From an uncultured Bifidobacteriaceae bacterium (lineage in GTDB: Bacteria; Actinomycetota; Acidimicrobiia; IMCC26256; DASPTH01): a DNA stretch of 64,000 bases. The translations under genes were made by a program, and so were the position numbers. Under the pieces are notes generated by a model that worked only from the letters and a program-made list of their open reading frames with translations, had not been told where the DNA came from and did no database searches. Positions 1 through 64,000 of this stretch are shown piece by piece (within the stretch, counting starts at the first letter, position 1; every line of letters begins with the position of its first letter). The stretch spans positions 690 through 64,689 of the forward strand of contig CAZDJK010000048.1 in NCBI GenBank assembly GCA_964505725.1, in the 5' to 3' direction.

Positions 1-84
1 TTCGTCCTCGACGCCGAGGGTCGGGCCACCGAGGTCCGCATCGGCTCCGAGCCCGACATGGGCCTCACGAACGTCCACGTCTGA
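1..84 (+). CDS. 3' end of an unidentified CDS (partial)
   Basis: Frame 1 is open from base 1 (FVLDAEGRATEVRIGSEPDMGLTNVHV) to TGA at 82-84, with GC3-rich codons. Confidence 0.5.
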   Translation, partial: FVLDAEGRATEVRIGSEPDMGLTNVHV

Positions 85-148
85 CCGCCGAGCGCCCCCG
101 CCGGGTGGGGAACCCGCGAAACGCCGTCGGTAAACTCGTCTTTTCGCC

Positions 149-1972
149 TTGCCGATCGGAGACGAACCCGTGACCCTGGTGCAGGCCCCCACGAAGAACC
201 CGAGGCTTCTCCGGTGGGTCGACGAGATCGCCGAGCTCTGCGAGCCCGACGCCGTGCACTGGTTCGACGGCAGCGCCGAGGAGCGTGAGCGCCTGCAGGC
301 GCAGCTCGTCGACGCAGGGACCTTCGTGGCCCTCGACGCCGAGCGCCGACCGGGTTCCTTCTGGGCCCGCTCCGACCCGAGCGACGTGGCGCGCGTCGAG
401 GACCGCACGTTCATCTGCTCCGAGCGCGAGATCGACGCCGGGCCCACCAACAACTGGCGGGACCCCGCCGAGATGCGCGCCACGCTCGAGAAGCTGTTCC
501 GCGGCGCGATGCGCGGCCGGACGATGTACGTGGTGCCCTTCAGCATGGGTCCCCTCGGTTCGCACCTGTCGTACATCGGCGTCGAGATCACCGACTCCCC
601 GTACGTGGCGTTGAGCATGGGCGTGATGACGCGCGCCGGGCGCGCCGCGCTCGACGTGCTCGGCGACGACGGCGACTTCGTGCCGTGCGTGCACTCGGTG
701 GGCGCGCCGCTCGAAGCCGGCGAGACCGACGTGCCGTGGCCCTGCAATCCCGACGAGAAGTGGATCGTGCACTTCCCGGAGTCGCGTGAGATCTGGTCGT
801 ACGGCTCGGGCTACGGCGGCAACGCGCTGCTCGGGAAGAAGTGCTTCGCGCTGCGGATCGCCTCGGTCATCGCGCGCGACGAGGGCTGGCTGGCGGAGCA
901 CATGCTGGTGCTCAAGATCACGAACCCGGAAGGCCATGCCCGCTACATCGCCGCCGCGTTCCCGTCGGCGTGCGGGAAGACCAACCTCGCGATGCTGGTG
1001 CCCACCCTCCCGGGCTGGAAGGTCGAGACGATCGGCGACGACATCGCGTGGATGAAGTTCCGGGACGACGGCCGGCTCCACGCGATCAACCCAGAGTTCG
1101 GCTTCTTCGGCGTCGCGCCGGGGACCAACGAGCGCTCGAACCCGAATGCGATGCGCACCCTCGTGCGCAACACCGTGTTCACCAACACCGCGCTCACCGA
1201 CGACGCCGACGTGTGGTGGGAGGACATGACGCCCGAGCCGCCCGCCCACGCCACCGACTGGCACGGCGAGTCGTGGACTCCGGCTGCCGACCATCCTGCC
1301 GCGCACCCCAACTCGCGCTTCACGGTTCCCGCGTCGCAGTGCCCGTCGATCGCACCCGAGTGGGAGGATCCCGCAGGGGTGCCGATCTCCGCGTTCCTGT
1401 TCGGCGGTCGGCGCGCCACCACCGTGCCCCTCGTGTTCGAGTCGTACGGCTGGGACCACGGCGTGCTCGTCGCCGCCACCATGGGCTCCGAGAAGACGGC
1501 CGCCGCGTTCGGCGGGCTCGGCGAGCTGCGGCGCGACCCGTTCGCGATGCTGCCGTTCTGTGGTTACAACATGGGCGACTACTTCGCCCACTGGCTGTCG
1601 ATGACCGACCGCACCGACGAGGCGCTGCTGCCGCGCGTGTACGGCGTCAACTGGTTCCGCAAGCGCGACGACGGGTCGTTCCTCTGGCCCGGGTTCGGCG
1701 AGAACTCGCGAGTGCTCGCGTGGATCTGCCGCCGCCTCGACGGCGAGACGGGCGGCGAGTCGACGCCGATCGGGACCGTCCCGCGCGCGGAGGATCTCGA
1801 CCTCGAAGGGCTCGATCTCGACCCCGGCGACGCCGCCGCCGTCCTCGCGGTCGACGCCGACGCGTGGAGGGCGGAGCTGCCCGGGATCCGCTCGTACTTC
1901 GACGAGTTCGGCGACCGCCTGCCCGCCGCCCTGCGCGAGCAGCTCGACGCGCTCGGAGAGCGACTCGGCTGA
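149..1972 (+). CDS. pckG: Phosphoenolpyruvate carboxykinase (GTP)
   Basis: [13 protein letters not shown]-loop, GDDIAW, HPNSRF, NWFRK and WPGFGENSR motifs; -10-like TAAACT just upstream. Confidence 0.97.
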
Positions 1973-2023
1973 CCCCGCTACGATCGCCCCAGCGTCGAGC
2001 AGCCCACGCAGGGGGTCGTCCTG

Positions 2024-2260
2024 ATGAGCATCACCGCGTACGTGCTGATCCAGACCGAGGTCGGGAAATCGGTGAAGGTCGCCGACGCGGCTCGCGGGCT
2101 CGACGGCGTGGTGTCCGCAGAGTCGGTGACCGGGCCCTACGACGTGATCGTGCACGCTCAGGCGGCGTCGCTCGACGACCTGGGCAAGCTCGTGGTGTCG
2201 CAGATCCAGGCGGTCGACGGCATCACGCGCACCTTCACCTGTCCGGTCGTCAACCTGTAG
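2024..2260 (+). CDS. Lrp/AsnC ligand-binding (RAM) domain-only protein
   Basis: 78 aa with AYVLIQTEVGK, VTGPYDVI and GITRTFTCPV; no N-terminal HTH. Confidence 0.88.
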   Translation: MSITAYVLIQTEVGKSVKVADAARGLDGVVSAESVTGPYDVIVHAQAASLDDLGKLVVSQIQAVDGITRTFTCPVVNL

Positions 2261-2267
2261 CCGGCGC

Positions 2268-3392
2268 TCAGCGCTGACGGCCGGCGCGGCGCGCCCGCCG
2301 CGCGTGTCGCGCCAGCGCCATCTCGACCAGCCGGTCGAGCAGCTCGGGATAGGCCACGCCGGAGGCCTCCCACAGCCGCGGGTACATCGAGATGGGGGTG
2401 AACCCGGGGATGGTGTTCACCTCGTTCACGAGGAAGCCCCGTCCGGGGGCGCCCGACGGCCCGGTCTCCTCGAGGAAGAGGTCGACGCGCGCCATCGCCT
2501 CGCAGCGGCACGCCTCGAACGCGAGGACCGCGAGCCGGCGCGCGTCGGCGGCGTCGCCGGGCCCGAGCGGCGCCGGCACGAGCAGCTGGGCGTCGTCGCG
2601 CTCGTACTTGTCCTCGTAGGAGTAGAACTCTGCGCCGGGCAGGATCTCACCCGGCACCGACGCCTCCGGCGGGTCGTCGCCCAGGACCGCCACCTCGATC
2701 TCGCGCCCCTCGATGGCCTCCTCGACGAGGATCCACTCGTCGTAGGCGAGCGCGAGGTCCACGGCGGCGTCGATCTCCTCCTCGCGCTCGACCTTCGAGA
2801 CACCCACCGACGACCCGAGGTTCGCGGGCTTCACGAAGCAGGGGTAGCCGAGCTCGGTGTCCACCTCGGCCACGAGGTCGCCCCGGGGACGGCCGTCGCG
2901 GTGCACGAGATGACGCGGCGTGGGCAGGCCGGCGCCGGCGAACGCGCGCTTCATCATCACCTTGTCCATCGAGACCGCGGAACCGACGACGCCGGAGCCG
3001 ACGTACGGCAGGTCGGCGAGCTCGAGCAGGCCCTGGACGGTCCCGTCCTCACCGTACGGACCGTGCAGGAGCGGGAGCACCACGTCCACGTCGAGCGCGT
3101 CCGCCGCGTGCGCCGGTGGATGGGCACGCGTGGTGACCAGCTCGCCGAGCCCCGCAGCGGGCGAGCCCTCCGCGGCGAAGGCGGCGGGGAGCGAGTCGCG
3201 ACCGGCGTCGAGCGCGGCGCGCGCGGCGTCGGCGACGAGCCACTCGCCCTCGGTGGTGATCGCGACCGGGATGACCTCGTAGCGCGAGGGGTCGAGCGCG
3301 CGCGCGACCGCGACCGCGGTGACCCGCGACACGTCGTGCTCGGCGGAACGGCCGCCGAAGAGGAGCATGACCCGGAGCCTCCGCCTCGCCAT
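2268..3392 (-). CDS. ddl: D-alanine--D-alanine ligase
   Basis: LFGGRSAEHDVS, LHGPYGEDGTVQG, KPANLGSSVG and NEVNTIPGFT motifs. Start set at ATG 3392, overlapping the upstream stop. Confidence 0.96.
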   Translation of the reverse strand: MARRRLRVMLLFGGRSAEHDVSRVTAVAVARALDPSRYEVIPVAITTEGEWLVADAARAALDAGRDSLPAAFAAEGSPAAGLGELVTTRAHPPAHAADALDVDVVLPLLHGPYGEDGTVQGLLELADLPYVGSGVVGSAVSMDKVMMKRAFAGAGLPTPRHLVHRDGRPRGDLVAEVDTELGYPCFVKPANLGSSVGVSKVEREEEIDAAVDLALAYDEWILVEEAIEGREIEVAVLGDDPPEASVPGEILPGAEFYSYEDKYERDDAQLLVPAPLGPGDAADARRLAVLAFEACRCEAMARVDLFLEETGPSGAPGRGFLVNEVNTIPGFTPISMYPRLWEASGVAYPELLDRLVEMALARHARRARRAGRQR

Positions 3393-3757
3393 CACGTCAC
3401 CTGCATCACGGCGCGGATGCCCACGCCCATCAGGAACAGGCCCACCAGCCCGTAGAAGAGCTCCCGGCGGCCGCGCATCTCCCTGCGGTACTGGTACGCG
3501 ATCCCCACGGTGAGGAACGCGACGAATCCGTAGAAGAGATGGAAGTCGGGGGCTTCGTAGTCCTTGCTCGCCACCAGGATCGTGCCGACGAGCACCTGCA
3601 GCATGAGCGCGCTCTCGGCGGCGATGGTGGCGATCCACACCCAACGGCCGCGGAAGCGTCGCCAACGCCACGCCACGAGCGCGATCACGCCGGCGACCGC
3701 GTTGGCGACGATCGCGATGTAACCCCAGACCTCGTGGAAGTGGAACAACGCGCTCAC
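3392..3757 (-). CDS. Small integral membrane protein (about 4 TM)
   Basis: 121-aa hydrophobic ORF with HLFYG motif; translationally coupled to ddl. Confidence 0.75.
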   Translation of the reverse strand: MSALFHFHEVWGYIAIVANAVAGVIALVAWRWRRFRGRWVWIATIAAESALMLQVLVGTILVASKDYEAPDFHLFYGFVAFLTVGIAYQYRREMRGRRELFYGLVGLFLMGVGIRAVMQVT

Positions 3758-3769
3758 GCGAGGCGCAGG

Positions 3770-4087
3770 CTACGAACCGGGCGCGTCCTCGTGCTGGATG
3801 ACCTCGAACTGCCACAGTTCGCTGTGCGAGCTGATCGGGCCGTGCTCGCTGTGCGCGCGGTGCCCGTGCGTGAACGCCGGGCTGTTCACCCAGGCCTGGA
3901 AGTCGTCCTCGGTGCGCCAGCGCGTGTACACGAGGTACGTGCCCCCCTCGTCGGTGGGCCGCAGGAGCTCGAACGCCTCGAAGCCGGGCGACGACGACAC
4001 CTCGCCGGCACGAGCGGCGAAGCGGGCCTCGAACTCCTCGCTGCGCTCGCCGGGCACGTTGATGGCGTTGATCTTGACGACGCTCAT
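3770..4087 (-). CDS. Antibiotic biosynthesis monooxygenase family protein (MhuD/IsdG-like)
   Basis: MSVVKINAI, FEARFAARAG, PGFEAFELLRP and YTRW...F..W motifs resemble the MhuD heme oxygenase. Confidence 0.8.
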   Translation of the reverse strand: MSVVKINAINVPGERSEEFEARFAARAGEVSSSPGFEAFELLRPTDEGGTYLVYTRWRTEDDFQAWVNSPAFTHGHRAHSEHGPISSHSELWQFEVIQHEDAPGS

Positions 4088-4112
4088 GGCGGCTCCCCGG
4101 GGCACCGGTGGA

Positions 4113-4955
4113 TCAGGACTGGTCGCGCAGGAAGCGCTCGATCTCGGACGCCAGCTCGTCACCCGACGGGAGCTCCGGCTCCTCGGTGGCGCCACCCTCC
4201 TCGATCGCCTGCACCATCTCGGCGACGTCAGGGCGTTCCGCGAGGCCCTCGTCGACCCGTTGCACGTAGGCCTGCACGCGCTCGTCGAGCGGCCCGAGGT
4301 CCACCTGCAGGCGACCGAGCTCGCGCAGACGGGAGAGGAGCGCCCGGATCGCCGCCGGCGAGGGCGCGTTCGAGACGTAGTGCGGGACCTGGGCCCAGAG
4401 GGCGACCGCCTCGATCCCGGCGGTGCCGAGCATCACCTGCAGCGCGCTCGACGCGCCCACCGGGCCGCGGTAGTTGCTCTGCCAGCCCCCGATCTCGGCG
4501 ACGAGCTCCGCGCTGTTGCCCGTCGCGAGCACCTGCACCGGGCGGCGATGGGACGCGACGCTCGGGATCCCGCCGAGAGTGAACGCACGACTCACGCCGA
4601 GCTGCTGCGCGAGGCCGGTGAGCTCGCCCAGCACCGCCTTCCAGCGCAGCGACGGCTCCGGGCCGACGCAGAGCACCACGTCGCGGCCGAGCCTGCCGGC
4701 GATGAGGTCGATCGACGGCCACTCGATCTCGCGCGCCGAGCCGTCGACGAGCTGGACCGTGGGACGGGTCTGCTGCAGGTCGAGCAGGTCCGAGAGGTCG
4801 ACGTGACCGAACGTGCGCTTCGACTCGAGCTGCTCGGCGAGCACCGCGAGCGCGCCGCCGCCGGCCATGCCCGCGTCGACCCAACCGGAGAGCACGACGG
4901 CCATGACCGGTTCCCGGAGCCCGGGCATGGAGTCGATCTGGATCAGCGGTGGCAC
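4113..4955 (-). CDS. PAC2 family (proteasome assembly chaperone-like) protein
   Basis: GWVDAG, GPEPSLRW and WAQVPHYV motifs. Confidence 0.88.
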   Translation of the reverse strand: MPPLIQIDSMPGLREPVMAVVLSGWVDAGMAGGGALAVLAEQLESKRTFGHVDLSDLLDLQQTRPTVQLVDGSAREIEWPSIDLIAGRLGRDVVLCVGPEPSLRWKAVLGELTGLAQQLGVSRAFTLGGIPSVASHRRPVQVLATGNSAELVAEIGGWQSNYRGPVGASSALQVMLGTAGIEAVALWAQVPHYVSNAPSPAAIRALLSRLRELGRLQVDLGPLDERVQAYVQRVDEGLAERPDVAEMVQAIEEGGATEEPELPSGDELASEIERFLRDQS

Positions 4956-5005
4956 ATCATCACCGCGCTCGGCGTCACGGGGTCACTGTAGGTGCACCCG
5001 GGGGA

Positions 5006-5911
5006 TCAGTTCGGCGAGAACCCCCCGCCGAAGCCGGCGGTGCCACCGCCGAACCCTCCGGTGGTCCCGCCGCCGCCGAGCATCCCCCGACGCGGCCGGA
5101 ACGCGCCCTGGAAGTCGGCGCCCTGGAAGTCGGCGGGGATCACGCCGCTCGACGCGAAGCGGTACAGCGCCGTGCGGTAGATGCCGCTCAGGGCGGCAAC
5201 GACGGTGGCGCTCACGATGATCCACGCCACGCCCACCGCGCCGATGGCGACCGCGGCGACGGTGGAGCCGGTGGCCGTGCCCAGGGCGACGACGAGCACG
5301 CCCGGGATCGCGGCCAGGAACCCGACGATGCCGAGGCCGGCCTGGCCGACCACGTTCTCGCCCCATGTCTTCTTGAACAGGTCCTTCGACCGGCGCAGGG
5401 CGGTTCCCACGCCGACGTCCTCGATCACGAGGATCGGGATGGTCAGGAAGGTGATGAGGGTCCACGCGAGGCCGATGAGCGAGCCGATGATCTGGCCTAC
5501 GACGCCCTGACGCTCGAGCTGGTTGAGGATCAGGGTGACCGTCGCGGACACGATCGCCCACGGGAGCAGGCGGTGCAGACGCGCGTTCGCGACGTCGAGG
5601 GCTCCCCTCACCGTGGAGCGCCCACCGCGCAGGCGCTCGTCGGCGCCCGCGACCAGGGCGGCGAGGAAGTAGGTCTGCACGAACGCGATCGCGATGTACG
5701 CGACCGCGACGAGCACCCAGCCGACCGGCCGCATCGCGTCACCGGTGCTCTTGTTGTCGATGCCGATCGCGGCGACGAGGCCGGCGAAGACACCGAACAC
5801 CGCGAGCGACCCGAGGAACGAGAGCACGGGGAACCACGCGAGCGACTTGTCGGAGACGAGCACGGCCCACGACCGCTTGGCCATCTCCCAAGAGTTCTGC
5901 ATCCGGTTCAT
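5006..5911 (-). CDS. Membrane protein, DUF6159-like
   Basis: Multi-TM ORF with SW..L..DK.L, RS..LFKKTWGE and YRTALY motifs; Gly-rich tail. Confidence 0.75.
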   Translation of the reverse strand: MNRMQNSWEMAKRSWAVLVSDKSLAWFPVLSFLGSLAVFGVFAGLVAAIGIDNKSTGDAMRPVGWVLVAVAYIAIAFVQTYFLAALVAGADERLRGGRSTVRGALDVANARLHRLLPWAIVSATVTLILNQLERQGVVGQIIGSLIGLAWTLITFLTIPILVIEDVGVGTALRRSKDLFKKTWGENVVGQAGLGIVGFLAAIPGVLVVALGTATGSTVAAVAIGAVGVAWIIVSATVVAALSGIYRTALYRFASSGVIPADFQGADFQGAFRPRRGMLGGGGTTGGFGGGTAGFGGGFSPN

Positions 5912-5970
5912 GGCACCAGTATCGACGATGGGGAGGCGCAGTTGAAGTCGTGTGACCCTAAGGTGCGGCC

Positions 5971-7089
5971 GTGACCGGGGAACGCCGGGCCGTGCGGTTC
6001 CGCGCCCCGGGGCGGGTGAACCTCATGGGCGATCACACCGACTACAACGACGGCTTCGTCCTGCCGGTCGCCATCGACCGCGAGTGCGTGGTGGAGGCGA
6101 CCAGCACCGATGCTTCGGAGCGAATCGCCGGGCGAATCGCTCCGAAGGGCGTGCGCGTGCGCGCACACTCCGCGGAGCTCGAGGGGACCGTGGACATCCC
6201 GGCCGACGGCTCCGCCGACCCCTGCGGGGTGGAGCCGGCCTGGGGCCGGTTCGTGGCGGGGGTCGTGCGCGCGGTCACCGCCCGCGGCGGCCACCTGCCC
6301 GCGACCGAGCTCGCCGTGCGCTCGAGCGTGCCGATCGGCTCGGGGCTCTCGTCGAGCTCGGCGCTCGCGGTCGCCCTGTCCCTCACGCTCGGCGAGCTCG
6401 GAGGCGTCGATGTCGACCGGACCGAGCTCGCGCGGCTGGCGCTCGAGGCCGAGGTGTCGGCGACCGGCGTGCCCGGCGGCCTCATGGACCAGCTGTGCTC
6501 CTTGTTCGGCGCGGAGGGCTATGCGCTCCTGATCGACTGCCGGAGCCTCGCGGTAGAGCCGGTCGCGTTGCCGGCGGGCATCGCGTGGCTCGTCGTGCAC
6601 AGCGGCCTGCCCCGGACGCTCGGCACCACGGAGTACGCGGCGCGGCGCGCGGAGTGCGAAGCGGTCGCGCGGCGACTCGGGATCGCGAGCCTCCGCGACG
6701 CCGATCCCGACCAGGTGGCCGACGAGCCGCGCGCGCGACACGTCGTGAGCGAGAACGCACGCGTGCTCGCGACGGTCGACGCGCTCCGTGCCGGTGACCT
6801 CCCCGCGCTCGGCCGCCTGCTGCTCGCGAGCCACGCGAGCCTGCGCGACGACTACGGCGTGTCGACGTCCGAGCTCGATCTCCTGGTCGATCTGCTCGTC
6901 GCCGACGGTGCGGCCGGCGCGCGCCTGACCGGTGCCGGCTTCGGTGGCTGCGTGGTGGCCGCAGTCCAGCGCAACCACGCGGACGACGTCGCCGCGAAGG
7001 CCGCCCTCCGCTACCGGGAGCTCACCGGGTACGAACCGTACGCGTTCGTGCCGCGGGCGGTGCAGGGGGCGGGGCCGGTCGTCCTGTAG
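5971..7089 (+). CDS. galK: Galactokinase
   Basis: RAPGRVNLMGDHTDYNDG, PIGSGLSSS, GLMDQ and GARLTGAGFGG GHMP motifs; TAAGGT lies 6 nt before the GTG. Confidence 0.93.
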   Translation: MTGERRAVRFRAPGRVNLMGDHTDYNDGFVLPVAIDRECVVEATSTDASERIAGRIAPKGVRVRAHSAELEGTVDIPADGSADPCGVEPAWGRFVAGVVRAVTARGGHLPATELAVRSSVPIGSGLSSSSALAVALSLTLGELGGVDVDRTELARLALEAEVSATGVPGGLMDQLCSLFGAEGYALLIDCRSLAVEPVALPAGIAWLVVHSGLPRTLGTTEYAARRAECEAVARRLGIASLRDADPDQVADEPRARHVVSENARVLATVDALRAGDLPALGRLLLASHASLRDDYGVSTSELDLLVDLLVADGAAGARLTGAGFGGCVVAAVQRNHADDVAAKAALRYRELTGYEPYAFVPRAVQGAGPVVL

Positions 7090-7096
7090 CGCGCGA

Positions 7097-7798
7097 CTAC
7101 ATCCGGTCGAGGAGCTCGGCCTTCTTCTGCTCGTACTCGTCGGGCGTGATACGGCCGGCATCGCGCAGGTTCGCCAGCTGCTCGATCTGGTCGGGAATGC
7201 TGACCGCGGGCGCCGCGGCCGCGGTGGCCGGGCCCGCTCCCGGGGCCGGGGCCTGCGCCGGCGGCGGGACCGAGGCCGCGGAGGCGGTCGGGGCGCTGAA
7301 GCCTCCCTGGGGCATGTTGCGCACCTCCATCTGGCGGTAGATCTCGTGCTGTACGCCGTCGGGGTGGCGGACGAAGTCGAAATGCGTCTGGCCGTCCTTG
7401 CCGGCGGACTCGATGTCGAGGTCCCCGGCACCGATGATGCGGTCGATCAGGCGCTGGTGGAAGTTGATGTTCATGACGCGCTCGAGCGGGATCTCGACGC
7501 CGCGCTTCGAGAGCACGCCCGTGCGGTAGATCACGCGACGGCTGGTGACGACGAAGTACGTCATCGTCCACTGGAAGTACTTGATCACCAGCCAACCCGC
7601 CCACGCGAGGACGACGGCGATCATGATCCACCACAACGCCGCGGTGACACCGGAGTTGTCGACGTGGTTCGCCATCAGGATGAACACGATCGCGAGCGGG
7701 ATACCGGTGAGGATGTTGCGCGAGAAGTACCACCAGTGCGGGCGCAGATCGAGCGCGACCGTCTCTCCGTCCTGGATCAGGTTGGTCGGGTACGCCAT
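7097..7798 (-). CDS. bPH_2 (PH) domain membrane protein with C-terminal SHOCT domain
   Basis: Two TM segments; VTSRRVIYRTGVLSKRGVEIPLERV; C-terminal LANLRDAGRITPDEYEQKKAELL. Confidence 0.85.
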   Translation of the reverse strand: MAYPTNLIQDGETVALDLRPHWWYFSRNILTGIPLAIVFILMANHVDNSGVTAALWWIMIAVVLAWAGWLVIKYFQWTMTYFVVTSRRVIYRTGVLSKRGVEIPLERVMNINFHQRLIDRIIGAGDLDIESAGKDGQTHFDFVRHPDGVQHEIYRQMEVRNMPQGGFSAPTASAASVPPPAQAPAPGAGPATAAAAPAVSIPDQIEQLANLRDAGRITPDEYEQKKAELLDRM

Positions 7799-7829
7799 GC
7801 GGCGAGGATACGCGGATGCCCGAGTGGGC

Positions 7830-8262
7830 CGGTGTCTGCGCGCTCACGCCGATCGTGCGGCGACGTCGGGATCGTCCCGGGAAGTGCCCCTTGCTTTCGG
7901 GATCTCGCATCCGTACGATGCGGAGACCGGCGAACGCGAGCCTGGTGCCGGCGGCATGTCCCACCCGGGGCGGCAGCCAAAGACAGGTGCGCGGGATCCG
8001 GGACGGCGAACGAGCCGGGCGGGACCACCCCCGCCGGGAGCGGGAGCCGGAGGCCACGGTCGGTGCCCGACCCGGGGCGACCCGGGGGAGCAGCGCAGCC
8101 GGTGGCGCCGTCCTCCGGGCGGCGACGCCGAGCGGTGCTCCGAGGTGCCGGCGAGCCGAGCGATCGGCACGTGGTCGGGAAGGGCCCCGAGGAGCTCGGA
8201 GCTGCGACGCAGCGAAGACTACTCGGGGCCTTCCTGATTCCCGGCTGCCAGCGCTCACCGCG
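7830..8262 (-). ncRNA. Candidate Ms1-like structured RNA (boundaries approximate)
   Basis: ~530-nt gap between two leaderless divergent genes. Long-range complementarity 7875-7888/8166-8180, perfect stem 8183-8191/8222-8230, and motifs resembling Ms1 as recalled from memory. Confidence 0.45.
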
Positions 8263-8332
8263 CCGCCCGCGAACCGGCCTTCGACTGCGCATCCCGCATA
8301 GCCGTCGTACCCCTTCGGTATGTTTCGCCGCG

Positions 8333-10420
8333 ATGTCCGACGACCCGCTCCTGCGAGGCCTCGACCCCACCCAGCGGGAGGCGGTCACCAGCGGGGCGAA
8401 GCCGCTCGGCATCCTCGCCGGTGCCGGCTCCGGCAAGACCCGCGTGGTCACGCGGCGCATCGCCTGGCGGGCACGCGAGCGCTCGCTCGACGCGGGGCAC
8501 GTGCTCGCGGTCACCTTCACGCGCAAGGCCGCCGGCGAGCTGCGCGAGCGGCTCGCCCGTCTCGGCGTTTCGGGTCACGTCACCGCGGGGACCTTCCACG
8601 CGGTCGCGCTCGGACAGCTCCGCCAGCACGCGCGCGACACCGGCCGGGCGGCGCCCGTCGTGCTGGAGCGCAAGGCGCGGTTGCTCGTGCCGCTCCTCCC
8701 GGCTCGCGGACGGGACGCCGGGCTCGCGGCCGCCGAGGTCGCGTCGGAGATCGAGTGGGCGAAGGCACGTCTCGTCGCGCCTGGCGACTACGAGGCCGCG
8801 GTCACCCTGGCCGATCGCACCCCCCCGCGCCCGGCGGCCGAGGTCGCCTCCATCTACCGCGCCTACGAACGCGAGAAGCGCAAGCGTGGAGTGGTCGACT
8901 TCGACGACCTGATCCACCAGTGCGCGGACACGCTCGAGCGCGACCCCGCGTTCGGGGACGCGCAACGCTGGCGGTTCCGCCACCTCTTCGTCGACGAATT
9001 CCAGGACGCGAGCGCCGCCCAGTTCCGGTTGCTCCGCGCCTGGCTCGGCGACCGCGACGACCTGTGCGTCGTCGGCGACGGCGACCAGGCGGTGTACGGA
9101 TTCGCCGGCGCCGACCCCACCTATCTCACACGGTTCACGGCCGTCTTCCCCCGGGCCCGCTATCCCGACGTCGCCGTGGTGGCGCTGGGATGCAACTACC
9201 GCTCGTCGCCCCAGATCGTCGCGGCCGCGGGCGCGGTGCTCGGCGCGGGCGGACGGCACCGGCGGCCACCGCGGGCGTCGCGGCCCGACGGCCCCGAGCC
9301 GACGGTGACCGCCTATGAGTCCGACGACGCAGAGGCGCGCGGCGTCGCCACCGCGTTGCGGGCCGCGCACCAGCCGGGCACGCGATGGTCGCGCTCGGCC
9401 GTCCTGTACCGGGTCAACGCGCAGTCGGCGCTCCTCGAGGAGGCCCTGGCGCGAGCAGGGGTGCCGTTCCGCGTACGCGGAGGCCAGCGGTTCGTCGACC
9501 GCGCCGAGGTCAGGGTCGCGCTCGACACGCTCCGCGAGCTCGCGCGCGCGGCGCCGACACGGCCGTTCTCCGAGCACCTCACCGACCTCGCCGCCGAGCC
9601 CGAGGGGTCGGAGGAACGACGCGAGCACGTGGACGCGCTCGTCCGCCTGGGCCACGAGTACCTGGAAACCGAGGGCTCGGCAGGCGTACCGTCGGGCTCC
9701 GTCGACGGGTTCGTCGGCTTCCTCCATGCGACGTTGCGCGGAGAGGACGCCGACGCGTCCACCGGTGGCGACGCCGTCGAGCTCCTCACCTTCCATCGGG
9801 CCAAGGGCCTCGAGTTCGACACCGTGTTCGTCACCGGCGTCGAGCGGGGACTGGTTCCGATCTCGCACGCCCGGACCCCTGCCGCGCTCGACGAGGAGCA
9901 GCGCCTCCTGTACGTCGCGGTGAGCCGCGCCGAGCGCGCCCTCCACGTCAGCTGGGCGCGTCACCGCACCGTCGGCGCGCGGGTCGTCGGCCGGCGCCCG
10001 AGCCCGTGGCTCGCGCTGATCGAACGCGCGGTCGCGCCGCCCACGACCGAGGGGCCGGGCGACGCACGCGCTGCGATCGCCGACGCGCGCGACCGCGTCA
10101 CCCGCGCCGGCGGGCGCGCGGCGCGGGACCGCGTCGCGGTCGACGCGGCCGACGCCGGTCTGCTCGATGCGCTAGTCGAGTGGAGACGGAAGCTGTCGCG
10201 CGCCGCCAACGTCCCGGCCTACGTGATCTTCGCCAACAGCACGCTCGCCGAGATCGCCTCCGCGCGCCCGAGCAGCCACCGGGCGCTGCTCGCGGTCAAC
10301 GGTGTCGGCCCGGTCAAGGCGGAACGCTACGGCGACGACGTCCTCGGGATCGTCGCCTCGTCGCCCACGCCGCCGGCCGCCCCGAGGGCGGGATCCCGGG
10401 GCATCACGGGCGGCGGTTGA
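8333..10420 (+). CDS. uvrD2: ATP-dependent DNA helicase UvrD2 with HRDC domain
   Basis: LAGAGSGKT, VDEFQD, NYRS, TFHRAKGLEF and RLLYVAVSRA motifs; HRDC (WRRKLSRAANVPAYVIF). TATGTT lies 8 nt before ATG 8333. Confidence 0.93.
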   Translation: MSDDPLLRGLDPTQREAVTSGAKPLGILAGAGSGKTRVVTRRIAWRARERSLDAGHVLAVTFTRKAAGELRERLARLGVSGHVTAGTFHAVALGQLRQHARDTGRAAPVVLERKARLLVPLLPARGRDAGLAAAEVASEIEWAKARLVAPGDYEAAVTLADRTPPRPAAEVASIYRAYEREKRKRGVVDFDDLIHQCADTLERDPAFGDAQRWRFRHLFVDEFQDASAAQFRLLRAWLGDRDDLCVVGDGDQAVYGFAGADPTYLTRFTAVFPRARYPDVAVVALGCNYRSSPQIVAAAGAVLGAGGRHRRPPRASRPDGPEPTVTAYESDDAEARGVATALRAAHQPGTRWSRSAVLYRVNAQSALLEEALARAGVPFRVRGGQRFVDRAEVRVALDTLRELARAAPTRPFSEHLTDLAAEPEGSEERREHVDALVRLGHEYLETEGSAGVPSGSVDGFVGFLHATLRGEDADASTGGDAVELLTFHRAKGLEFDTVFVTGVERGLVPISHARTPAALDEEQRLLYVAVSRAERALHVSWARHRTVGARVVGRRPSPWLALIERAVAPPTTEGPGDARAAIADARDRVTRAGGRAARDRVAVDAADAGLLDALVEWRRKLSRAANVPAYVIFANSTLAEIASARPSSHRALLAVNGVGPVKAERYGDDVLGIVASSPTPPAAPRAGSRGITGGG

Positions 10421-10476
10421 CGGTCCCGTCGGCAGGCGGCACCATCGCGCCAGCAGCGACGGAGGAGGCTGGTGCG

Positions 10477-10785
10477 ATGTGGCGTTCGACCCTTCCGCTC
10501 TTCCCGACCGACGACGGGTGGCCCTACCCCGACGCCACCCGTCTCGTTGACCTCGCCTCCGACGACGACGTCGACCTCGACCTGCTCGAGCTCCGGGCCG
10601 ATCCGCACGTGTACGCCGACCTCACGGAGTGGGAGTACTTCGCGGTCGCGCACCGCTACGGACTGCACGGGCCCGAGTGCTCGATGAAGGAGCTCGCGCT
10701 GGCACTCGACTGCTCGCACGCGGAGGCCCGCGACCTCCTCGGCGCCGCGCTCGACAAGCTGCGGCGGCGGCTCCTCTCGCCGTAG
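10477..10785 (+). CDS. Small protein with a sigma-70 region 4-like HTH only
   Basis: GGAGG RBS. LTEWEYFAVAHRYGL...SMKELALAL...AALDKLRR aligns by eye to sigma region 4. Confidence 0.7.
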   Translation: MWRSTLPLFPTDDGWPYPDATRLVDLASDDDVDLDLLELRADPHVYADLTEWEYFAVAHRYGLHGPECSMKELALALDCSHAEARDLLGAALDKLRRRLLSP

Positions 10786-10815
10786 CCGGCCGGCGCCTCC
10801 CGATGGCGGCCGGGA

Positions 10816-12174
10816 TCAGGCGCCGGGGAAGCGGTCGACACGGCGCAGCGCCGGGAACCACGTCCACCACAGACCCGCGACCGCGATGGTGGCGACCCCG
10901 CCGAGCGCGACCGCGCCGGCGGTGCCGAGCAGCTGCCCCGCCACGCCCGACTCGAACGCGCCGAGCTCGTTCGACGCGCCGATGAAGACGTTCTCGACCG
11001 CGAGGACGCGGCCACGCGTCTCGTTGGGGGTGACGAGCGGGACGAGCGTCGCGCGGATGAACACGCTGATCGCGTCGGCACCCGACGCCGCGAGCAGCGC
11101 GACGAACGCGACCGCAAAGCTCGTGGTGACCCCGAGCACGACGGTGAACACCCCGAACAGGGCCACGACCACGAGCAAGGTGATCCCGATGTGGCGCTGT
11201 ACCGGTCTCCAGGCGAGGTAGAGCGTCACCAGCGCGGCGCCGATCCCCACCGAGGCGCGGAGCCACCCGAGACCGACCGCGCCGACACCCAGGCGGTCCT
11301 CCGCGATGGCCGGGAGCAGCGCGACCGCGCCACCGAAGAGGACCGCGAAGAGATCGAGCGAGATGGCGCCGAGCAGCACCGGTTGGCGGCGGATGAACCG
11401 CAGGCCTTCCATCGCGTCGTGCAGCGTCGCGCGCGGCGGCGGCGCGACCATCACGCCGACCTCCGCCGGCTCGACCCCGGCCTCGAGCAGGGCGTCCTCG
11501 GTGATGTGGTCGACGTGGTCGACGCGGTCGACGGGCAGGTCGGCGGCCGACCGGCCCGTGACCGGGGCGTCCTCCGCCGGTCGCCCGGAAGAATCGAGCG
11601 TGTGAGCCATCATCACCGCGACCGCCGACACCACGAGTGCGCCGACGGCGAAGACGAAGGGCAGCGTGATGTGCACGACATAGAGGAAGCCGCCGATCAC
11701 CGGCCCCGCGATCGCCGCGAGCTGCCACGCCGCGGAGCGGCGCACCATGAGCCATGGCACCGCAGGTTCCGCGACGATGTCTGGCGGGAGCGCGCGCGTG
11801 GCCGGGGTCGCGAACGCGCGGGCAGTGCCGAACACGATCACGAGCAGGAAGATGGGCGTTGCCGACGTCGGATGGGAGCTCGCGTACCAGCCGAGCGCGG
11901 CGGCGGCGCACGCCTGGCCGAGCAGTCCGACCGCCGAAAGCATGCGGCGGTCGACGCGGTCGGCGAGCGTGCCGGACACGAGCACGAGCAGGGCTGCGGG
12001 CGCGAACTCGGCGAGGCCGAGGAGGCCGAGGTCGAGCTCGCTCCCGGTGAGGTCGAACACCTGCTTGCCGAGAACGGTGGTGAGCGCGGTGGCCGCCATC
12101 GACGCGCCGAGCACCGACACCAGGAACGCCACGACCGACGGTGTCCAGCGGCGCTCCCGACCGGCGCGGGCCAT
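10816..12174 (-). CDS. MFS transporter (MFS_3/H+ antiporter-like)
   Basis: About 12 TM; GTLADRVDRR and SLDLFAVLFGGAVALLP motifs. Confidence 0.9.
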   Translation of the reverse strand: MARAGRERRWTPSVVAFLVSVLGASMAATALTTVLGKQVFDLTGSELDLGLLGLAEFAPAALLVLVSGTLADRVDRRMLSAVGLLGQACAAAALGWYASSHPTSATPIFLLVIVFGTARAFATPATRALPPDIVAEPAVPWLMVRRSAAWQLAAIAGPVIGGFLYVVHITLPFVFAVGALVVSAVAVMMAHTLDSSGRPAEDAPVTGRSAADLPVDRVDHVDHITEDALLEAGVEPAEVGVMVAPPPRATLHDAMEGLRFIRRQPVLLGAISLDLFAVLFGGAVALLPAIAEDRLGVGAVGLGWLRASVGIGAALVTLYLAWRPVQRHIGITLLVVVALFGVFTVVLGVTTSFAVAFVALLAASGADAISVFIRATLVPLVTPNETRGRVLAVENVFIGASNELGAFESGVAGQLLGTAGAVALGGVATIAVAGLWWTWFPALRRVDRFPGA

Positions 12175-12262
12175 CGCCGGACCCTATCCACAGCCGCGCC
12201 GACCCGCGTCGCCTTTCACGCCGCACGCCGGACTGCGGGCGCCCGCCAACCGGAGCGCACGC

Positions 12263-12751
12263 TCAGCAGGCGCCCCACAAGCCGCGGTGACGCCGCCCCG
12301 CCGCGAGCTCCTCCTGCAACATGCCGCGCGCGTAGGCGTGGTTGGGCTCGATCACGAGTAGCCGGGCGTACCCGCGTTCGAGCAGGACGTCCTCGAAGCG
12401 CCGACCGCGCACGTACACGTATGCGAGCCGCCTCCCGTACACGTCGCGTCGTACGACGTCGTCCTCGAGCTCGACGAGGCGCCCCTCGAGATGGCGCTCG
12501 GTGAACGTCGAGGCCTCCGGTCCGTAGCACTGCACCGGCTTGCGGGGATGGTGCGTCTCGGGCGTGTCGACTCCGAGGAGCCGCACCGTGTCACGGTACG
12601 AGCCGCGCGCCACCTCGATCGTGTCACCGTCGAGGACGCGCACGACCCGGTACTGCTCGTGTGCCGTTCGCCGTTGCACCCCTGCCCACCACCCCGCGAC
12701 CGAGGCGGCGGCCAGGACGGTGACCACGACCACGGCCCGGGATCGGACCAT
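12263..12751 (-). CDS. Thermonuclease (SNase) family protein
   Basis: RVLDGDT, VRLLGVDTPE and DVYGRRLAYVY motifs; N-terminal anchor. Confidence 0.92.
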   Translation of the reverse strand: MVRSRAVVVVTVLAAASVAGWWAGVQRRTAHEQYRVVRVLDGDTIEVARGSYRDTVRLLGVDTPETHHPRKPVQCYGPEASTFTERHLEGRLVELEDDVVRRDVYGRRLAYVYVRGRRFEDVLLERGYARLLVIEPNHAYARGMLQEELAAGRRHRGLWGAC

Positions 12752-12843
12752 GGGCGCACGGTACCGGAGGGGTGTGACATCGACCGACGACGCCGCGAGG
12801 ATGGCCCGGTTCCGGCGGGCGGCGCCGATAGGGTTGCCTGTCC

Positions 12844-13386
12844 ATGCGTCGCGCCCGGTGGATCGCGCTCGGCCTCGTGGTCCTGGTGCTGGCGGGCGCG
12901 GTCGTGCTCGCCGTTCTCGAGCGACCCGAGCTCGACGACGATCGCAGCGCGGTGAGCTCGGCGTGGGCCCCGCTCCGGGCGCCGCTCCTCGCCCGCTACG
13001 ACAAGCTCGGCTCCGCGCTGGGCGCGTTCGCGTTCGCCGGCGGCGCGGACCGGGCCGTGGCGAAGGACCTGCGTACCGCGCTGTCGCATTGGGCCGCGGC
13101 GACGAAGCACCACGACGTCGCGGCCGAGGTCGCGGCCGCGGACGACCTGGAGGCCCAGGGAACGCGCCTCCGGGCGAACGTGCTGGGCTCCCAGCGGCTG
13201 AAGGAGCTGACTCCCCTCACCGACGCGGTCGCCGCGTTCGACGCCGCAGCGCCGCCACCCGCCCTGGTCGACGCCTACAACCACAAGGTCAAGGCGTACC
13301 AGGACGCGCGCACGAGCACTGCGGGCGCGCCCGTCGCGCGCGTGCTCGGCTTCGGCGAGCGCCCGGCGCTCGTGCTCGGGAGCTGA
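12844..13386 (+). CDS. LemA-like protein
   Basis: N-terminal TM, AW..L...L..RYD, YN..VKAY and P...VARVLGF motifs, consistent with the LemA fold. Confidence 0.55.
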   Translation: MRRARWIALGLVVLVLAGAVVLAVLERPELDDDRSAVSSAWAPLRAPLLARYDKLGSALGAFAFAGGADRAVAKDLRTALSHWAAATKHHDVAAEVAAADDLEAQGTRLRANVLGSQRLKELTPLTDAVAAFDAAAPPPALVDAYNHKVKAYQDARTSTAGAPVARVLGFGERPALVLGS

Positions 13387-13389
13387 CGC

Positions 13390-16300
13390 TCAGCGCGCCG
13401 CGCCGAGCGTCGCCTCGTTCACCCGCTCGATGCGGGCCACCTCGCCCAGCGGAGCGACGCGCCAGAACGTGCTGCCGACCTCGTCCCAACGTTCGAGCAG
13501 CTCGCGGGCCACGGTGGAGCCGGTGAGCTCGGCATGGGTCACGATCAGGTTACGCAGCTCGCGCTCGTGCTCCTCGCGCACGCGCGCGGCCTCGACGAGC
13601 TGACGGTTGAGGCGGATCGCGAGCGAGCCCTCGGGATCGCGCACGTACACGCTGCCGCCGGTCATGCCCGCGCCGAGGTTGTAACCGAACTCGCCCAGGA
13701 TCACGACCCGGCCGCCGGTCATGTACTCGCACGCGTGGTCGCCCGTGCCCTCCACGACCGCGTCGGCCCCGCTGTTGCGCACGCAGAAGCGCTCGCCCAC
13801 CCGGCCGGCGACGAACAGCTGGCCGCCCGTTGCTCCGTACAGCACCGTGTTGCCGGCGAGCACCGGGCTGCCGGCGTCGTCCGCCGGTGCCCGGACCACG
13901 ACCCGTCCGCCGCCCATGCCCTTCCCGAGGTAGTCGTTGGCCTCGCCCACGAGCTCGAGCTCCACGCCGTCAGCCAGGAACGCCCCGAAGCTCTGGCCCG
14001 CGGACCCGGTGAAGCGGGCGGTCACCCGACCCGGCGGGAGACGGCTGCCGAACTCGAGCCCGACCGCGCCGCCGAGCGACGCGCCGACCGTCCGGTCGGC
14101 GTTGCCGATCTCGTAGTCGAGCTCCATCTCGGACCCCTCCAGGAGCGCGCCGAAGGCGTCGTCGAGCAGGCGCGCGTCGAGCGCCGAACGCGGCCGCTGG
14201 ATCGGCGAGCCCGCGACGTAGTGACGCGTCGCGCCCGGGTCGGCCGGCGGCTCGAGCAGGGGTGACAGGTCGATGGCGTCGGCGCGCGGGTCACCGGTGC
14301 GGCGCTGGCGCAACAGCTCGACCCGTCCGATCGCCTCGTCGAGGGACCGCAGACCCAGTGAGGCGAGGATCTGGCGCACCTCCTCGCCGATGAACACCAT
14401 GTACGTCGCGACGCTCTCGGGCGTCCCCGCGAACTTGGCCCGGAGGTTGGGGCGTTGCGTCGCGATGCCGGTGGGACAGGTGTCGCGGTGGCACGCCCGC
14501 ACCATGATGCAGCCCTCGGCGAGCATCGCCGCGGTGCCGAACGAGTACTCGTCGGCACCCAGCAGCGCGGCCACCACCACGTCACGCCCGGTCTTGAACC
14601 CGCCGTCGGTGCGCACCCGGACGCGGTCGCGCAGCCGGTTGGCGACGAGCTCCTGGTGGGTCTCCGCGACGCCCAGCTCCCACGGCAGCCCCGCGTTCTT
14701 GATCGACGACAACGGCGACGCGCCGGTGCCGCCGTTCGAGCCCGAGATCTGCACCACGTCGGCGAGTGCCTTCACGACCCCCGCGGCGATGGTCCCGACG
14801 CCCGACTCGGCGACGAGCTTCACCGACACGTCGACCACCGGGTTCACCTGCTTCAGGTCGTAGATGAGCTGCGCAAGATCCTCGATGGAGTAGATGTCGT
14901 GGTGGGGCGGGGGTGAGATGAGCCCCACTCCGGGCTGGGTGTGGCGCAGCCGGGCGATCTCGCCGCTCACCTTGTGGCCGGGGAGCTGCCCGCCCTCGCC
15001 CGGCTTGGAGCCCTGGGCGATCTTGATGTTGAGCTCGTCGGCGAACACGCAGTACTCGGGCGTCACGCCGAAGCGGCCGGACGCGATCTGCTTGATCCGC
15101 GAGTTGCGGTCGCGCGCGGTCCCGCGCGTGCGGAAGCGCGCCGGGTCCTCGCCGCCCTCGCCGCAATTGCTCTTGCCGCCGACCATGTTCATGGCGATGG
15201 CGAGGGTCTCGTGCGCCTCCGCCGACAACGAACCGTGCGACATCGCACCGGTCGAGAAGCGGGCGGTGATGCGCTCGACCGGCTCCACCTCCTCGAGCGC
15301 GACCGGCGGCCCCGATGGCACCAGCTCCAGCAGGTCGTGCAGCTCGTTGACCGGGCGTGACCCGACGAGCTTGCTGAACTGCTCGTACAGCTCGGTCCGG
15401 CGGTCGGTGACCGCGCGTTGCAGCAGGTGCGCGGCGAGCTTGTCGGCCGGATCCGCGGGCGGCAGCGGCTCGCCGGCGTCCCGGGCGTCGAGGAAGATCA
15501 CGCGCCCGTGCTCGGCGACAGGCGCGAGCGGCACGTCGTCGAACTTCGTGCGTTCCGCGCGTTCGCGCGCACCCGCCTTTCGTGCCCGGCTGCGCGCCAG
15601 CACGTCGCCGTCGTCGGCCTCCTCGTCCTCCGCGTCCACGACGAGGCCGAGTGACGCGTGCAACGCGGCGATCACATCGGGGTTGTTGCCGTGGTACTCG
15701 CCGCCGCGCTTGCGGAAGCGGATGAAACCGGGCTCGTCGAGACGCGGCCGGTCGACGCCGAATGCCGCGCCGTGGCGCGCCAGTGCGTCCGCACCCAGCA
15801 CCGCGAAGCCGACTCCCCCGACGCGCGAATCGGTGCCGCGGAGGCACGCGTCGACGACCTCGGGTCCGAGCCCCACCGCCTCGAAGATCTGCGCACCCCG
15901 ATAGCCGTCGAGGGTGGAGATGCCCATCTTCGAGAGGATCTTGAGCACGCCGTCCTCGATCGCGGCCTGCAGCTTCGCCTGCGCCGCCGACGAGATCTCC
16001 TCGCCGAGCTCGTCGCGGTCGGCCATGGCCGCCACGCTCTGGAGCGCGAGCCGCGGGCAGACCGCCTCGGCGCCGTAGCCGAGCAGACAGGCCACCGCGT
16101 GCGTGTCGCGCGCGTCGCCGCTGTCGACGACGATCGACACGTCCTGGCGCCGGTGATCGGCCACCAGCCGGTGGTGCACCGCGCCGGTTGCGAGCAGCGA
16201 CGGGATCGCGACGCGGTCGTCGTCGATCCCGGCGTCCGAGACCACGAGGATGGCCGCGCCGTCGGCGACCGCAGCCGCGGCCGAGTCGGCGAGCCCCCGG

Positions 16301-18090
16301 AGCCCGCGGGCGAGGCCGTCGGGCCCGTCGGCCGCGGGGAAGGTCGCGTCGAGGCGGACGGCGCGGAACACGGCGTCGGCGTCGAGCATGTGGTCCACCG
16401 CACCGGGGTACAGGAAGAAGGTCGGGAGCTCGAGCAGGCGGGCGGCGTCCGCCGACTCGGTGAGCAGCGGCACCCGCGGCCCGAGGCAGGTCCGCAGCGA
16501 CATGACGAGCCGTTCGCGGAGGTGGTCGATCGGCGGGTTCGTGACCTGCGCGAAGCGCTGCTTGAGGAAGTTGAAGACCGGGCGCGCGCGCGTGGCGACG
16601 GCCGCGAACGGCGTGTCGTCACCCATCGAGAACGTCGGCTCCTTGCCGTCGGTCGCCATCGGCTTGAGCACGAGCGCCACCTCTTCGCGCGTCATGCCGA
16701 ACGCGACCTCGATGCGGCGGAGGTCGTCGGGCGGCGAGACGATCGCGGTGCCCGCGACCCTGGGCACCAGGCCGTCGGCCGCCCACCGCCCGTACGGGCG
16801 ACGGCGCGCGAGGGCGCGCTTCACCGTGGCGTCGTGCTGCACGACGACCGGCGCGCCGGGCTCGACGCACAGCATCTGCCCGGGTCCGAGCCGCCCGCGG
16901 CGCACGGTGCCCCGGCCCGACACCGGCACCGCACCCGCCTCCGACGCGCACACCACGAGCCCGTCGTCGGTGGTCTGCCAGCGCAAGGGGCGCAGCCCGT
17001 TGCGGTCGAGCGCGGCGCCCACCCGGGTGCCGTCGGTGAACACGAGACCCGCGGGACCGTCCCACGGATCGGTCAGGCACGCGTGGTAGCGGTAGAAGTC
17101 GCGCACGTCACCGGGACGGTCGCGCTGGCCCTCCCATGCCTCGGGCACGAGCATCGCGACGACGTGGCGGATGTCGCGACCGCCACGCACGAGGAGCTCC
17201 ACGGTGCCGTCGAGCTTCCCCGAATCGGAGTCGGCGGGGTCGTACAACGGGCGGAAGAGATCCTCGGACCCGAGCCCGACCTCCTCGGTGCCGAGCTTCG
17301 CACGCGCCCCCATGCGGTTGACATTGCCGTAGAGGGTGTTGATCTCGCCGTTGTGGCATAGGTGCCGGTACGGCTGCGCGCGCTCCCAGGCCGGCGACGT
17401 GTTGGTCGAGAAGCGGCTGTGGAACACCGCGTGCTGGGCCTCGAAGTCGCTCGCGGCGAGGTCGGGGTAGAACGCCGGCAGCCGGTCGCTGGTGACGAGG
17501 GCCTTGTAGGTGACGGTGGCGAACGACCAGCTCGCGAAGTAGTGGCGGACACCCTCGGCGCGGCACCGCGCCTCGGCCCGCCGGCGCGCCCGGTAGGCGC
17601 GGTCCTCGGCATCGGTGGGGTCGGTGCCGTCGGGTCGGATCAGCACCGCCTGGACGATCGCAGGCAGCTCGTGCCGCGCCGCCGCGCCGATCTGCGACTC
17701 GTCGACCGGGACGTCCCGCCAGCCCGCCAGCGGGAGCCCCTCTGCGGCGCACGCCTCCTCGACCGCGTCGCGTGCCGTGGACCGGGCCGCGTCGTCGAGA
17801 TCGAGGAACGCGGTCACCACGCCGATCCGCTCGGGCGCCACGTCGGGCGCAACCCCGAGGTGCTCGCGGGCGACCCGGGTGAAGAAACGGCGCGGCAGCG
17901 GCACCAGCAGCCCGGCGCCGTCGCCGGAGACGCCGTCGGCGGCGACCGCGCCCCGGTGCCGGACGCACGCCAGCCCGTGCAGCGCGAGGTCGACGATCTC
18001 GCGCGTGGGCTCGGCGCCGGTGCGGGCGACGAAGCCGATGCCGCAGGCGTCGCGCTCGGCGCGGCCCCGCGATCCAAGATGGTCGGGCAC
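13390..18090 (-). CDS. gltB: Glutamate synthase large subunit
   Basis: DACGIGF amidotransferase start, HSRFSTNT, HNGEINT, KIAQGSKPGEGGQLPG, CIMVRACHRDTC 3Fe-4S motif, GXGXG domain. Start placed at GTG 18090 after a GAGGA RBS. Confidence 0.97.
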   Translation of the reverse strand: MPDHLGSRGRAERDACGIGFVARTGAEPTREIVDLALHGLACVRHRGAVAADGVSGDGAGLLVPLPRRFFTRVAREHLGVAPDVAPERIGVVTAFLDLDDAARSTARDAVEEACAAEGLPLAGWRDVPVDESQIGAAARHELPAIVQAVLIRPDGTDPTDAEDRAYRARRRAEARCRAEGVRHYFASWSFATVTYKALVTSDRLPAFYPDLAASDFEAQHAVFHSRFSTNTSPAWERAQPYRHLCHNGEINTLYGNVNRMGARAKLGTEEVGLGSEDLFRPLYDPADSDSGKLDGTVELLVRGGRDIRHVVAMLVPEAWEGQRDRPGDVRDFYRYHACLTDPWDGPAGLVFTDGTRVGAALDRNGLRPLRWQTTDDGLVVCASEAGAVPVSGRGTVRRGRLGPGQMLCVEPGAPVVVQHDATVKRALARRRPYGRWAADGLVPRVAGTAIVSPPDDLRRIEVAFGMTREEVALVLKPMATDGKEPTFSMGDDTPFAAVATRARPVFNFLKQRFAQVTNPPIDHLRERLVMSLRTCLGPRVPLLTESADAARLLELPTFFLYPGAVDHMLDADAVFRAVRLDATFPAADGPDGLARGLRGLADSAAAAVADGAAILVVSDAGIDDDRVAIPSLLATGAVHHRLVADHRRQDVSIVVDSGDARDTHAVACLLGYGAEAVCPRLALQSVAAMADRDELGEEISSAAQAKLQAAIEDGVLKILSKMGISTLDGYRGAQIFEAVGLGPEVVDACLRGTDSRVGGVGFAVLGADALARHGAAFGVDRPRLDEPGFIRFRKRGGEYHGNNPDVIAALHASLGLVVDAEDEEADDGDVLARSRARKAGARERAERTKFDDVPLAPVAEHGRVIFLDARDAGEPLPPADPADKLAAHLLQRAVTDRRTELYEQFSKLVGSRPVNELHDLLELVPSGPPVALEEVEPVERITARFSTGAMSHGSLSAEAHETLAIAMNMVGGKSNCGEGGEDPARFRTRGTARDRNSRIKQIASGRFGVTPEYCVFADELNIKIAQGSKPGEGGQLPGHKVSGEIARLRHTQPGVGLISPPPHHDIYSIEDLAQLIYDLKQVNPVVDVSVKLVAESGVGTIAAGVVKALADVVQISGSNGGTGASPLSSIKNAGLPWELGVAETHQELVANRLRDRVRVRTDGGFKTGRDVVVAALLGADEYSFGTAAMLAEGCIMVRACHRDTCPTGIATQRPNLRAKFAGTPESVATYMVFIGEEVRQILASLGLRSLDEAIGRVELLRQRRTGDPRADAIDLSPLLEPPADPGATRHYVAGSPIQRPRSALDARLLDDAFGALLEGSEMELDYEIGNADRTVGASLGGAVGLEFGSRLPPGRVTARFTGSAGQSFGAFLADGVELELVGEANDYLGKGMGGGRVVVRAPADDAGSPVLAGNTVLYGATGGQLFVAGRVGERFCVRNSGADAVVEGTGDHACEYMTGGRVVILGEFGYNLGAGMTGGSVYVRDPEGSLAIRLNRQLVEAARVREEHERELRNLIVTHAELTGSTVARELLERWDEVGSTFWRVAPLGEVARIERVNEATLGAAR

Positions 18091-18294
18091 GAGATCTTCC
18101 TCGGCTCGGGCCGGAGCGGGCGGTGGCGCCGAGAAGGCAGGGTCGATCGATCGTCGCTGCCGTTCGGTTGACCAACCGACCGGTCCGGCGGGTCCGGTGG
18201 GTTGCGGCGACGACGCTGTCGCGGGAACGCTCATGATAGTGGCGCGCCGGAGCGCCCGAACGAACTCCCGGACCGGTGTCGTACCCTCTGCGCC

Positions 18295-19419
18295 GTGCCC
18301 GACCCGCCGCCTCGCGCGCCCACGGTCGCGGTGCTGGGCGGCGGCCAGCTCGGCCGCATGCTGGCGACCGCGGGCATCCCGATGGGCGTGCGCTTCCGCT
18401 TCCTCGACCCGTCGCCCGACGCACCGGCGGGCGCCGTGGGCGCGCTCGTCGTCGGCGCGCTCGGCGACGAGCGCGCGCTCGACGAGGTGAGCGAGGGCGC
18501 CGACGTGGTGACCTACGAATGGGAGGGCGTGCCCGCGGACGCCGTCCGTCACCTCGCGCGGCGCACCGCGGTGCGGCCGGGTGCGCGCCCGCTCGAGGTC
18601 GCGCAGGACCGGATCGCGGAGAAGACGACCTGCCGGGAGCTGGGCATCCCCACGCCGGCGTTCGCGGGGGTCGCGGTCGGCGCCGATCCCGCCGGCGCGG
18701 TCGCGGCCGTCGGCGGGTACCCCGCAGTGGTGAAGACCTGTCGCGGCGGCTACGACGGCAAAGGACAACGCGTCGTCCGCGAGCTGCGCGACCTCGACGG
18801 CATCCGCGACGCGCTTGGTGCGGTACCCCTGATCGTGGAGCGCTGGGTACCGTTCGAGCGCGAGGTGTCGATCCTCGCGGTGCGCGCGCTCTCCGGCGAG
18901 GTGGCCTGCTGGCCCCTCGTCGAGAACCGGCACGACGGGGGCATCCTCCGCGTCAGCCGCGCGCCGGCGCCCGGGACGTCACCCGGCGTGCAGGCGCGCG
19001 CGACCGCGATCGCCGAGCAGCTCGTCACCGAGCTCGACCACGTCGGCGTGCTCGCGGTCGAGATGTTCGAGACCGACGGGGACCTGCTCGTCAACGAGCT
19101 GGCCCCGCGCGTCCACAACTCCGGGCACTGGACCATCGAGGGTGCCGAGACCAGCCAGTTCGAGAACCACGTGCGCGCGGTCCTGGGGCTCCCGCTCGGG
19201 GCGACCGCGGCGCGCGGCGCGAGCGTCATGTACAACTTCGTCGGGGAGCTCCCCGCGCGCGACGCGGTGCTGTCGGTGCCCGGCGCGCACTTCCACGACT
19301 ATGAGAAGGCGCCGCGTCCCGGACGCAAGGTGGGGCACGTGACCCTCACCGCACCCGACCCCGAGGAGCTGGGACGACGCGAGGCCCGGCTGCAGAGGCT
19401 GCTGGGTCCGCGCGCGTAG
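18295..19419 (+). CDS. purK: N5-carboxyaminoimidazole ribonucleotide synthase
   Basis: VLGGGQLGRML, GGYDGKGQ, NELAPRVHNSGHWT and RPGRKVGHVT motifs; TACCCT lies 7 nt before the GTG. Confidence 0.95.
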   Translation: MPDPPPRAPTVAVLGGGQLGRMLATAGIPMGVRFRFLDPSPDAPAGAVGALVVGALGDERALDEVSEGADVVTYEWEGVPADAVRHLARRTAVRPGARPLEVAQDRIAEKTTCRELGIPTPAFAGVAVGADPAGAVAAVGGYPAVVKTCRGGYDGKGQRVVRELRDLDGIRDALGAVPLIVERWVPFEREVSILAVRALSGEVACWPLVENRHDGGILRVSRAPAPGTSPGVQARATAIAEQLVTELDHVGVLAVEMFETDGDLLVNELAPRVHNSGHWTIEGAETSQFENHVRAVLGLPLGATAARGASVMYNFVGELPARDAVLSVPGAHFHDYEKAPRPGRKVGHVTLTAPDPEELGRREARLQRLLGPRA

Positions 19420-19431
19420 CCTGCGGGCACC

Positions 19432-20094
19432 ATGACCATCCGGGTGATCGTCGCCGAGGACAACTACCTGGTGCGCGAGGCGGTGACCCGGCTGCTCGAG
19501 ACCGAGCCCGACATCGAGGTGGCGGGTGTGTGCGGGGACTACGACGGTCTCATCGCGTCGGTCGGCGAGCTCACTCCCGACGTGGTCCTCACCGACATCC
19601 GCATGCCGCCGACCGGCACCGACGAGGGCGTGCGCGCCGCGGCCGAGCTGCGGGAGTCGCACCCGACGCTCGGCGTCGTGGTGCTGAGCCAGTACGTCGA
19701 CCCCACCTACGCGCTCGAGCTCCTCGACGCCGGCTCGGAGCGGCGTGCCTACCTGCTGAAGGAGCGGGTGTCCGACGTCGACCAGCTCGCCCGCGCCGTG
19801 CGCGAGGTGGCGGCCGGCGGGTCGGTCATCGACCCCAAGGTGGTCGAGGTGCTGGTCGAGGCGCGCGCCCGGAAGGCCGACTCGCCGCTCGACCGCCTCA
19901 CGCCGCGCGAGCACGAGGTGCTGGCCGAGATGGCTCAGGGGCGCAACAACGCCGCGGTCGCGGCCGCGCTCGGCCTCTCCGAGCGCGCGGTGGAGAAGCA
20001 CATCAACTCGGTGTTCTCGAAGCTCGGGCTGTCCGAGGAGCCCGACGTCCACCGCCGGGTGAAGGCGGTGCTGCTCTACCTCTCCGACCAGTAG
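19432..20094 (+). CDS. NarL/LuxR-family response regulator
   Basis: Receiver (AEDN, TDIRMPP, YLLK) plus LuxR HTH (LTPREHEVL, VEKHINSVFSKL). Confidence 0.95.
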   Translation: MTIRVIVAEDNYLVREAVTRLLETEPDIEVAGVCGDYDGLIASVGELTPDVVLTDIRMPPTGTDEGVRAAAELRESHPTLGVVVLSQYVDPTYALELLDAGSERRAYLLKERVSDVDQLARAVREVAAGGSVIDPKVVEVLVEARARKADSPLDRLTPREHEVLAEMAQGRNNAAVAAALGLSERAVEKHINSVFSKLGLSEEPDVHRRVKAVLLYLSDQ

Positions 20095-20207
20095 GCCACT
20101 CCGACCGGCAGGGCCCGCGGCGCGCACGGGCGCCAGGGAGGCTGGCATCACCGTGAAGGGGTGCGGGCACCCTGGGTGACGCGCTTCGCACCGGCCAGAA
20201 TGGCGCC

Positions 20208-20588
20208 GTGGGCGAGGTCAAAGTGCTCATCGTCGACGACCAGGCACCGTTCCGGCGCGCCGCGCACGCGGTCATCGCGGCGACTCCGGGGTTCGAGGTC
20301 GCAGGCGAGGCGGAGAGCGGCGAGGAAGCGGTGGATCTCGCCGACGCGCTCGACCCCGGCCTCGTGCTCATGGACATCAACCTGCCGGGGATCAACGGGA
20401 TCGAGGCGACGCGCCGCATCGTCGCCGCGCACCCGGGCACCGTCGTGATGCTGCTGTCGACGTACCAGGCGGTCGACCTCCCTGCCGACGCCGAGTCCTG
20501 CGGCGCGGCGGCCTACATCCACAAGGAGCAGTTCGGCCCCAAGGTGGTCCGCGAGGTGTGGGAACAGCGCGACGGCAGCGCGGCCTGA
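20208..20588 (+). CDS. Single-domain response regulator (receiver only)
   Basis: VDDQ, MDINLPG and AYIHK motifs; 126 aa with no output domain. Confidence 0.9.
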   Translation: MGEVKVLIVDDQAPFRRAAHAVIAATPGFEVAGEAESGEEAVDLADALDPGLVLMDINLPGINGIEATRRIVAAHPGTVVMLLSTYQAVDLPADAESCGAAAYIHKEQFGPKVVREVWEQRDGSAA

Positions 20589-20608
20589 CGCCGCGCGGCG
20601 TCGCCGCC

Positions 20609-22771
20609 CTACGCCTCGGCGAGCGGGATCCGCCCCGAAACCCTCACGCCGTTCCCCGGTGACGACTCGACCTCGATGCTCCCCCCGATCGCGCCCACGC
20701 GGTCGCTCATGTTCACGAACCCGTGGCCGAGGTGCGCACCCGTCGTCACGTCGAACCCGGCACCGTCGTCGGCCACCTCGAAGAGCAGCGTGCCCGGCTC
20801 CTCGCGGACCGTCACCACCGCCTGCGCGCCCTGACCCGCGTGCTTCGCCGCGTTCTGGAGCGCCTCGAGGCAGCAGAAGTACACCGCGGCCTCGATCTGC
20901 TGCGGGTAGCGGCCGATGCCCTCGGCGTGGACGTCGGTCGGCAACGCGGCGCGCCCGGCGGCCGCGCTCAGCGCCTCCGGCAGGCCGCGGTCCATCAGCA
21001 GCGGCGGGTAGATGCCGTGCGCGAGGTTGCGAAGCTCCTGCACCGCGTCCTGGAGATCGCCGCCGATCTGCTCCAGCATCGCCTTGGCCGCCTCGGGGTC
21101 GGTGTCGGCGATCTGGCGCGCGAGGTTGACGTTGACCGCGAGCGCGACGAGGTGCTGCTGCGCACCGTCGTGCAGGTCGCGTTCGATGCGCCGGCGCTGC
21201 GCGTCGCCCGCCTCCACGATGCGCGAACGAGACGCACGCAGCTCGTCGGCCTGCCGGCGGACCTCGTCGAGCGACTCCTGCAGCGCGGAGTCGAGCTTCA
21301 CGTTGTGGAGCGCGAGGCCGACCTGGCGGGCCAGCTCGGTGAGGGCCTGCTCGTCGGGCTCGGCGAACTGGAGCGCGCCCTCGGGACGGCGCACCACGAT
21401 CATCCCGAGCAGCTCCCCGGAGTTGGTGATCGGCGCCACCCGGATGACCTCCTCGTCGTCGCCGAGCACGGCCGGCAGCCAGATGCGCGCCCACGCCGCC
21501 CCCGACACGCCCGCGCGCGCGATCACCGACTCCTCCTCGGTGCCGATCGGGAGGCGCGCCGGTCCGCGCTCGGGCACCGAGACCGCGCGCTCGAGGCCCC
21601 CGGTGCCGCGCGTCCACACCTCCGCGACCTCGAGCGACATCGTCTTGTTCAGCGACTCCGCGAGCTGGAGGAGCAGCTCGTCCAGGGGCAAGGCGCGGGT
21701 CAGGCGGCTCCCGAACGTGCGGAGAACCTCGTCCGGCGCGTGCCGCTCGCCGTACACGCGGCGGGTGGCGAGGCCGGTGAGCCGCTCCCGGACCGGCAGC
21801 CACAGCAGAGCGGCGACGGCCGCGGCGAGCATCGACAGGCCGAGGATGGTCTGCTCCTCACCGGTGGGCGAGTGACCGAGGCCGAGCACGACGACGAGGT
21901 AGCAGCCGGCGACCATCGCCGCGAGCCCGGCCAGCGTGATCGTGTGCACGAGGAGCCGATCGACGCGCACCGCGATCCGCTCCGACGAGCCCATCGCGAG
22001 CGCGAACGGGAGCAACGCGGTGGTTGCCACGGCGACGCCGCGCACCCCGTTCGGCCACGACACGAGGGCGTTGAGCACGAGTGCGACCAGTGACACGACC
22101 GCGGCGACCACGACCGCCCAGGCCACCCACTGGAGACGTGCCCGCTCGTGCGCGGTGCGCGCGCCGCGGCAGCGCGCCACGTACCCCACCGCGCCTGCGA
22201 ACGCGGCGACGCTCGCGACCGCCACGACCGAGCCGAGCGGGACCGCCGGCCGCTCGTCGAGGAGGTAGGCGGCGAGACCGGCTGCGGCGAGGTAGCCGAC
22301 GGCCGCGGTCACCCGCCGCACCGTCGTGCCGAGCACGCCGTCCGGGAGCCCGAGCGCGAGGTGGAGGCCGACGCCCGGGAGCAACGCGACCGCGATCGCC
22401 CGGATCGCCGCGCCCCAGTCGCGAGCGCCGTCGGTCGCCGCCTGCCGGGCTGCGAGAGAGGCTCCGAACAGCGCCATCGCGCCGATCAACGCGACCAGCG
22501 CCATCAGCAGGGCAAGGAGCTCGCGCGGACGTTGCAACGAGACGAACACGGCGGCGAGCGCCCATACGCCGACGAGCGCCGCAGCCAGGTAGCGGCCGGG
22601 CGAGGTGGTGGCGGGCTCGGCGAGGAGCAGCGCCAGCGCCACGATCGCGCCCGTGACCACCGAGGACGCAACCGTGGTCGTCGCGCGCGATGACCACGGA
22701 GGGCGCTCACGAACTTCGTCGCGGATGCTCGCGAGCTCGAGCGGCTCCACGTGTTCGAGGCTGCTGACCAC
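20609..22771 (-). CDS. Membrane sensor histidine kinase (multi-TM, GAF, HisKA_3, HATPase_c)
   Basis: ERDLHDGAQQHL, EALQNAAKHA, DDGAGF and GHGFVNMSDRV motifs; about 8-9 hydrophobic segments. Start uncertain (GTG 22771). Confidence 0.9.
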   Translation of the reverse strand: MVSSLEHVEPLELASIRDEVRERPPWSSRATTTVASSVVTGAIVALALLLAEPATTSPGRYLAAALVGVWALAAVFVSLQRPRELLALLMALVALIGAMALFGASLAARQAATDGARDWGAAIRAIAVALLPGVGLHLALGLPDGVLGTTVRRVTAAVGYLAAAGLAAYLLDERPAVPLGSVVAVASVAAFAGAVGYVARCRGARTAHERARLQWVAWAVVVAAVVSLVALVLNALVSWPNGVRGVAVATTALLPFALAMGSSERIAVRVDRLLVHTITLAGLAAMVAGCYLVVVLGLGHSPTGEEQTILGLSMLAAAVAALLWLPVRERLTGLATRRVYGERHAPDEVLRTFGSRLTRALPLDELLLQLAESLNKTMSLEVAEVWTRGTGGLERAVSVPERGPARLPIGTEEESVIARAGVSGAAWARIWLPAVLGDDEEVIRVAPITNSGELLGMIVVRRPEGALQFAEPDEQALTELARQVGLALHNVKLDSALQESLDEVRRQADELRASRSRIVEAGDAQRRRIERDLHDGAQQHLVALAVNVNLARQIADTDPEAAKAMLEQIGGDLQDAVQELRNLAHGIYPPLLMDRGLPEALSAAAGRAALPTDVHAEGIGRYPQQIEAAVYFCCLEALQNAAKHAGQGAQAVVTVREEPGTLLFEVADDGAGFDVTTGAHLGHGFVNMSDRVGAIGGSIEVESSPGNGVRVSGRIPLAEA

Positions 22772-22773
22772 GG

Positions 22774-22974
22774 CTACTCCGATCGTAGAACCGTCGCCGG
22801 CCGCAGACGAGCGGCGATGCGCACGAGGCGCGCGTGGGCCGTGTCGGTCCGGCGCGCGCCGCCCGCGGCCGCGAGCACCACTCCGCCCGCGAAGCCGACG
22901 AGCAGCGCCAGCGCGAGCGTCGCGCGCCATCGCGCCCGCAGCTCGGCTCGGAACCGGCACCGGACAGCTGCCAA
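22774..22974 (-). pseudogene. Truncated N-terminus of an FtsX-like ABC permease
   Basis: MAAV..RFRAELRARWRATLALALLVGFAGGVVLAAAGGARRTDTA directly follows the ABC ATPase, then stops at 66 aa. Confidence 0.7.
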
Positions 22975-22989
22975 CGGGACCCTGCGCCG

Positions 22990-23718
22990 CTAGGAGAAGG
23001 TCCGGAGCACGGTCTCGGCCGCGGCTTCGTCGGCCGCGCTCTCGATGCGACCGTCGCGCATGCGCACGATCCGGTCGGCGGCGGCGGCGACGGCGTCGTC
23101 GTGCGTCACCATGAGGATGGTCTGCCCGCCGGCGTGCAGGCGGCGGAAGAGCTCGAGCACCTCGTGGCCGCCCTCGGAGTCGAGCGCACCGGTGGGCTCG
23201 TCGGCGAGGAGCAGGGTGGGCTCGTTGGCGAGCGCCCGCGCGATCGCGAGGCGTTGGCGCTGCCCGCCGGACAGGACACCCGGCGCATCCTTGGCCTTGT
23301 CGGCCAGGCCGAGGAGGTCGAGGAGGTCCCGCGCGTGCGTCTCGGCCCGCTTGCGCGGCGCGCCCGCGATGACCGCGGGCAGCGTGACGTTCTCCAGCAC
23401 GCTCATCCCCTCGAGCAGGTTGAAGAACTGGAAGACGATCCCGATGTGGCGGCGCCGCATGATCGCGAGCTCGTCCTCCGACTTGCCGACGAGCGACTGG
23501 CCTGCAAGCACGATGTCGCCGTCGGTCGGGGTGTCGAGCCCGGCGACCATGTTCAGCATCGTCGACTTACCACACCCGGACGGCCCCATCACCGCGACGA
23601 ATTCGCCGTTGATCATCGTGAAGTCGACGCCCCGCAACGCGCGCACGGGCGCACCCTCGGACTCGAACGTCTTCCGGAGGCCGTGCGTCTCGACCACCAG
23701 GCCTTCACTCGCAGTCAT
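22990..23718 (-). CDS. ABC transporter ATP-binding protein (LolD/MacB-like)
   Basis: GPSGCGKST, LSGGQRQR, LLADEPTGALDS and VTHD motifs. Confidence 0.95.
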   Translation of the reverse strand: MTASEGLVVETHGLRKTFESEGAPVRALRGVDFTMINGEFVAVMGPSGCGKSTMLNMVAGLDTPTDGDIVLAGQSLVGKSEDELAIMRRRHIGIVFQFFNLLEGMSVLENVTLPAVIAGAPRKRAETHARDLLDLLGLADKAKDAPGVLSGGQRQRLAIARALANEPTLLLADEPTGALDSEGGHEVLELFRRLHAGGQTILMVTHDDAVAAAADRIVRMRDGRIESAADEAAAETVLRTFS

Positions 23719-25052
23719 GTCTCGCCCCCTTCCTCGTACACGTCGATCCGGTACGCGTGCACCGGCGTCTGCCTTCCCTTCACCAGGACCTCGTCGAGCT
23801 CGACGCAGTCGACCGGTTCGTGCAGCGCGACGTAGGTGGAGTCGTTCAGCACGATGCGCCCCGCGGGCCGCGCCAGGTCCTGGAGCCGCTGCGCGAGGTT
23901 CACGGTGTCGCCGACGAGCGTGTACTCGAGGCGCTCCTCCGATCCGAGCAGCGCGGCGGCGACCGGGCCCGTCGCCAGCCCGACGCCGAGCCCGAACGCG
24001 GGCCGTCCCATCTGCTCCCACGCACCGTTCAGCGCGTGCTGCCGCTCCAGCATCGAGATCGCCGCCTTCACCGCTCGGTCGGCGTGGTCCTCGAGCGGCA
24101 CCGGCGCACCGAAGCACGCCATCACCGCGTCGCCGACGAACTGCATCACCGTGCCACCCTCGTCGAGGATCGCATGGTTCATCTCCGCGCGGTGCTCGCT
24201 CAGCTGGGCCGCGAGGTGCGAGGGGTCGTTGTGCTCCGCGATCCCCGAGTAGCCGCGGATGTCGGCCATGAGCACCGTGACGACCAGGTCCTCGGTCTCG
24301 CCGATCTTGCGGCCCTCGTTGCGGAGCTTGTCGGCGAGCCCACCCGGGAGGAGCCGGCTGAGCTGCTCGCCCTGCTCCTCGCGGTCGACGATCGCCTGGT
24401 GCAGCATCCGCAGGCGCCGCAGCGCGCCGGTGGTCCCCGTGCTCGCGCCCTCCGACAACTTGAGGAAGAGCTGCTCCACCGCGTCGGCGACCGCCGCCGC
24501 GGTGGTGTTGCGCGACGCCGCCATCGCCTTGATCGGGCGGCCCTCCGCGACCTCGTGCAGCAGCCGCTCGTCGGCCGCGGTGAGCCCGGAGTCGTCGGTG
24601 ACCGGCTGCACGAGCGCCTCGACGATCTTCGGGTCGATCACCGAGCCCCCGGTGGCGACCTCGCGGACTGCCCGTGCCAGCTGGTCGCCCTCGGCGACGC
24701 GGTCCTTCAAGAGATAGGCGTAGCCGGCCGCTCCCTCGCTCAGCAGCGCGATCGCGTAGTCGGGGTCGTCGTACTGCGACAGCACCACCACCCCGGTGCC
24801 GGGATGCCGCTTGCGGAGCTCCTTGGCCGCGTCGATCCCCTCGCGCTGGAAGCTCGGCGGCATGCGGATGTCGGTGACCAGCACCTGGGGCGCCGCCGCC
24901 TCCGCGCCCGCGATCAGGCTGTCGTAGTCGTCGGCGGTCCCGACCACGTCGAGGTCGTGCTCGAGCCCCAGCAGCGCGCGGACGCCTTCCCGGACGATGA
25001 CGTTGTCGTCGGCGAGAAAGACCGTGATGCGCCCGTCCCCCATGCCTGTCAT
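23715..25052 (-). CDS. Receiver domain-class III nucleotide cyclase fusion
   Basis: N-terminal REC (ADDN, TDIRMPP, YLLK), a partial LuxR-like helix region, then the cyclase (ADIRGYS, QFVGDAVMA, YTLVGDTVNLAQRL). Confidence 0.9.
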   Translation of the reverse strand: MTGMGDGRITVFLADDNVIVREGVRALLGLEHDLDVVGTADDYDSLIAGAEAAAPQVLVTDIRMPPSFQREGIDAAKELRKRHPGTGVVVLSQYDDPDYAIALLSEGAAGYAYLLKDRVAEGDQLARAVREVATGGSVIDPKIVEALVQPVTDDSGLTAADERLLHEVAEGRPIKAMAASRNTTAAAVADAVEQLFLKLSEGASTGTTGALRRLRMLHQAIVDREEQGEQLSRLLPGGLADKLRNEGRKIGETEDLVVTVLMADIRGYSGIAEHNDPSHLAAQLSEHRAEMNHAILDEGGTVMQFVGDAVMACFGAPVPLEDHADRAVKAAISMLERQHALNGAWEQMGRPAFGLGVGLATGPVAAALLGSEERLEYTLVGDTVNLAQRLQDLARPAGRIVLNDSTYVALHEPVDCVELDEVLVKGRQTPVHAYRIDVYEEGGET

Positions 25053-25070
25053 TCAGTGCCTCTCGCCCCC

Positions 25071-25090
25071 CGCGGGCAAGGTTGCCCGCG
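25071..25090. promoter_or_regulatory. Palindromic putative operator
   Basis: CGCGGGCAA-GG-TTGCCCGCG, perfect 9-bp arms, between the divergent cyclase and cNMP-binding genes. Confidence 0.35.
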
Positions 25091-25226
25091 TCACCCCTGC
25101 GGGGGTGCTGCCCACCCCCGGCCCGCTCCGGTTGGCCCCCTCGCCGACCCGGTCCGCGAACCGTACCGTTGCCCCGAGGCGAAATCGCCAAACGACGGCG
25201 GGCACAGACAATCGGAGGTCGGAGCG

Positions 25227-26219
25227 ATGCGCATCGAAACGTCGGTCACGAGCATCTCCTGGATTCCGTCCGAGGCCGTGACCGGGCCGGTCCTGAAGGG
25301 CACCTTCGAGTCCGGGTTCACCCACTACGACGAGCCCCCACCCGACGCCATCGGCGACCTCGAGGCGCTGTGCGAGGCCGGGGCGTTCCGGTTCGCCAAC
25401 CATCTGGTGGCATGGGCCGAGATCGCCGACGGGCGTATCGTCGACGCCGGCTACTCGGGTGGCGGCCTCATGGGCCGGACGAGCGTGAAGCTCGCCAAGG
25501 TCCGGGCGACGTTCGAGCCTGCCGCGCTCCCCGACATCCGTTCCGACCCCGAGATCACCGAGACCGCGGTGCGGTTCGTGCAGACGACGGGCGGCCGGAC
25601 CGGCCTGCCGGCGCCCCGCCGGGTGAAGCACCCGCCGTTCGTGCAGTTCCGCGCCCCGACGGTGTGGACCACGCTCGCGCTCACGATCCGCGCCGACGGC
25701 ACGTCGAGCTTCGAGGTCCTCGGCGCGAGCAAGTTCCCCCGTCACTGGGTGTACGACGCGGACGGCAAGCTGAGCGCGAAGGTCGGGCTCGCCGACTTCA
25801 AGGACTGGTACCGCGACGCGTTCGGCAAGCACACGCCGTGGGGCGACCGCGATTCGCGGGCGCTCGTGACCGCGGTGGAGAGCGCCCTCGAACGACGCCT
25901 GTCGACCACGATCATGCGCGGCGGCGCCAAGCCGGAGATCCGCACCCTGAAGGAAGGCGCGCACCTCGTCGACCAGGGCGACACCGGGCGCGAGCTCTAC
26001 CTGGTGCTCGACGGCGTGCTCTCGGTGCAGATCGACGGCGAGCCCATCGCCGAGGTCGGCCCGGGCGCCATCCTCGGTGAGCGGGCGGTGCTCGAAGGCG
26101 GGACCAGAACCGCGACGCTGGTCGCGGCCACGAACGTGCGGGTCGCGGCCGCTGCGCCCGACCAGATCGACCGGGCCGCGCTGGAGGAGCTCGCGGCTTC
26201 GCATCGACGGGGTGAATGA
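25227..26219 (+). CDS. Cyclic nucleotide-binding domain protein with an uncharacterised N-terminal domain
   Basis: C-terminal LVDQGDTGRELYLVLDG...LGERAVL...RTAT cNMP cassette; RBS upstream. Confidence 0.85.
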   Translation: MRIETSVTSISWIPSEAVTGPVLKGTFESGFTHYDEPPPDAIGDLEALCEAGAFRFANHLVAWAEIADGRIVDAGYSGGGLMGRTSVKLAKVRATFEPAALPDIRSDPEITETAVRFVQTTGGRTGLPAPRRVKHPPFVQFRAPTVWTTLALTIRADGTSSFEVLGASKFPRHWVYDADGKLSAKVGLADFKDWYRDAFGKHTPWGDRDSRALVTAVESALERRLSTTIMRGGAKPEIRTLKEGAHLVDQGDTGRELYLVLDGVLSVQIDGEPIAEVGPGAILGERAVLEGGTRTATLVAATNVRVAAAAPDQIDRAALEELAASHRRGE

Positions 26220-26243
26220 GGCAAGCAGGTAGCGTCGCGCGCG

Positions 26244-27020
26244 ATGCGGATCGCGACCTGGAACGTCAACTCGCTCAAGGCGCGCATGCCGCGCGTGGAA
26301 GAGTGGTTGGCGTACGCGCAACCCGACGTCCTGTGTCTGCAGGAGACGAAGCTCGCCGACGACGCGTTCCCAGCGTTGGCGTTCTCCGCGCTCGGCTACG
26401 CGTCCGCGCAGCACGGCCACAACCAGTGGAACGGCGTCGCCATCCTGTCGCGGGTCGGGATCGACGACGTCACGACCGGCTTCGACGCGACCGTCGTCGA
26501 CCCCTACGAGGGTGACGCCCGGCTCCTGGCGGCGACATGCGCTGGGGTGCGGGTGGTCAGCGTCTACGTGCCCAACGGACGCGAGGTGGGCACCGAGTTC
26601 TACGACCGCAAGCTCGAGTGGCTCGACCGCCTCGCCGAATGGGTGCCGAGCCAGGCGTCGCCCGCCGACCCCCTCGCGGTGCTGGGCGACTTCAACGTCG
26701 CGCCCGACGACCGCGACGTGTGGTCGGTGAAGGCGTTCGCGGGGGTCACCCACGTCACCGAGCCCGAGCGCGCCGCGGTCGCCCGGCTCGGCGAGTGGGG
26801 GCTCTACGACGCGTTCCGCTGCCGCTATGCCGATGATCGCCTGTTCTCGTACTGGGACTACCGCCGGGGCGACTTCCACGAGCACCGAGGCATGCGCATC
26901 GACCTCGCGTTCACGACGCAACCGCTCGTCGACCGTCTCCGGTGGGCGGTGATCGACCGCAACGCGCGCAAGGGCAAGCTTCCGTCCGACCACGCCCCCG
27001 TGATCCTGGATTTCACGTGA
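26244..27020 (+). CDS. xth: Exodeoxyribonuclease III / AP endonuclease
   Basis: ATWNVNS, LQETK, YVPNG, GDFNVAP, RID and SDHAP motifs. Confidence 0.95.
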   Translation: MRIATWNVNSLKARMPRVEEWLAYAQPDVLCLQETKLADDAFPALAFSALGYASAQHGHNQWNGVAILSRVGIDDVTTGFDATVVDPYEGDARLLAATCAGVRVVSVYVPNGREVGTEFYDRKLEWLDRLAEWVPSQASPADPLAVLGDFNVAPDDRDVWSVKAFAGVTHVTEPERAAVARLGEWGLYDAFRCRYADDRLFSYWDYRRGDFHEHRGMRIDLAFTTQPLVDRLRWAVIDRNARKGKLPSDHAPVILDFT

Positions 27021-27514
27021 CGCCGCGTCGTTGGCTGTGGGTGCTCGGAGGGCTCGTCGGCGTGCTCGTGATCGTGCTCGTCGTCGTGCTCGCGACGCGT
27101 GACGACTCCGGGTCGTCCGCGTCGGACACCACGACGACCGCGTCGACCGCGCCGACCACGTCGAGCTCGACGACGACCACGGGCGCACCCACCACGACGG
27201 GCGCGCCGACCACGACGACCCGGGGCCTCCCACCCATCACCAACGACCCGCAGAGCTACGCGATCTACCTGTTCGCCGCGTGGCAGCAGGGCAATCAGCA
27301 GGCCGCCGCCAACGTGGCCGACAGCGACGCCGTCACCCAGATGTTCTCGCAGGCGTACCAGCCGTCGGTCACCTACACCATCGGCAACTGCAACCCAGCG
27401 GCGGGGTCGCTCTACTGCACGTGGAGCGGCTCCAACGGCTCGACTCTCACGATGACGGTCCGCAACACGACCGGTGGGCTGCCGATCCTCGTGGTCGGGG
27501 TCATGCGCTCCTGA
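27017..27514 (+). CDS. Membrane-anchored exported protein with a Thr-rich linker
   Basis: GTG overlaps the xth stop (GTGA); one TM, a TTT-rich stalk and a small C-terminal domain with 2 Cys. Confidence 0.7.
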   Translation: MTPRRWLWVLGGLVGVLVIVLVVVLATRDDSGSSASDTTTTASTAPTTSSSTTTTGAPTTTGAPTTTTRGLPPITNDPQSYAIYLFAAWQQGNQQAAANVADSDAVTQMFSQAYQPSVTYTIGNCNPAAGSLYCTWSGSNGSTLTMTVRNTTGGLPILVVGVMRS

Positions 27515-27673
27515 TCGTCTGCATCAGGGGAGGTCCTCGGGGCGGTCCTCGGGGGCGGGCGCGTCGGAGCTCGAGCATCCGCCCGCTGGGGCGGATGTGC
27601 CCACCGATGTGCCCCGACGGCGCCGGCGGGAAATACTCGACCCGACGGGGTCACGAGACGAGGAGGTCGGGTC

Positions 27674-28075
27674 GTGGCACAGAGCTCGGTGGACACCGCA
27701 TTGGCGAAGCTCGACGCGGTGAAGGACAGCCTGACGGTCAAGCGGGTCTTCGGTGACGCCTACGAGGTCGACGGCGTGACCGTGATCCCGGTGGCGATGG
27801 TGCGGGGCGGCGGCGGCGCCGGCCTCGGCGAAGGGACCAGCGGGAACGGGGAGCACGAGGCGAGCGGCGCGCTTCGCGGCGGGCCCGCCGGATCCGGCTC
27901 GGGGCTCGGCCTCGGGTTCGGCGTGGACGCGCGTCCCGTGGGCGTGTACGTCGTGAAGGACGGCGAGGTCTCGTGGCAGCCGAGCATCGACGTGATGCGC
28001 GTCGTGCTCGGCGGCCAGGTGGTCGCGATCTTCGCCCTCTGGACGCTGCGGAGGATCTTCGCCCGTCGGCGCTGA
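27674..28075 (+). CDS. YtfJ/GerW-family protein
   Basis: [25 protein letters not shown] and ARPVGVYVV motifs; GAGGAGG RBS. Confidence 0.8.
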
Positions 28076-28096
28076 CGGACAGGCCGCGGCGGTGGG

Positions 28097-29065
28097 TCAG
28101 CTGCGCGCCTTGAGAGCCTCGATCAGTGCGGGGACGACCTTGTGCACGTCACCCACCACCCCGAGGTCGGCGATCGAGAAGATCGGCGCTTCCGCGTCCT
28201 TGTTGACGCAGATGATGTTCTCCGATCCCTTCATGCCGACCATGTGCTGGGTTGCACCCGAGATCCCGAGCGCGATGTACACCCTCGGCTTCACGACCTT
28301 CCCCGTTTGCCCCACCTGCTTCGCGTACGGGACCCAGCCGGCGTCGACGATCGCGCGCGACGCGCCCGACGCACCCTTGAGCAGCTTGGCCAGCTCCTCG
28401 ACCAGGGGCTCGTAGGCCTCGGCGCTGCCGAGCCCGCGGCCGCCGGAGACCACGACCGTCGCCTCCTCGAGCTTCGGGCCCTGACGTTCCTCCACGTGCC
28501 GTTCGAGCACCTTCACCTCGCCGGCCCGCCCGGCGTCGGGTGTGGGGACGCTGACCACCTGTGCCGCGCCGCCGCCGCTGGGCTCGGCTGCGAACGACTT
28601 CGGGCGGATCGCCGCGAGGTAGGGGCCGTCGCCGGTGAGCTCGGCGTCGACGAGCGTGTTGCCGCCGAAGATCGCGGTCCCGACCACGAGCTTGTCGCCG
28701 TCGACGCGCAGGTCGGTGCCATTCGTGAGCACCGGCCGGTCGAGCTTCACCGAGAGGCGCGCGAGGGTGTCGCGCCCGTCGTAGCTCTGGGCGAACAGCA
28801 CCGCGTCGGGCGAGTGCTCCGCCACGAGCGACTCCAGTGCGGTGGCGCCGACGGCGCCGGGGAGCGCGTCGCCGGGGTCGACGGCGTAGACGGTGGTGGC
28901 GCCGTGCTCGCCCAGGCCGGGTGCGATGGCCTCGGCGGCACCGCCGACGTGCACGGCCTCCACGGTGCCCGCGAGCTCGCGCGCCTTGGTGAGCAGCTCC
29001 AGCGTGCTGCTCGTCGGCTTGTCGCCGTCGGCTTCGGCGAACACCCAGATCTTCGAGATGGCCAC
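28097..29065 (-). CDS. etfA: Electron transfer flavoprotein alpha subunit
   Basis: [28 protein letters not shown] and GISGATQH motifs. Confidence 0.95.
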
Positions 29066-29129
29066 GGTGCCTTCCTTCTCTCTTCGAGCCCGGTTTCTCT
29101 TCGGAACGGTCGCGCGCGATCGGGTCCGC

Positions 29130-29909
29130 TCAGACGACCTTGAGCTGCTCGAGGAACTCGACGACGCGCAGGTACGCCTCGCCGTCGTCCTCGATCCTCT
29201 CGCCCGCCTCGCGCTGCGGCGCGGCGCTGACCGAGAGGATCGCCTGCCGCGCGCCGGCCCACCCGACGTCGTCGGCACCGAGGCCCAGATCGGCGACGCT
29301 CACCGTGTCGACCGGCTTGTTCTTGGCCGCCATGATCCCCTTGAACGACGGATAGCGCGGCTCGACCACCCCGGCGGTCACGCTCACCACCGCGGGCAGC
29401 GACGCCTCGACGGTGTCGTAACCGGCCTCGGTCTGGCGCTGGATGGTGATCTTGCCATCGCCGAGCTCGACGTGCTTGGCGAACGTCATCGACGGCCACC
29501 CGAGGAGCTCCGCGATCTGCGCGGGGACGGTCCCGGTGTAGCCCTCGGTCGACTCGGTGGCGGCCACCACGAGATCGGTCTCGCCCGCGCGCTCGATCGC
29601 CTTCGCGAGCACCTTGGCCGTCGACAGTGCATCGGAACCCGCGAGCGCGTCGTCGCTCACGAGGACCGCGCGCGCCGCGCCCATCGCGAGCGCGGTGCGC
29701 AGGCCGGAGACCTCCGCGTTGGGCGCCATGGAGATGAGCACGACGTCGCCGCCACCTGCCTTCTCCGCGAGCTGGAGCGCCATCTCGACGCCGTAGGCGT
29801 CCGAGTCGTCGAGGATGAGCTTGCCCGACCGGTCGAGCGTGTTGTCGGCTTCGAGCTTGCCGGGCACCGTCGGGTCGGGGATCTGCTTGACGCACACTGC
29901 AATCTGCAT
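29130..29909 (-). CDS. etfB: Electron transfer flavoprotein beta subunit
   Basis: VCVKQIPD, ALAMGA, GSDALST and PRYPSFKGIMAAK motifs. Confidence 0.95.
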   Translation of the reverse strand: MQIAVCVKQIPDPTVPGKLEADNTLDRSGKLILDDSDAYGVEMALQLAEKAGGGDVVLISMAPNAEVSGLRTALAMGAARAVLVSDDALAGSDALSTAKVLAKAIERAGETDLVVAATESTEGYTGTVPAQIAELLGWPSMTFAKHVELGDGKITIQRQTEAGYDTVEASLPAVVSVTAGVVEPRYPSFKGIMAAKNKPVDTVSVADLGLGADDVGWAGARQAILSVSAAPQREAGERIEDDGEAYLRVVEFLEQLKVV

Positions 29910-29979
29910 AGGACGCGATTCTTGCCGCGACCACCGGTGCCGTGCGAAACCGGACCGGAGCGTCGGGTACGGTCCGCTC

Positions 29980-31248
29980 GTGGCGGAGCCCGCGCCGATC
30001 GACGTGCTCGTGGCGGGCGCCGGACCCGCAGGCGTCGCGGCGGCGTTGGAAGCCCACGGGAAGGGTCTCTCGACGCTCGTGGTCGACAAGGCCACGTTCC
30101 CCCGGGACAAGACCTGCGGCGACGGGCTCACCGCGGCCGCGCTCCGCCGGCTCGACCGGCTCGGCCTCGACGTGCGCGGTCTCCCCTCTTGGGCCGTCGT
30201 GCGCGAGACCGTCATCGTGGGACCGGACGGCCGCGAGCTGGTGCTCGCGCACCCCCGCGACCGCGAGCTCGCCGGCATCGTCACCCGCTTCGAGCTGGAC
30301 GACGCGCTCGTGGAGCTCGCACGCGACCGCGGCGTCGACGTGCGCGACGGCACCGCGCTCACTGGGCTGCGCGTCGAGGACGACGCGGTGGTCGCCGCGC
30401 TCGACGACGCCGCGGTGCGCGCGCGTTGGATCGTCGCCGCCGACGGCCACTACTCGCCGGTGCGGCGGATGCTGGCGCATCACGAGGGCGGGCCGACCCG
30501 CGACTCGGGACCCGATCTCGGGACGTGGCACGCGTTCCGCCAGTACTTCCGCGGCGTCGCCGACCGTCGGCTGTGGGTGCTGTTCGAGGAGGACCTCCTG
30601 CCGGGGTACGCGTGGGTGTTCCCCGTCGGCGCCGACCGCGCGAACGTCGGATTCGGGGTGCTGCGCGGACGCGGGCACGACCGGAACGGCGGCGCGCTCG
30701 GCAAGCAGCTCGCGAAGCAGTGGCGCGACGTCGTGTCGCGCCCGCGCCTGCGGCGCATACTCGGTGGGCGGGCGGAACCCGACGGCCCGGTGCGCGCGTG
30801 GCCGATCCCGGCCCGGTGGGACGAGCGCGCGCTCACCGGCGCGTCGCGCGTGCTGTACGCGGGCGACGCCGCCGGTGTCGTCGACCCGATGACGGGCGAG
30901 GGCATCGCGCAGGCGCTCGAGACCGGCACGCTCGCAGCGCGGGCCGTCGCCGAGGGCGGCGACACCACCGCGGTGGCCGCGCGCTACCGCGCCGACGTGC
31001 GCGCCACGCTGGGCAGCGACCTGCGGTTCGCGTCGGCGCTGCAGCGTGTGCTCGCCACCGCCCCCGGTGCGCGGCTCTCGCTGCGTGCTGCCGGCCTCAC
31101 ACCGTGGACCCGCCGCAACTTCGCCCGGTGGATGTTCGAGGACTACCCTCGCGCGCTCGTGCTCACGCCGTCACGGTGGCACCGCGGCGCCGAGAGCTTC
31201 GCGGATGCCAACCCGGGATCCCGCCGAGGCGGCCGTACACTGCACTGA
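29980..31248 (+). CDS. Geranylgeranyl reductase-family FAD oxidoreductase
   Basis: GAGPAG, FPRDKTCGDGL, GYAWVFP and GDAAGVVDPMTGEGI motifs. Confidence 0.88.
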   Translation: MAEPAPIDVLVAGAGPAGVAAALEAHGKGLSTLVVDKATFPRDKTCGDGLTAAALRRLDRLGLDVRGLPSWAVVRETVIVGPDGRELVLAHPRDRELAGIVTRFELDDALVELARDRGVDVRDGTALTGLRVEDDAVVAALDDAAVRARWIVAADGHYSPVRRMLAHHEGGPTRDSGPDLGTWHAFRQYFRGVADRRLWVLFEEDLLPGYAWVFPVGADRANVGFGVLRGRGHDRNGGALGKQLAKQWRDVVSRPRLRRILGGRAEPDGPVRAWPIPARWDERALTGASRVLYAGDAAGVVDPMTGEGIAQALETGTLAARAVAEGGDTTAVAARYRADVRATLGSDLRFASALQRVLATAPGARLSLRAAGLTPWTRRNFARWMFEDYPRALVLTPSRWHRGAESFADANPGSRRGGRTLH

Positions 31249-31949
31249 TGGCCGTGACCGACCACTGGTTGAGCACCCCGCACTGGTCGACCGACATCCC
31301 GCTCGACACCCTCCACGTGCGAATCGACGCGCTCGCCGAGCACGGCTACGTCGTGTTGCGCGACCTCGGGCGCACGGTCCCGGAGGCCGAGTACCTCGGG
31401 CTCGAGTACATGGACTGGAAGAGCGGCGGCGACACCAACTTCGCGCCCGTGGCCACCGCCGACGGCGAGCTCGACTGCCGGGGCTTCTGGAAGCCCGGCG
31501 ACGAGCGGCCCGACAAGCGTGGACGGTTCACGTCGAATGCGGCGATCTGTCCGACGCTCGTCGAGGAGGTCTCCGAGGTCGGCGCCGACTTCGGCCGCGT
31601 CCGGGTGATCAAGCTCGAGCCGCAGGGTTACGACGAGGCGCTGCGTCAGATCCACCGCGACGACAACAACCGCTTCAACCCCGAGGGCGAGGGCTGGGTG
31701 GTGCGGAGCTGGCTGGAGCTCACCGACAACCCCCACAGCTTCATGATCCTCATGGAACAGGGTCCCGACGGCCTGCCCGACCCGTCCACCGAGGTGCGGC
31801 TCCCGCTGCACCGCGGCGCGCGCTTCGTCGTCGACACGCAGCGCCTCTGGCACGTCGTGTGCCACCCGGGCTCGGAGCCGCGCTACGCGCTGATCTCCAG
31901 CTTCGAGAGCGGCCCCGCGCTCGCGGGCTGGATCGCGCGCGAGCGGTAG
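31248..31949 (+). CDS. Putative Fe(II)/2-oxoglutarate oxygenase, Asp/Asn beta-hydroxylase-like
   Basis: RVRVIKLEP...IHRD (HxD), distal WHVV His and PRYALI Arg; TACACT lies 6 nt before the ATG. Confidence 0.6.
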   Translation: MAVTDHWLSTPHWSTDIPLDTLHVRIDALAEHGYVVLRDLGRTVPEAEYLGLEYMDWKSGGDTNFAPVATADGELDCRGFWKPGDERPDKRGRFTSNAAICPTLVEEVSEVGADFGRVRVIKLEPQGYDEALRQIHRDDNNRFNPEGEGWVVRSWLELTDNPHSFMILMEQGPDGLPDPSTEVRLPLHRGARFVVDTQRLWHVVCHPGSEPRYALISSFESGPALAGWIARER

Positions 31950-31950
31950 C

Positions 31951-32958
31951 TCAGGCGCGCAACCCGGCGACGATCGTCTTCGCGACGTCGGAGTCGAGCG
32001 TCGAGAGCTCGTAGTTGCTCAGCCGGTCGACGATGTCGCCGTAGCGGCGGAGGATCGCGGGCGCGACGTCGTCGGGCTCCGCGACGACCGCGAACGTGGC
32101 CAGCATCTCGTCGGTGATCAGCTCGCCCATCGCGTCCCACTCGCCGCGCTTGGACATCACGTTCAGCTCTTCTCCGACCCGGCCCCAGCCGTGGAGCTCG
32201 AGGACGCCGCGGTACCCGGGCGTCGAGCCGTAGAACGCGATCTGGCGCTTGGTCGCGATCCCAGCACGTTCCATCGCCTCGTCGCTCGCGCCGGTGACGA
32301 CGAAGAGGGGCCCGCTGATCTCGACGTCGGTGCGCGTCTTCCCTCCGGCCGCCAGCCCACGCTCCAGCGCCGGCAGCGTCACCTCGCGCACGTACCGCTC
32401 GGTGGTGAACGCGTGCACCATGAGGCCGTCGGCGACCTCGCCGGCGACCTCGGTCATCCGCTCGCCGACCGCGGCGACAAAGACCTTCGGCGCGCCGTAC
32501 GGGTTCGGCGGCGGCATGAAGAACGGCGTCATCAGCGTGTGGGTGTAGAAGTCGCCCCGGAAGTCGAGCTTCGTTCCCTCGTTCCACGCGCTCCAGATCG
32601 CCCGCATGGCGAGGACGAACTCGCGCATCCTCGGCGCCGGATGCGACCACGGCATCGAGTACCGCCGCTGGATGTGCGGCTTGATCTGGCTCCCGAGGCC
32701 GAGCACGATGCGGCCCTCGGAGTACCGCTGCAGGTCGTTGGCGGCCGCTGCGAGCGTCATCGGGCTGCGGGCGAACGCCACCGTGATCGAGGTCCCGAGC
32801 TCGATGTGCTCGGTGTGCTCCGCGGCCAGCGCCAGGGGGAGCAGAGGGTCGGTGCTCGTCTCGGCCGAGAATGCGCCGGCGTACCCGGCCTCCTCGAGCC
32901 CGCGTGCCCGGGCCCCGACGGCGCCGAGCGGCCCACCGAGGCCGCCGTCGATCAACAT
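31951..32958 (-). CDS. F420-dependent LLM-class oxidoreductase
   Basis: ELGTSITVAFARSPM, LGLGSQIKPHI..R and YTHTLMTPFF motifs, typical of the actinobacterial TIGR03617-type family. Confidence 0.88.
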   Translation of the reverse strand: MLIDGGLGGPLGAVGARARGLEEAGYAGAFSAETSTDPLLPLALAAEHTEHIELGTSITVAFARSPMTLAAAANDLQRYSEGRIVLGLGSQIKPHIQRRYSMPWSHPAPRMREFVLAMRAIWSAWNEGTKLDFRGDFYTHTLMTPFFMPPPNPYGAPKVFVAAVGERMTEVAGEVADGLMVHAFTTERYVREVTLPALERGLAAGGKTRTDVEISGPLFVVTGASDEAMERAGIATKRQIAFYGSTPGYRGVLELHGWGRVGEELNVMSKRGEWDAMGELITDEMLATFAVVAEPDDVAPAILRRYGDIVDRLSNYELSTLDSDVAKTIVAGLRA

Positions 32959-33016
32959 CGCCGGCACGCTAACGCATCCCCGTAGCCGTCACACCCCCGG
33001 CGTAATCTCCGCGACG

Positions 33017-33856
33017 ATGGGCTTTTCACCACCCTGGTCGCTCTCCCCGAGCGCGTGCTCGGCGTTCAAGGAGTGCCCGCTCGCGTTCCGGTTCTCCTAC
33101 CTCGAGCACCTGCCCGAGCCGCCGGCGCCGTGGACGAGCAAGGGCACGCTCGTGCACCGGGCGCTCGAGCGACTGATGGACCGGCCCGGCCCGGAACGCA
33201 CGCTCGACGCGGCGCGCGACGACCTCGCCCGGGCGCGAGCGGAGCTCGCCGACCACCCGGAGTTCGCCGGCCTCGACCTCTCGCCCGACGAGTGGAAGGC
33301 GTTCGCAGCCGACGCCGAGCGCCTGGTCGAGCGCTACTTCGAGCTCGAGGATCCACGCACGGTGCGGCCGATCGGCCTGGAGCTCAAGCTCGAGGCCGAT
33401 CTCGGCCGGGTGCGCCTCCGCGGCGTGATCGACCGTCTCGACCTCGACGAGCACGGCGACCTCGTCGTCACCGACTACAAGACCGGCGCGGTGCCGAGCG
33501 AGCAGTGGGAAGCCAAGAGCCTGAGCGGCGTGCACGTCTACGCGCTCCTCTGCGAGCGCATGATCGGCCAACGCCCGGCGCGGGTGCAGCTCTACTACTT
33601 GTCGCGTCCCGAGGCGATCATCGCCACCCCCACCGACCAGACCGTCAGGGGCGTCGAGCGGCGAACGACCGCGATGTGGGAGGCGATCGCACAATCGTGC
33701 GCGAGGGACGACTTCCGGCCCCACCCCGGGCGGCTCTGCGACTTCTGCTCGTTCCGCCCCTACTGCCCGGCGTTCGGCGGCGACCCGATCGACGCCGCGG
33801 AGCTGCGCGGGCCGGGCACGGTCATCGCGCCCGAGCTGCCGCTGGTCGACGCGTAG
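33017..33856 (+). CDS. RecB-family PD-(D/E)XK nuclease with Fe-S cluster cysteines
   Basis: LSPS...FKECP, GTLVHRALE, GVIDRLD, TDYKTG and CDFCSFRPYC motifs. Confidence 0.88.
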   Translation: MGFSPPWSLSPSACSAFKECPLAFRFSYLEHLPEPPAPWTSKGTLVHRALERLMDRPGPERTLDAARDDLARARAELADHPEFAGLDLSPDEWKAFAADAERLVERYFELEDPRTVRPIGLELKLEADLGRVRLRGVIDRLDLDEHGDLVVTDYKTGAVPSEQWEAKSLSGVHVYALLCERMIGQRPARVQLYYLSRPEAIIATPTDQTVRGVERRTTAMWEAIAQSCARDDFRPHPGRLCDFCSFRPYCPAFGGDPIDAAELRGPGTVIAPELPLVDA

Positions 33857-35882
33857 CCGGCGCCGGCGCGCGGAGGGCGGCCGGGAGCGGCGCCGAGTGC
33901 ACGATCGAGAGGTGCTGGATCGGTCGTGTCAACGCGACGTACAGGAGCCGCAAGCCGCGCACGGTGCCGCCCGCGATGGCAGCGGGCTCCACGACGACCA
34001 CCGCGTCGAACTCGAGCCCCTTCGCCTCCGGCGCCGACAGGAGCGTGACCCGGCGCCCGAGGCCGTCGCGCGCAGCCACGCCGTGCGGCACGTCGTGCGC
34101 GTCGAGCGCGCGCGCCGCGGCGCCGACCGCGTCGGGCGCCACGATGCAACCCACGAGGAACCCTTCCGCCGCCAGCTCGCCCGCCTCCGCCGCGGCGCGC
34201 CCGTAGAGCGCGCCTGCGTCGGCGTGCAGCACCCGGGGCGGCCGGGTGCCCGGCCGCACCGACCTCATGGGCGCGACGGTCGGCGCCGCCTCGGGGAGCA
34301 GCCGCGCCGCCAGCTCGACGACCGCGGCCGGCGCCCGGTACCCGAGCCGGAGCTCGTGCACGTCGCGACCGTCGGGCGCGGGCAGGTGCGCGACCACGTC
34401 GTCCCACGAGCGGTGGGACCACACCGCGGTGGCCTGGGCGAGGTCGCCGAGCAGGGTGACCGATCCGCGCGGCGCCCGCCGGGCGATCATGCGCAGCTCC
34501 ATCGGCGACAGATCCTGCGCCTCGTCCACCACGACGTGGCCGTAGGTGCTCGTGTGACCGTCGATCAGGTCGCGCGCCTCGTCGACGAGCGCCCGGTCGC
34601 CGGGTGCCCACGCGACGCGGCTGCGGGACCGGGCGGCCGGGCGCAGGATCGCGGCCTGCTCCGACTCGTCGAGCACACCGGCCGCGGCCCGCCCGAGGCG
34701 CGCGCGGCTCCCGACCAGGTCCGCCACCAGCGTCGCCGGCGACACCGACGGCCAGACCTCGTCGAGCGCGGCGCGGAACGCGGGGTCGGCGCCGATCGCC
34801 CGCGGGTCGACCGCGTCCAGCGCGCCGGCGGCTCGCGCGAGCGCGCGCGCGAGCCGTGCCCGCAGGGCGGCGCGGGCGGCCCGGTACGGCAGGGCGCGGG
34901 CCGCGACCTCGCGGACGACGTCGTCGACCTGCTCGCGCGCGAGCACCACCCGGCGCGGCCCGACGCGCACGGTCAGGTCGTCGCCGGCGACGGCACGCCG
35001 CTGCTCGAGCGCGCGGGCGATCACCGTCGCCATGCGCGCGTCGCCCTTGACCCTCTGCGCGTCCTCACCGTCGACCGCCCGTACCTCGATCTGGGGCACG
35101 AGGTCGTCCAGCGTGACCTGCACGACCGCCTCCTCGCCGAGCGAGGGCAGGACCTGGGCGATGTACCCGAGGAACGTCCGGGAAGGACCGACGACGAGCA
35201 CCTCGGCGCGCGCGAGCTCGGGATGGTTGAAGAGGAGGTACGCGGCGCGGTGCAGCCCAATCGCGGTCTTGCCCGACCCGGGCCCGCCCTGCACCGCACG
35301 CACGCCCGCGAGCGGCGCGCGGATCACCTCGTCCTGTTCGAGCTGGATGGTGGCGACGATGTCGAGCATCTCGCCGGTGCGCGAGCGCTCGAGCTCGGCG
35401 AGCAGCGCGTCCCCGCCGCGCAGGTGCACGACGCCGGTGTCCCCGTCGGTCGCGGCGCCGGCAGCCGGCTCACCCGAGAAGACGTCGTCGGCGAGCGAGA
35501 CGAGCCGGCGCTGCTCGACCACGAGCTGCCGCCGGCTCACGAGGCCATGCGGCTCGCCCGGCCGCGCCCGGTAGAACGCCTCCGCGACCGGCGTCCGCCA
35601 CTCGATCACCACCGGGTCGCCCCGCTCGGTCTCCACGTGCCGGCGGCCCACGTACCAGCGCTCGCTCGTCACCTCGTCGATCCGGCCGAACAGCAGCGGC
35701 CGGGGCGAGTCGCCGAGCGCCGCGATGCGCCGTCGCACCGCAACCTCGTGGTCGAGGTCGACGAAACCGCCGGTCGCCATGAGCCGCTCGAAGATGTCGA
35801 CGGTGCGGGCGCGCATGGCGCCGAGCGACGCGTAGGCGAGGTCGACGTAGGCCTGCTCGGCCGCCAGCTCGTCGGTCACCAC
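33822..35882 (-). CDS. helD: HelD-family RNA polymerase-associated SF1 ATPase
   Basis: LFGRID, YVGR, VIEWRTPVA, DIVATIQLEQDEVIR, QGGPGSGKT, VVDEAQD and KGLEFD motifs. Confidence 0.85.
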   Translation of the reverse strand: MVTDELAAEQAYVDLAYASLGAMRARTVDIFERLMATGGFVDLDHEVAVRRRIAALGDSPRPLLFGRIDEVTSERWYVGRRHVETERGDPVVIEWRTPVAEAFYRARPGEPHGLVSRRQLVVEQRRLVSLADDVFSGEPAAGAATDGDTGVVHLRGGDALLAELERSRTGEMLDIVATIQLEQDEVIRAPLAGVRAVQGGPGSGKTAIGLHRAAYLLFNHPELARAEVLVVGPSRTFLGYIAQVLPSLGEEAVVQVTLDDLVPQIEVRAVDGEDAQRVKGDARMATVIARALEQRRAVAGDDLTVRVGPRRVVLAREQVDDVVREVAARALPYRAARAALRARLARALARAAGALDAVDPRAIGADPAFRAALDEVWPSVSPATLVADLVGSRARLGRAAAGVLDESEQAAILRPAARSRSRVAWAPGDRALVDEARDLIDGHTSTYGHVVVDEAQDLSPMELRMIARRAPRGSVTLLGDLAQATAVWSHRSWDDVVAHLPAPDGRDVHELRLGYRAPAAVVELAARLLPEAAPTVAPMRSVRPGTRPPRVLHADAGALYGRAAAEAGELAAEGFLVGCIVAPDAVGAAARALDAHDVPHGVAARDGLGRRVTLLSAPEAKGLEFDAVVVVEPAAIAGGTVRGLRLLYVALTRPIQHLSIVHSAPLPAALRAPAPATRRPAAARAR

Positions 35883-35944
35883 CGCCGGTCGGCCCCGCGG
35901 ATCGAGAGTGGGAATCGGGGAGGCCCATCGGGCAATCTGGCGCG

Positions 35945-36796
35945 ATGCCCGACCTGACCCTGCTCGCAGTGCACGCGCACCCCGACGACGAGTCGAACGG
36001 GACCGGCGGGACCCTCGCCCGGTACGCCGCCGAGGGTGTCCGCACCGTGCTCGTCACCTGCACCAACGGCGAATTCGGCGACGCGCCCGGAGGCATCAAG
36101 CCGGGTGAGCCCGGTCACGATCCGGAGGAGGTCGCCCGGATCCGCCTCGCCGAGCTCCGCCGAGCCGCCGACGCGCTGGGCATCCGGCACACCGAGACCC
36201 TGGGGTACCGCGACTCGGGGATGAAGGATTGGCCCCAGAACGAGGACCCCGACGCGTTCCTCCACCAGCCGGTCGAGGACGTCGCGGCCCGGGTGGCCGC
36301 GCTCTACGAGAAGTTCGAGCCCCAGGTGGTCGTGACCTACTTCGACAACGCGGGCTACAACCATCCCGACCACCTGCACGCGCATTCGGTCGCGCAGGCG
36401 GCGCTCGACGTGAGCGGGATACCCAGCAAGCTCTACCTCATCGCGCGTCCCCGCTCCTACCGCGTATCTTTGAGTGAGGTCGCGGCCGAGTACGACGTCG
36501 AGCTGCCGTCGGCGTTCCGGCCGTCGCAGGACCAGGGCGCGTCGCTGGCGGTGCCGGCACCTCGCCCGTTCGGGGTGGACGACTCCCTCATCACCACGAC
36601 CGTCGACGTGCGCGAGTACGCGGCGCGCAAGCGCGCCGCCCTCGCCGCGCACGCGAGCCAGCTCGACGGGTCGTTCTTCCTGCGCTTCCCGCCCGAGGGG
36701 TTCGCACGCGCCTTCGGCACCGAGACGTTCATCCGGGCATTCGACCGCACCGGCGCCCCGGTACCGGAGGACGACCTGTTCGCAGGGCTGCGCTGA
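35945..36796 (+). CDS. PIG-L family deacetylase (Mca/MshB-like)
   Basis: VHAHPDDES, TNGE.G, RLAEL, GYRDSGM and HPDH motifs. Confidence 0.88.
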   Translation: MPDLTLLAVHAHPDDESNGTGGTLARYAAEGVRTVLVTCTNGEFGDAPGGIKPGEPGHDPEEVARIRLAELRRAADALGIRHTETLGYRDSGMKDWPQNEDPDAFLHQPVEDVAARVAALYEKFEPQVVVTYFDNAGYNHPDHLHAHSVAQAALDVSGIPSKLYLIARPRSYRVSLSEVAAEYDVELPSAFRPSQDQGASLAVPAPRPFGVDDSLITTTVDVREYAARKRAALAAHASQLDGSFFLRFPPEGFARAFGTETFIRAFDRTGAPVPEDDLFAGLR

Positions 36797-36929
36797 CGGG
36801 AGCGCCGTCTGCCCCGTCTTTCGGGCAAATCCCGCCGGCCACCCGGAGCCATGGATCAGAAAGCCCCGAGCCGCCCGGGCGGGGACGATGGGCGCGCGGC
36901 GACTCCGGGCGCGCGCGGGAGCGGCCACG

Positions 36930-37060
36930 ATCGCAGGAAATCGCCGCACGATTCGACCCTACCAGCCCGGGCGGCCCGGTTCAAGGGAAGGAGAGGACTC
37001 TCAAATGAGTCAGACCTCTCGGTTCCTCTTCCGCTGCAAGGCCCCGGATCGAACCTGCAA
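36930..37060 (-). ncRNA. Candidate rod-shaped sRNA with a central bubble (6S-like topology)
   Basis: Minus-strand promoter TTGCGC-N17-TATTGT, no downstream minus-strand CDS, and nested stems. Confidence 0.4.
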
Positions 37061-37066
37061 ATTGGC

Positions 37067-37095
37067 ACAATAGACCATCGCAGGCGGTCGCGCAA
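37067..37095 (-). promoter_or_regulatory. SigA-type promoter
   Basis: -35 TTGCGC (37095-37090), 17-nt spacer, -10 TATTGT (37072-37067). Confidence 0.5.
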
Positions 37096-37154
37096 GGACT
37101 CTTTGCGACGGCCGTCGGAGCGGCACCCTCGCCGCACGCCGGTACCCTCGTGCA

Positions 37155-37712
37155 GTGATGCCGCGCCGCTCCGCACGCGAAGTGCGGCTCGTCGACCGCA
37201 TCACCTCCTTCGACGAGGCGGTCGACAAGTGGGCCGAGGGGGTGCGCTCGCCCCGCCTGGATCCGCTCTTCTACGGGCTCTCGAGCGCGGCCGACCACGG
37301 GCTCCTCTGGCTCGCGCTCGGCGGCGGGCGCGCCGCCCGCACCGGCGACCCGACGCTCCTGGTGCGCCTCGCCACCGTGCTCGGCGTGGAGTCCGCGCTG
37401 ACCAACGGGCCGATCAAGCAGCTCTTCCGGCGCGTGCGTCCGCTGCGCGAGGACGACGACGGCCATCTGCCCTACGGGATGCACCGCCCGATCACGAGCT
37501 CGTTCCCCTCGGGGCACGCGGCATCCGCGTTCACCGCCGCGACCCTGCTCGCGGGCGGGCCCTCGACGCCGCTGCTGTACGCGCTCGCCACCGCGGTCGC
37601 CACCAGCCGCGTGTACGTGCGCATGCACCACGCCTCCGACGTCGTCGCCGGCGCCGCAGTGGGGCTCGCCATGGGGCTGGTCGCGCGGCGGCTGCTCCCG
37701 CTCGGGCGCTGA
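37155..37712 (+). CDS. PAP2-family phosphatase
   Basis: KQLFRRVRP, SFPSGHA and SRVYVRMHHASDV motifs; TACCCT lies 6 nt before the GTG. Confidence 0.9.
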   Translation: MMPRRSAREVRLVDRITSFDEAVDKWAEGVRSPRLDPLFYGLSSAADHGLLWLALGGGRAARTGDPTLLVRLATVLGVESALTNGPIKQLFRRVRPLREDDDGHLPYGMHRPITSSFPSGHAASAFTAATLLAGGPSTPLLYALATAVATSRVYVRMHHASDVVAGAAVGLAMGLVARRLLPLGR

Positions 37713-37788
37713 CCCGTCGTCCGCGCCGTGGGGTGGTTCGCGCAGCCAGGATTAGCCTCGGTCACGAGTCAGAGCCTGGAGGTCTGCC

Positions 37789-38379
37789 GTGGCCCGTTCC
37801 GTCGCCGTCACCTTCGACTACCGCTGCCCGTTCGCCTACAACGGCAACCTGGCCGCGATCGAGCTGCTCCGCCGCGGCGGCTCCGACGTCGACTTCCGTT
37901 TCGTCCCGTTCTCGCTCGACCAGGTGCACGTGGAGGAGGGCCAACCGGCGATGTGGGAGCGCGAGCCCGACGGTTGGGGCAGCGGGGTCGTGGCGCTCCT
38001 CTACGGCATCGCGTGCCGTGACGCGTTCGCCGACCAGTTCTTCGACGCCCACCTCGCGCTGTTCGCGGCGCGCCACGTCGAGGGCAAGCAGCTCCAGGAC
38101 GAAGCCGTGCTGCGCGACGCGGTCGCGTCGGCGGGGCTCGATCCCGACGCAGTGGCGGAGGAGGCGTGGAGCGGCCGCCCGCTGAAGACCCTGCAGGCCG
38201 AGCACACGGAGAGCGTCGAACGCTACGGCGTGTTCGGCGTGCCGACCTACCTCGAGGGCGATCAGGCCGCCTTCATCCGCTTCATGGACCGCGGCAACGT
38301 CGACGACCTCGTGCGCGCGCTCGACATGCTGCAGTGGTCGGCGCTGAACGAGTTCAAGCGACCGCGCATCCCGCGCTGA
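37789..38379 (+). CDS. DsbA-like thioredoxin-fold protein
   Basis: TFDYRCPFAY and YGVFGVPT motifs; GGAGG RBS. Confidence 0.8.
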   Translation: MARSVAVTFDYRCPFAYNGNLAAIELLRRGGSDVDFRFVPFSLDQVHVEEGQPAMWEREPDGWGSGVVALLYGIACRDAFADQFFDAHLALFAARHVEGKQLQDEAVLRDAVASAGLDPDAVAEEAWSGRPLKTLQAEHTESVERYGVFGVPTYLEGDQAAFIRFMDRGNVDDLVRALDMLQWSALNEFKRPRIPR

Positions 38380-38736
38380 TCAGTGTCGGGGTGACCGGCT
38401 CGTGAGGTCGTCGGTCGCCTCCAGCCACTCCTCGAATCCCGGGTCGCGCCAGTGCGCGTGCCGGCACGAGCTGGTGAGGTCGAGCACGTAGAGGTGCAGG
38501 GTCGGCGCGTCGTCGGCGAGGTCCACCAGGGCGCCGGCGCCTGCGAACGGCGCGCCGGCGCCGAGCAGGTCGACGAGCGCGACCGCGGCGAGGATGCGGC
38601 TCCGGCACGTCGGGCACGCCGACACCGTCGCTGCCTCGAGACCGTCGGTGACCGCGAGCAGAGCCGCCGCGTCGTCGCGGTCGAGGCGCACCTCGCCGCC
38701 GTCGTCGTCCAGCACCGCGAGGACCGCCCCGCTCAC
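38380..38736 (-). CDS. Hypothetical protein with CPxC and Cys/His residues
   Basis: GC3-rich ORF preceded by TACCGT; contains SACPTCRSR and SCRHAHW. Confidence 0.6.
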   Translation of the reverse strand: MSGAVLAVLDDDGGEVRLDRDDAAALLAVTDGLEAATVSACPTCRSRILAAVALVDLLGAGAPFAGAGALVDLADDAPTLHLYVLDLTSSCRHAHWRDPGFEEWLEATDDLTSRSPRH

Positions 38737-38773
38737 GCCCCGCACGGTAGCGGCGGCCGGTAGCGTCCTCGAG

Positions 38774-39754
38774 GTGAGAGCGGTCACCGTCACGCCCGAG
38801 CGCGAGATCGTTGTGGCGATCCGGCCCGATCCGTCGCCGGGCCCGGGCGAGGTGCTGGTGCGGGTCGGGGGCGCGGGCCTCAACCGCGCCGACCTGGCCC
38901 AGCTCGCCGGCCGCTACCCCGCGCCGGCGGGCTCCTCCGCCGAGATCCCCGGGCTCGAGTTCGCGGGCGAGGTGCTCGCCCACGGTGAGGGCGTCAGCGA
39001 GCCGGCGGTCGGCACGAGGGTGTTCGGCATCACGGGCGGCGGCGGCCAGGCCGAGCTCCTCGCCGTCCCCGCAGTGCAGTGCGCGACGGTCCCCGACCGG
39101 CTCGACCCGGTCGAGGCGGGCGGTGTGCCCGAGGTGTTCGTCACCGCGCACGACGCGCTCGTCACCCAGGCGCAGCTCGCACCGGGTGAGACCGTCCTCG
39201 TGCACGCGGCGGGGTCGGGCGTGGGGACCGCGGCGGTCCAGCTCGCACGCGCGATGGGCTGCACCGTCGTCGGTACGTCGCGCACCGCCGCCAAGCTCGA
39301 ACGGTGCCGCGAGCTCGGGCTCGACCACGCGGTGGTCGCGCCCCAGGACCTCGACCCCGTTGCGCTGGCGGCCGCGGTCACCGACGCTGCGGGGCCGGTC
39401 GACGTGACCATCGACCTGGTCGGCGGCGCGTACGTGGAGGTCGACGTGCGCGTCGCGGCGCGACTCGGGCGGATCGTGCTCGTGGCGTCGCAGGCCGGAC
39501 CCCGCGCCGAGCTCGACATCGGCACGACGATGTTCAAACGGCTCCGCATCCACGGGACGGTGCTGCGCGCACGCCCCACGGAGGAGAAGGCGGCCGCGAC
39601 CCGCGCGTTCGAGCGCGACGTCGTGCCGCTGCTCGTGTCCGGAGCCGCCCGTCCGATCGTCGACCGGACGTTCGCGCTCGACGCCGCGGCCGACGCCTAC
39701 GAGCTCCTGGCCGACAACGCCGTGGTCGGGAAGGTCGTGCTCACCACCGGCTGA
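38774..39754 (+). CDS. NAD(P)H:quinone oxidoreductase (zeta-crystallin/MDR family)
   Basis: GLNRADL, PGLEFAG, PEVFVTAHDAL, HAAGSGVGTAAVQ and GTVLRAR motifs. Confidence 0.9.
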   Translation: MRAVTVTPEREIVVAIRPDPSPGPGEVLVRVGGAGLNRADLAQLAGRYPAPAGSSAEIPGLEFAGEVLAHGEGVSEPAVGTRVFGITGGGGQAELLAVPAVQCATVPDRLDPVEAGGVPEVFVTAHDALVTQAQLAPGETVLVHAAGSGVGTAAVQLARAMGCTVVGTSRTAAKLERCRELGLDHAVVAPQDLDPVALAAAVTDAAGPVDVTIDLVGGAYVEVDVRVAARLGRIVLVASQAGPRAELDIGTTMFKRLRIHGTVLRARPTEEKAAATRAFERDVVPLLVSGAARPIVDRTFALDAAADAYELLADNAVVGKVVLTTG

Positions 39755-39780
39755 TCGCGGCGAGGGTGCCTCCTCGCCGG

Positions 39781-40431
39781 TCAGCCGATGTAGACGGTGA
39801 TGCGGGTCGGGTCGCGCGCGGCATCGACCGCGAACGGCCGCCTGCCGTCGAGGCCGATGACCCAGTGGACGGCGCCGTCGCCGTCCGGGAGCTCGCGCAC
39901 GATGACCAGGTGGTGGTGCGCGCCGTAGCGGAGGAGCAGGTTGCCGCGGTAGGCGGCGACGGGATGCGCGGGATCGGTGGTGTCGACGCTCGCGGCCGGC
40001 TTCATGGTGATGTCGAGCCACGCGTTGCCGTCGAGCGCGATCTGCTGCGCGCCGTCGGCGAACTGGTTGGACGCCGCGTATCCCGCCGTGTAGCCGGGCG
40101 GCAGGTCCTGGTCCGCGAGGTTGCCGTCGCCCTCGGACCGGAACGTGAACTCGACCTGGTCGAGGCAGCCGTTCTCGCCCGCGGTGGCATCGACGAGCAG
40201 CCCCGGGACCGCGGGCCCGACCGACGAGCGCGCGCCGTCGGTGCCGTGGAAGCCGTCGCACCCCACGCCCGGCGCCGAGCTCGCCGGCGCGGCCCCGCGG
40301 GGCGCGGACGCCGACGTGGGAGCCGCGGTGGACGTCGGCGCCTCGGGCGCGGCCGACCCGCCCCCGCCGGTGCAGGCCGACGCCGCCAGCGCGAGCGCCG
40401 CGACCAGCAGCAGGCGCCCTCGGCGGACCAC
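39781..40431 (-). CDS. Lipoprotein with an AMIN-like domain
   Basis: Lipobox ALAASAC, Ala/Pro/Ser linker, DQVEFTF and WVIGLD motifs. Confidence 0.7.
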   Translation of the reverse strand: MVRRGRLLLVAALALAASACTGGGGSAAPEAPTSTAAPTSASAPRGAAPASSAPGVGCDGFHGTDGARSSVGPAVPGLLVDATAGENGCLDQVEFTFRSEGDGNLADQDLPPGYTAGYAASNQFADGAQQIALDGNAWLDITMKPAASVDTTDPAHPVAAYRGNLLLRYGAHHHLVIVRELPDGDGAVHWVIGLDGRRPFAVDAARDPTRITVYIG

Positions 40432-40525
40432 GGGTCGGCAGGTTAGACGCGCGCCGCCCCGGAATCGCGCGTCGCGCGACGCCTACGATCGAACCCTCCG
40501 TCCATCGGTGAAGGGTCCCGCGCGC

Positions 40526-41356
40526 ATGGGCACGCTCGTCGAACGGCTCGGGTACGCCGCGTCCACTCGGTGCCTGATCGTGAACTGCGACGACCTCGGG
40601 CTGACCCACTCGGCCAACGTCGCCGCCTACGAGGCGCTGCGCATCGGCGTGGCGACGAGCGCATCGCTGATGGTCCCCTGCCCGTGGGCTCGCGACGCCG
40701 CGAGCCGCTACCGGGGCGAGGACGTCGGCGTGCAGCTCACGCTCAACGCCGAGCTCGACACCTACCGTTGGGGGCCGATCACGCAGGCGCCGAGCCTCCT
40801 CGACGGCGACGGCGGCTTCCCGCGGACCGTCGCCGACGCGTGGGACCACGCGGACCTCGACGAGGTGCGGCGCGAGTGCCGGGCCCAGATCGAGCGGGCG
40901 ATCGTGTGGGGTTTCGACGTCACCCACCTCAGCAGCCACCTCGGCATGCTCGAGCCGCGCGCCGACTTCTTCGACGCGTACCTCGAGCTCGCGGTGGAGT
41001 TCCGCCTGCCCCTGCGGCTGGGCGACGCCCCCGCCGAGCGCGTGGCCGGATTCCCGTTCCGCCGCCTCGCCGCCGAGGAGGGCGTGGTGTTCCCCGACCG
41101 GGTGCTCGCGTGCCCGCCGGGAGGTGGCCGGCGGGTCGAGCGGCTCCTCTTCGACCTCGAGCCGGGCGTGACCGAGCTGTCACTGCACCCCGCGGCCGAC
41201 ACCGACGAGGTGCGCGCGGCGTGTGCGGACTGGGCGGGACGGGTGGAGGACTACCTGTACCTCACGCGCGACTCGTCGCTCCGCGAGCTCGTCGAGCGCG
41301 CGGGCGTTGTCCTCGTCGGGTGGCGCGAGCTCCGCGACCTGCAACGGGCCGGGTGA
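40526..41356 (+). CDS. YdjC/ChbG-like carbohydrate deacetylase
   Basis: LIVNCDDLG, SASLMVPCPW, THLSSH and TELSLHP motifs. Confidence 0.82.
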   Translation: MGTLVERLGYAASTRCLIVNCDDLGLTHSANVAAYEALRIGVATSASLMVPCPWARDAASRYRGEDVGVQLTLNAELDTYRWGPITQAPSLLDGDGGFPRTVADAWDHADLDEVRRECRAQIERAIVWGFDVTHLSSHLGMLEPRADFFDAYLELAVEFRLPLRLGDAPAERVAGFPFRRLAAEEGVVFPDRVLACPPGGGRRVERLLFDLEPGVTELSLHPAADTDEVRAACADWAGRVEDYLYLTRDSSLRELVERAGVVLVGWRELRDLQRAG

Positions 41357-41380
41357 TCGTCATCCGGGTGATCGTCATAC
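41351..41380. repeat. 15-bp tandem duplication at a convergent gene junction
   Basis: GGGTGATCGTCATCC followed by GGGTGATCGTCATAC. Confidence 0.8.
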
Positions 41381-41770
41381 GGTGCCGGTGATGCCCGCGA
41401 GCTCGGACCTCAGCTCCGCGTAGTCCGTCGTCGCGGTGGTGGCGAGCAACCTCAACAGCTTGCCCGGATCGCCCGCCGTCTTCATCCGTCCCTGCATGTA
41501 CGCGACGCTCGGGTCGAGCTCGCCCCGATACACCGCCACGGCCTCGGCGTACGGGAGGGTGAGGCTCACGTCGGCGTCGGCGAGCGCACCGGCGTCGAAT
41601 GCCTCGAGCGCGCCGTCGCGCAGGACCGCGTGCCACTGCACGTCGCCCTGGGGCGCGCCGGTCACGGTCACCGCGAGCCGCACATCGAACGCCGGCTCCT
41701 GCACCTTCACGCGGCGCTCGACGACGTCACGCGCCGCCGAGAACCAGTCGGTCGAGAGGAAGTCGGGCAT
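41375..41770 (-). CDS. SCP2 sterol/lipid-binding domain protein
   Basis: FLSTDW, LDPSVAYMQGRMKTAGD; TACGTT lies 6 nt before the ATG. Confidence 0.85.
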   Translation of the reverse strand: MPDFLSTDWFSAARDVVERRVKVQEPAFDVRLAVTVTGAPQGDVQWHAVLRDGALEAFDAGALADADVSLTLPYAEAVAVYRGELDPSVAYMQGRMKTAGDPGKLLRLLATTATTDYAELRSELAGITGTV

Positions 41771-41813
41771 CGCGCGAACGTAGCGGAGCACCCGCCTTGG
41801 GTACCCTCGCACG

Positions 41814-43355
41814 ATGCCCGGGCGTTCCCGTTGTGCCGCCGCGCTCGCGTTCGCACTCGCGCTCGCCCTTGCACTCGCCCTGTCGGGTACGGCCGCGGGC
41901 GCCGGCCCGTCCGACGGCACCTCGCCCGACCGCACCTCGCCCGACGGCGCCATCGCTTGGCGCGGCTGCGGCAACCACCTCCAGTGCGGGACGGTCACGG
42001 TCCCCGTCGACTACGCGCAGCCCTCGGGACCTTCGGTCGCGATCGCGGTGGCCCGCCGACCGGCGACCGACCGCGCCCGCCGCCTCGGCGCGGTCGTCGT
42101 GAACTTCGGCGGTCCCGGTGACGCGGGTACCCAGACCCTGCGCGACTTCGTCCCCGAGCTGCCCGCGGAGATTCGTTCCCGGTTCGACGTCGTCAGCTTC
42201 GATCCGCGGGGCACCGGGTCGTCACGGCCGGTGGTGTGCGTCACCAACGCGCAGGCGGACGCCCTCGCGGCCCAGGACCCGACGTCGAACGGCCCGTCTG
42301 ACCTGCGCGCGTTCTACGACGACTCCAACGCGCCGGTCGACCTCGACCAGGGCTGCATCGACCGGAACGGGCCGTGGTTGGCCGACGTCGGGACCCGCGA
42401 CGTCGCGCGCGACATGGACCGGATCCGCGCCGCGCTCGGCGAGCAGCGGCTCGACTACCTCGGCTATTCGTACGGCACCGTGCTCGGCGCGGTGTACGCG
42501 CAGATGTACCCCTCCCGGGTCGGGCGGTTCGTGCTCGACTCCCCCGTCGACCTGTCGTCGAACGCGCAGCAGGGCCTCGAGGACGACGCCGCCGGGTTCG
42601 AGCACGCGCTCGACCGCTTCCTCAGCGACTGCGCGTCGCGGTCGAGCTGCCCGTTCCACTCCCACGGCGACCCCGCAGCGGCGCTGCGCACGCTCCAGCA
42701 GCGCTTCGAGGCCGGGCTCACCGTTCCCACCTTCGACTCGAAGGGGCATCCCAGCGCTCGTCGCGTCGGTGTCGGCGGGTTCTACACCGCGATCATCTCC
42801 GCGCTCTACGACCGCGCCTTCGGGTGGCCGGCGCTCGCCCAGGGCCTGGCGCAGGCACGCGCGGGGAACGGCGGCATCCTCCAGGTCCTGGCCGACGAGT
42901 ACAACGGGCGTCACGACGACGGTACCTACGACAACATCTCCGAGGTCATAGGCGTGATCCTGTGCGACGACCGGCCCGATGCGGTCCCGACGTTCGACCA
43001 GTTCGTGGCCGAGCACGACGCGCTGGCCCGCCGCTACCCGTTCCTCGGCAACCTGGTCGGGAGCACACCGGTCGGTTGTGATCCTCGGCTGCCGCGGCCG
43101 CCGGCGTCGGAGGCCGTGGGCGAGGTGCGGGTCGCCGGCATCCCCCACGTCCTCGTCGTCGGCACGACCGCCGACCCTGCCACCCCGTACGCGGGCGCGA
43201 TCGACCTCGAGCACCGGTTGGCGGGTTCTCGCCTCCTCACCTTCGTCAGCACCGAGCACACCGCGTACCCGAAGAGCTCTTGTGTCGACGCCGCGGTCGA
43301 CGGGTACCTCGAACGCGGTGCGCTCCCGCGTGCCGTCACCCGCTGCAGTTCCTGA
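41814..43355 (+). CDS. Secreted alpha/beta hydrolase (TAP-like tripeptidyl aminopeptidase family)
   Basis: Signal peptide; VPVDYA, NFGGPG, FDPRGTG, GYSYGT, DPATPY and EH motifs. Confidence 0.9.
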   Translation: MPGRSRCAAALAFALALALALALSGTAAGAGPSDGTSPDRTSPDGAIAWRGCGNHLQCGTVTVPVDYAQPSGPSVAIAVARRPATDRARRLGAVVVNFGGPGDAGTQTLRDFVPELPAEIRSRFDVVSFDPRGTGSSRPVVCVTNAQADALAAQDPTSNGPSDLRAFYDDSNAPVDLDQGCIDRNGPWLADVGTRDVARDMDRIRAALGEQRLDYLGYSYGTVLGAVYAQMYPSRVGRFVLDSPVDLSSNAQQGLEDDAAGFEHALDRFLSDCASRSSCPFHSHGDPAAALRTLQQRFEAGLTVPTFDSKGHPSARRVGVGGFYTAIISALYDRAFGWPALAQGLAQARAGNGGILQVLADEYNGRHDDGTYDNISEVIGVILCDDRPDAVPTFDQFVAEHDALARRYPFLGNLVGSTPVGCDPRLPRPPASEAVGEVRVAGIPHVLVVGTTADPATPYAGAIDLEHRLAGSRLLTFVSTEHTAYPKSSCVDAAVDGYLERGALPRAVTRCSS

Positions 43356-43367
43356 GCGCCCGCCGGC

Positions 43368-45785
43368 CTACTCGTCGGGGACGGGTGCAACCGCGCGTCG
43401 GTGGGCGACGACGCGGCTCAGGCGCCAGCCGACCTCCAGGAGCACGATCGCAACCCCGGCGACGATGCTCGCCTCGCCCACGACCTTCGCCGGCGGGAAC
43501 TCGAGCGCGTAGAAGTCGTTCAGCGCGGGCACCACGATGATGACGGCCACCGACGCGACCATCGCCGCGACGAGCAGCGTCTTCCACCAGTTGAAGGGGC
43601 GCGCCTGCAGCACGAGCACCCAGAGCCCGACTGCGGTGAGCACGAGCGTCGCCGTCGTGCGCGATTCCGGCACCCCGAGGTCGTTGCCGTACCGCGCGAT
43701 ACCGTAGCTGACGAGCGCGGCGGCGGCGGCCACCGTGCCGGCGGGAATTGTGAAGCGCAGCACCCGCACGAGGAAGCCGGGGATGTAGCGCCGCGAGTTC
43801 GGCGCGAGGGCGAGGAAGAAGCCCGGTATCCCGATCGTGAAGGTGCTCACGATGGTCAGGTGACGCGGCAGGAACGGATAGCGCCAGCCCGCGATCACGA
43901 CCGCGACGGCGATGAGCGCGGCGTACACGGTCTTGGTCACGAACAGGTTCGCCGACCGCTCGATGTTGGCGATCACACGCCGGCCCTCGGCCACGACCCC
44001 GGGCATGGTCGCGAACCGGCCGTCGAGGAGGACGAGCTGGGCGACGGCGCGGGTGGCGGCGGCGCCCGAGCCCATGGCGACGCCGATGTCGGCGTCCTTC
44101 AGGGCGAGAGCATCGTTCACGCCGTCACCGGTCATCGCGACCACGTGACCCCGTGACTGGAGCGCACCCACGATCGCCCGCTTCTGCTGCGGGGTGACGC
44201 GGCCGAACACGGAGTGCTCCTCGAGCGTGTCCGCGAGCGCCCCACGGTCGTCGGGGAGCTCGCGCGCGTCGTAGCCGCCGTCGGCACCTGGGAGCTCGAC
44301 GCGCGCCGCGACCGCGGCGACCGTGCGCGGGTTGTCGCCCGAGATGACCTTCAGAGCGACGCCCTGGTCGTGGAAGTAGCGTAGGGTGTCGGCGGCGTCG
44401 GGGCGGATCTTCTCCGCCAGCATCACGAGCGCGACCGGCTCGAGGCCGGGCGGCAGCGACTCGGCGCCCGGGTCGGTGACGAGCGGCGCATCGGTGCGCG
44501 CGAGCACGAGCACGCGCCGGCCCGCGGCGGCGAGCTCGTCGGCCCGGCGCCGGACGGGAAGCGCCACGTCGGCGAACACCATCTCCGGCGCGCCCATCAC
44601 CCACGTACCGTGCGTGCCGAAGCTCGCGGCGCTCCACTTGCGCGCCGACGAGAACGGGATCGCCGCCGTGCGCACCCAGCCCGACGGCGCGGCGAACGCC
44701 GCGGCGAGCGCGCTGAGCGTGGCGTTGCGGTTCTCGTCGGCGGCGAGCGCGCCCAGCGCGGCCGGTGCCTCGGCACCCGCTACCGCACTGGCGTCGAGCA
44801 CCTCCAGCTCGTCGAACTCGATCTCTCCCTCGGTGAGGGTGCCGGTCTTGTCGAGGCACACGACGTCGACGCGGGCGAGGCCCTCGACCGCAGGGAGCTC
44901 CTGCACCAGCACCTGCCGCCGCGCCAGGGTCAACGCGCCGACCATGAACGCAATGCTCGTCAACAGCACCAGCCCCTCCGGGACCATGCCGACCACGCCC
45001 GCCACCGTCGACCGCAGCGCCTCGTCGAGCGGGTTGTCCTGGAGCTGGCTCCAGATCAGGAGCGCCGACACCGGGATGATGACGTAGGTGACGATGCGCA
45101 GGATGGTGTTGATGCCCGCCATCAGCTCGGAGCTGGTGAGAGTGAAGCGCCGCGCCTCCGCCGCCAGCTTCGCCGCATAGGAGTCGGCGCCGACACGGGT
45201 CGCCTGGAACCGGCCGGCACCCGCGACCACGAAGCTCCCCGACAGCACCTCGTCGCCCCGATCCTTCGACTGCGCGTCGCTCTCGCCGGTGAGGAGCGAC
45301 TCGTCCACCTCAAGGCCGTCGGCGCCGTGCACGTCGCCGTCGCAGGGGATCTGGTCACCGCTGCGCAGCGAGAGCAGGTCGTCGAGCACGACGTCCTCGA
45401 CCGCGATCTCCCGTTCGACGCCGTCGCGCACCACGCGCGCGCGCGGCGCGCTCAGGACTGCCAGCCGGTCGAGGGTGCGCTTGGCCCGCACCTCCTGGAC
45501 GATCCCGATGAGGGCGTTGGCCACCAGCACCACGCCGAAGGTCGCGTCCTGGATCGGGCCGACGACCAGGATCACCACGAGCATGGTGCCGAGGATGGCG
45601 TTGAAGCGGGTGAACACGTTCGCCCGCACGATCTCGCCCAGGGTGCGGCTCGTCCGCGCGCCGGCGTCGTTCACCTGCCCGCGCGCGACCCGCTCCTCGA
45701 CCTGCGCGCGGGTCAGTCCGCCGTCGGGCGTCACCGCGCGCGGCGTCGCCGGCGTGCTCAGCGTGTCGGCGAGCGACTCGGCCAC
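43368..45785 (-). CDS. ctpE: P-type cation-transporting ATPase, CtpE-like
   Basis: DESLLTGES, PEGL, DKTGTLT, GDN and TGDGVND motifs. Confidence 0.88.
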   Translation of the reverse strand: MAESLADTLSTPATPRAVTPDGGLTRAQVEERVARGQVNDAGARTSRTLGEIVRANVFTRFNAILGTMLVVILVVGPIQDATFGVVLVANALIGIVQEVRAKRTLDRLAVLSAPRARVVRDGVEREIAVEDVVLDDLLSLRSGDQIPCDGDVHGADGLEVDESLLTGESDAQSKDRGDEVLSGSFVVAGAGRFQATRVGADSYAAKLAAEARRFTLTSSELMAGINTILRIVTYVIIPVSALLIWSQLQDNPLDEALRSTVAGVVGMVPEGLVLLTSIAFMVGALTLARRQVLVQELPAVEGLARVDVVCLDKTGTLTEGEIEFDELEVLDASAVAGAEAPAALGALAADENRNATLSALAAAFAAPSGWVRTAAIPFSSARKWSAASFGTHGTWVMGAPEMVFADVALPVRRRADELAAAGRRVLVLARTDAPLVTDPGAESLPPGLEPVALVMLAEKIRPDAADTLRYFHDQGVALKVISGDNPRTVAAVAARVELPGADGGYDARELPDDRGALADTLEEHSVFGRVTPQQKRAIVGALQSRGHVVAMTGDGVNDALALKDADIGVAMGSGAAATRAVAQLVLLDGRFATMPGVVAEGRRVIANIERSANLFVTKTVYAALIAVAVVIAGWRYPFLPRHLTIVSTFTIGIPGFFLALAPNSRRYIPGFLVRVLRFTIPAGTVAAAAALVSYGIARYGNDLGVPESRTTATLVLTAVGLWVLVLQARPFNWWKTLLVAAMVASVAVIIVVPALNDFYALEFPPAKVVGEASIVAGVAIVLLEVGWRLSRVVAHRRAVAPVPDE

Positions 45786-45861
45786 TGCAAGACGCTAACC
45801 GGCCCTCCGTCCGCGTTCGACGCAGACGAGCGCCCGCGCACGAAGTGGTACGCCCGCCGGG

Positions 45862-47112
45862 TCAGCGGCTCCCGGGGGCGCGGGCGGGGACGAGTGCGAT
45901 CTCGCCGGTGGCGTCGTCCTCGAGCACCCGGAAACCGCCCATCTCCGCGAAGCGCTCGCGGCCCTCGTCGGGACCCGAGCCGATGAGCTCGTCGCCGGCC
46001 TGCAGCCGCACCGATCCGCGCGGCCGATAGAGGTAGCGCCCGGCCCGGCGGATCGCGAGAAGGTAGTAGCCGGTCTCGAGCTCGATCTTGGCCTCGGCGA
46101 CCGTGCGCCCGTCGAGGAACGACCCGGGCGACACCGGAACCCGCGCGATCACCTCGTCGCTCTCGCCGAGCGCGATGCCGAGGATCGGGTGCATCTCCTC
46201 GCCCTCCTCGACCAGCCACACCATCTGCTGCGCGGCGTCGCCCAGCTCCTCCGCGGCACCCCCGAGATGGAGCAGCCCCCGCAACGGTGACGGCTCGATC
46301 TGCTCCGACGCCGCCCGCAGCACCCAGACCTCGAGCCGCTCGCGCATCTCGTCGAGCCGGTCCTCCAGGCTGTTGACCTCGGCGGCGAGGCTCTGGTCGT
46401 TGAACAGCAGCGCGGAGTACGCGAGCCCGATCGCGACCTCGGACACGTTCTTCATCTCGACGAGCACGTCGACCGCGCGGTCGAGGTCGGTGATGACGGC
46501 GGGATCGTCGTCGGTGCCCGGCGGCCGCCACTCGGGCGCGCCCGCCAGCTCGCGCAGCTCGGCGATGCCTCCGGCCGGGCCCCGCAGGATCAGCACGTCG
46601 TCGGCGACGAGCATGTCCTCGCCGTCGGGGTCGATGACCCACTCCTTGCCCCGCCGCAGGGCGACCACCCGCATGCCCACCTCGATCGGCAGCTCGAGCT
46701 CGGCCAGCGACCGCCCGGCGAGCGCCGACTCGGGGCGCACCCGCACGCGGTGCGAAACCTCCTCCGCGGCGGCGAGGTCGGCGACGAGACCCGCAGGGAT
46801 CCCGAGGCGATGGGTGACGATGCGAGAGATGTTGACGGCCGCGTTCCCCATGCGCTCGATCGCGGCGAGCACGTGCAGCACGCTCGACATCTCTTCGGCG
46901 TCGCGGGGCGATCGGGCCGCGAGCACGCACACCTCGCGCATCGCGTGCGCGAGGTCCTCGAGCCGCTCCTCGAGGTCGTGCACCTCGTCGGCCATCCGCT
47001 CGTCGCCGAAGAACAGCGCCGCGTACGCGAGGTCGACCATGAGCTCGGAGGTGTCCTTCGCCTCCGACAACATGGCCTTCAGGGTTCTGGGAGGTTTGTC
47101 GTCTGCTGACAT
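45862..47112 (-). CDS. Tandem (PhoU-like + TrkA_C/RCK_C) x2 protein
   Basis: MVDLAYAALFF...EVHDLEERL and a second MKNVSEVAIGLAYSAL repeat, each followed by an RCK_C (LAGRSLAEL; LDGRTVAEA). Confidence 0.8.
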   Translation of the reverse strand: MSADDKPPRTLKAMLSEAKDTSELMVDLAYAALFFGDERMADEVHDLEERLEDLAHAMREVCVLAARSPRDAEEMSSVLHVLAAIERMGNAAVNISRIVTHRLGIPAGLVADLAAAEEVSHRVRVRPESALAGRSLAELELPIEVGMRVVALRRGKEWVIDPDGEDMLVADDVLILRGPAGGIAELRELAGAPEWRPPGTDDDPAVITDLDRAVDVLVEMKNVSEVAIGLAYSALLFNDQSLAAEVNSLEDRLDEMRERLEVWVLRAASEQIEPSPLRGLLHLGGAAEELGDAAQQMVWLVEEGEEMHPILGIALGESDEVIARVPVSPGSFLDGRTVAEAKIELETGYYLLAIRRAGRYLYRPRGSVRLQAGDELIGSGPDEGRERFAEMGGFRVLEDDATGEIALVPARAPGSR

Positions 47113-47154
47113 CGGGTCCCGGCTCGGAGCCGCGTGCGGGTCAGGATAGACCGC

Positions 47155-48390
47155 TCAGGTCAGGCCGAGGGCCACGATCGCGAGGATCAGGGCCACCGCG
47201 CCCAGGAGGTCCAGGCTCGACGTGACGATCGGGATCCCGTGGTTGTCGGGGTCGAGGCCGAGCCGGTAGGCGGCCACCGCGCCGTAGAAGCCGACGAGCA
47301 CCGCGAAGGTCGTGGCAACGGCGCCGGCCAGCATCGACACCGCGATCATCTCGAGGCTTCCCGGGCTCTTCAGCCCGGCCGCGTACCCGGCGATGTCGGC
47401 CGAGATCCCGAGGAGCAGGAACACGGGTACCGCGTACATGTACACGAGGAGGATGTCCTCCCCGACCGCCCGGAGGCTCCCCCGGCCCGGCTCCAGGATG
47501 CCGAGGTGCAGCTTGGTGGACACGCGGGCGCTGAGGATGCCGCCGAGGGCACCGGAGTCCTCGAGGAACGGCGGCACGAGCACCAGGAGCGCCGGGAACA
47601 CGAGGAACGCGTTGAAGCGCTTCTCGATCGTCAACCCGGCGACCACGTCGACCGCGCCCGCGATGGTGAGGATCGGGAGCGACTCCCGCGCGATGCGCCG
47701 CAGGATCGGTGCCTTCGAGCGCACGCTCGCCACGAGCGCGCCGATGCCCGCCACGCTGCACGCGATCGCGACGACGGAAGTGACCCACGGCAGCCCGACG
47801 AGGTACGTCGCCAGAAACAGGGCCGGCAGCGTGACCATGTCGCCGGCCGCGGTGACGATGGGCGACGAGACGTTGTCGAGGTCCCACGAACGCTGCACGC
47901 TGAGCGTCGCCACCGCGACCGTGATGCCCATCACCACGATCGAGGACAGGAAGCCCCCGATCACCGAGATCACGACGAAGTCGGCGATCGAGATCGTGTT
48001 CTCCACCCCGAACGCCACCGACATCGCCTTGGCCAGGATCGCGAGGACGAGCGAGATCGAGAGCGACATCGACAGTGCCGCCGCCAGGTTCTGGCCCACG
48101 ATCGTGTCCCGGCGCCGCGACAGCTGGAAGGTGCCCGTGTGCACCGCGGTGCCGAGCCGGCTGCCGAGCGCGCCGAACACGTTGCCCCGCATGCCGATCG
48201 CCGCGGGGACGAGGACGAGCAGGCCGGGGAGCGACTCGAGCGTGCCGGTGATCGACCCGAGCGTCAGCCCGGCGAGGAGGTCACCGCCCGAGCTGAGCAG
48301 GAGCGCGACGAACCCGGCTCGGACCCCGGCGGCGTCCGAGCGCAACAACGCGCGAAAGCGCGTCGCGACGGCTCGCCATGAACGCAGCAT
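47155..48390 (-). CDS. MgtE/SLC41-type divalent cation transporter with two integral MgtE repeats and no CBS domains
   Basis: LVPAAIGMRGNVFG, WDLDNVSSPIVTAAGD and GLDPDNHGIPIVTSSLD motifs. Confidence 0.85.
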   Translation of the reverse strand: MLRSWRAVATRFRALLRSDAAGVRAGFVALLLSSGGDLLAGLTLGSITGTLESLPGLLVLVPAAIGMRGNVFGALGSRLGTAVHTGTFQLSRRRDTIVGQNLAAALSMSLSISLVLAILAKAMSVAFGVENTISIADFVVISVIGGFLSSIVVMGITVAVATLSVQRSWDLDNVSSPIVTAAGDMVTLPALFLATYLVGLPWVTSVVAIACSVAGIGALVASVRSKAPILRRIARESLPILTIAGAVDVVAGLTIEKRFNAFLVFPALLVLVPPFLEDSGALGGILSARVSTKLHLGILEPGRGSLRAVGEDILLVYMYAVPVFLLLGISADIAGYAAGLKSPGSLEMIAVSMLAGAVATTFAVLVGFYGAVAAYRLGLDPDNHGIPIVTSSLDLLGAVALILAIVALGLT

Positions 48391-48554
48391 CGGTACTCGG
48401 AGGCTCGTTCAATCCCTGCACGCTCCTCGAACGGCGCCAAAGGCTACCGGTTCGCGCCACGTTGCCGCGTCGCCGCGCCGCGCGCGCTCCTCGCACGTTC
48501 CCACCGTGCTTGGTTGTCAAGGTGCGGGTGTGTCGGTGCCCGTGCGCGTCCGCC

Positions 48555-48821
48555 TCACGGCCCGGCACGAGGGTCGGACCCGCGCCACTCGGTGACCGGA
48601 ACGAGCTGCAGGCCGTGGGGGAGGTTGGGATTGCCCGCGAGCATCCACGGGCCCTGGGGTGCCAGACGGCGATGGCAACGCGAGCACACCGCGGCGAGGT
48701 TGGCGAGGTCGTTGCCGCCGCCCCGGGTCACTGTGAGCTCCTCCACCCGCAACCGGCGTTGCTCGCGAACGAGCTCGTCACGGCGCCGCAGCTCGTCGAG
48801 ATGCTCGTTCACTTCGAACAT
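48555..48821 (-). pseudogene. Internally deleted DUF222/HNH endonuclease remnant
   Basis: MFE... N-terminal helix joined directly to the HNH tail GGGNDLANLAAVCSRCHRRL; no first His motif. Confidence 0.55.
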
Positions 48822-48829
48822 GCCTTCAT
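48814..48829. promoter_or_regulatory. Degenerate LexA (SOS) box
   Basis: TCGAAC-ATGC-CTTCAT overlapping the ATG; one perfect half-site. Confidence 0.35.
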
Positions 48830-48864
48830 CCAATCATGGTGGTACGACATTCATCCCGCGTCGG

Positions 48865-49680
48865 CTACAAGGTTCGGCGACGAGGCAGCGGAGCGTCGAG
48901 CGCGCGGTGGAGCATGGAGACAAGATCGTGCGCATCCGGAACGTTGAGTGCGTGGTAGGTCGCGTCCTCCTCGTGCTCTCCGAAGCCGACGAGCACCTTC
49001 GCACGACCGCTGTCGAGCAGGATCCCTTTGAGTGCCTTGACCGCCTTCGCGGGCTCCGCGCGCACGTGGACCTTCGCGACATCGCCGTCGACCTCCACCG
49101 ACCACGTACACCGATGACGGGCGACTTCGAGCATGTGGTCGCGCCGGATGACGAGGTGGGCGGAAACGCGAGTGCAGAAGCGAGGGTTCGCCGAGCGCGA
49201 TCGGTTGACCCCACGAGGGGCGTTCAACCCGCTCGACCAGCAGCCCGGCAGCGCTCCGCAACGCCAGGCCCCGTTCGGCACAGTCGCCCACGCCGAACCA
49301 GTCCCACAGCAGGCGGGCGGGGAGGCGCCCGCCACGACCGAACTCACCGTTCGCCCGACCCGCGAGCCACACGAGCGCCGCGGCACACCGCTCGACGTTC
49401 GGACTCCGCTGCAGCGGCCGCGGGTCGCGCGCCGCGACCCGGGCGAGGATGCGCCGGGTGACGGTACGAAGTTCACTGTCGAGAATGAGATCACAACACG
49501 GGTCGGTGCGTTCCAGCACAGATGTCACAAAGGGGGCGTCGCGCACGTCGACCGCGGACCAGTCGAACGGCTCGTCGGGGAGGCGCAGGCTGTCGAGGCT
49601 CCAGAGGGCCTCCGCGTCGCCGACCAGCTCGATCAGGTCGGTGAAGAGGTCAGTTTGACGGCGGGCCAAGTCGTCGATCC
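48865..49680 (-). pseudogene. Frameshifted, probably 5'-truncated gene (DUF6398-like domain)
   Basis: Protein-like reading (DAEALWSLD...RILARVAARDP...AAALVWLAGRAN...LGEPSLLHSRF) continues in another frame (AHLVIRRD...) from ~49160. Confidence 0.5.
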
Positions 49681-49753
49681 CGCCTGTGGCGGGGTCACAA
49701 GATCGATGCGTGGCGGCAGGGTCGCGCGAGCATGTGACATCAACGACCGGGTC

Positions 49754-50344
49754 GTGACTCCCGAGCTCCGGACCGAGCGGCTGGTCCTCCGTGCGTGGCG
49801 GACGGAGGACCGCGAGTCGTTCGCGGCGCTGAACGCCGATCCGGTGGTGATGGAGTACTACCCGTCGACGTTGACGCGCGCCGAGAGCGACGCCTTCGTC
49901 GAGCGCATCGAGGCCGGGTTCGCCCGCCGCGGATGGGGCCTGTGGGCGGTCGAGGTCGCGGGCGGAGCGGCATTCATCGGCTACGTGGGCTTCGCGTACG
50001 CCGACTTCCCGGCGGCGTTCACTCCTGCGGTGGAGATCGGCTGGCGGCTCGCGGCCGGGTACTGGGGCCGGGGCCACGCGACCGAGGCCGCGCGCGCCGC
50101 GGTCACGTTCGGGTTCGACCAGCTCGGCTTCGCCGACATCGTCTCGTTCACCTCGCAGCTCAACCTGCGATCGCAGCGCGTGATGCAGAAGCTCGGGATG
50201 ACGCGCGATCCGCGCGACGACTTCGACCATCCCGGCGTGCCGGAGGGCCACCACCTCAGGCGTCACGTGCTCTACCGGCTCGCGGCACCCGCCGCCGAGG
50301 ACGTCAGTGGAAGTCGCGGGACCTCAACCGGTCGTCGAGGCTGA
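49754..50344 (+). CDS. GNAT acetyltransferase, RimJ/RimL family
   Basis: LRTERLVLRAW, VEIGWRLA...WGRGHATEAA and N.RSQRVMQKLGM motifs. Confidence 0.92.
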   Translation: MTPELRTERLVLRAWRTEDRESFAALNADPVVMEYYPSTLTRAESDAFVERIEAGFARRGWGLWAVEVAGGAAFIGYVGFAYADFPAAFTPAVEIGWRLAAGYWGRGHATEAARAAVTFGFDQLGFADIVSFTSQLNLRSQRVMQKLGMTRDPRDDFDHPGVPEGHHLRRHVLYRLAAPAAEDVSGSRGTSTGRRG

Positions 50345-53300
50345 GCGGCAGCGCCACGATCCGCTGCGCGAGCACGTTGACCACACCCTGGTAGCGCTCG
50401 AGCACACCGCGGATCTCGAGCGCCGGTGCGGTGCGCGCGGCTTTGCGGTAGCGCTTCCAGACGTCGGGCGTGCAGATCACGTTCACGAGGCCGGTCTCGT
50501 CCTCGAGGTTCACGAACACGATGCCCTTGGCGGTCTCCGGCTGCTGGCGGTGGGTGACCACGCCGGCGATGTCCACGACCGAGCGGTCGGGCAGCTCGCG
50601 GAGGTCCCCTGCCGTCACCACACCGCGGGCGGCGAGCTCCTCGCGCACCAGCTCGGTGGGGTGACGGGCCGCCGACATGCCCGTGGCCCACAGGTCGGCG
50701 GCCACCTCCTCCACCTCGGTCATACCCGGCAGCGGCGGTGCGTCCAGGCCGACGACCACGCCGGGGAGCTTGTCGGCGCGGGCATCGCGCAGCGCGCCGG
50801 CCGCCCACAGCGCGCTGCGGCGGGTGACGCCGAAGCAGTCGAACGCACCCGCGGTGGCGAGCGCCTCCAGCGCGTCGATGGGCGCGCCGGTGCGGCGGGT
50901 GAAGTCGTCGAGATCGGTGAAGGAGCGCTCGGCGCGCTCCTCGTCGATCCGGTCGAGGAGCTGGTCGGAGAGGCCGCGCACGTAGCGCAACCCGGTCCGC
51001 ACCGCGTGGGCCGACGGGTCGGCGTGCCACCCCGGCCGGGGCCGCCCGATCGGCCCCGCCGCCGTCGTGCGCGGCTCGAGCGTGCAGTCGCGACGCGACG
51101 CGAGCACGCACGGACCGAGCACCTCGACCCCGTGACGGATGGCGTCGCGCACGATCGTGTGCGGTGAGTAGAAGCCCATCGGCTGCGCGTTGAGCAGCGC
51201 GCAGGCGAACTCAGCCGGGTAGTGCAGCTTGATCCACGAGCTCGAGTACACGAGGTAGGCGAAGCTCACCGAGTGGCTCTCGGGGAAGCCGAAGTCGGCG
51301 AACGCCTCGAGCTTGTGCGCGATGTCGTCGGCGACCGCGCCGGTGATGCCGCGCTCGGCCATGCCCGTCATCAACCGCTCGCGCATCGCGGCCATGCGCG
51401 CCCGTGACCGCTTCGAGCCCATTGCCTGGCGGAGCTGGTCCGACTCGCCGGGGGTGAACCCCGCGACGTCGATCGCCATCTGCATGAGCTGCTCCTGGAA
51501 CAGCGGCACGCCGAGGGTCTTCGCGAGGCATTCCTGCAGCAGCGGGTGCGGGTAGGTCACCTGCTCCTGACCGTTGCGACGACGCAGGTAGGGATGCACC
51601 GACCCGCCCTGGATGGGTCCGGGACGGATGAGCGCCACCTCGATCACGAGGTCGTAGAAGCACTCCGGGCGGAGGCGCGGCAGCGTGGCCATCTGCGCGC
51701 GGCTCTCCACCTGGAACACGCCGACGGTGTCGGCCGCGCCCAGCAGCTCGTACACCTCGGGTTCCTGGGGGATGGTCGCGAGGTCGACGTCGACGCCCTC
51801 GTGCTCGCGTACGAGATCGACGGCGAGGTGCAGCATGGTGAGCATCCCGAGACCGAGCAGATCGAACTTCACCAGGCCTGCGGCCGCGCAGTCGTCCTTG
51901 TCCCACTGGAGCACGGAACGGTTCTCCATCCGCGCCCACTCGACCGGGCAGCACTCCACCAGGGGGCGGTCGGCCAGCACCATGCCGCCCGAATGGATCC
52001 CGAGGTGACGGGGGAAGTCGAGCACCTGCTCGGCGAGGTCGAGCGCGAGCGGCGGCACCGCGGGCGCGTCGCGGTCGCCGGCGGTCAGCGTGGCGAACGA
52101 GCCGCTCGTGCGGCCCCAGCGGTCGACCCACTTGGTGAGCGCATCGGCGTGCCCGGGCGACAACCCGGTGACCTTGGCCATCTCGCGCAGCGCCGACCGC
52201 GCACGGTAGGTGATCACGTTGGCCACCTGCGCGGCGCGCTCGCGCCCGTACTTCTCGTAGACGTGCTGGATCACCTCCTCGCGCCGCTGGTGCTCGATGT
52301 CGAGGTCGATGTCGGGTGGGCCGTCACGCTCGAGGGAGAGGAACCGCTCGAACAGCAGCCCGAGCTCCACCGCGTCGGCCTTGGTGACGCCGAGCGCGTA
52401 GCAGACCGCGCTGTTGGCGGCGCTCCCCCGACCCTGGCAGTAGATGTCGTGCACGCGGCAGAACTCGACGATCTCCACCAGCACGAGGAAGTAACCGGGG
52501 AAGTTGAGCTGCTCGATCACGTCGAGCTCGTGCGCGATCTGGCGCATCGCCTGCTCGTGGCACTTGTGGGTCGACGGGTACCGCAGCGCGGCACCGCGCG
52601 TCGTGAGGTCGCGCAGCCATGTCATCTCGGTGTGCCCCGGTGGCACGTCGTGGTCGGGGAGATCGGGAGCGGCCACGCGCAGGTCGAAGGCGCACGCGCC
52701 CGCCACGTCGACGGTGCGCTCGACCGCGCCCGGCCAGCGCGCGAAGCGCCTCGCCTGCTCCCCCGCGCTGCGGAGGTGCGCGAGCGGTGATGCGGGGAGC
52801 CAGCCGTCGATCTCGTCGAGCGAGCGGCGGGCGCGGATGGCGGCGAGCGCGGTGGCGAGCGGGCGCTGTGCGGGTGTGGCGTAGTGCACGTTGTTGGTGG
52901 CCACCACCTCCACGCCCGCGCTCATGGCGACGCGCGCCAGCGCGTCGTTGCGGTGGCGGTCGAGCGGATCGCCGTGGTCCCACAGCTCCACCAGCACGCG
53001 ATCACGGCCGAAGCCGGCGACCAGCCCGTCGAGCGCGCGCCGCGCCGCGGCCGGGCCGTCGCGCACGAGGGCCGACGGCACCGTGCCCTTGCGGCACCCG
53101 GTGAGCACGAACCAGGAGTCGTTGGCCCGGCTCGCCCGTGGGTGCACGTGCACGGGGGCGCGGGCGGCATCGGCGAGCGCCGCGAGCGTGGTGCGGGGCG
53201 CGCCCTTCTCCCCCGCCAGCTGCACCTGGCTGATCGCCCGGGCAAGGCGCGCATACCCGACGGGACCCTCGGCCAGGATCAGGAGGTGCTCCCCCTCCGG

Positions 53301-53552
53301 GTCGGGCTCCCCGTTGGCGGGACGGGTGATGCCGAGCGTGAGCTCGGCACCGAAGACAGTGGGGAGGCCGGCGGGGCGGGCGGCGAGCGCGAACCGCACC
53401 ACTCCATAGAGGCCGTCGTGGTCGGTGACCGCGAGCGCGGCCAGGCCCAGCCGGGCCGCCTCGGCGGCCAGCTCCTCCGGATGGCTGGCGCCGTCGAGGA
53501 AGGAGAAATTGGTGTGGCAGTGCAGCTCGGCGTAGGCGCCCGGGCCCGGCAT
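50304..53552 (-). CDS. dnaE2: Error-prone DNA polymerase III alpha (DnaE2/ImuC)
   Basis: PHP motif AELHCHTNFSFLDG, GRGSAANS, PDIDLD, HLGIHSGG, KFDLLGL, F.FPESHS and LLNAQPMGFY; OB-fold tail. Confidence 0.96.
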   Translation of the reverse strand: MPGPGAYAELHCHTNFSFLDGASHPEELAAEAARLGLAALAVTDHDGLYGVVRFALAARPAGLPTVFGAELTLGITRPANGEPDPEGEHLLILAEGPVGYARLARAISQVQLAGEKGAPRTTLAALADAARAPVHVHPRASRANDSWFVLTGCRKGTVPSALVRDGPAAARRALDGLVAGFGRDRVLVELWDHGDPLDRHRNDALARVAMSAGVEVVATNNVHYATPAQRPLATALAAIRARRSLDEIDGWLPASPLAHLRSAGEQARRFARWPGAVERTVDVAGACAFDLRVAAPDLPDHDVPPGHTEMTWLRDLTTRGAALRYPSTHKCHEQAMRQIAHELDVIEQLNFPGYFLVLVEIVEFCRVHDIYCQGRGSAANSAVCYALGVTKADAVELGLLFERFLSLERDGPPDIDLDIEHQRREEVIQHVYEKYGRERAAQVANVITYRARSALREMAKVTGLSPGHADALTKWVDRWGRTSGSFATLTAGDRDAPAVPPLALDLAEQVLDFPRHLGIHSGGMVLADRPLVECCPVEWARMENRSVLQWDKDDCAAAGLVKFDLLGLGMLTMLHLAVDLVREHEGVDVDLATIPQEPEVYELLGAADTVGVFQVESRAQMATLPRLRPECFYDLVIEVALIRPGPIQGGSVHPYLRRRNGQEQVTYPHPLLQECLAKTLGVPLFQEQLMQMAIDVAGFTPGESDQLRQAMGSKRSRARMAAMRERLMTGMAERGITGAVADDIAHKLEAFADFGFPESHSVSFAYLVYSSSWIKLHYPAEFACALLNAQPMGFYSPHTIVRDAIRHGVEVLGPCVLASRRDCTLEPRTTAAGPIGRPRPGWHADPSAHAVRTGLRYVRGLSDQLLDRIDEERAERSFTDLDDFTRRTGAPIDALEALATAGAFDCFGVTRRSALWAAGALRDARADKLPGVVVGLDAPPLPGMTEVEEVAADLWATGMSAARHPTELVREELAARGVVTAGDLRELPDRSVVDIAGVVTHRQQPETAKGIVFVNLEDETGLVNVICTPDVWKRYRKAARTAPALEIRGVLERYQGVVNVLAQRIVALPLSLDDRLRSRDFH

Positions 53553-53558
53553 GCCCTG

Positions 53559-53588
53559 ACCGTACCGAACACATGTTCGATACTGCAA
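53559..53588 (-). promoter_or_regulatory. LexA-repressed leaderless dnaE2 promoter
   Basis: TTGCAG-N18-TACGGT-N6-ATG, with SOS box CCGAAC-ACAT-GTTCGA (53565-53580) in the spacer. Confidence 0.85.
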
Positions 53589-53718
53589 GACCTCGTCGCC
53601 GCGCCGCTCGGGCCGGAGCGACGAGTCGGCCGGAGCGGTCGAGCCGGTGAGGTCGGCGGGAGCGGTCGGCACACAGGTTCACACGTCTCTACAGTTCCGC
53701 CTCGTGGACGGCCTCTCG

Positions 53719-55167
53719 ATGGGTCGGGTGATCACGGTGCTCGCGGAGGCGGAGCCCGACCGGCCCGCGGTGACCGGCTGGGAGCCCGACGGCGGCGTGC
53801 GCACCCTCACGCGGGCCGAGCTCGACACGCGCACGAACCGCATCGCGCGCGAGTGGGCCGACCTCGGCGTCGGCCAAGGCGACTTCGTGAGCATCGCGCT
53901 CCCGAACTCGGTGGCATTCGTCGAGGCGACCGTGGCCACCTGGAAGCTGGGCGCGGTGCCGCAGCCGGTGAGCGCACGCCTCCCCGACCGTGAGCGGCAG
54001 GCCATCGTCGAGCTCGCCGATTCCAGGCTCGTCGTCGGCGCCGATCCCGACGCGCACCCGGGTCGGCGGGTCCTCCCCACGGGCTGGGAGCCCGATCCGT
54101 CGACGAGCACGGACGCACTGCCGGACCGCGTGAGCCCGTCGACCCGCGCGATGACGTCGGGAGGGTCGACCGGGCGGCCCAAGCTCATCGTCAACGGCTC
54201 GCCCGGCGTGGTCAGCATCGCGGTCGCCGGAGCGGCCCAGGTGACGCCCGGCGGGTGCCACGTGGTGCCCGGCCCGCTGTACCACAACGGGCCGTTCGGG
54301 CTCTCGATGGGCGGGCTCACCGCCGGGAACCACCTCGTCGTCTTCCCGCGCTTCGACGCCGAGGCGACCCTGCGCGCGATCGAGGAGCACCGCGGCACGT
54401 TCATCTTCGTCGTGCCGACGATGATGCTGCGCATCTGGCGGCTCGGCGACGAGGTCCGGTCGCGCTACGACGTGTCGAGCCTCGAGACGGTCTGGCACTT
54501 CGCGGCCCCCTGCCCCGACTGGTTGAAGGCGAGCTGGATCGATTGGCTCGGTGCCGAACGGATCTGGGAGCTCTACGGCGGCACCGAGCTGCAGGCCATG
54601 ACCGTCATCCGGGGCGACGAGTGGCTCGCGCACCGAGGTTCGGTCGGGCGTCCGATCATCGGCGAGATGAAGGTGTTCGATCCCGACACCGGGGTCGCGA
54701 CGGCTCCCGGAGAGGTCGGCGAGATCTACATGCGGCGCGACGCCGACGGCACCCCGGCGTACCGGTACATCGGCTCGGATGCCCGCACGCTGCCCGACCA
54801 CTGGGAGAGCCTGGGCGACATGGGCTCGATCGACGCCGACGGGTACGTGTACCTCAGCGACCGGCGGGCCGACATGATCCTGGTCGGCGGGGCCAACGTG
54901 TACCCGGCGGAGATCGAGGGCGCGCTGATGGAGCACCCGAGCGTGCTCAGCGCAGCCGTGATCGGGCTGCCCGACGACGATCTCGGCAACCGCGTGCACG
55001 CGATCGTGCAGGTGACTGCGCCGGTCGGCGACGACGAGCTGTCCGCCTTCCTCTCGGAGCGTCTCGTCCGCTACAAGGTCCCGCGTTCGTTCGAGCTCAC
55101 GAGCGAGCCGGTCCGCGACGATGCCGGGAAGGTCCGTCGCAGCGCGCTGCGCGCCGATCGCCTCTGA
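53719..55167 (+). CDS. Acyl-CoA ligase (AMP-binding; BaiB-like)
   Basis: TSGGSTGRPK, GPLYHNGP, YGGTE, GD.G.ID.DGY, DR..D.I..GG.NVYPAEIE and YKVPR motifs. Confidence 0.92.
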   Translation: MGRVITVLAEAEPDRPAVTGWEPDGGVRTLTRAELDTRTNRIAREWADLGVGQGDFVSIALPNSVAFVEATVATWKLGAVPQPVSARLPDRERQAIVELADSRLVVGADPDAHPGRRVLPTGWEPDPSTSTDALPDRVSPSTRAMTSGGSTGRPKLIVNGSPGVVSIAVAGAAQVTPGGCHVVPGPLYHNGPFGLSMGGLTAGNHLVVFPRFDAEATLRAIEEHRGTFIFVVPTMMLRIWRLGDEVRSRYDVSSLETVWHFAAPCPDWLKASWIDWLGAERIWELYGGTELQAMTVIRGDEWLAHRGSVGRPIIGEMKVFDPDTGVATAPGEVGEIYMRRDADGTPAYRYIGSDARTLPDHWESLGDMGSIDADGYVYLSDRRADMILVGGANVYPAEIEGALMEHPSVLSAAVIGLPDDDLGNRVHAIVQVTAPVGDDELSAFLSERLVRYKVPRSFELTSEPVRDDAGKVRRSALRADRL

Positions 55168-55174
55168 GGGGGTG

Positions 55175-55582
55175 TCAGGCGCGCGAGGCGTCGTCGAAGC
55201 CGTAGAAGTCGGCGATCTCCGACTCCGCGCACGACGGGTGCACCCAGATCTCGACGATCTCCTCGCCCGCGAACCTCACCGTCCACGCCGTGTGGTACGT
55301 GATCGTGCGACCACCGCGGTTCGCGCTCACCTGGTTCGTGGTCACCACGATGTCGCCGTGCCCCACGATGCCGACACGCGTCGACAGGAAGGTCTGGTCG
55401 GTGCGCTGGAGCAGCTCGGTGTGCACGGCCAGGAGGCCGCGCGCGCCCTGGAGGTCGCCGAGCGGGACGACGTAGGGCAGGTGGATGGGCGCGTCGTCGC
55501 GCAGGGTCCCGCGCGCGGCGTCGAGATCGTCGTTGGTCAGCGCGAGCATCATCGCCTCGAAGCGATCGACGTTGGTCGGCAT
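55175..55582 (-). CDS. SnoaL-like/NTF2 family protein
   Basis: 135 aa; NTF2-like pattern (FEA...L..DDL, GHGDIVV, WTVRF...IVEIW). Confidence 0.7.
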   Translation of the reverse strand: MPTNVDRFEAMMLALTNDDLDAARGTLRDDAPIHLPYVVPLGDLQGARGLLAVHTELLQRTDQTFLSTRVGIVGHGDIVVTTNQVSANRGGRTITYHTAWTVRFAGEEIVEIWVHPSCAESEIADFYGFDDASRA

Positions 55583-55585
55583 TCG

Positions 55586-55981
55586 TCAGTCTTCCTCGAG
55601 CTCGCTGAGGTCACCCGGCACGTCGACGGCGTGCTCCTGCAGTGCGTCGAGAGGGACGATCTCGAGCGCACGCTCGTGGGTGGACGCGAGCACGACCGGT
55701 GCGGCGACACCGTCGCGGTGCGCGCGCAGCCAATTGATCGCGGTGACGCACCAGCGGTCACCGGGCACGAGCCCGGGGAAGCGGTAGTCGGGTACCGGCG
55801 TGCTGAGGTCGTTCCCGATACTGCGTTGGTGCTCGAGGAACTCGGCGGTGACGACCGCGCAGATGGTGTGGCTCCCGAGATCCTCCGGCCCGGTGTTGCA
55901 ACACCCGTCCCGGTAGAAGCCGGTAACGGGATCGGTGCCGCACGGCTCGAGTCGCCCGCCCAGCACGTTGCGTTCGGTCAC
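55586..55981 (-). CDS. DUF2237 family protein
   Basis: NVLGG.LEPCG.DP.TGFYRDGCC, H.ICA, GNDLSTP and PGDRWC motifs. Confidence 0.9.
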   Translation of the reverse strand: MTERNVLGGRLEPCGTDPVTGFYRDGCCNTGPEDLGSHTICAVVTAEFLEHQRSIGNDLSTPVPDYRFPGLVPGDRWCVTAINWLRAHRDGVAAPVVLASTHERALEIVPLDALQEHAVDVPGDLSELEED

Positions 55982-56004
55982 CCCACCAGTATCGCCGCCC
56001 TCTG

Positions 56005-56053
56005 CAACTTGCGTCACTTGAACGGATTATTTCCGTTCAAGTGACGCAAGTTG
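56005..56053. repeat. Perfect 22-bp inverted repeat (REP-like element or terminator)
   Basis: CAACTTGCGTCACTTGAACGGA-TTATT-TCCGTTCAAGTGACGCAAGTTG; extra GCAAGTTGCAG copy at 56060-56070. Confidence 0.9.
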
Positions 56054-56077
56054 GAGCGAGCAAGTTGCAGGGAGAGG

Positions 56078-57709
56078 TCAGTCGTAGACGGCTTCGACCG
56101 CGGCGGTGGTGCCCGACACGGTGACGAGGCACGCGATCCCGGTGTCGTCGGCAGCCTCGATGACGACCTGCCAGCGGGCGCCGCGGTAGCGGCGCGCGGT
56201 GGCGGTGAAGCGGTCCCACCACCGGATGTCGTAGAGCCACGGGCCGGACCATTGGACGACGCGCCCTCCTCCCTCCGGCAGGGCGGAGCACCGCAGCACC
56301 GCGGGCGCGCCCGACGCATCGCCCCGCCCCGACACGGTGACGGGATCGCCGTGCGCGTCCTGCAGCTCAGCGGCAACGGGAGGGTCGAGCACCCGGGCGG
56401 GGGCGGGGCCGGGCACCGCGCCGGGCCAGGGCGCGTCCGCCGGCCCGGCGGCCTCTCGCGGCGCGCCCCACGGCACCCACCGGAACCGCTCCGCCGGGCC
56501 GCGCCCTCCGGACGGCACCGCGGTGACGACCGCGTCGGGCCCGAGCATTCCCTGGATCCGGGTGAGGACCCGTGCCGCGCGATCCCCGGCGGCGGCGTCG
56601 CCACCCCAGAACCCGAGCTGGCGACCGGCCGCGGGCACCACCCGGTCGGGCGAGAGACGCAGCAGGGTGAGACCGCCGGTCACGACGTCGTCCGCGTCGC
56701 CCTCGACGCCGTAGCCGGCACGTTCGGTGAGCCACGCGTCGAGCTGCCAGCGCACGCGGGTGACCAGCGCGGCGGGGGTCAGCCCACCCTCGTGCCGCCA
56801 GCACCGGGTGAGCCGCTCCCCGTGCTCGGTCTCGGCCCCGACCACCACCTGGAGGCAGCTCAAGCCGAGCTCGTCGAGGCGCGCGAGCAACCGGTCGGCG
56901 AGCGACTTCGCCGCGAACGCGGCTTCGTCGACGCGGGACGCGGGTGGGTCGAGCTCGATGGTCTCGACCAGCTCCGGCGGCACCGCGGCGGGTGTCACCG
57001 TGACCGCCGACTCGCCGCGCGCCAGCCGGTGGGCCCGGGCGCCGGCGGCGCCGAACCGACCGAGCACCGCGGCCGGGGGGAGCGCGGCGAAGTCGGCGAG
57101 GGTCCGCAGGCCGAGCCGGGTGAGCAGGCCGACCAGCTCGGGCCCGCCGTTGACGCGCCCCGCGAGCACCCCGACCGACCACGGGCCGAGGAACGCCGCC
57201 GAGCCGCCCCGCGGCACCACCATCGTCGATGCGCTCGCGCGCGCTGCGAGCGCGGCTGCGAGCTCACCGTCGGCGATCCCGACACGGGCGTCGGGCACAC
57301 CGGCACCGCGCACCGCGTCGAGCACCCGCACCGCGAGCGCGTCATCACCCCCGAAGTACCGCGACGGCCCGCGCGTGGGGAACGAGAGCCGGCCCGGCCG
57401 CTCGAGCACGAGACGGGGTACGAGCTGCTCGACGGCACGGACCACGGGCTCGAACGTGCGGGCGTCGGCGTCGTCGTCGGCCTCGACCACCGCGAGCCCC
57501 GCGCAGCGTGCTTCGGCCTCACGCCGGCGGAGGCCGACCGACACTCCCGCGTCGCGCGCGGCCGCCGAGGCGGCGCGCACGACGAGCCCGCGCTCGCCGC
57601 GGTCGACCACGACCAGCGGCACCGAGCGCAAGCCCGGATCGCGTCGGGTGGCGGTGACGATCGACCAGTCGGGACACCACATGTACGCGGTGCGCTCGGG
57701 CGCGTCCAC
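56078..57709 (-). CDS. imuB: ImuB, inactive Y-family polymerase
   Basis: WCPDW replaces the catalytic motif; RGPSRYFGG, LG.RTL.DFA, LSP...P..G.Q.GFW and W.GPW...WW motifs. Confidence 0.9.
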   Translation of the reverse strand: MDAPERTAYMWCPDWSIVTATRRDPGLRSVPLVVVDRGERGLVVRAASAAARDAGVSVGLRRREAEARCAGLAVVEADDDADARTFEPVVRAVEQLVPRLVLERPGRLSFPTRGPSRYFGGDDALAVRVLDAVRGAGVPDARVGIADGELAAALAARASASTMVVPRGGSAAFLGPWSVGVLAGRVNGGPELVGLLTRLGLRTLADFAALPPAAVLGRFGAAGARAHRLARGESAVTVTPAAVPPELVETIELDPPASRVDEAAFAAKSLADRLLARLDELGLSCLQVVVGAETEHGERLTRCWRHEGGLTPAALVTRVRWQLDAWLTERAGYGVEGDADDVVTGGLTLLRLSPDRVVPAAGRQLGFWGGDAAAGDRAARVLTRIQGMLGPDAVVTAVPSGGRGPAERFRWVPWGAPREAAGPADAPWPGAVPGPAPARVLDPPVAAELQDAHGDPVTVSGRGDASGAPAVLRCSALPEGGGRVVQWSGPWLYDIRWWDRFTATARRYRGARWQVVIEAADDTGIACLVTVSGTTAAVEAVYD

Positions 57710-57714
57710 CGCGC

Positions 57715-58371
57715 TCAGACGGCGCGCGCGAACGCGGCGACGTCACCCGTGCGGACGCGCGACGCGGCACCGCGACCCTCCGTGCGCACGTGCATGCGGC
57801 GGCCGGTGAGCATCCCGGTGTCGTCGAGCCCGTACCACGTGCTGCCGTCGGCGTGGAGCGTGAGCACCGCGTCGGCCGGCCAGGTGTTGCCGCGCACGAC
57901 GAGCACCGCGCCGCGTTCGCGTGCGCGCGCCACCAGCCGGCGGGCGTCGCCGACCCGCACCCCCCTCGGCGCGTCGGCCACCACCACGCTCACCCCGTCG
58001 AGGAGCGCGGCGGTCACGGCAGCCCAGCGGGAGGGGGGAACCCGCCGGACCACCGTGAACCACTCCAGGGCGACCCCGGCCTCCCGCGCACCGAGCGCAC
58101 CGAGGCTCCCGTCGAGATCGACGGCCGCCGCCCACTCCCCCACCGCGGTGAAGGCGGCCGCGAGCCCGAACGCGAGCGTGGTGGCGCCGGCGCCGGGCGC
58201 GCCCGCGACCCGGAGCACCGAGCCCCGCACCACCGTGCCGCCCGGGACGATGGCGCCCAGCTCGCCGTCGAGCGCCACCGCGCGGTCGCGTGCGAGCACG
58301 AGCGGGCGCACCCGATCCTGGGCAGTCCCGGGAGGCACACCGTGCTCGACGGGGTGGAGGGCCACGGCCAT
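57715..58371 (-). CDS. imuA: ImuA'-like RecA-fold accessory protein
   Basis: Degenerate Walker A GAPGAGATT (no Lys), LLDGVSVVV and RRLVARARERGAVL motifs; directly upstream of imuB. Confidence 0.82.
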   Translation of the reverse strand: MAVALHPVEHGVPPGTAQDRVRPLVLARDRAVALDGELGAIVPGGTVVRGSVLRVAGAPGAGATTLAFGLAAAFTAVGEWAAAVDLDGSLGALGAREAGVALEWFTVVRRVPPSRWAAVTAALLDGVSVVVADAPRGVRVGDARRLVARARERGAVLVVRGNTWPADAVLTLHADGSTWYGLDDTGMLTGRRMHVRTEGRGAASRVRTGDVAAFARAV

Positions 58372-58380
58372 GGACCGGCC

Positions 58381-58410
58381 ATGTTACCGAACGTACGTTC
58401 GATCCGTCAA
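58381..58410 (-). promoter_or_regulatory. LexA-repressed imuAB promoter
   Basis: TTGACG-N18-TAACAT, with SOS box CCGAAC-GTAC-GTTCGA (58387-58402) in the spacer. Confidence 0.88.
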
Positions 58411-58447
58411 GCCCCGGGCGGCGGACCGGGGCGGGCCGCGCCGCGCG

Positions 58448-58810
58448 TCAGGACGGGCCGCGGATCGGGATGGGCTCCACCCCGATCGCGCGCAGCGACT
58501 CCGGCGACCAGCCCGCGTCGTCGCCGTAGTAGCCGAAGAGGTGCTCGACTGCCTCGAGCACCTTCGGCTCGAGCTCGGGCCACCGCTCCGCCGGCGCCTC
58601 CACCGTCACCACGTTGGAGTACACGGTCACCGACTCGGCACCCATCGCGAACAGGCGCGCCGCGAGCACGTCGGGCGGACGGTCACCCTTGGCCGACTCG
58701 GCCGACGCGTAGCGCTCGATGGCCATGCCGGTGAGCGAGCGATTGGCGTCGAACATGCGTACCGCGGGCGACGCCCCGGCGCGGACGGTGACGGTGATGA
58801 GCTGCCCCAC
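58448..58810 (-). CDS. Hypothetical protein, possibly Nfu/NifU N-terminal-like
   Basis: FDANRSLTGM, PPDVLAARLF and VYSNVVTV motifs; TAAGCT upstream of the GTG. Confidence 0.55.
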   Translation of the reverse strand: MGQLITVTVRAGASPAVRMFDANRSLTGMAIERYASAESAKGDRPPDVLAARLFAMGAESVTVYSNVVTVEAPAERWPELEPKVLEAVEHLFGYYGDDAGWSPESLRAIGVEPIPIRGPS

Positions 58811-58865
58811 GGGACGGGAGCTTACCGAGGCGCGTCCGCGGCGAACGGAGTGAGCGACGGACCGC

Positions 58866-59435
58866 TCAGCTGTTGCGACCGAGCGCGGCGAGGAGAAGGG
58901 TCTGCGGGCCGGCGTCGGCGGGCACCGCCTGGGGCGTGCCGAACGCACCGCTGCCCTGCAACGCCGCGAGCTGCGGCTCGAGCACGGCCCAGCAGGCGTC
59001 GACGAGATCGGGTGGCAACGAGGTGTCCTGCCCCGTCGACTTCGCGACGTCCCATCCGTGCACGAGCACGTCGATGAACCGGTGGCCGCAGTACACCGAT
59101 CCCGGGACCGGGCCGTACGAGACCGCGCACGGTGCGTCGAGCGCGCCCGGCGCACGGAACGCCGCGTCCGCCACCGACGCCGAACGGTCGTAGGCCGCGA
59201 GCGGATCGTCGCCGAGCACGTCGCCGTCGAGGCGGTCGCCCACCTCCTCGATCGTCTTGCCGCCCGCGAGCTCGGCCGCCCATTCGTTGCCGGTCACGAT
59301 GTGGTTGACGAGCTCGCGCACGGTCCAGTCGTCGCAGTCGGAGACGACCGCCCACTGGTCGTCACCCACACCGGCCACGTACCCGCGCGTCACTGCTAGC
59401 GCGCGCGCGTGCACCTCGGGCAGATCGACGTCCAT
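58866..59435 (-). CDS. TIGR03086-type (MDMPI/DinB-like) metal-binding protein
   Basis: W...SDC.DWTVRELVNH and VLVHGWDVA motifs; GGAGG RBS. Confidence 0.88.
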   Translation of the reverse strand: MDVDLPEVHARALAVTRGYVAGVGDDQWAVVSDCDDWTVRELVNHIVTGNEWAAELAGGKTIEEVGDRLDGDVLGDDPLAAYDRSASVADAAFRAPGALDAPCAVSYGPVPGSVYCGHRFIDVLVHGWDVAKSTGQDTSLPPDLVDACWAVLEPQLAALQGSGAFGTPQAVPADAGPQTLLLAALGRNS

Positions 59436-59485
59436 GCTCTCCTCCTGGTCTCGCTGAGTTCGGCTGGTCTCGCTGATCTCGACGC

Positions 59486-60169
59486 CTACGCGAACAGCCG
59501 TCCGGGCGGCGGGGGCACGCCGGGCCAGCACAGGTGCTCCATGAAGATCCACGAGCGACGGTGGATCGCGCTCGGACCGTAGCCGCGCAGGGCGGCCTTG
59601 TGCACGGGTGCCGGGTAACCGACGTTCGATTCGAAGTCGTACGCCGGGTAGTTCACCGCCTGGTCGACCATCATCGCGTCGCGCGTCACCTTCGCCACGC
59701 AGGACGCGGCGGCGACCGCGAGGCACGTGACGTCGGCCTTGACCACCGTGGTGACGCGGGCACCGAGGCCCAGATAGTCGTAGTTGCCGTCGAGCACGAT
59801 CCGCTCGGGGACGTAGCCCTGCGCCTCCACCTGCGCGAGCGCGCGTCGCCCCGCGGCACGCAGCGCCGCGGTCATGCCGAGCTCGTCGCACTCGGCGTGC
59901 GAGGCGTGGCCGACACCGATGGCGACGGCCCAGCCCCCGACGGCGCGCGCGGCACGCTCGCGCTCCGGGCGGGTGAGCTGCTTCGAGTCGCGGACGCCCC
60001 GGAGGTGCTCGGGCGCGGGAACGACCGCCGCGACCGTCACCGGGCCGGCCCACGCGCCCCGCCCGACCTCGTCGATCCCGACGACGACGCGGTGGCCGCT
60101 CTCCCAGAGCTTCCGCTCGAGGCGGAGCGTAGGGAACTGCGGTCGCGCGGCGGTCCTGGCGGCGGGCAC
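59486..60169 (-). CDS. rnhB: Ribonuclease HII
   Basis: GIDEVGRGAWAGP, VRDSKQL, LDGN, VKAD, AAASCVAKVTRD and HRRSW motifs. Confidence 0.95.
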   Translation of the reverse strand: MPAARTAARPQFPTLRLERKLWESGHRVVVGIDEVGRGAWAGPVTVAAVVPAPEHLRGVRDSKQLTRPERERAARAVGGWAVAIGVGHASHAECDELGMTAALRAAGRRALAQVEAQGYVPERIVLDGNYDYLGLGARVTTVVKADVTCLAVAAASCVAKVTRDAMMVDQAVNYPAYDFESNVGYPAPVHKAALRGYGPSAIHRRSWIFMEHLCWPGVPPPPGRLFA

Positions 60170-60222
60170 GCGCCGGACGCTACCAACCCGGGTTCCGGCA
60201 CCGACGGAGCCGGCGGCCCCGG

Positions 60223-60642
60223 CTACTCGAGGCGCCCGATGTTGGCGCCCTCCGCGGGATCGGCCGCGGTTGCGAACCAGGCGTCGAGCATCTCGCGGGC
60301 CACCTCGGGGGTCGCGAGGCGCAGGCTCATGACCAGCACGTTCGCGTCGTTCCAGCGGCGGGCCCCGGCGGCGGTCGCGGCATCGGTACAGAGCGCCGCA
60401 CGCGCGCCCCGTACCTTGTTGGCCGCGATCGACGCCCCGGTCCCCGTCCAGCAGAACAGGACGGCGGTGGCGACGTCGCCCCCGGCGACGAGCTCCCCGA
60501 CCTCGCGCCCGACCTCCGCCCACTGCTTGTCCTCGCCCGCGGGCGGCCCGACGACGACGACCTCGTGGCCCCGGCTCTCGAGGTCGGCCAGCACCGCGTC
60601 GGTGAGGGCGGTGCGCTCGTCGGACCCGAGCGCAACCTTCAC
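60223..60642 (-). CDS. rpiB: RpiB/LacA/LacB family sugar-phosphate isomerase
   Basis: LGSDE, CWTGTGASIAANKV.G.RAALC and WNDANVL motifs. Confidence 0.8.
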   Translation of the reverse strand: MKVALGSDERTALTDAVLADLESRGHEVVVVGPPAGEDKQWAEVGREVGELVAGGDVATAVLFCWTGTGASIAANKVRGARAALCTDAATAAGARRWNDANVLVMSLRLATPEVAREMLDAWFATAADPAEGANIGRLE

Positions 60643-61271
60643 GTCAATGCGCGCCGGACGTCGGCCAACGTGGTGAACGGCTCGTACGCCACACCCGAGA
60701 GGTCGCACCAGCTCGCCAGCGACCCCTTGGCGAACACCACCTCGGCGAGCATCGCGGCCTTGCGGTCGCTGATGCCGTCGCCCACGAGCACGGTGGTCCG
60801 GTGGCGATACCGCGCTTCCTTGATCGGCGCCTGCTTGCACACGCCGCAGCTCGTGCAGGGACAGCAACGGTCCTCGTGGGGGAACTCGAGCTCACCGGTG
60901 GCGAAGTCGACCGTGTTGGTCAGCACGTCGACGCCCGCGGCGGTGCACGCGTCGTGCACGTAGAAGCCGAAGCCGTCGGACACGACCGTCACTTCCGCGC
61001 CGGCGGCGCGCAGCTCGCGTACGAGGGGCTCGAAGTCGGGGTCGAGCGGAACCTCGGCCGCCACCTCGCGGAGCAGGTCCTCGTCGCCCTGCACCAGGTC
61101 CCACTCGTCGATCAGGCACTCGCGGCTGCCGATCTCGCCGCGGGCGTACCGGGCGTCGATCTCCCGCCAGTCGCCGGTTCCCACCCGCTCCAGGATGTGG
61201 ACGCCGACGTCGCGCACGGTGATGGTGCCGTCGAAATCGAGGAACACCGACGCGCGCAAGAGGTCGATCAC
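60639..61271 (-). CDS. HAD phosphatase, MtnX-like
   Basis: FLDFDGTIT, VVSDGF, CGVCK and VGDGISD motifs. Confidence 0.82.
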   Translation of the reverse strand: MIDLLRASVFLDFDGTITVRDVGVHILERVGTGDWREIDARYARGEIGSRECLIDEWDLVQGDEDLLREVAAEVPLDPDFEPLVRELRAAGAEVTVVSDGFGFYVHDACTAAGVDVLTNTVDFATGELEFPHEDRCCPCTSCGVCKQAPIKEARYRHRTTVLVGDGISDRKAAMLAEVVFAKGSLASWCDLSGVAYEPFTTLADVRRALT

Positions 61272-61313
61272 GACCTCGCAGGGTAGCGGCCGCTCCCGGA
61301 ACGAGAACCGGAA

Positions 61314-63719
61314 CTAGAAGTGGTGCGGCACCGAGACGACTGCGACGTCGGGCTCGAAGAGGAGCCGCGCCTTCATCTGCAGCGCGCGATGGTTGTGGAG
61401 GCCGTGCTGCCACCACTTGGGCACGAACTCGCCGATCACCACCGTGACAAGGTCGGCCCCTTCGCCCTTCAGCGCGTCGACCTCCTGCAGCAGGGGATCG
61501 TCGATCTCGCGGTACGGCGCGGCGACGACGTCGAGCGGCACCGGGATGCCCTCCTCGAGCCACCTCTCCTCGAGCGACTCGGCGTCCTCGGGGAGCTCGG
61601 CGATGTGGACGGCGCGCACGCGATCGGGCCCGAGCAGCTCGGCGACCCGCAACGCCTCGCGCACGCCGGCGTGGAGGTTGGCCACCGGCACGAGCGCGAC
61701 GTGAAAGCGCGGCGGGCGCGCCACGAGCGTCCGGTCCTGGCCCAGCGTGGGGAGGTTCACGACGACGACGCCGGGTTCGAAGAGCATCCCCGCCTTGAGC
61801 CGCAGCGCGGCATTGTGCCGCACGATGGCGCGGATGCGGGCGTCCTCGATGGTCTCGGGCACCACGACCGCGACGACGTGGCCGGGCGTCTCGGCCCGCT
61901 CGGTGCGGACGACGCCACGCGCGGTCCGCACGAGCCCGCGCTGCAGGGGCACGAATTCGAGCGGGCGGCCGTACCGGGCCCAGAACGCGGCGCCGAGGTT
62001 GCGGTCCTCGGCGCCCACGTGCACCGCCCGCACCTTGTCCGCGTCGAGGTGGTCGACGTAGCGCATGGCGCGGTCGAGGCCGTCGTCGACGCGGGACACG
62101 AGCACGACCGCGTCCAGCCCGGACGCGCGGCTCGACGCGAGGTCGAGGTCGGGCGAGTCGAGCCCTGCGGCCACGTGGTCATAGTGCTTGTTCACCCGCA
62201 CCAGCACCGCGACCGTCAGCGGGACGACCACCATGATGATCCACGCACCATGGGTGAACTTGGTGATCGCGATCACGACGCCGACGACCCCGGTGGCGAT
62301 TGCGCCGATGCCGTTGATGAACAGGCCCTTCCGCCAGCCTTCCTCCTTGATGGTCAGGTGGCGGCGCGCCATCCCGGCCTGCGACAGCGTGAACGACGTG
62401 AAGACGCCGATCGCGTAGAGCGGGATCAGGTTGTGGACGTCGGCCTGGAAGATGACGGTCAGCACCGTCGCCAGCGCGGCGAGGGCGATGATGCCGTTGG
62501 CGAACACGAGCCGGCGGCCCCGCCGGGTGAGCGGCGAGGGGAGGAAGTGGTCGTGGGCGTGGAAGCTCGCGAGGCGCGGGAAGTCCGCGAACGACGTGTT
62601 CGCGGCGAGCACGAGGATGAGCATCGTGGCGACCTGGACGATGAAGAAGCCGAAGTCGCCGAGCGGGCTGTGACCGACGATCGCCCGGGCGATCTGGCTG
62701 ATGACCGTCGTCTTGTCGCTCGGGACCGGCTTGAGCCGCGAGGCGAGGTAGGAGATCCCGAGGAACATCGCGCCGAGGAGCACCCCGAGCCACGCCATCA
62801 CCTTGCGCGCGTTCACCCATTCCACCGGCTTGAACGCGGGAACCCCGTTCGAGATCGCCTCGACGCCGGTCATCGCGGTCGAACCGCTCGCGAACGCGTG
62901 CAGGAGCATGAAGAGACCGAGCGACCCACCGACGGTGGTTGCGGTGGCGTGCGGGTGGATGGGCGACAGGTCACCCGCAGCGGCGCGCGCGAGCCCGATC
63001 ACCACCAGCAGCAGCACCGACACGACGAAGAGGTACGTGGGCACCGCGAAGATGCGGCCCGATTCCCGGACGCCGCGCAGGTTCATCCACGCGATGACCC
63101 AGATGAGGAAGACCGCGAGCACGACGCGGTAGGGGTAGATGGCGGGCAGCGCCGAGTACATGGCGGCGACCCCGGCGGACACGCTGACCGCGACGGTGAG
63201 GATGTAGTCGGTGAGGAGCGCGACGCCGGCCACCTGGGCCGGGAGCAGGCCGAAGTTGTCGCGGGTGACGATGTACGCGCCGCCGGCGCTCGGGTACGCC
63301 TTGATCGTCTGCCGGTACGAGAACACCAGGATCACGAGCAGCAGCACGATCCCGGCGGAGAGCGGCATGAGGGTGCCGAACGCGAGGCTCCCCGCCCCCG
63401 CGAGGAGGAGCACGGTGAGCATCTCCTCCGTCGCGTACGCCACCGAGGAGAGCGCGTCGCTGGCGAACACCGCGAGCGCGGTGCTGTTGCCGAGGCGCTC
63501 GTGCATCTCCTGGTCGGTCCGGAGCTTGCGCCCGAAGAAGAGGTTGGCGGCGCCGGCCCGCCGCGTCGACAGACGCGGTGGCCCCTTCGGTGCGGCGCCG
63601 TCGGGCGGGCGCGGTGGAGCCGCGGTGGTTGAGCCGTCCGGGCCGGCAGCGTTCGGGCTGCCGCGCCCCCGATCTAGGCTCTCGCCGGTGGAGGTGCCCG
63701 AGAGCGTCTTCGCCACCAC
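61314..63719 (-). CDS. kimA: KimA/YdaO-type APC potassium transporter with two cytosolic C-terminal domains
   Basis: LAVFASDALSSVAYATEE, YPSAGGAY, DYILTVAVSVSAG, TGVEAISNG, NTSFADFPRL and IPLYAIGVF motifs. Confidence 0.8.
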   Translation of the reverse strand: MVAKTLSGTSTGESLDRGRGSPNAAGPDGSTTAAPPRPPDGAAPKGPPRLSTRRAGAANLFFGRKLRTDQEMHERLGNSTALAVFASDALSSVAYATEEMLTVLLLAGAGSLAFGTLMPLSAGIVLLLVILVFSYRQTIKAYPSAGGAYIVTRDNFGLLPAQVAGVALLTDYILTVAVSVSAGVAAMYSALPAIYPYRVVLAVFLIWVIAWMNLRGVRESGRIFAVPTYLFVVSVLLLVVIGLARAAAGDLSPIHPHATATTVGGSLGLFMLLHAFASGSTAMTGVEAISNGVPAFKPVEWVNARKVMAWLGVLLGAMFLGISYLASRLKPVPSDKTTVISQIARAIVGHSPLGDFGFFIVQVATMLILVLAANTSFADFPRLASFHAHDHFLPSPLTRRGRRLVFANGIIALAALATVLTVIFQADVHNLIPLYAIGVFTSFTLSQAGMARRHLTIKEEGWRKGLFINGIGAIATGVVGVVIAITKFTHGAWIIMVVVPLTVAVLVRVNKHYDHVAAGLDSPDLDLASSRASGLDAVVLVSRVDDGLDRAMRYVDHLDADKVRAVHVGAEDRNLGAAFWARYGRPLEFVPLQRGLVRTARGVVRTERAETPGHVVAVVVPETIEDARIRAIVRHNAALRLKAGMLFEPGVVVVNLPTLGQDRTLVARPPRFHVALVPVANLHAGVREALRVAELLGPDRVRAVHIAELPEDAESLEERWLEEGIPVPLDVVAAPYREIDDPLLQEVDALKGEGADLVTVVIGEFVPKWWQHGLHNHRALQMKARLLFEPDVAVVSVPHHF

Positions 63720-63738
63720 GCCATCCTCCCGGTGGCGT

Positions 63739-63789
63739 CGTCAAGAGACCGTCAGCGGCTCCTGGTGACGCGTCAAGATCGCGTCAAGA
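63739..63789. promoter_or_regulatory. CGTCAAGA direct repeats (putative OmpR/KdpE-type binding sites)
   Basis: Copies at 63739, 63771 and 63782; the last two have an 11-bp period. Confidence 0.5.
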
Positions 63790-64000
63790 TCGGGCTCGGC
63801 GGGGCGGCGGCGCTGGCGCTCGTGGTCGTGGCCACCGTCGTGTGCCGGCTCCTCGACGTCGATCTCACGGTGGCGGCCCTCGTGCTGCTGGTCGCGGTGC
63901 TCGTGGCGACCCTGCTCGGCTGGATTCCGGGGGCGGTCGCGACACTCGCCGGGTTCCTCGCGCTCAACTACTCGTTCACCGCGCCGACCGGCAGCTTCGA
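63765..64000 (+). CDS. DUF4118 (KdpD-like TM) sensor kinase N-terminus, partial
   Basis: Hydrophobic helices ending in LALNYSFTAPTGSF, resembling the KdpD N.FF..P..S motif; runs off the window. Start uncertain. Confidence 0.65.
   Translation, partial: MTRQDRVKIGLGGAAALALVVVATVVCRLLDVDLTVAALVLLVAVLVATLLGWIPGAVATLAGFLALNYSFTAPTGSF

Follow-up and report, generated by a model that had tools for sequence, protein, structure and literature searches.

A stand-alone, highly abundant structured RNA encoded upstream of uvrD2 in soil Acidimicrobiia

Results

A non-coding gap between two divergent, leaderless genes

The window analysed here, the whole stretch of 64,000 nt, is a high-G+C fragment, and a DNA word search matches it to wetland metagenomes. 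Pfam domains identify two divergent genes in it, one for a bPH_2/SHOCT membrane protein (7097-7798, minus strand) and uvrD2, for a UvrD+HRDC helicase (8333-10420, plus strand), which leave between them a gap of 534 nt (7799-8332). The nearest relatives of this UvrD2 are at most 72% identical and come from MAGs labelled Acidimicrobiia or uncultured Actinomycetota. GC3 exceeds 0.9 in both flanking genes, codon-position GC is flat throughout the gap and none of its ORFs has a Pfam match, and we therefore take the gap to be non-coding, in agreement with the sequence-only reading, which had seen no protein-like ORF there. Indels of any length among relatives also speak against a protein-coding reading. 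No tRNA or tmRNA was found in the gap.

Both flanking genes had been proposed from the sequence to carry leaderless-type promoters, so that neither would require the gap as a UTR, and both parts of this proposal are borne out by conservation. The uvrD2 promoter, GTCGTAC-N8-TATGTT (8303-8324, plus strand), ends in a box 8 nt before the ATG at 8333; among relatives the form TGTCGTAC-N8-TAnnnT precedes the uvrD2 start, and the TAnnnT box lies 5-9 nt upstream in 66 of 67 loci, at 6-7 nt in nearly all. We take this motif to resemble the actinobacterial RecA-NDp/PafBC DNA-damage motif. For the divergent bPH_2/SHOCT gene, the -10-like TATCCT read from the sequence at 7805-7810 on the minus strand lies 6 nt before the ATG at 7798, and 50 of 56 loci pass the same 5-9 nt test for a TAnnnT box, nearly all with 6-8 nt.

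Our analysis shows that a structured RNA of ~310 nt, non-coding and read from the plus strand, is encoded in the gap by a gene of its own. Its promoter, conserved in alignment columns, is of the sigma-A type, with a -35 element TTGCTT at 7891-7896, a 17-nt spacer and a -10 element TACGAT at 7914-7919, all on the plus strand. In relatives an A/T-rich AAATTC block is followed by CTTGAC(G/C) or TTGCAA, 17 nt and TAnnnT, and of the 62 hairpin-bearing loci tested, 61 have the promoter, its distance being consistent. A simple scan with the E. coli consensus does not list it, as only 7 of 12 positions match. The earlier statement that the RNA has no clear promoter no longer holds. The predicted 5' end lies ~7 nt past the -10 box, the RNA opening with ..CCGG, and the 3' end is given by poly(A)-tailed contigs, so that the transcript would extend over ~7926-8236. 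The unannotated structured RNA that the sequence-only reading had placed in the gap is therefore real, at a size of ~311 nt (7926-8236) rather than the ~450 nt suggested.

Expression in soil metatranscriptomes

In soil metatranscriptomes the RNA exceeds its neighbouring genes in abundance by orders of magnitude. Metatranscriptome contigs fall on the window only at 7941-8199 and 8178-8235, and none falls at 8240-8350. Depth on the conserved parts of the window reaches ~4e3 (run X20), 3e3 (X27) and 5e4-8e5 (X26), against 0-40 on the flanking genes, where contig depth is a rough measure of abundance that sums many related species. The extent of the transcript is displayed most clearly by one relative (L037; at least 92-93% identity), on which coverage in six runs from five studies is confined to ~2618-2929, the predicted start (2624) falling in the first covered bin and the hairpin ending at 2909-2917. 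Depths there are about 1e6 (X26), 4e4 (X32), 8e3 (X20), 9e2 (X29), 2.5e2 (X37) and 50 (X41), with zero on the intergenic flanks and at most 11 on uvrD2. The contigs span the RNA exactly from promoter to hairpin, at depths several orders of magnitude above the flanks. On a subgroup-2 relative (L021), coverage from other runs is low and even, possibly owing to DNA in "metagenomic RNA-Seq".

An independent gene rather than a uvrD2 leader

The family was surveyed in a sample of 80 species-representative loci around uvrD2 relatives from Acidimicrobiia-type genomes. Close relatives can be aligned over ~7853-8245, and the segments 7799-7850 and 8236-8332 are unconserved apart from the uvrD2 promoter. 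The most conserved part, a core of ~60-70 nt (8177-8245) around a 3' hairpin that we call H4, is 80-92% identical in 59 of the 80 loci by blastn and nhmmer, and once a regular expression and a covariance model (CM) were added, the hairpin was found upstream of uvrD2 in 64 of the 80. Most relatives also have the bPH_2/SHOCT and UvrD2 flanks in common. A scan with the exact H4 pattern returned at least 120 metagenome contigs; among the matches listed, most contigs have the start of uvrD2 on the same strand, 90-280 nt further downstream. The family is widespread in soil Acidimicrobiia.

Such an arrangement, with the RNA on the uvrD2 strand and immediately upstream in most genomes, invites the idea that the RNA belongs to uvrD2 as its riboswitch, attenuator or long 5' leader, termination at the hairpin being regulated, the more so as the linkage is kept even in lineages where UvrD2 is only ~50% identical. 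We consider this very unlikely. The conserved leaderless promoter of uvrD2 lies outside the RNA, past the hairpin but ahead of the start codon; coverage from the hairpin to uvrD2 is zero despite depths of 1e2-1e6 on the RNA itself; and among the matches listed, the RNA gene with its promoter is inverted, diverging from uvrD2, in six lineages (L039, L090, L110, L159, L166 and L180) and stands beside other genes in ~10 contigs, including two (L128, L138) where it lies upstream of a GGDEF/EAL gene. Because uvrD2 has a promoter of its own, because inverted and unlinked copies occur and because read-through coverage is lacking, the RNA is an independent gene and not the leader of uvrD2.

The functional strand

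From the promoter, the G-U to A-C balance, the poly(A) tails, the U-tracts and the fold z-scores, we infer that the functional strand is the plus strand. Against shuffled sequences, the fold z-score is -3.98 for the plus strand of the gap and -5.39 for 7926-8240, and the CM of the hairpin scores 78.1 bits on the plus and 27.8 bits on the minus strand. The alternative is a transcript of the minus strand with the hairpin forming its 5' end. Adapter junctions are mixed in this respect: read 1 corresponds to the plus strand in runs X32 and X37, which in a dUTP-stranded library would imply a minus-strand RNA, but in X41 the junctions are oriented oppositely, with read 2 corresponding to the plus strand. 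A minus-strand transcript would moreover turn many pairs into A-C mismatches (the core pairs of the family, read on the plus strand, include G-U 63 times and A-C 8 times), the fold z-score of the minus strand is only -2.11, the sequence to the right of the hairpin has no conserved promoter for that strand, and the poly(A) tails and U-tracts sit past the plus-strand end. A minus-strand origin is thus, in our judgement, highly improbable.

A modular RNA body

Consensus folds were built by subgroup, from subgroup alignments, and describe a modular RNA body with family sizes of ~145-350 nt, in which only the 3' hairpin H4 is fixed in sequence. The 5' domain H1 (7927-8001, plus strand) is outlined in the alignments by CCGG at 7927-7930, which can pair with CCGG at 7998-8001; RNAalifold favours an alternative local stem, 7927-7932/7946-7951. 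The apex of H1 varies in length among relatives, and in the smallest members the domain is a CCGGC-GUGA-GCCGG hairpin. H2 (8004-8049, plus strand) consists of an outer stem, CGGC 8004-8007/GCCG 8046-8049, and an apical stem, CGGG 8020-8023/CCCG 8030-8033. Its ACCACC loop (GGGACCACCCC, 8021-8031) is invariant and GGGACCACCC is unchanged in 20 of 20 close relatives, and in the outer pair, which covaries, 8 sequences have CG, 7 UA and 1 UG; the inner pairs show double changes as well. H3 (8071-8086, plus strand), predicted from the subgroup alignment, is a 6-bp GNRA hairpin, CCCGGG-GCGA-CCCGGG; relatives vary its pairs among GC, GU and CG and its loop among GCAA, GCGA and GUGA.

Between H3 and H4, gap columns mark a lineage-specific insert (~8090-8176, plus strand), which most relatives lack or have in another form. 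In one metatranscriptome contig, 8033 is followed at once by 8178, so that 8034-8177 is skipped. Short family members are represented by L009, L010, L112, L161, L184 and L193, the last of these being the smallest, with 145 nt that comprise H1 as a GNRA hairpin, H2, H3 and H4. A long-range pairing of 7875-7888 with 8166-8180 had been proposed for the RNA from the sequence; the complementarity does exist in the letters, but the -35 element is downstream of its 5' arm, which is therefore not part of the transcript, and relatives do not conserve the pairing.

The 3' hairpin H4

H4 (8177-8235, plus strand) is both the signature of the family and the site of its 3' end, as defined by covariation, the CM and RNA 3' ends. 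Its helix P1 is variable and covarying, and the following helix P2 (GCCCCGAG/CUCGGGGC) is invariant. Past P2 come a short helix with one bulged base and a purine-rich 3x3 internal loop (GGA/GAA), and then P3 (GCUGC/GCAGC), which covaries and bears a variable loop. GACUACUCGGGG is invariant, and GACUAC is without variation in the 76 distinct sequences. The perfect 9-bp stem that had been noticed from the sequence alone, 8183-8191/8222-8230, is real and constitutes the invariant core of this hairpin.

Over the 76 distinct sequences, 88.3% of the cells are paired, and the covariation score is 0.289, compared to 0.140 in shuffles (0 of 500 reach the observed value) and at most 0.11 with slid partners. 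The stems of both H4 and H2 covary. In the 64-kb window the CM finds a single copy, at 8176-8237. The switch of column pair 21-47 between U-A and C-G (UA in 41 sequences, CG in 18, UG in 4) sets the register of H4: the helix runs on without a break apart from one bulged base, and the 3x3 purine loop comes after it. A kink-turn, for which a three-nucleotide bulge and then invariant tandem G.A/A.G pairs would be expected, was considered for the loop and rejected, as the would-be A2b (column 47) covaries in Watson-Crick pairing with column 21.

RNA 3' ends and poly(A) tails fall 7-9 nt past CUCGGGG, and on the contigs that match the window poly(A) begins after 8235+2. A true U-tract follows the hairpin in three relatives (L128, L138 and L083). 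In the window itself the tail after H4, CCUUCCUGAUUCC, is U-poor, and a generic terminator scan lists no terminator in the window.

Relation to Ms1

The sequence-only reading had interpreted the gap as encoding, on the minus strand, a divergent homologue of Ms1 with an inserted hairpin. Ms1 is an RNA of ~300 nt that is transcribed from a sigma-A-like promoter and binds the core of RNA polymerase (PMC4191392, PMC9130861); its fold is one long hairpin, whose central bubble is required for binding (PMC4191392). The RNA described here, as a single-gene unit of nearly 300 nt with a sigma-A-like promoter, a hairpin end and very high abundance, fits this description in a general way (PMC4191392), and three minus-strand blocks do resemble CAGCCGGAAGAGAAGGC, CTCCCGACC and CCGAGCACCCACGCGG of M. 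smegmatis Ms1. These resemblances of the strings are, however, at chance level: aligned locally to the gap, M. smegmatis Ms1 reaches at best a score of 20 on the minus and 21 on the plus strand, no better than dinucleotide shuffles (21.3 +/- 2.6). The blocks also lie on the strand that we consider non-transcribed, and two of them fall in unconserved parts of the locus, the tail after 8236 and, for the third block, the insert at ~8090-8176. The size, promoter and abundance that the RNA has in common with Ms1 are generic traits, not specific to Ms1.

Rfam 15 includes an Ms1 model, which detects only close relatives of mycobacteria (PMC9130861) and is therefore a weak test when taken alone; it has no match in the window at the gathering score, over 7500-8600 on both strands at E <= 10, or in 32 related loci. 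Nor did any other Rfam 15 family match the RNA at the gathering score, significantly at E <= 10 over 7500-8600, or in these 32 loci, and the 6S and raiA models likewise found nothing at E <= 5-10. A match to F6 sRNA (20.8 bits, E = 0.7, minus strand) was set aside as generic hairpin likeness at chance level, and resemblances to RNase P, SRP and Y RNA have no backing from Rfam. With the published Ms1 sequences of M. smegmatis and S. coelicolor as queries, nhmmer and sensitive blastn found nothing in the gap or in 169 RNAs of the family.

Synteny and fold point the same way. Ms1 lies between a HAD-IB hydrolase gene ("inhibition of morphological differentiation") and a gene for an oxidoreductase, a Fic protein or a hexosaminidase (PMC9130861), whereas the flanks here are bPH_2/SHOCT and uvrD2, and the consensus fold is without the long hairpin and central bubble; for three subgroups and for the minimal member of 145 nt the predicted folds are instead serial local hairpins, to which, as predictions, we give moderate weight. 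With sequence, strand, synteny and fold all contrary, we regard a divergent minus-strand Ms1 homologue as extremely improbable. Homology to Ms1 is not supported, and as far as sequence comparison can tell the RNA is not detectably homologous to it.

Discussion

Taken together, the best explanation of these observations, and one that we hold to be quite probable, is a stand-alone, abundant, plus-strand RNA of ~310 nt that lies outside Rfam 15, would act in trans and is not detectably homologous to Ms1. The papers within reach of the literature search contain no description of this RNA. We rate it as a family outside Rfam 15, within the kind "abundant stand-alone structured bacterial RNA"; it could also prove to be a new class in function.

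Comparison with known members of this kind helps to place it. Ms1 (Mycobacterium; scr3559 in Streptomyces) is likewise actinobacterial and stand-alone, with ~230-300 nt, a sigma-A-like promoter and a terminal hairpin, and as one of the most abundant non-ribosomal RNAs it parallels the very high abundance of the new RNA. The new RNA differs from it in being a modular chain of hairpins, in its flanking genes, in the lack of sequence or CM similarity and in its sequence-invariant 3' hairpin, which is missing in Ms1. 6S RNA (SsrS) provides the example of an abundant housekeeping RNA with a conserved neighbour, 6S-ygfA corresponding to RNA-uvrD2 here, and it is often unrecognisable by sequence. In contrast to 6S RNA, which has about 180 nt (150-210), the new family spans 145-350 nt, its 5' and 3' ends form no closing stem, there is no central bubble and Rfam 6S gives no match.

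CoRP of Corynebacterium is similarly lineage-restricted, abundant and actinobacterial, was found where 6S and Ms1 had gone undetected, and binds RNA polymerase (PMC11077062); CoRP is set apart from the new RNA by its length of 516 nt, its location between tRNA genes and its cleavage into two pieces. The raiA motif RNA, single-copy, ~200 nt long, with many invariant nucleotides, very abundant, not cis-regulatory and present in Acidimicrobiia too (PMC10861870), resembles the new RNA in its general character, but its motifs and helices differ and the new RNA has no Rfam raiA match at any threshold.

Our consideration of the mechanism starts from the strong, conserved housekeeping-type promoter, which drives synthesis of a compact RNA that ends at H4 and accumulates massively, and this RNA would then act in trans as an abundant and stable RNA of the housekeeping type. 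Because H4, with P2, the purine loop and GACUAC, is the only part fixed in sequence, it is probably a specific protein-docking element; the invariant, purine-rich internal loop and the GACUAC strand would form the docking site for a conserved protein partner, and the hairpin would also serve 3'-end formation and stability. In the other domains the helices and GNRA loops persist through changes of size and sequence, and the GNRA hairpins perhaps engage in tertiary packing.

What such an RNA might do in trans can be ordered only tentatively. We place first the binding of a protein other than RNA polymerase, for which the RNA would be a scaffold or sponge, a leading possibility that nevertheless falls short of an even chance. 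Next comes a role on RNA polymerase, with the RNA as a functional analogue, and not a homologue, of 6S, Ms1 and CoRP that would sequester or regulate the enzyme, storing its core or holoenzyme in slow-growing or dormant cells; we regard this analogy as possible, if doubtful. Most cells in soil are slow-growing, and the extreme abundance of the RNA there, like its strong housekeeping-type promoter, would suit such a role, as would the lack of 6S and Ms1 matches in the window and the 32 related loci. UvrD-family helicases work on RNA polymerase, and the neighbouring gene encodes one, which is a weak pointer in the same direction. RNA polymerase-associated RNAs differ across actinobacterial groups and escape bioinformatic searches, and one abundant RNA of this sort per bacterial species has been proposed (PMC11077062). 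On the other hand, the consensus is a string of local hairpins and not an open-promoter mimic with the bubble that Ms1 needs (PMC4191392), and the smallest member has merely 145 nt. Third among the trans roles, a base-pairing regulator appears rather unlikely. Other roles taken together are also rather unlikely, and among these a cis role on uvrD2 is distinctly improbable.

A bolder reading, which we put forward with less than even confidence, would see in the family an undescribed class of extremely abundant structured RNA in Acidimicrobiia and some other, uncultured high-G+C lineages, which is either the missing RNA polymerase-associated "dormancy" RNA of this clade or the RNA subunit of a new RNP defined by H4. 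As a "dormancy" RNA it would have an architecture unrelated to that of 6S, Ms1 or CoRP.

Irrespective of the details of its function, the RNA bears on a group of bacteria that is common in soils and waters and hardly studied at the RNA level. Its reads, at present unannotated, can be dominant in the non-ribosomal part of soil metatranscriptomes. The family would stand with raiA, OLE, ROOL and GOLLD among the few bacterial RNAs that are widespread but of unknown function, and it is a candidate for the 6S/Ms1 role in actinobacterial groups that lack a detectable copy of either, a question raised with the description of CoRP (PMC11077062).

The RNA gene and its relatives

The linkage between the structured RNA gene and the neighbouring helicase gene uvrD2 outlasts inversion of the RNA gene: in six related loci (L039, L090, L110, L159, L166 and L180) the RNA gene, from its promoter to its hairpin, is inverted relative to uvrD2, and it still adjoins uvrD2 in all six. 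Within the RNA, a 144-nt G+C-rich insert (window 8034-8177), lying between the GNRA hairpin H3 and the conserved 3' hairpin H4, is confined to the closest relatives of the window; in one metatranscriptome contig, derived from a relative, position 8033 is followed immediately by 8178.

In metagenome contigs from other high-G+C lineages (L128, L138, L083, L092 and L108), members of this RNA family show CAnnnT-type -10 boxes, preceded by the conserved block CTGCGGACAACCCTGTG; further upstream, L128, L138 and L083 carry an inverted repeat, TGTGCACGAACGTGTGCA, which may be an operator. The gene downstream of the RNA in L128 and L138 encodes a GGDEF/EAL protein. The contig L033, titled 'MAG: Bifidobacterium breve', has an Acidimicrobiia-like uvrD2 (55% identity) together with the 3' hairpin of the RNA (62 bits), and this bin label is probably wrong.

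Across the window (1-64000), no Rfam family reached its gathering score, and neither tRNA nor tmRNA was found. One contig of the soil metatranscriptome run X20 has the RNA fused, at position 2793 of the related locus L037, to an RNase P-like 3' segment (..CAGAACCCGGCTTATAG); this is most probably a chimera of two very abundant RNAs that arose in library preparation or assembly.

Promoters of the flanking genes

The divergent bPH_2/SHOCT membrane-protein gene has its -10 box, TATCCT, on the minus strand within 7799-7810, 6 nt before the ATG. Because a TAnnnT box 5-9 nt upstream of the start is also found in 50 of 56 relatives, nearly all of these at 6-8 nt, this gene looks leaderless, like uvrD2. 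The leaderless uvrD2 promoter (window 8303-8335), TGTCGTAC-N8-TAnnnT, is conserved directly upstream of uvrD2 in loci L001-L077; by the same 5-9 nt spacing, the box precedes the start codon in 66/67 loci, nearly always at 6-7 nt where present. It looks similar to RecA-NDp/PafBC, the DNA-damage motif of actinobacteria, a similarity that would point to PafBC-type regulation of uvrD2 in Acidimicrobiia.

What the first reader, a model, noticed from the sequence alone, without database searches (positions are those of the whole stretch)
23715..25052. REC-cyclase fusion with Gln at the purine-specificity Lys and a vestigial LuxR helix
Seen: the metal Asp residues (ADIRG, GD) and the N/R pair (NLAQR) are intact, but the motif reads MQFVGD (Gln codon at 24141-24143). 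Known: class III adenylate cyclases have K(F/Y)xGD, and guanylate cyclases have Glu at that position. Between REC and cyclase lies LTAADERLLHEVAEGRPIKAMAASRNTTAAAVADAVEQLFLKL, a degenerate LuxR HTH. The REC closely parallels the neighbouring NarL (TDIRMPP, VVVLSQY.DP.YA, YLLK.RV, GGSVIDPK.VE.LV). Inference: a NarL paralogue captured a cyclase domain, possibly with non-ATP or relaxed specificity.
Basis: partly seen in the sequence, partly recalled or inferred. Interest (0 to 1): 0.55.

Follow-up and report, generated by a model that had tools for sequence, protein, structure and literature searches.

The report
Response-regulator cyclase lacking the purine-binding lysine
This gene encodes a phosphorylation-switched enzyme that makes a cyclic-nucleotide signal. 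It belongs to a large, old actinobacterial branch in which the lysine that normally reads the adenine base is always glutamine, so what the enzyme makes is an open and testable question.

Summary
Window 23715-25052 (minus strand) encodes a 445-aa protein with three parts: an intact NarL-type receiver, a degenerate LuxR-type helix-turn-helix (HTH) remnant, and a class IIIb nucleotide cyclase. The cyclase keeps both metal Asp residues, the Asn/Arg pair and the class IIIb Thr. It has Gln304 (CAG, 24141-24143) where solved adenylate cyclases have Lys and a solved guanylate cyclase has Glu.

The fusion is ancient, not a local capture. Relatives with the canonical Lys share the same three-part architecture in other Actinomycetota.

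The Gln is not an isolated change. It marks a clade found in 47 loci of the public-genome scan, three from cultured strains (Microbispora, Planotetraspora, Spongisporangium). Other active-site positions change with it, such as Phe to Met two residues before the first metal Asp, and Asp-Lys to Met-Gln.

The gene sits in a conserved module: the genome's only HisKA_3 kinase, a NarL paralogue, a lone receiver, an ABC ATPase, and a divergently transcribed cNMP-binding protein. The ligand-site residues of that binding protein differ according to the cyclase type beside it.

The product (cAMP, cGMP or both) cannot be decided from sequence. Gln at this position is already known in Rv0386, so this is a new variant of a known kind and of moderate interest.

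The parts
23715..25052 (-). Gene for the 445-aa REC / HTH-remnant / class IIIb cyclase protein (P0001), stop codon included
   Evidence: Single open frame, GC3 0.95. Pfam REC plus Guanylate_cyc. Same length as its orthologues.
24678..25028 (-). Receiver domain, residues 9-125. Asp15/Asp16, phospho-acceptor Asp61 (codon 24870-24872), Ser92 and Lys116 are all present.
   Evidence: Pfam PF00072 at residues 11-111. These residues are invariant or nearly so in alignments A1-A3. 51% identical to the neighbouring NarL.
24441..24590 (-). Degenerate LuxR-type HTH remnant, residues 155-204 (predicted helices 159-169, 174-180, 185-204). The basic residues of the recognition helix are replaced by Ala/Asp.
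   Evidence: NCBIfam NarL, MadR and MctR models align over residues 9-199. No GerE hit in Pfam at E 0.1. BLASTP to the NarL covers the region. AF2 helices. The hydrophobic core is conserved.
24303..24440 (-). Helical linker, residues 205-250. Predicted long helix 208-232 and helix 236-245 directly before the cyclase core.
   Evidence: AF2 model. The 'LRRLRMLHQAIVDREEQGE..LSRLLP' stretch is highly conserved. pLDDT is low at 224-234.
23742..24302 (-). Class IIIb cyclase catalytic domain, residues 251-437. Metal Asp264 and Asp308, Asn385, Arg389, Lys425.
   Evidence: Pfam 78 bits. phmmer to 3r5g, 2w01 and 1wc0. Foldseek TM 0.83-0.89 normalised by target length.
24141..24143 (-). Gln304 codon (CAG) at the substrate-specifying Lys position, four residues before metal Asp308
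   Evidence: Invariant in the clade.
23919..23921 (-). Thr378 codon, the class IIIb counterpart of the adenine-binding Asp, seven residues before Asn385
   Evidence: Aligns to the Thr of CyaB/CyaC 'D[YF]T'. Thr or Ser in all clade members.
24267..24269 (-). Met262 codon, two residues before metal Asp264. Phe in all Lys-type relatives. Same position as the specificity residue Phe100 of the cytidylate cyclase EaPycC.
   Evidence: Discriminating column. 'M.D' versus 'F.D' in 77 loci. PMC11224242.
25053..25226 (.). 174-bp divergent intergenic region between the cyclase gene and the cNMP-binding gene
   Evidence: Sequence read. GGAGG lies 8 nt (cggagcg) upstream of the ATG at 25227.
25227..26219 (+). 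Divergently transcribed 330-aa protein. N-terminal beta-rich domain of unknown function plus a C-terminal cNMP-binding domain ('GER..RTAT' cassette, 'HRR.E' end). Likely receptor of the cyclase product.
   Evidence: Pfam PF00027. Adjacent to the cyclase in 15 of 18 class loci and nearby in two more and in further loci. AF2 and VIA.
22990..23715 (-). ABC-transporter ATPase gene directly downstream on the same strand (start codon not fixed; frame read from 23715)
   Evidence: Pfam ABC_tran. NCBIfam MacB/LolD/FtsE-like. Conserved downstream of the cyclase in 10 of 18 class loci and in further loci of both types. Fused gene calls P0274 and P0276.
20609..22960 (-). GAF / HisKA_3 / HATPase sensor kinase (start uncertain), the only HisKA_3 kinase in the genome. 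Probable phosphodonor.
   Evidence: Pfam. One PF07730 match in the whole genome. Syntenic in the class.
19432..20094 (+). NarL-family response regulator with an intact GerE HTH, the closest paralogue of the cyclase's REC-HTH part
   Evidence: Pfam. BLASTP 51%. The only other strong match in the genome, 172 bits.
20208..20588 (+). Single-domain receiver protein
   Evidence: Pfam PF00072. Syntenic next to the NarL in most loci.

Best explanation
The gene encodes an active nucleotide cyclase that is switched by two-component phosphorylation.

Shown:
- An intact NarL-type receiver.
- A conserved but degenerate LuxR HTH remnant, followed by a predicted helical linker.
- A class IIIb cyclase domain with a complete catalytic set, except that the base- and bicarbonate-site Lys is Gln304.
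- Membership of an old clade with the signature M-x-D ... M-Q-[FY]-x-G-D ... [TS].
- Conserved synteny with the genome's only HisKA_3 kinase, a NarL paralogue, a lone receiver, an ABC ATPase and a divergent cNMP-binding protein.

Inferred mechanism:
1. The GAF-HisKA_3 kinase phosphorylates Asp61.
2. The receiver plus HTH remnant changes its dimer state. The remnant now serves as a structural lever, not a DNA binder.
3. The helical linker brings two cyclase domains into the catalytic head-to-tail dimer.
4. The cyclic nucleotide made is read by the neighbouring cNMP-binding protein.

The product is most likely still cAMP, with base reading by Gln304/Thr378 looser than by Lys/Thr and without the canonical bicarbonate-site Lys. 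The product is the least certain step.
For: - Domains and residues.
- Fold: AF2 pLDDT 80. Foldseek top hits are Cya2, CyaB and CyaC, with TM 0.83-0.89 by target length.
- Purifying selection: the catalytic residues, Gln304, Thr378 and the HTH/linker core are invariant or nearly so across 41 sequences, 18 class-wide loci and 47 scan loci.
- One kinase: a single PF07730 match in a 97%-complete genome. NarL-type receivers occur only in this island.
- Synteny: cNMP-binding gene, cyclase, ABC ATPase, kinase, lone receiver and NarL recur in 18 loci, and in Lys-type relatives.
- Precedent that a Gln at this position still gives mainly adenylate cyclase activity: Rv0386, a Gln/Asn enzyme with adenylate and some guanylate cyclase activity. 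This rests on my recollection of Castro et al. 2005. A preprint echoes it (10.1101/2024.03.06.583649) but names Rv2488c in that sentence.
- The other cyclase domains aligned in the genome show no Gln at this position; most have Lys. Thirteen cNMP-binding domains show extensive cAMP-type signalling.
- The partner protein has Ala, as PKA does, where PKG-type cGMP binders have the beta5 Arg.
Against: - No enzyme assay exists for any member of the clade.
- The Lys is the main adenine N1 contact in class III enzymes. Here it changes together with at least six other cyclase-domain positions. Two of these, Met262 and Gln304, are at positions that set base choice in a cytidylate cyclase (PMC11224242).
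- The neighbouring receptor's phosphate-binding cassette and C-terminal lid differ between Gln-type and Lys-type modules. A change of ligand would predict exactly that.
- Phosphotransfer, dimerisation and expression are all inferred.
Confidence: 0.55

Rival explanations
1. Changed product. The Gln-type clade is a guanylate or dual-specificity (cGMP/cAMP) cyclase, and the adjacent type-1 cNMP-binding protein is its matched receptor. Together they give Actinomycetota a private messenger channel beside their many adenylate cyclases.
For: - Gln can donate and accept hydrogen bonds, so it could read guanine O6/N1-H. Rv0386 (Gln/Asn) has guanylate side activity (my recollection).
- Only one of the aligned cyclase domains in the genome carries Gln.
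- The Gln clade is separated from Lys relatives by a long branch (1.13 changes per site, support 99/99) with coordinated active-site changes.
- The partner proteins next to Gln-type cyclases have 'GER' in the phosphate-binding cassette plus an 'HRRE' lid. Those next to Lys-type cyclases, or unlinked, have 'GEM' and no His/Glu. The only three strictly discriminating columns over 330 aa all lie in the cNMP domain.
- In the cGMP-selective CNB-D domain of PfPKG, the Arg right after the cassette Glu caps guanine together with acidic or amide residues of the C-helix. R484A lowers cGMP affinity about 85-fold (PMC4412288).
Against: - There is no Glu at the key position, which characterised guanylate cyclases have (for Cya2).
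- The second position stays Thr/Ser, as in bicarbonate-type adenylate cyclases.
- The partner lacks the beta5 Arg used by PKG for guanine.
- 'RT[AS]' in the cassette also occurs in cAMP binders (my recollection of HCN and M. tuberculosis CRP).
- The cyclase/receptor co-variation rests on what looks like one evolutionary split, so it has no statistical weight. One Gln-type locus has 'GEL' (L205).
Confidence: 0.3
2. Pyrimidine cyclase, Pycsar-like. The enzyme makes cCMP or cUMP, and the neighbour is the effector.
For: - PADLOC PycC models hit the cyclase (best 67 bits), and Pycsar effector models hit the neighbour's cNMP domain.
- Met262 and Gln304 occupy the positions of Phe100 and Arg142, the specificity residues of EaPycC.
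- A cyclase next to a cNMP-binding protein is the Pycsar layout.
Against: - The PycC scores are below the generic Pfam score (78 bits), so they reflect general homology only.
- The closest structures are purine cyclases.
- The neighbour has no TIR or membrane effector domain.
- The module is vertically conserved with a two-component system across a class and beyond. It does not look like a mobile defence island.
Confidence: 0.05
3. Catalytically silent. The cyclase domain is a pseudo-enzyme kept as a dimerisation or nucleotide-sensing module.
For: Loss of the Lys lowers activity strongly in mutational studies of class III enzymes (my recollection). One close relative has Ala at the position (L084, G248).
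Against: Both metal Asp residues, Asn385, Arg389 and Lys425 are invariant over the whole clade. That is not expected for a dead enzyme. A dedicated cNMP-binding neighbour is conserved.
Confidence: 0.05
4. Still a transcription factor. The HTH remnant binds DNA, for example in the divergent promoter region, so the protein is bifunctional.
For: The segment keeps HTH length, predicted helices and a conserved core. The gene is divergent from its putative partner, with a 174-bp spacer.
Against: There is no GerE match even at E 0.1. The recognition-helix stretch reads 'TAAAVADAVEQLF' against 'SERAVEKHINSVF' in the NarL, so the Lys/His that face DNA are Asp/Ala. The last helix continues into the cyclase linker.
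Confidence: 0.05

Closest known systems
Class IIIb adenylate cyclases CyaB (P. aeruginosa, 3r5g) and CyaC (Spirulina platensis, 1wc0), and human soluble adenylyl cyclase
   Same: Best sequence and fold matches: E 6e-25 and 3e-21, TM 0.83-0.89 by target length. Same metal Asp residues, same Asn/Arg, and same Thr in place of the adenine-binding Asp.
   Different: These have Lys four residues before the second metal Asp. That Lys binds adenine, and in sAC the equivalent Lys95 forms the bicarbonate site with Arg176 (PMC12250328). Here the residue is Gln304, preceded by Met instead of Asp, and Met replaces Phe before the first metal Asp. N-terminal regulation differs as well.
Rv0386 of Mycobacterium tuberculosis (class IIIc cyclase with a Gln/Asn pair)
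   Same: A class III cyclase with Gln at the Lys position. Reported as an adenylate cyclase with guanylate side activity that depends on the Gln-Asn pair (my recollection of Castro et al. 2005; the preprint echoes this but names Rv2488c in that sentence). Also actinobacterial, and also linked with a LuxR-type HTH.
   Different: The second residue is Asn there and Thr here. Rv0386 is class IIIc with the order cyclase / ATPase / LuxR HTH. Here the order is REC / HTH remnant / cyclase, and the domain is IIIb-like. The Rv0386-like paralogues in this genome mostly have Lys/Asp.
NarL/FixJ-family response regulators (NarL 1a04, DosR/DevR 3c3w, DesR 4ldz, VraR)
   Same: Residues 9-201 align to full-length regulators of this family: 3c3w at E 4e-19 over 9-201 and NCBIfam MadR/MctR/NarL over 9-199. 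The phospho-acceptor pocket is intact. It is paired with a HisKA_3 kinase, as this family is.
   Different: The HTH fails the GerE model and has lost the basic recognition-helix residues. The output is an enzyme domain.
Lys-type REC / HTH-remnant / cyclase proteins of other Actinomycetota (P0135 and P0138 family)
   Same: Same three-part architecture at 42-46% identity. Same neighbourhood with a NarL and kinases.
   Different: They keep the canonical 'F.D ... DK[F].GD ... T'. They form the other side of a long branch. Most lack the type-1 cNMP-binding neighbour.
Pycsar/Pucsar cyclase-effector pairs
   Same: A class III-like cyclase encoded next to a protein with a cNMP-binding domain. In these systems base choice is set by a few residues at the same motif positions (PMC11224242; preprint 10.64898/2026.08.12.744502).
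   Different: There is no TIR or membrane effector. Regulation is by a two-component system, and inheritance is vertical with conserved synteny. PADLOC scores are only at the level of general homology.

Membership tests
Class III nucleotidyl cyclase (Pfam PF00211) | Catalytic-domain profile match above the curated cut-off | tested here: met
   78.1 bits against a cut-off of 21.9, residues 258-429.
Class III nucleotidyl cyclase (Pfam PF00211) | Two metal-binding Asp residues plus the transition-state Asn and Arg | tested here: met
   Asp264, Asp308, Asn385 and Arg389 align to the catalytic residues of 3r5g, 1wc0 and 2w01. Invariant in the clade.
Class III nucleotidyl cyclase (Pfam PF00211) | Cyclase fold | tested here: met
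   AF2 model, then Foldseek to 2w01, 3r5g and 1wc0/1wc1: E about 1e-17 to 1e-18, TM by target 0.83-0.89.
Class III nucleotidyl cyclase (Pfam PF00211) | Formation of a 3',5'-cyclic nucleotide from an NTP | not testable with these tools
   Needs an enzyme assay.
Canonical adenylate cyclase of class IIIb (Lys/Thr pair) | Lys four residues before the second metal Asp (adenine N1 contact, bicarbonate-site residue) | tested here: not met
   Gln304. No other conserved Lys apart from Lys425 of 'VKGR'.
Canonical adenylate cyclase of class IIIb (Lys/Thr pair) | Thr/Ser instead of Asp seven residues before the catalytic Asn | tested here: met
   Thr378 aligns with the Thr of CyaB/CyaC. Thr or Ser throughout the clade.
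Guanylate cyclase (class III) | Glu at the Lys position, with a small or Cys residue at the second position | tested here: not met
   Cya2 has Glu where this protein has Gln. The second position is Thr here and Gly in Cya2.
Rv0386-type Gln/Asn cyclases | Gln at the Lys position AND Asn at the Asp position, in a class IIIc cyclase / ATPase / LuxR architecture | tested here: not met
   Gln is present, but the second residue is Thr and the architecture is REC / HTH remnant / IIIb cyclase. The Rv0386 sequence itself was not on hand, so its features are from my recollection.
NarL/FixJ response regulators | Receiver with acidic pocket, phospho-acceptor Asp, Ser/Thr and Lys | tested here: met
   Asp15/Asp16, Asp61, Ser92 and Lys116. 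51% identity to the adjacent NarL.
NarL/FixJ response regulators | LuxR/GerE-type HTH (PF00196) able to bind DNA | tested here: not met
   No PF00196 match at E up to 0.1, whereas the neighbour scores 50.6 bits. Homology of the segment is still visible. DNA binding itself is not testable here.
Pycsar (PycC cyclase plus effector) | PycC-specific match, with an adjacent effector that has a cNMP domain fused to TIR or transmembrane helices | tested here: not met
   PycC models score at most 67 bits, below the generic Pfam score. The neighbour has a beta-rich domain like 3c5p and no TIR or TM domain.

The most novel reading that the evidence does not exclude
The 'M-x-D ... M-Q-[FY]-x-G-D ... T/S' cyclases form a distinct functional subclass of class IIIb enzymes that makes something other than plain cAMP: cGMP, both purine cNMPs, or another cNMP. 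In Acidimicrobiia and Streptosporangiales they work with a co-evolved receptor, the 'GER/HRRE' cNMP-binding protein with a BAS0735-like domain. That would be a second, insulated cyclic-nucleotide channel under two-component control.
Probability: 0.3. Interest if true: 0.75.

Novelty: new variant of a known kind. Interest (0 to 1): 0.5.

Why it matters
Class III cyclases are routinely annotated as adenylate or guanylate cyclases from the Lys/Asp or Glu/Cys pair. A large branch that has neither cannot be annotated by that rule. This branch is well conserved, catalytically intact, and reaches from uncultured soil Acidimicrobiia to cultured Microbispora and Planotetraspora.

If the branch makes cGMP or mixed products, it adds a widespread bacterial cGMP-type pathway with a ready-made receptor candidate. 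If it makes cAMP, it shows that the 'essential' Lys can be replaced by Gln plus compensating changes, probably at the price of bicarbonate control.

It is also a clear example of a DNA-binding response regulator turned into an enzyme regulator while keeping the shell of its HTH. The cultured carriers make all of this testable.

Tried and rejected
- **Recent local duplication and capture from the adjacent NarL:** rejected. The NarL / REC-cyclase pair, at 42-52% identity (mostly 44-49%), recurs in most genomes that carry the gene, and Lys-type relatives share the fusion.
- **A second Lys in the pocket:** none is conserved.
- **Reading the ligand from the partner's cNMP cassette:** inconclusive. 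'GER' resembles PfPKG CNB-D. The beta5 Arg of PKG is absent, and profile scores per domain to PKA and PKG domains are alike.
- **Pycsar membership:** only general homology.
- **Literature on Rv0386 residues:** the primary paper is not held and the held copy of PMC2447327 lacks the text. Only an indirect statement was found.
- **Literature on REC-cyclase regulators:** searches returned nothing specific.
- **Foldseek on the partner protein:** matched only its cNMP domain.
- **Unpublished genomes:** the phylum samples flagged G217, G312, G338 and G422 as unpublished. One type-2 partner sequence (L191, from G312) was in the alignment. No claim depends on it, and it should be left out of counts.
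Full report
**1. What is there**

The minus strand of window 23715-25052 is one open frame of 445 codons. GC at third codon positions is 0.95 and the frame plot fits, which marks it as the real gene in this 73% G+C sequence.

- Pfam finds a receiver at residues 11-111 and a class III cyclase domain at 258-429 (78 bits against a cut-off of 21.9).
- The Gln codon (CAG on the coding strand) is at 24141-24143.

**2. The Gln really is at the specificity position**

HMMER alignments to solved structures put Gln304 on the Lys of 'DKFVGD' in CyaB (3r5g) and CyaC (1wc0). They put it on the Glu of 'DEFMGD' in the guanylate cyclase Cya2 (2w01). Thr378 falls on the Thr that replaces the adenine-binding Asp in class IIIb enzymes.

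Asp264 and Asp308 (metals), Asn385 and Arg389 (transition state) and Lys425 ('VKGR') are all present.

An AlphaFold2 model (mean pLDDT 80) matches Cya2, CyaB and CyaC with TM-scores of 0.83-0.89 normalised by target length.

The only other Lys in the domain, Lys329, is not conserved.

In human soluble adenylyl cyclase, the Lys four residues before the second metal Asp (Lys95 before Asp99) forms the bicarbonate site with Arg176 (PMC12250328). Gln304 is four residues before Asp308, so by inference the canonical bicarbonate Lys is missing as well.

**3. The segment between receiver and cyclase**

- Full-length NarL, MadR and MctR models of NCBIfam align over residues 9-199.
- The solved regulator DevR aligns over 9-201.
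- BLASTP to the neighbouring NarL (19432-20094) gives 51% identity over 196 residues, through the HTH.
- Pfam's GerE model does not match even at E 0.1. It scores 50.6 bits on the neighbour.
- In the recognition helix the neighbour's '...EKH...' reads '...ADA...' here.
- The model predicts helices 159-169, 174-180 and 185-204, then a long helix 208-232 and a short one 236-245 before the cyclase core. pLDDT is low at 224-234.
- The hydrophobic core of the segment and the linker are among the best conserved parts of the protein.

So this is a whole HTH domain that has lost its DNA-reading face and is kept as structure. It is not a single vestigial helix.

**4. How common it is, and how old**

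The word-indexed search gave 6701 proteins at E 1e-10 or better. The best 120 are 74-86% identical, apart from two shorter entries identical to the query and one 656-aa protein at 68%. Where named, they come from Acidimicrobiia metagenome bins.

In a sample of 201 genomes of the class, 33 had a match at E 1e-40 or better. About 30 of these are full-length orthologues; the rest are matches to the NarL paralogue only. Occurrence is patchy over many families. Two copies are broken, in G056 and G038.

A scan of one genome per species found 47 loci with Gln plus Thr/Ser. They include the cultured Microbispora corallina NBRC 16416, Planotetraspora thailandica NBRC 104271 and Spongisporangium articulatum. 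In the same scan, 30 other cyclase loci, mostly from other phyla, all had 'F.D ... [DN]K[FY].GD ... T'.

Proteins with the same three-part architecture but canonical Lys (P0135 and P0138, 42-46% identical) exist. They are common in other families of the phylum, again next to a NarL and kinases.

A maximum-likelihood tree of 37 family members plus one outgroup paralogue puts all 23 Gln proteins, plus one with Ala at the position (L084, G248), on one side of a branch 1.13 changes per site long (support 99/99). The 13 Lys proteins are on the other side. The outgroup branch is very long, so the root is not secure. Lys is the state in the outgroup and in all other phyla.

Fusion therefore came first, and the Lys/Gln difference arose once within the fused family.

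Two sequences with 'DQF' (L137, P0165) look like intermediates.

The same Gln-type domain also occurs behind membrane-type N-termini of about 600 aa, and in gene calls fused to an ABC ATPase.

**5. The Gln does not change alone**

Columns that are fixed and different between the two clades:

| Position | Gln clade | Lys clade | Note |
|---|---|---|---|
| 262 | Met | Phe | two residues before the first metal Asp |
| 288 | Arg | Leu | |
| 303 | Met | Asp | |
| 304 | Gln | Lys | |
| 360 | Ser | Asn | |
| 367 | Ala | Gly | |
| 371 | Ser | Gly | |
| 111 | Tyr | Leu | in the receiver |
| 213 | Arg | Glu | in the linker |

In the cytidylate cyclase EaPycC the specificity residues are Phe100, Arg142 and Gln144, with metal Asp residues at 102 and 146 (PMC11224242). 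Phe100 and Arg142 are therefore at the same motif positions as Met262 and Gln304. The base pocket has been remodelled, not just mutated at one residue.

**6. Context**

The genome is 3.15 Mb and 97% complete.

- It holds 19 matches to the cyclase domain model. In the alignment of the paralogues, only this one has Gln at the position. Most of the rest have Lys, and many are Rv0386-like long proteins with Lys/Asp.
- It has 13 cNMP-binding domains and 19 receivers.
- It has a single HisKA_3 kinase, which lies two genes downstream of the cyclase.
- The only strong matches to the REC-HTH part are the adjacent NarL (172 bits) and the lone receiver.

The gene order is: cNMP-binding gene divergent from the cyclase, then (often) an ABC ATPase, then the kinase, with the lone receiver and the NarL convergent. 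In 18 loci spread over the class, the cNMP-binding gene is directly beside the cyclase in 15 and within 6 kb in two more.

**7. The neighbour as a clue to the product**

The 330-aa neighbour (25227-26219; GGAGG lies 8 nt upstream of its ATG) has a beta-rich N-terminal domain. Its only structural match is BAS0735 of unknown function (3c5p; Z 12.0, rmsd 4.1, 178 residues aligned). It also has a C-terminal cNMP-binding domain.

The family was found in 46 of 401 sampled genomes of the phylum. It comes in two forms:

- **Type 1:** 'GER..RT[AS]T' in the phosphate-binding cassette and a C-terminal 'HRRE'. It lies beside Gln-type cyclases in about 25 genomes. One exception has 'GEL' (L205).
- **Type 2:** 'GEM..RTAT' and no His/Glu in the lid. 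It lies near Lys-type cyclases (L074, L075, L188), or unlinked and in several copies in family f47.

Only three columns over 330 residues separate the types strictly, and all three lie in the cNMP domain.

In the cGMP-selective CNB-D domain of the Plasmodium kinase PKG, the Arg directly after the cassette Glu stacks on guanine and pairs with Gln/Asp of the C-helix. Its loss costs about 85-fold in cGMP affinity (PMC4412288).

This makes a change of ligand plausible but does not show it:

- The partner has Ala, as PKA does, where PKG has the guanine-reading beta5 Arg.
- Profile scores per domain to PKA and PKG domains are alike.
- The co-variation reflects what seems to be a single split, so it carries no statistical weight.

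**8. How it most likely works**

Shown: domain make-up, intact catalytic and phospho-acceptor residues, conservation and synteny.

Inferred: the GAF-HisKA_3 kinase phosphorylates Asp61. The receiver with its HTH shell changes its association. The helix that continues from the last HTH helix transmits this to the cyclase pair. The product is bound by the divergent cNMP-binding protein. Its output, through a domain of unknown function, is not known.

I put 0.55 on this picture with cAMP as the main product and looser base reading. I put 0.3 on cGMP or dual specificity, and about 0.05 each on a pyrimidine product, a silent enzyme, or retained DNA binding.

**9. Comparison with what is known**

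REC-cyclase architectures are routinely annotated. The source names read 'class 3 adenylate cyclase/DNA-binding NarL/FixJ family response regulator'.

Gln at the Lys position is known from Rv0386, which pairs it with Asn, belongs to class IIIc and has a different architecture. This rests on my recollection, with an indirect echo.

I found no characterised enzyme with the Gln/Thr pair or the M..MQ signature. Nor did I find a paper on this family. The library lacks most subscription journals, so this is absence of evidence only.

Verdict: a new variant of a known kind. It is well supported as a real and conserved feature, with an open and testable question about its product.

**10. Limits**

- Model coordinates could not be inspected, so pocket geometry, including Arg288, is untested.
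- Genomes G217, G312, G338 and G422 in the samples are unpublished. L191 (from G312) should be dropped from the type-2 count.

Noticed in passing
window 25227-25900 (N-terminal domain of the cNMP-binding protein): A beta-rich domain of about 215 aa with conserved 'SWIPSE', 'HYD.PPPD', 'GGRTG.PAPR' and 'FPRHW' motifs. It has no Pfam or NCBIfam family. Its only structural match is BAS0735 of Bacillus anthracis (3c5p, unknown function; Z 12.0, rmsd 4.1, 178 aligned). The family occurs in 46 of 401 sampled Actinomycetota genomes, with up to 4 matches per genome in family f47.
   Followed up: partly
window 22990-23715 (-), and proteins P0274 and P0276: The MacB/LolD/FtsE-like ABC ATPase directly downstream of the cyclase is conserved at 74-89% identity in 10 of 18 class loci, and also next to Lys-type cyclases of family f51. 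Two metagenomic gene calls fuse a Gln-type cyclase domain to an ABC ATPase. No full-length permease was seen beside it in the window.
   Followed up: partly
whole genome G000: A 3.15-Mb genome with 19 matches to the class III cyclase domain model and 13 cNMP-binding domains, but only one HisKA_3 kinase and one NarL-type DNA-binding regulator. Cyclic-nucleotide signalling is very heavy relative to NarL-type two-component signalling.
   Followed up: partly
G056:C1:43889-45065 and G038:C8:168219-169500: Two orthologues of the cyclase look broken. One is split over two frames. The other has an in-frame TGA between the receiver/HTH half and the cyclase half.
   Followed up: no
window 26244-27020 (+): An endonuclease/exonuclease/phosphatase-family gene starts 25 nt after the cNMP-binding gene and is syntenic in some relatives (L043, L046, L054). 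In G367 (L203) the partner's open frame instead runs on into a stretch with an HxHxDH-type 'HLHWDH' metallo-hydrolase motif. Either could be a phosphodiesterase for the messenger.
   Followed up: no
L084 (G248:C16, family f47): The closest outlier of the Gln clade has Ala at the position ('GTVMAFIGD'), with the rest of the signature intact. The side chain at this position is therefore not strictly required in that lineage.
   Followed up: no
L137 and P0165: Two family members read 'DQF.GD'. L137 still has Phe before the first metal Asp; that motif was not recovered for the shorter P0165. They are possible intermediates between the Lys-type and the full M..MQ signature.
   Followed up: no
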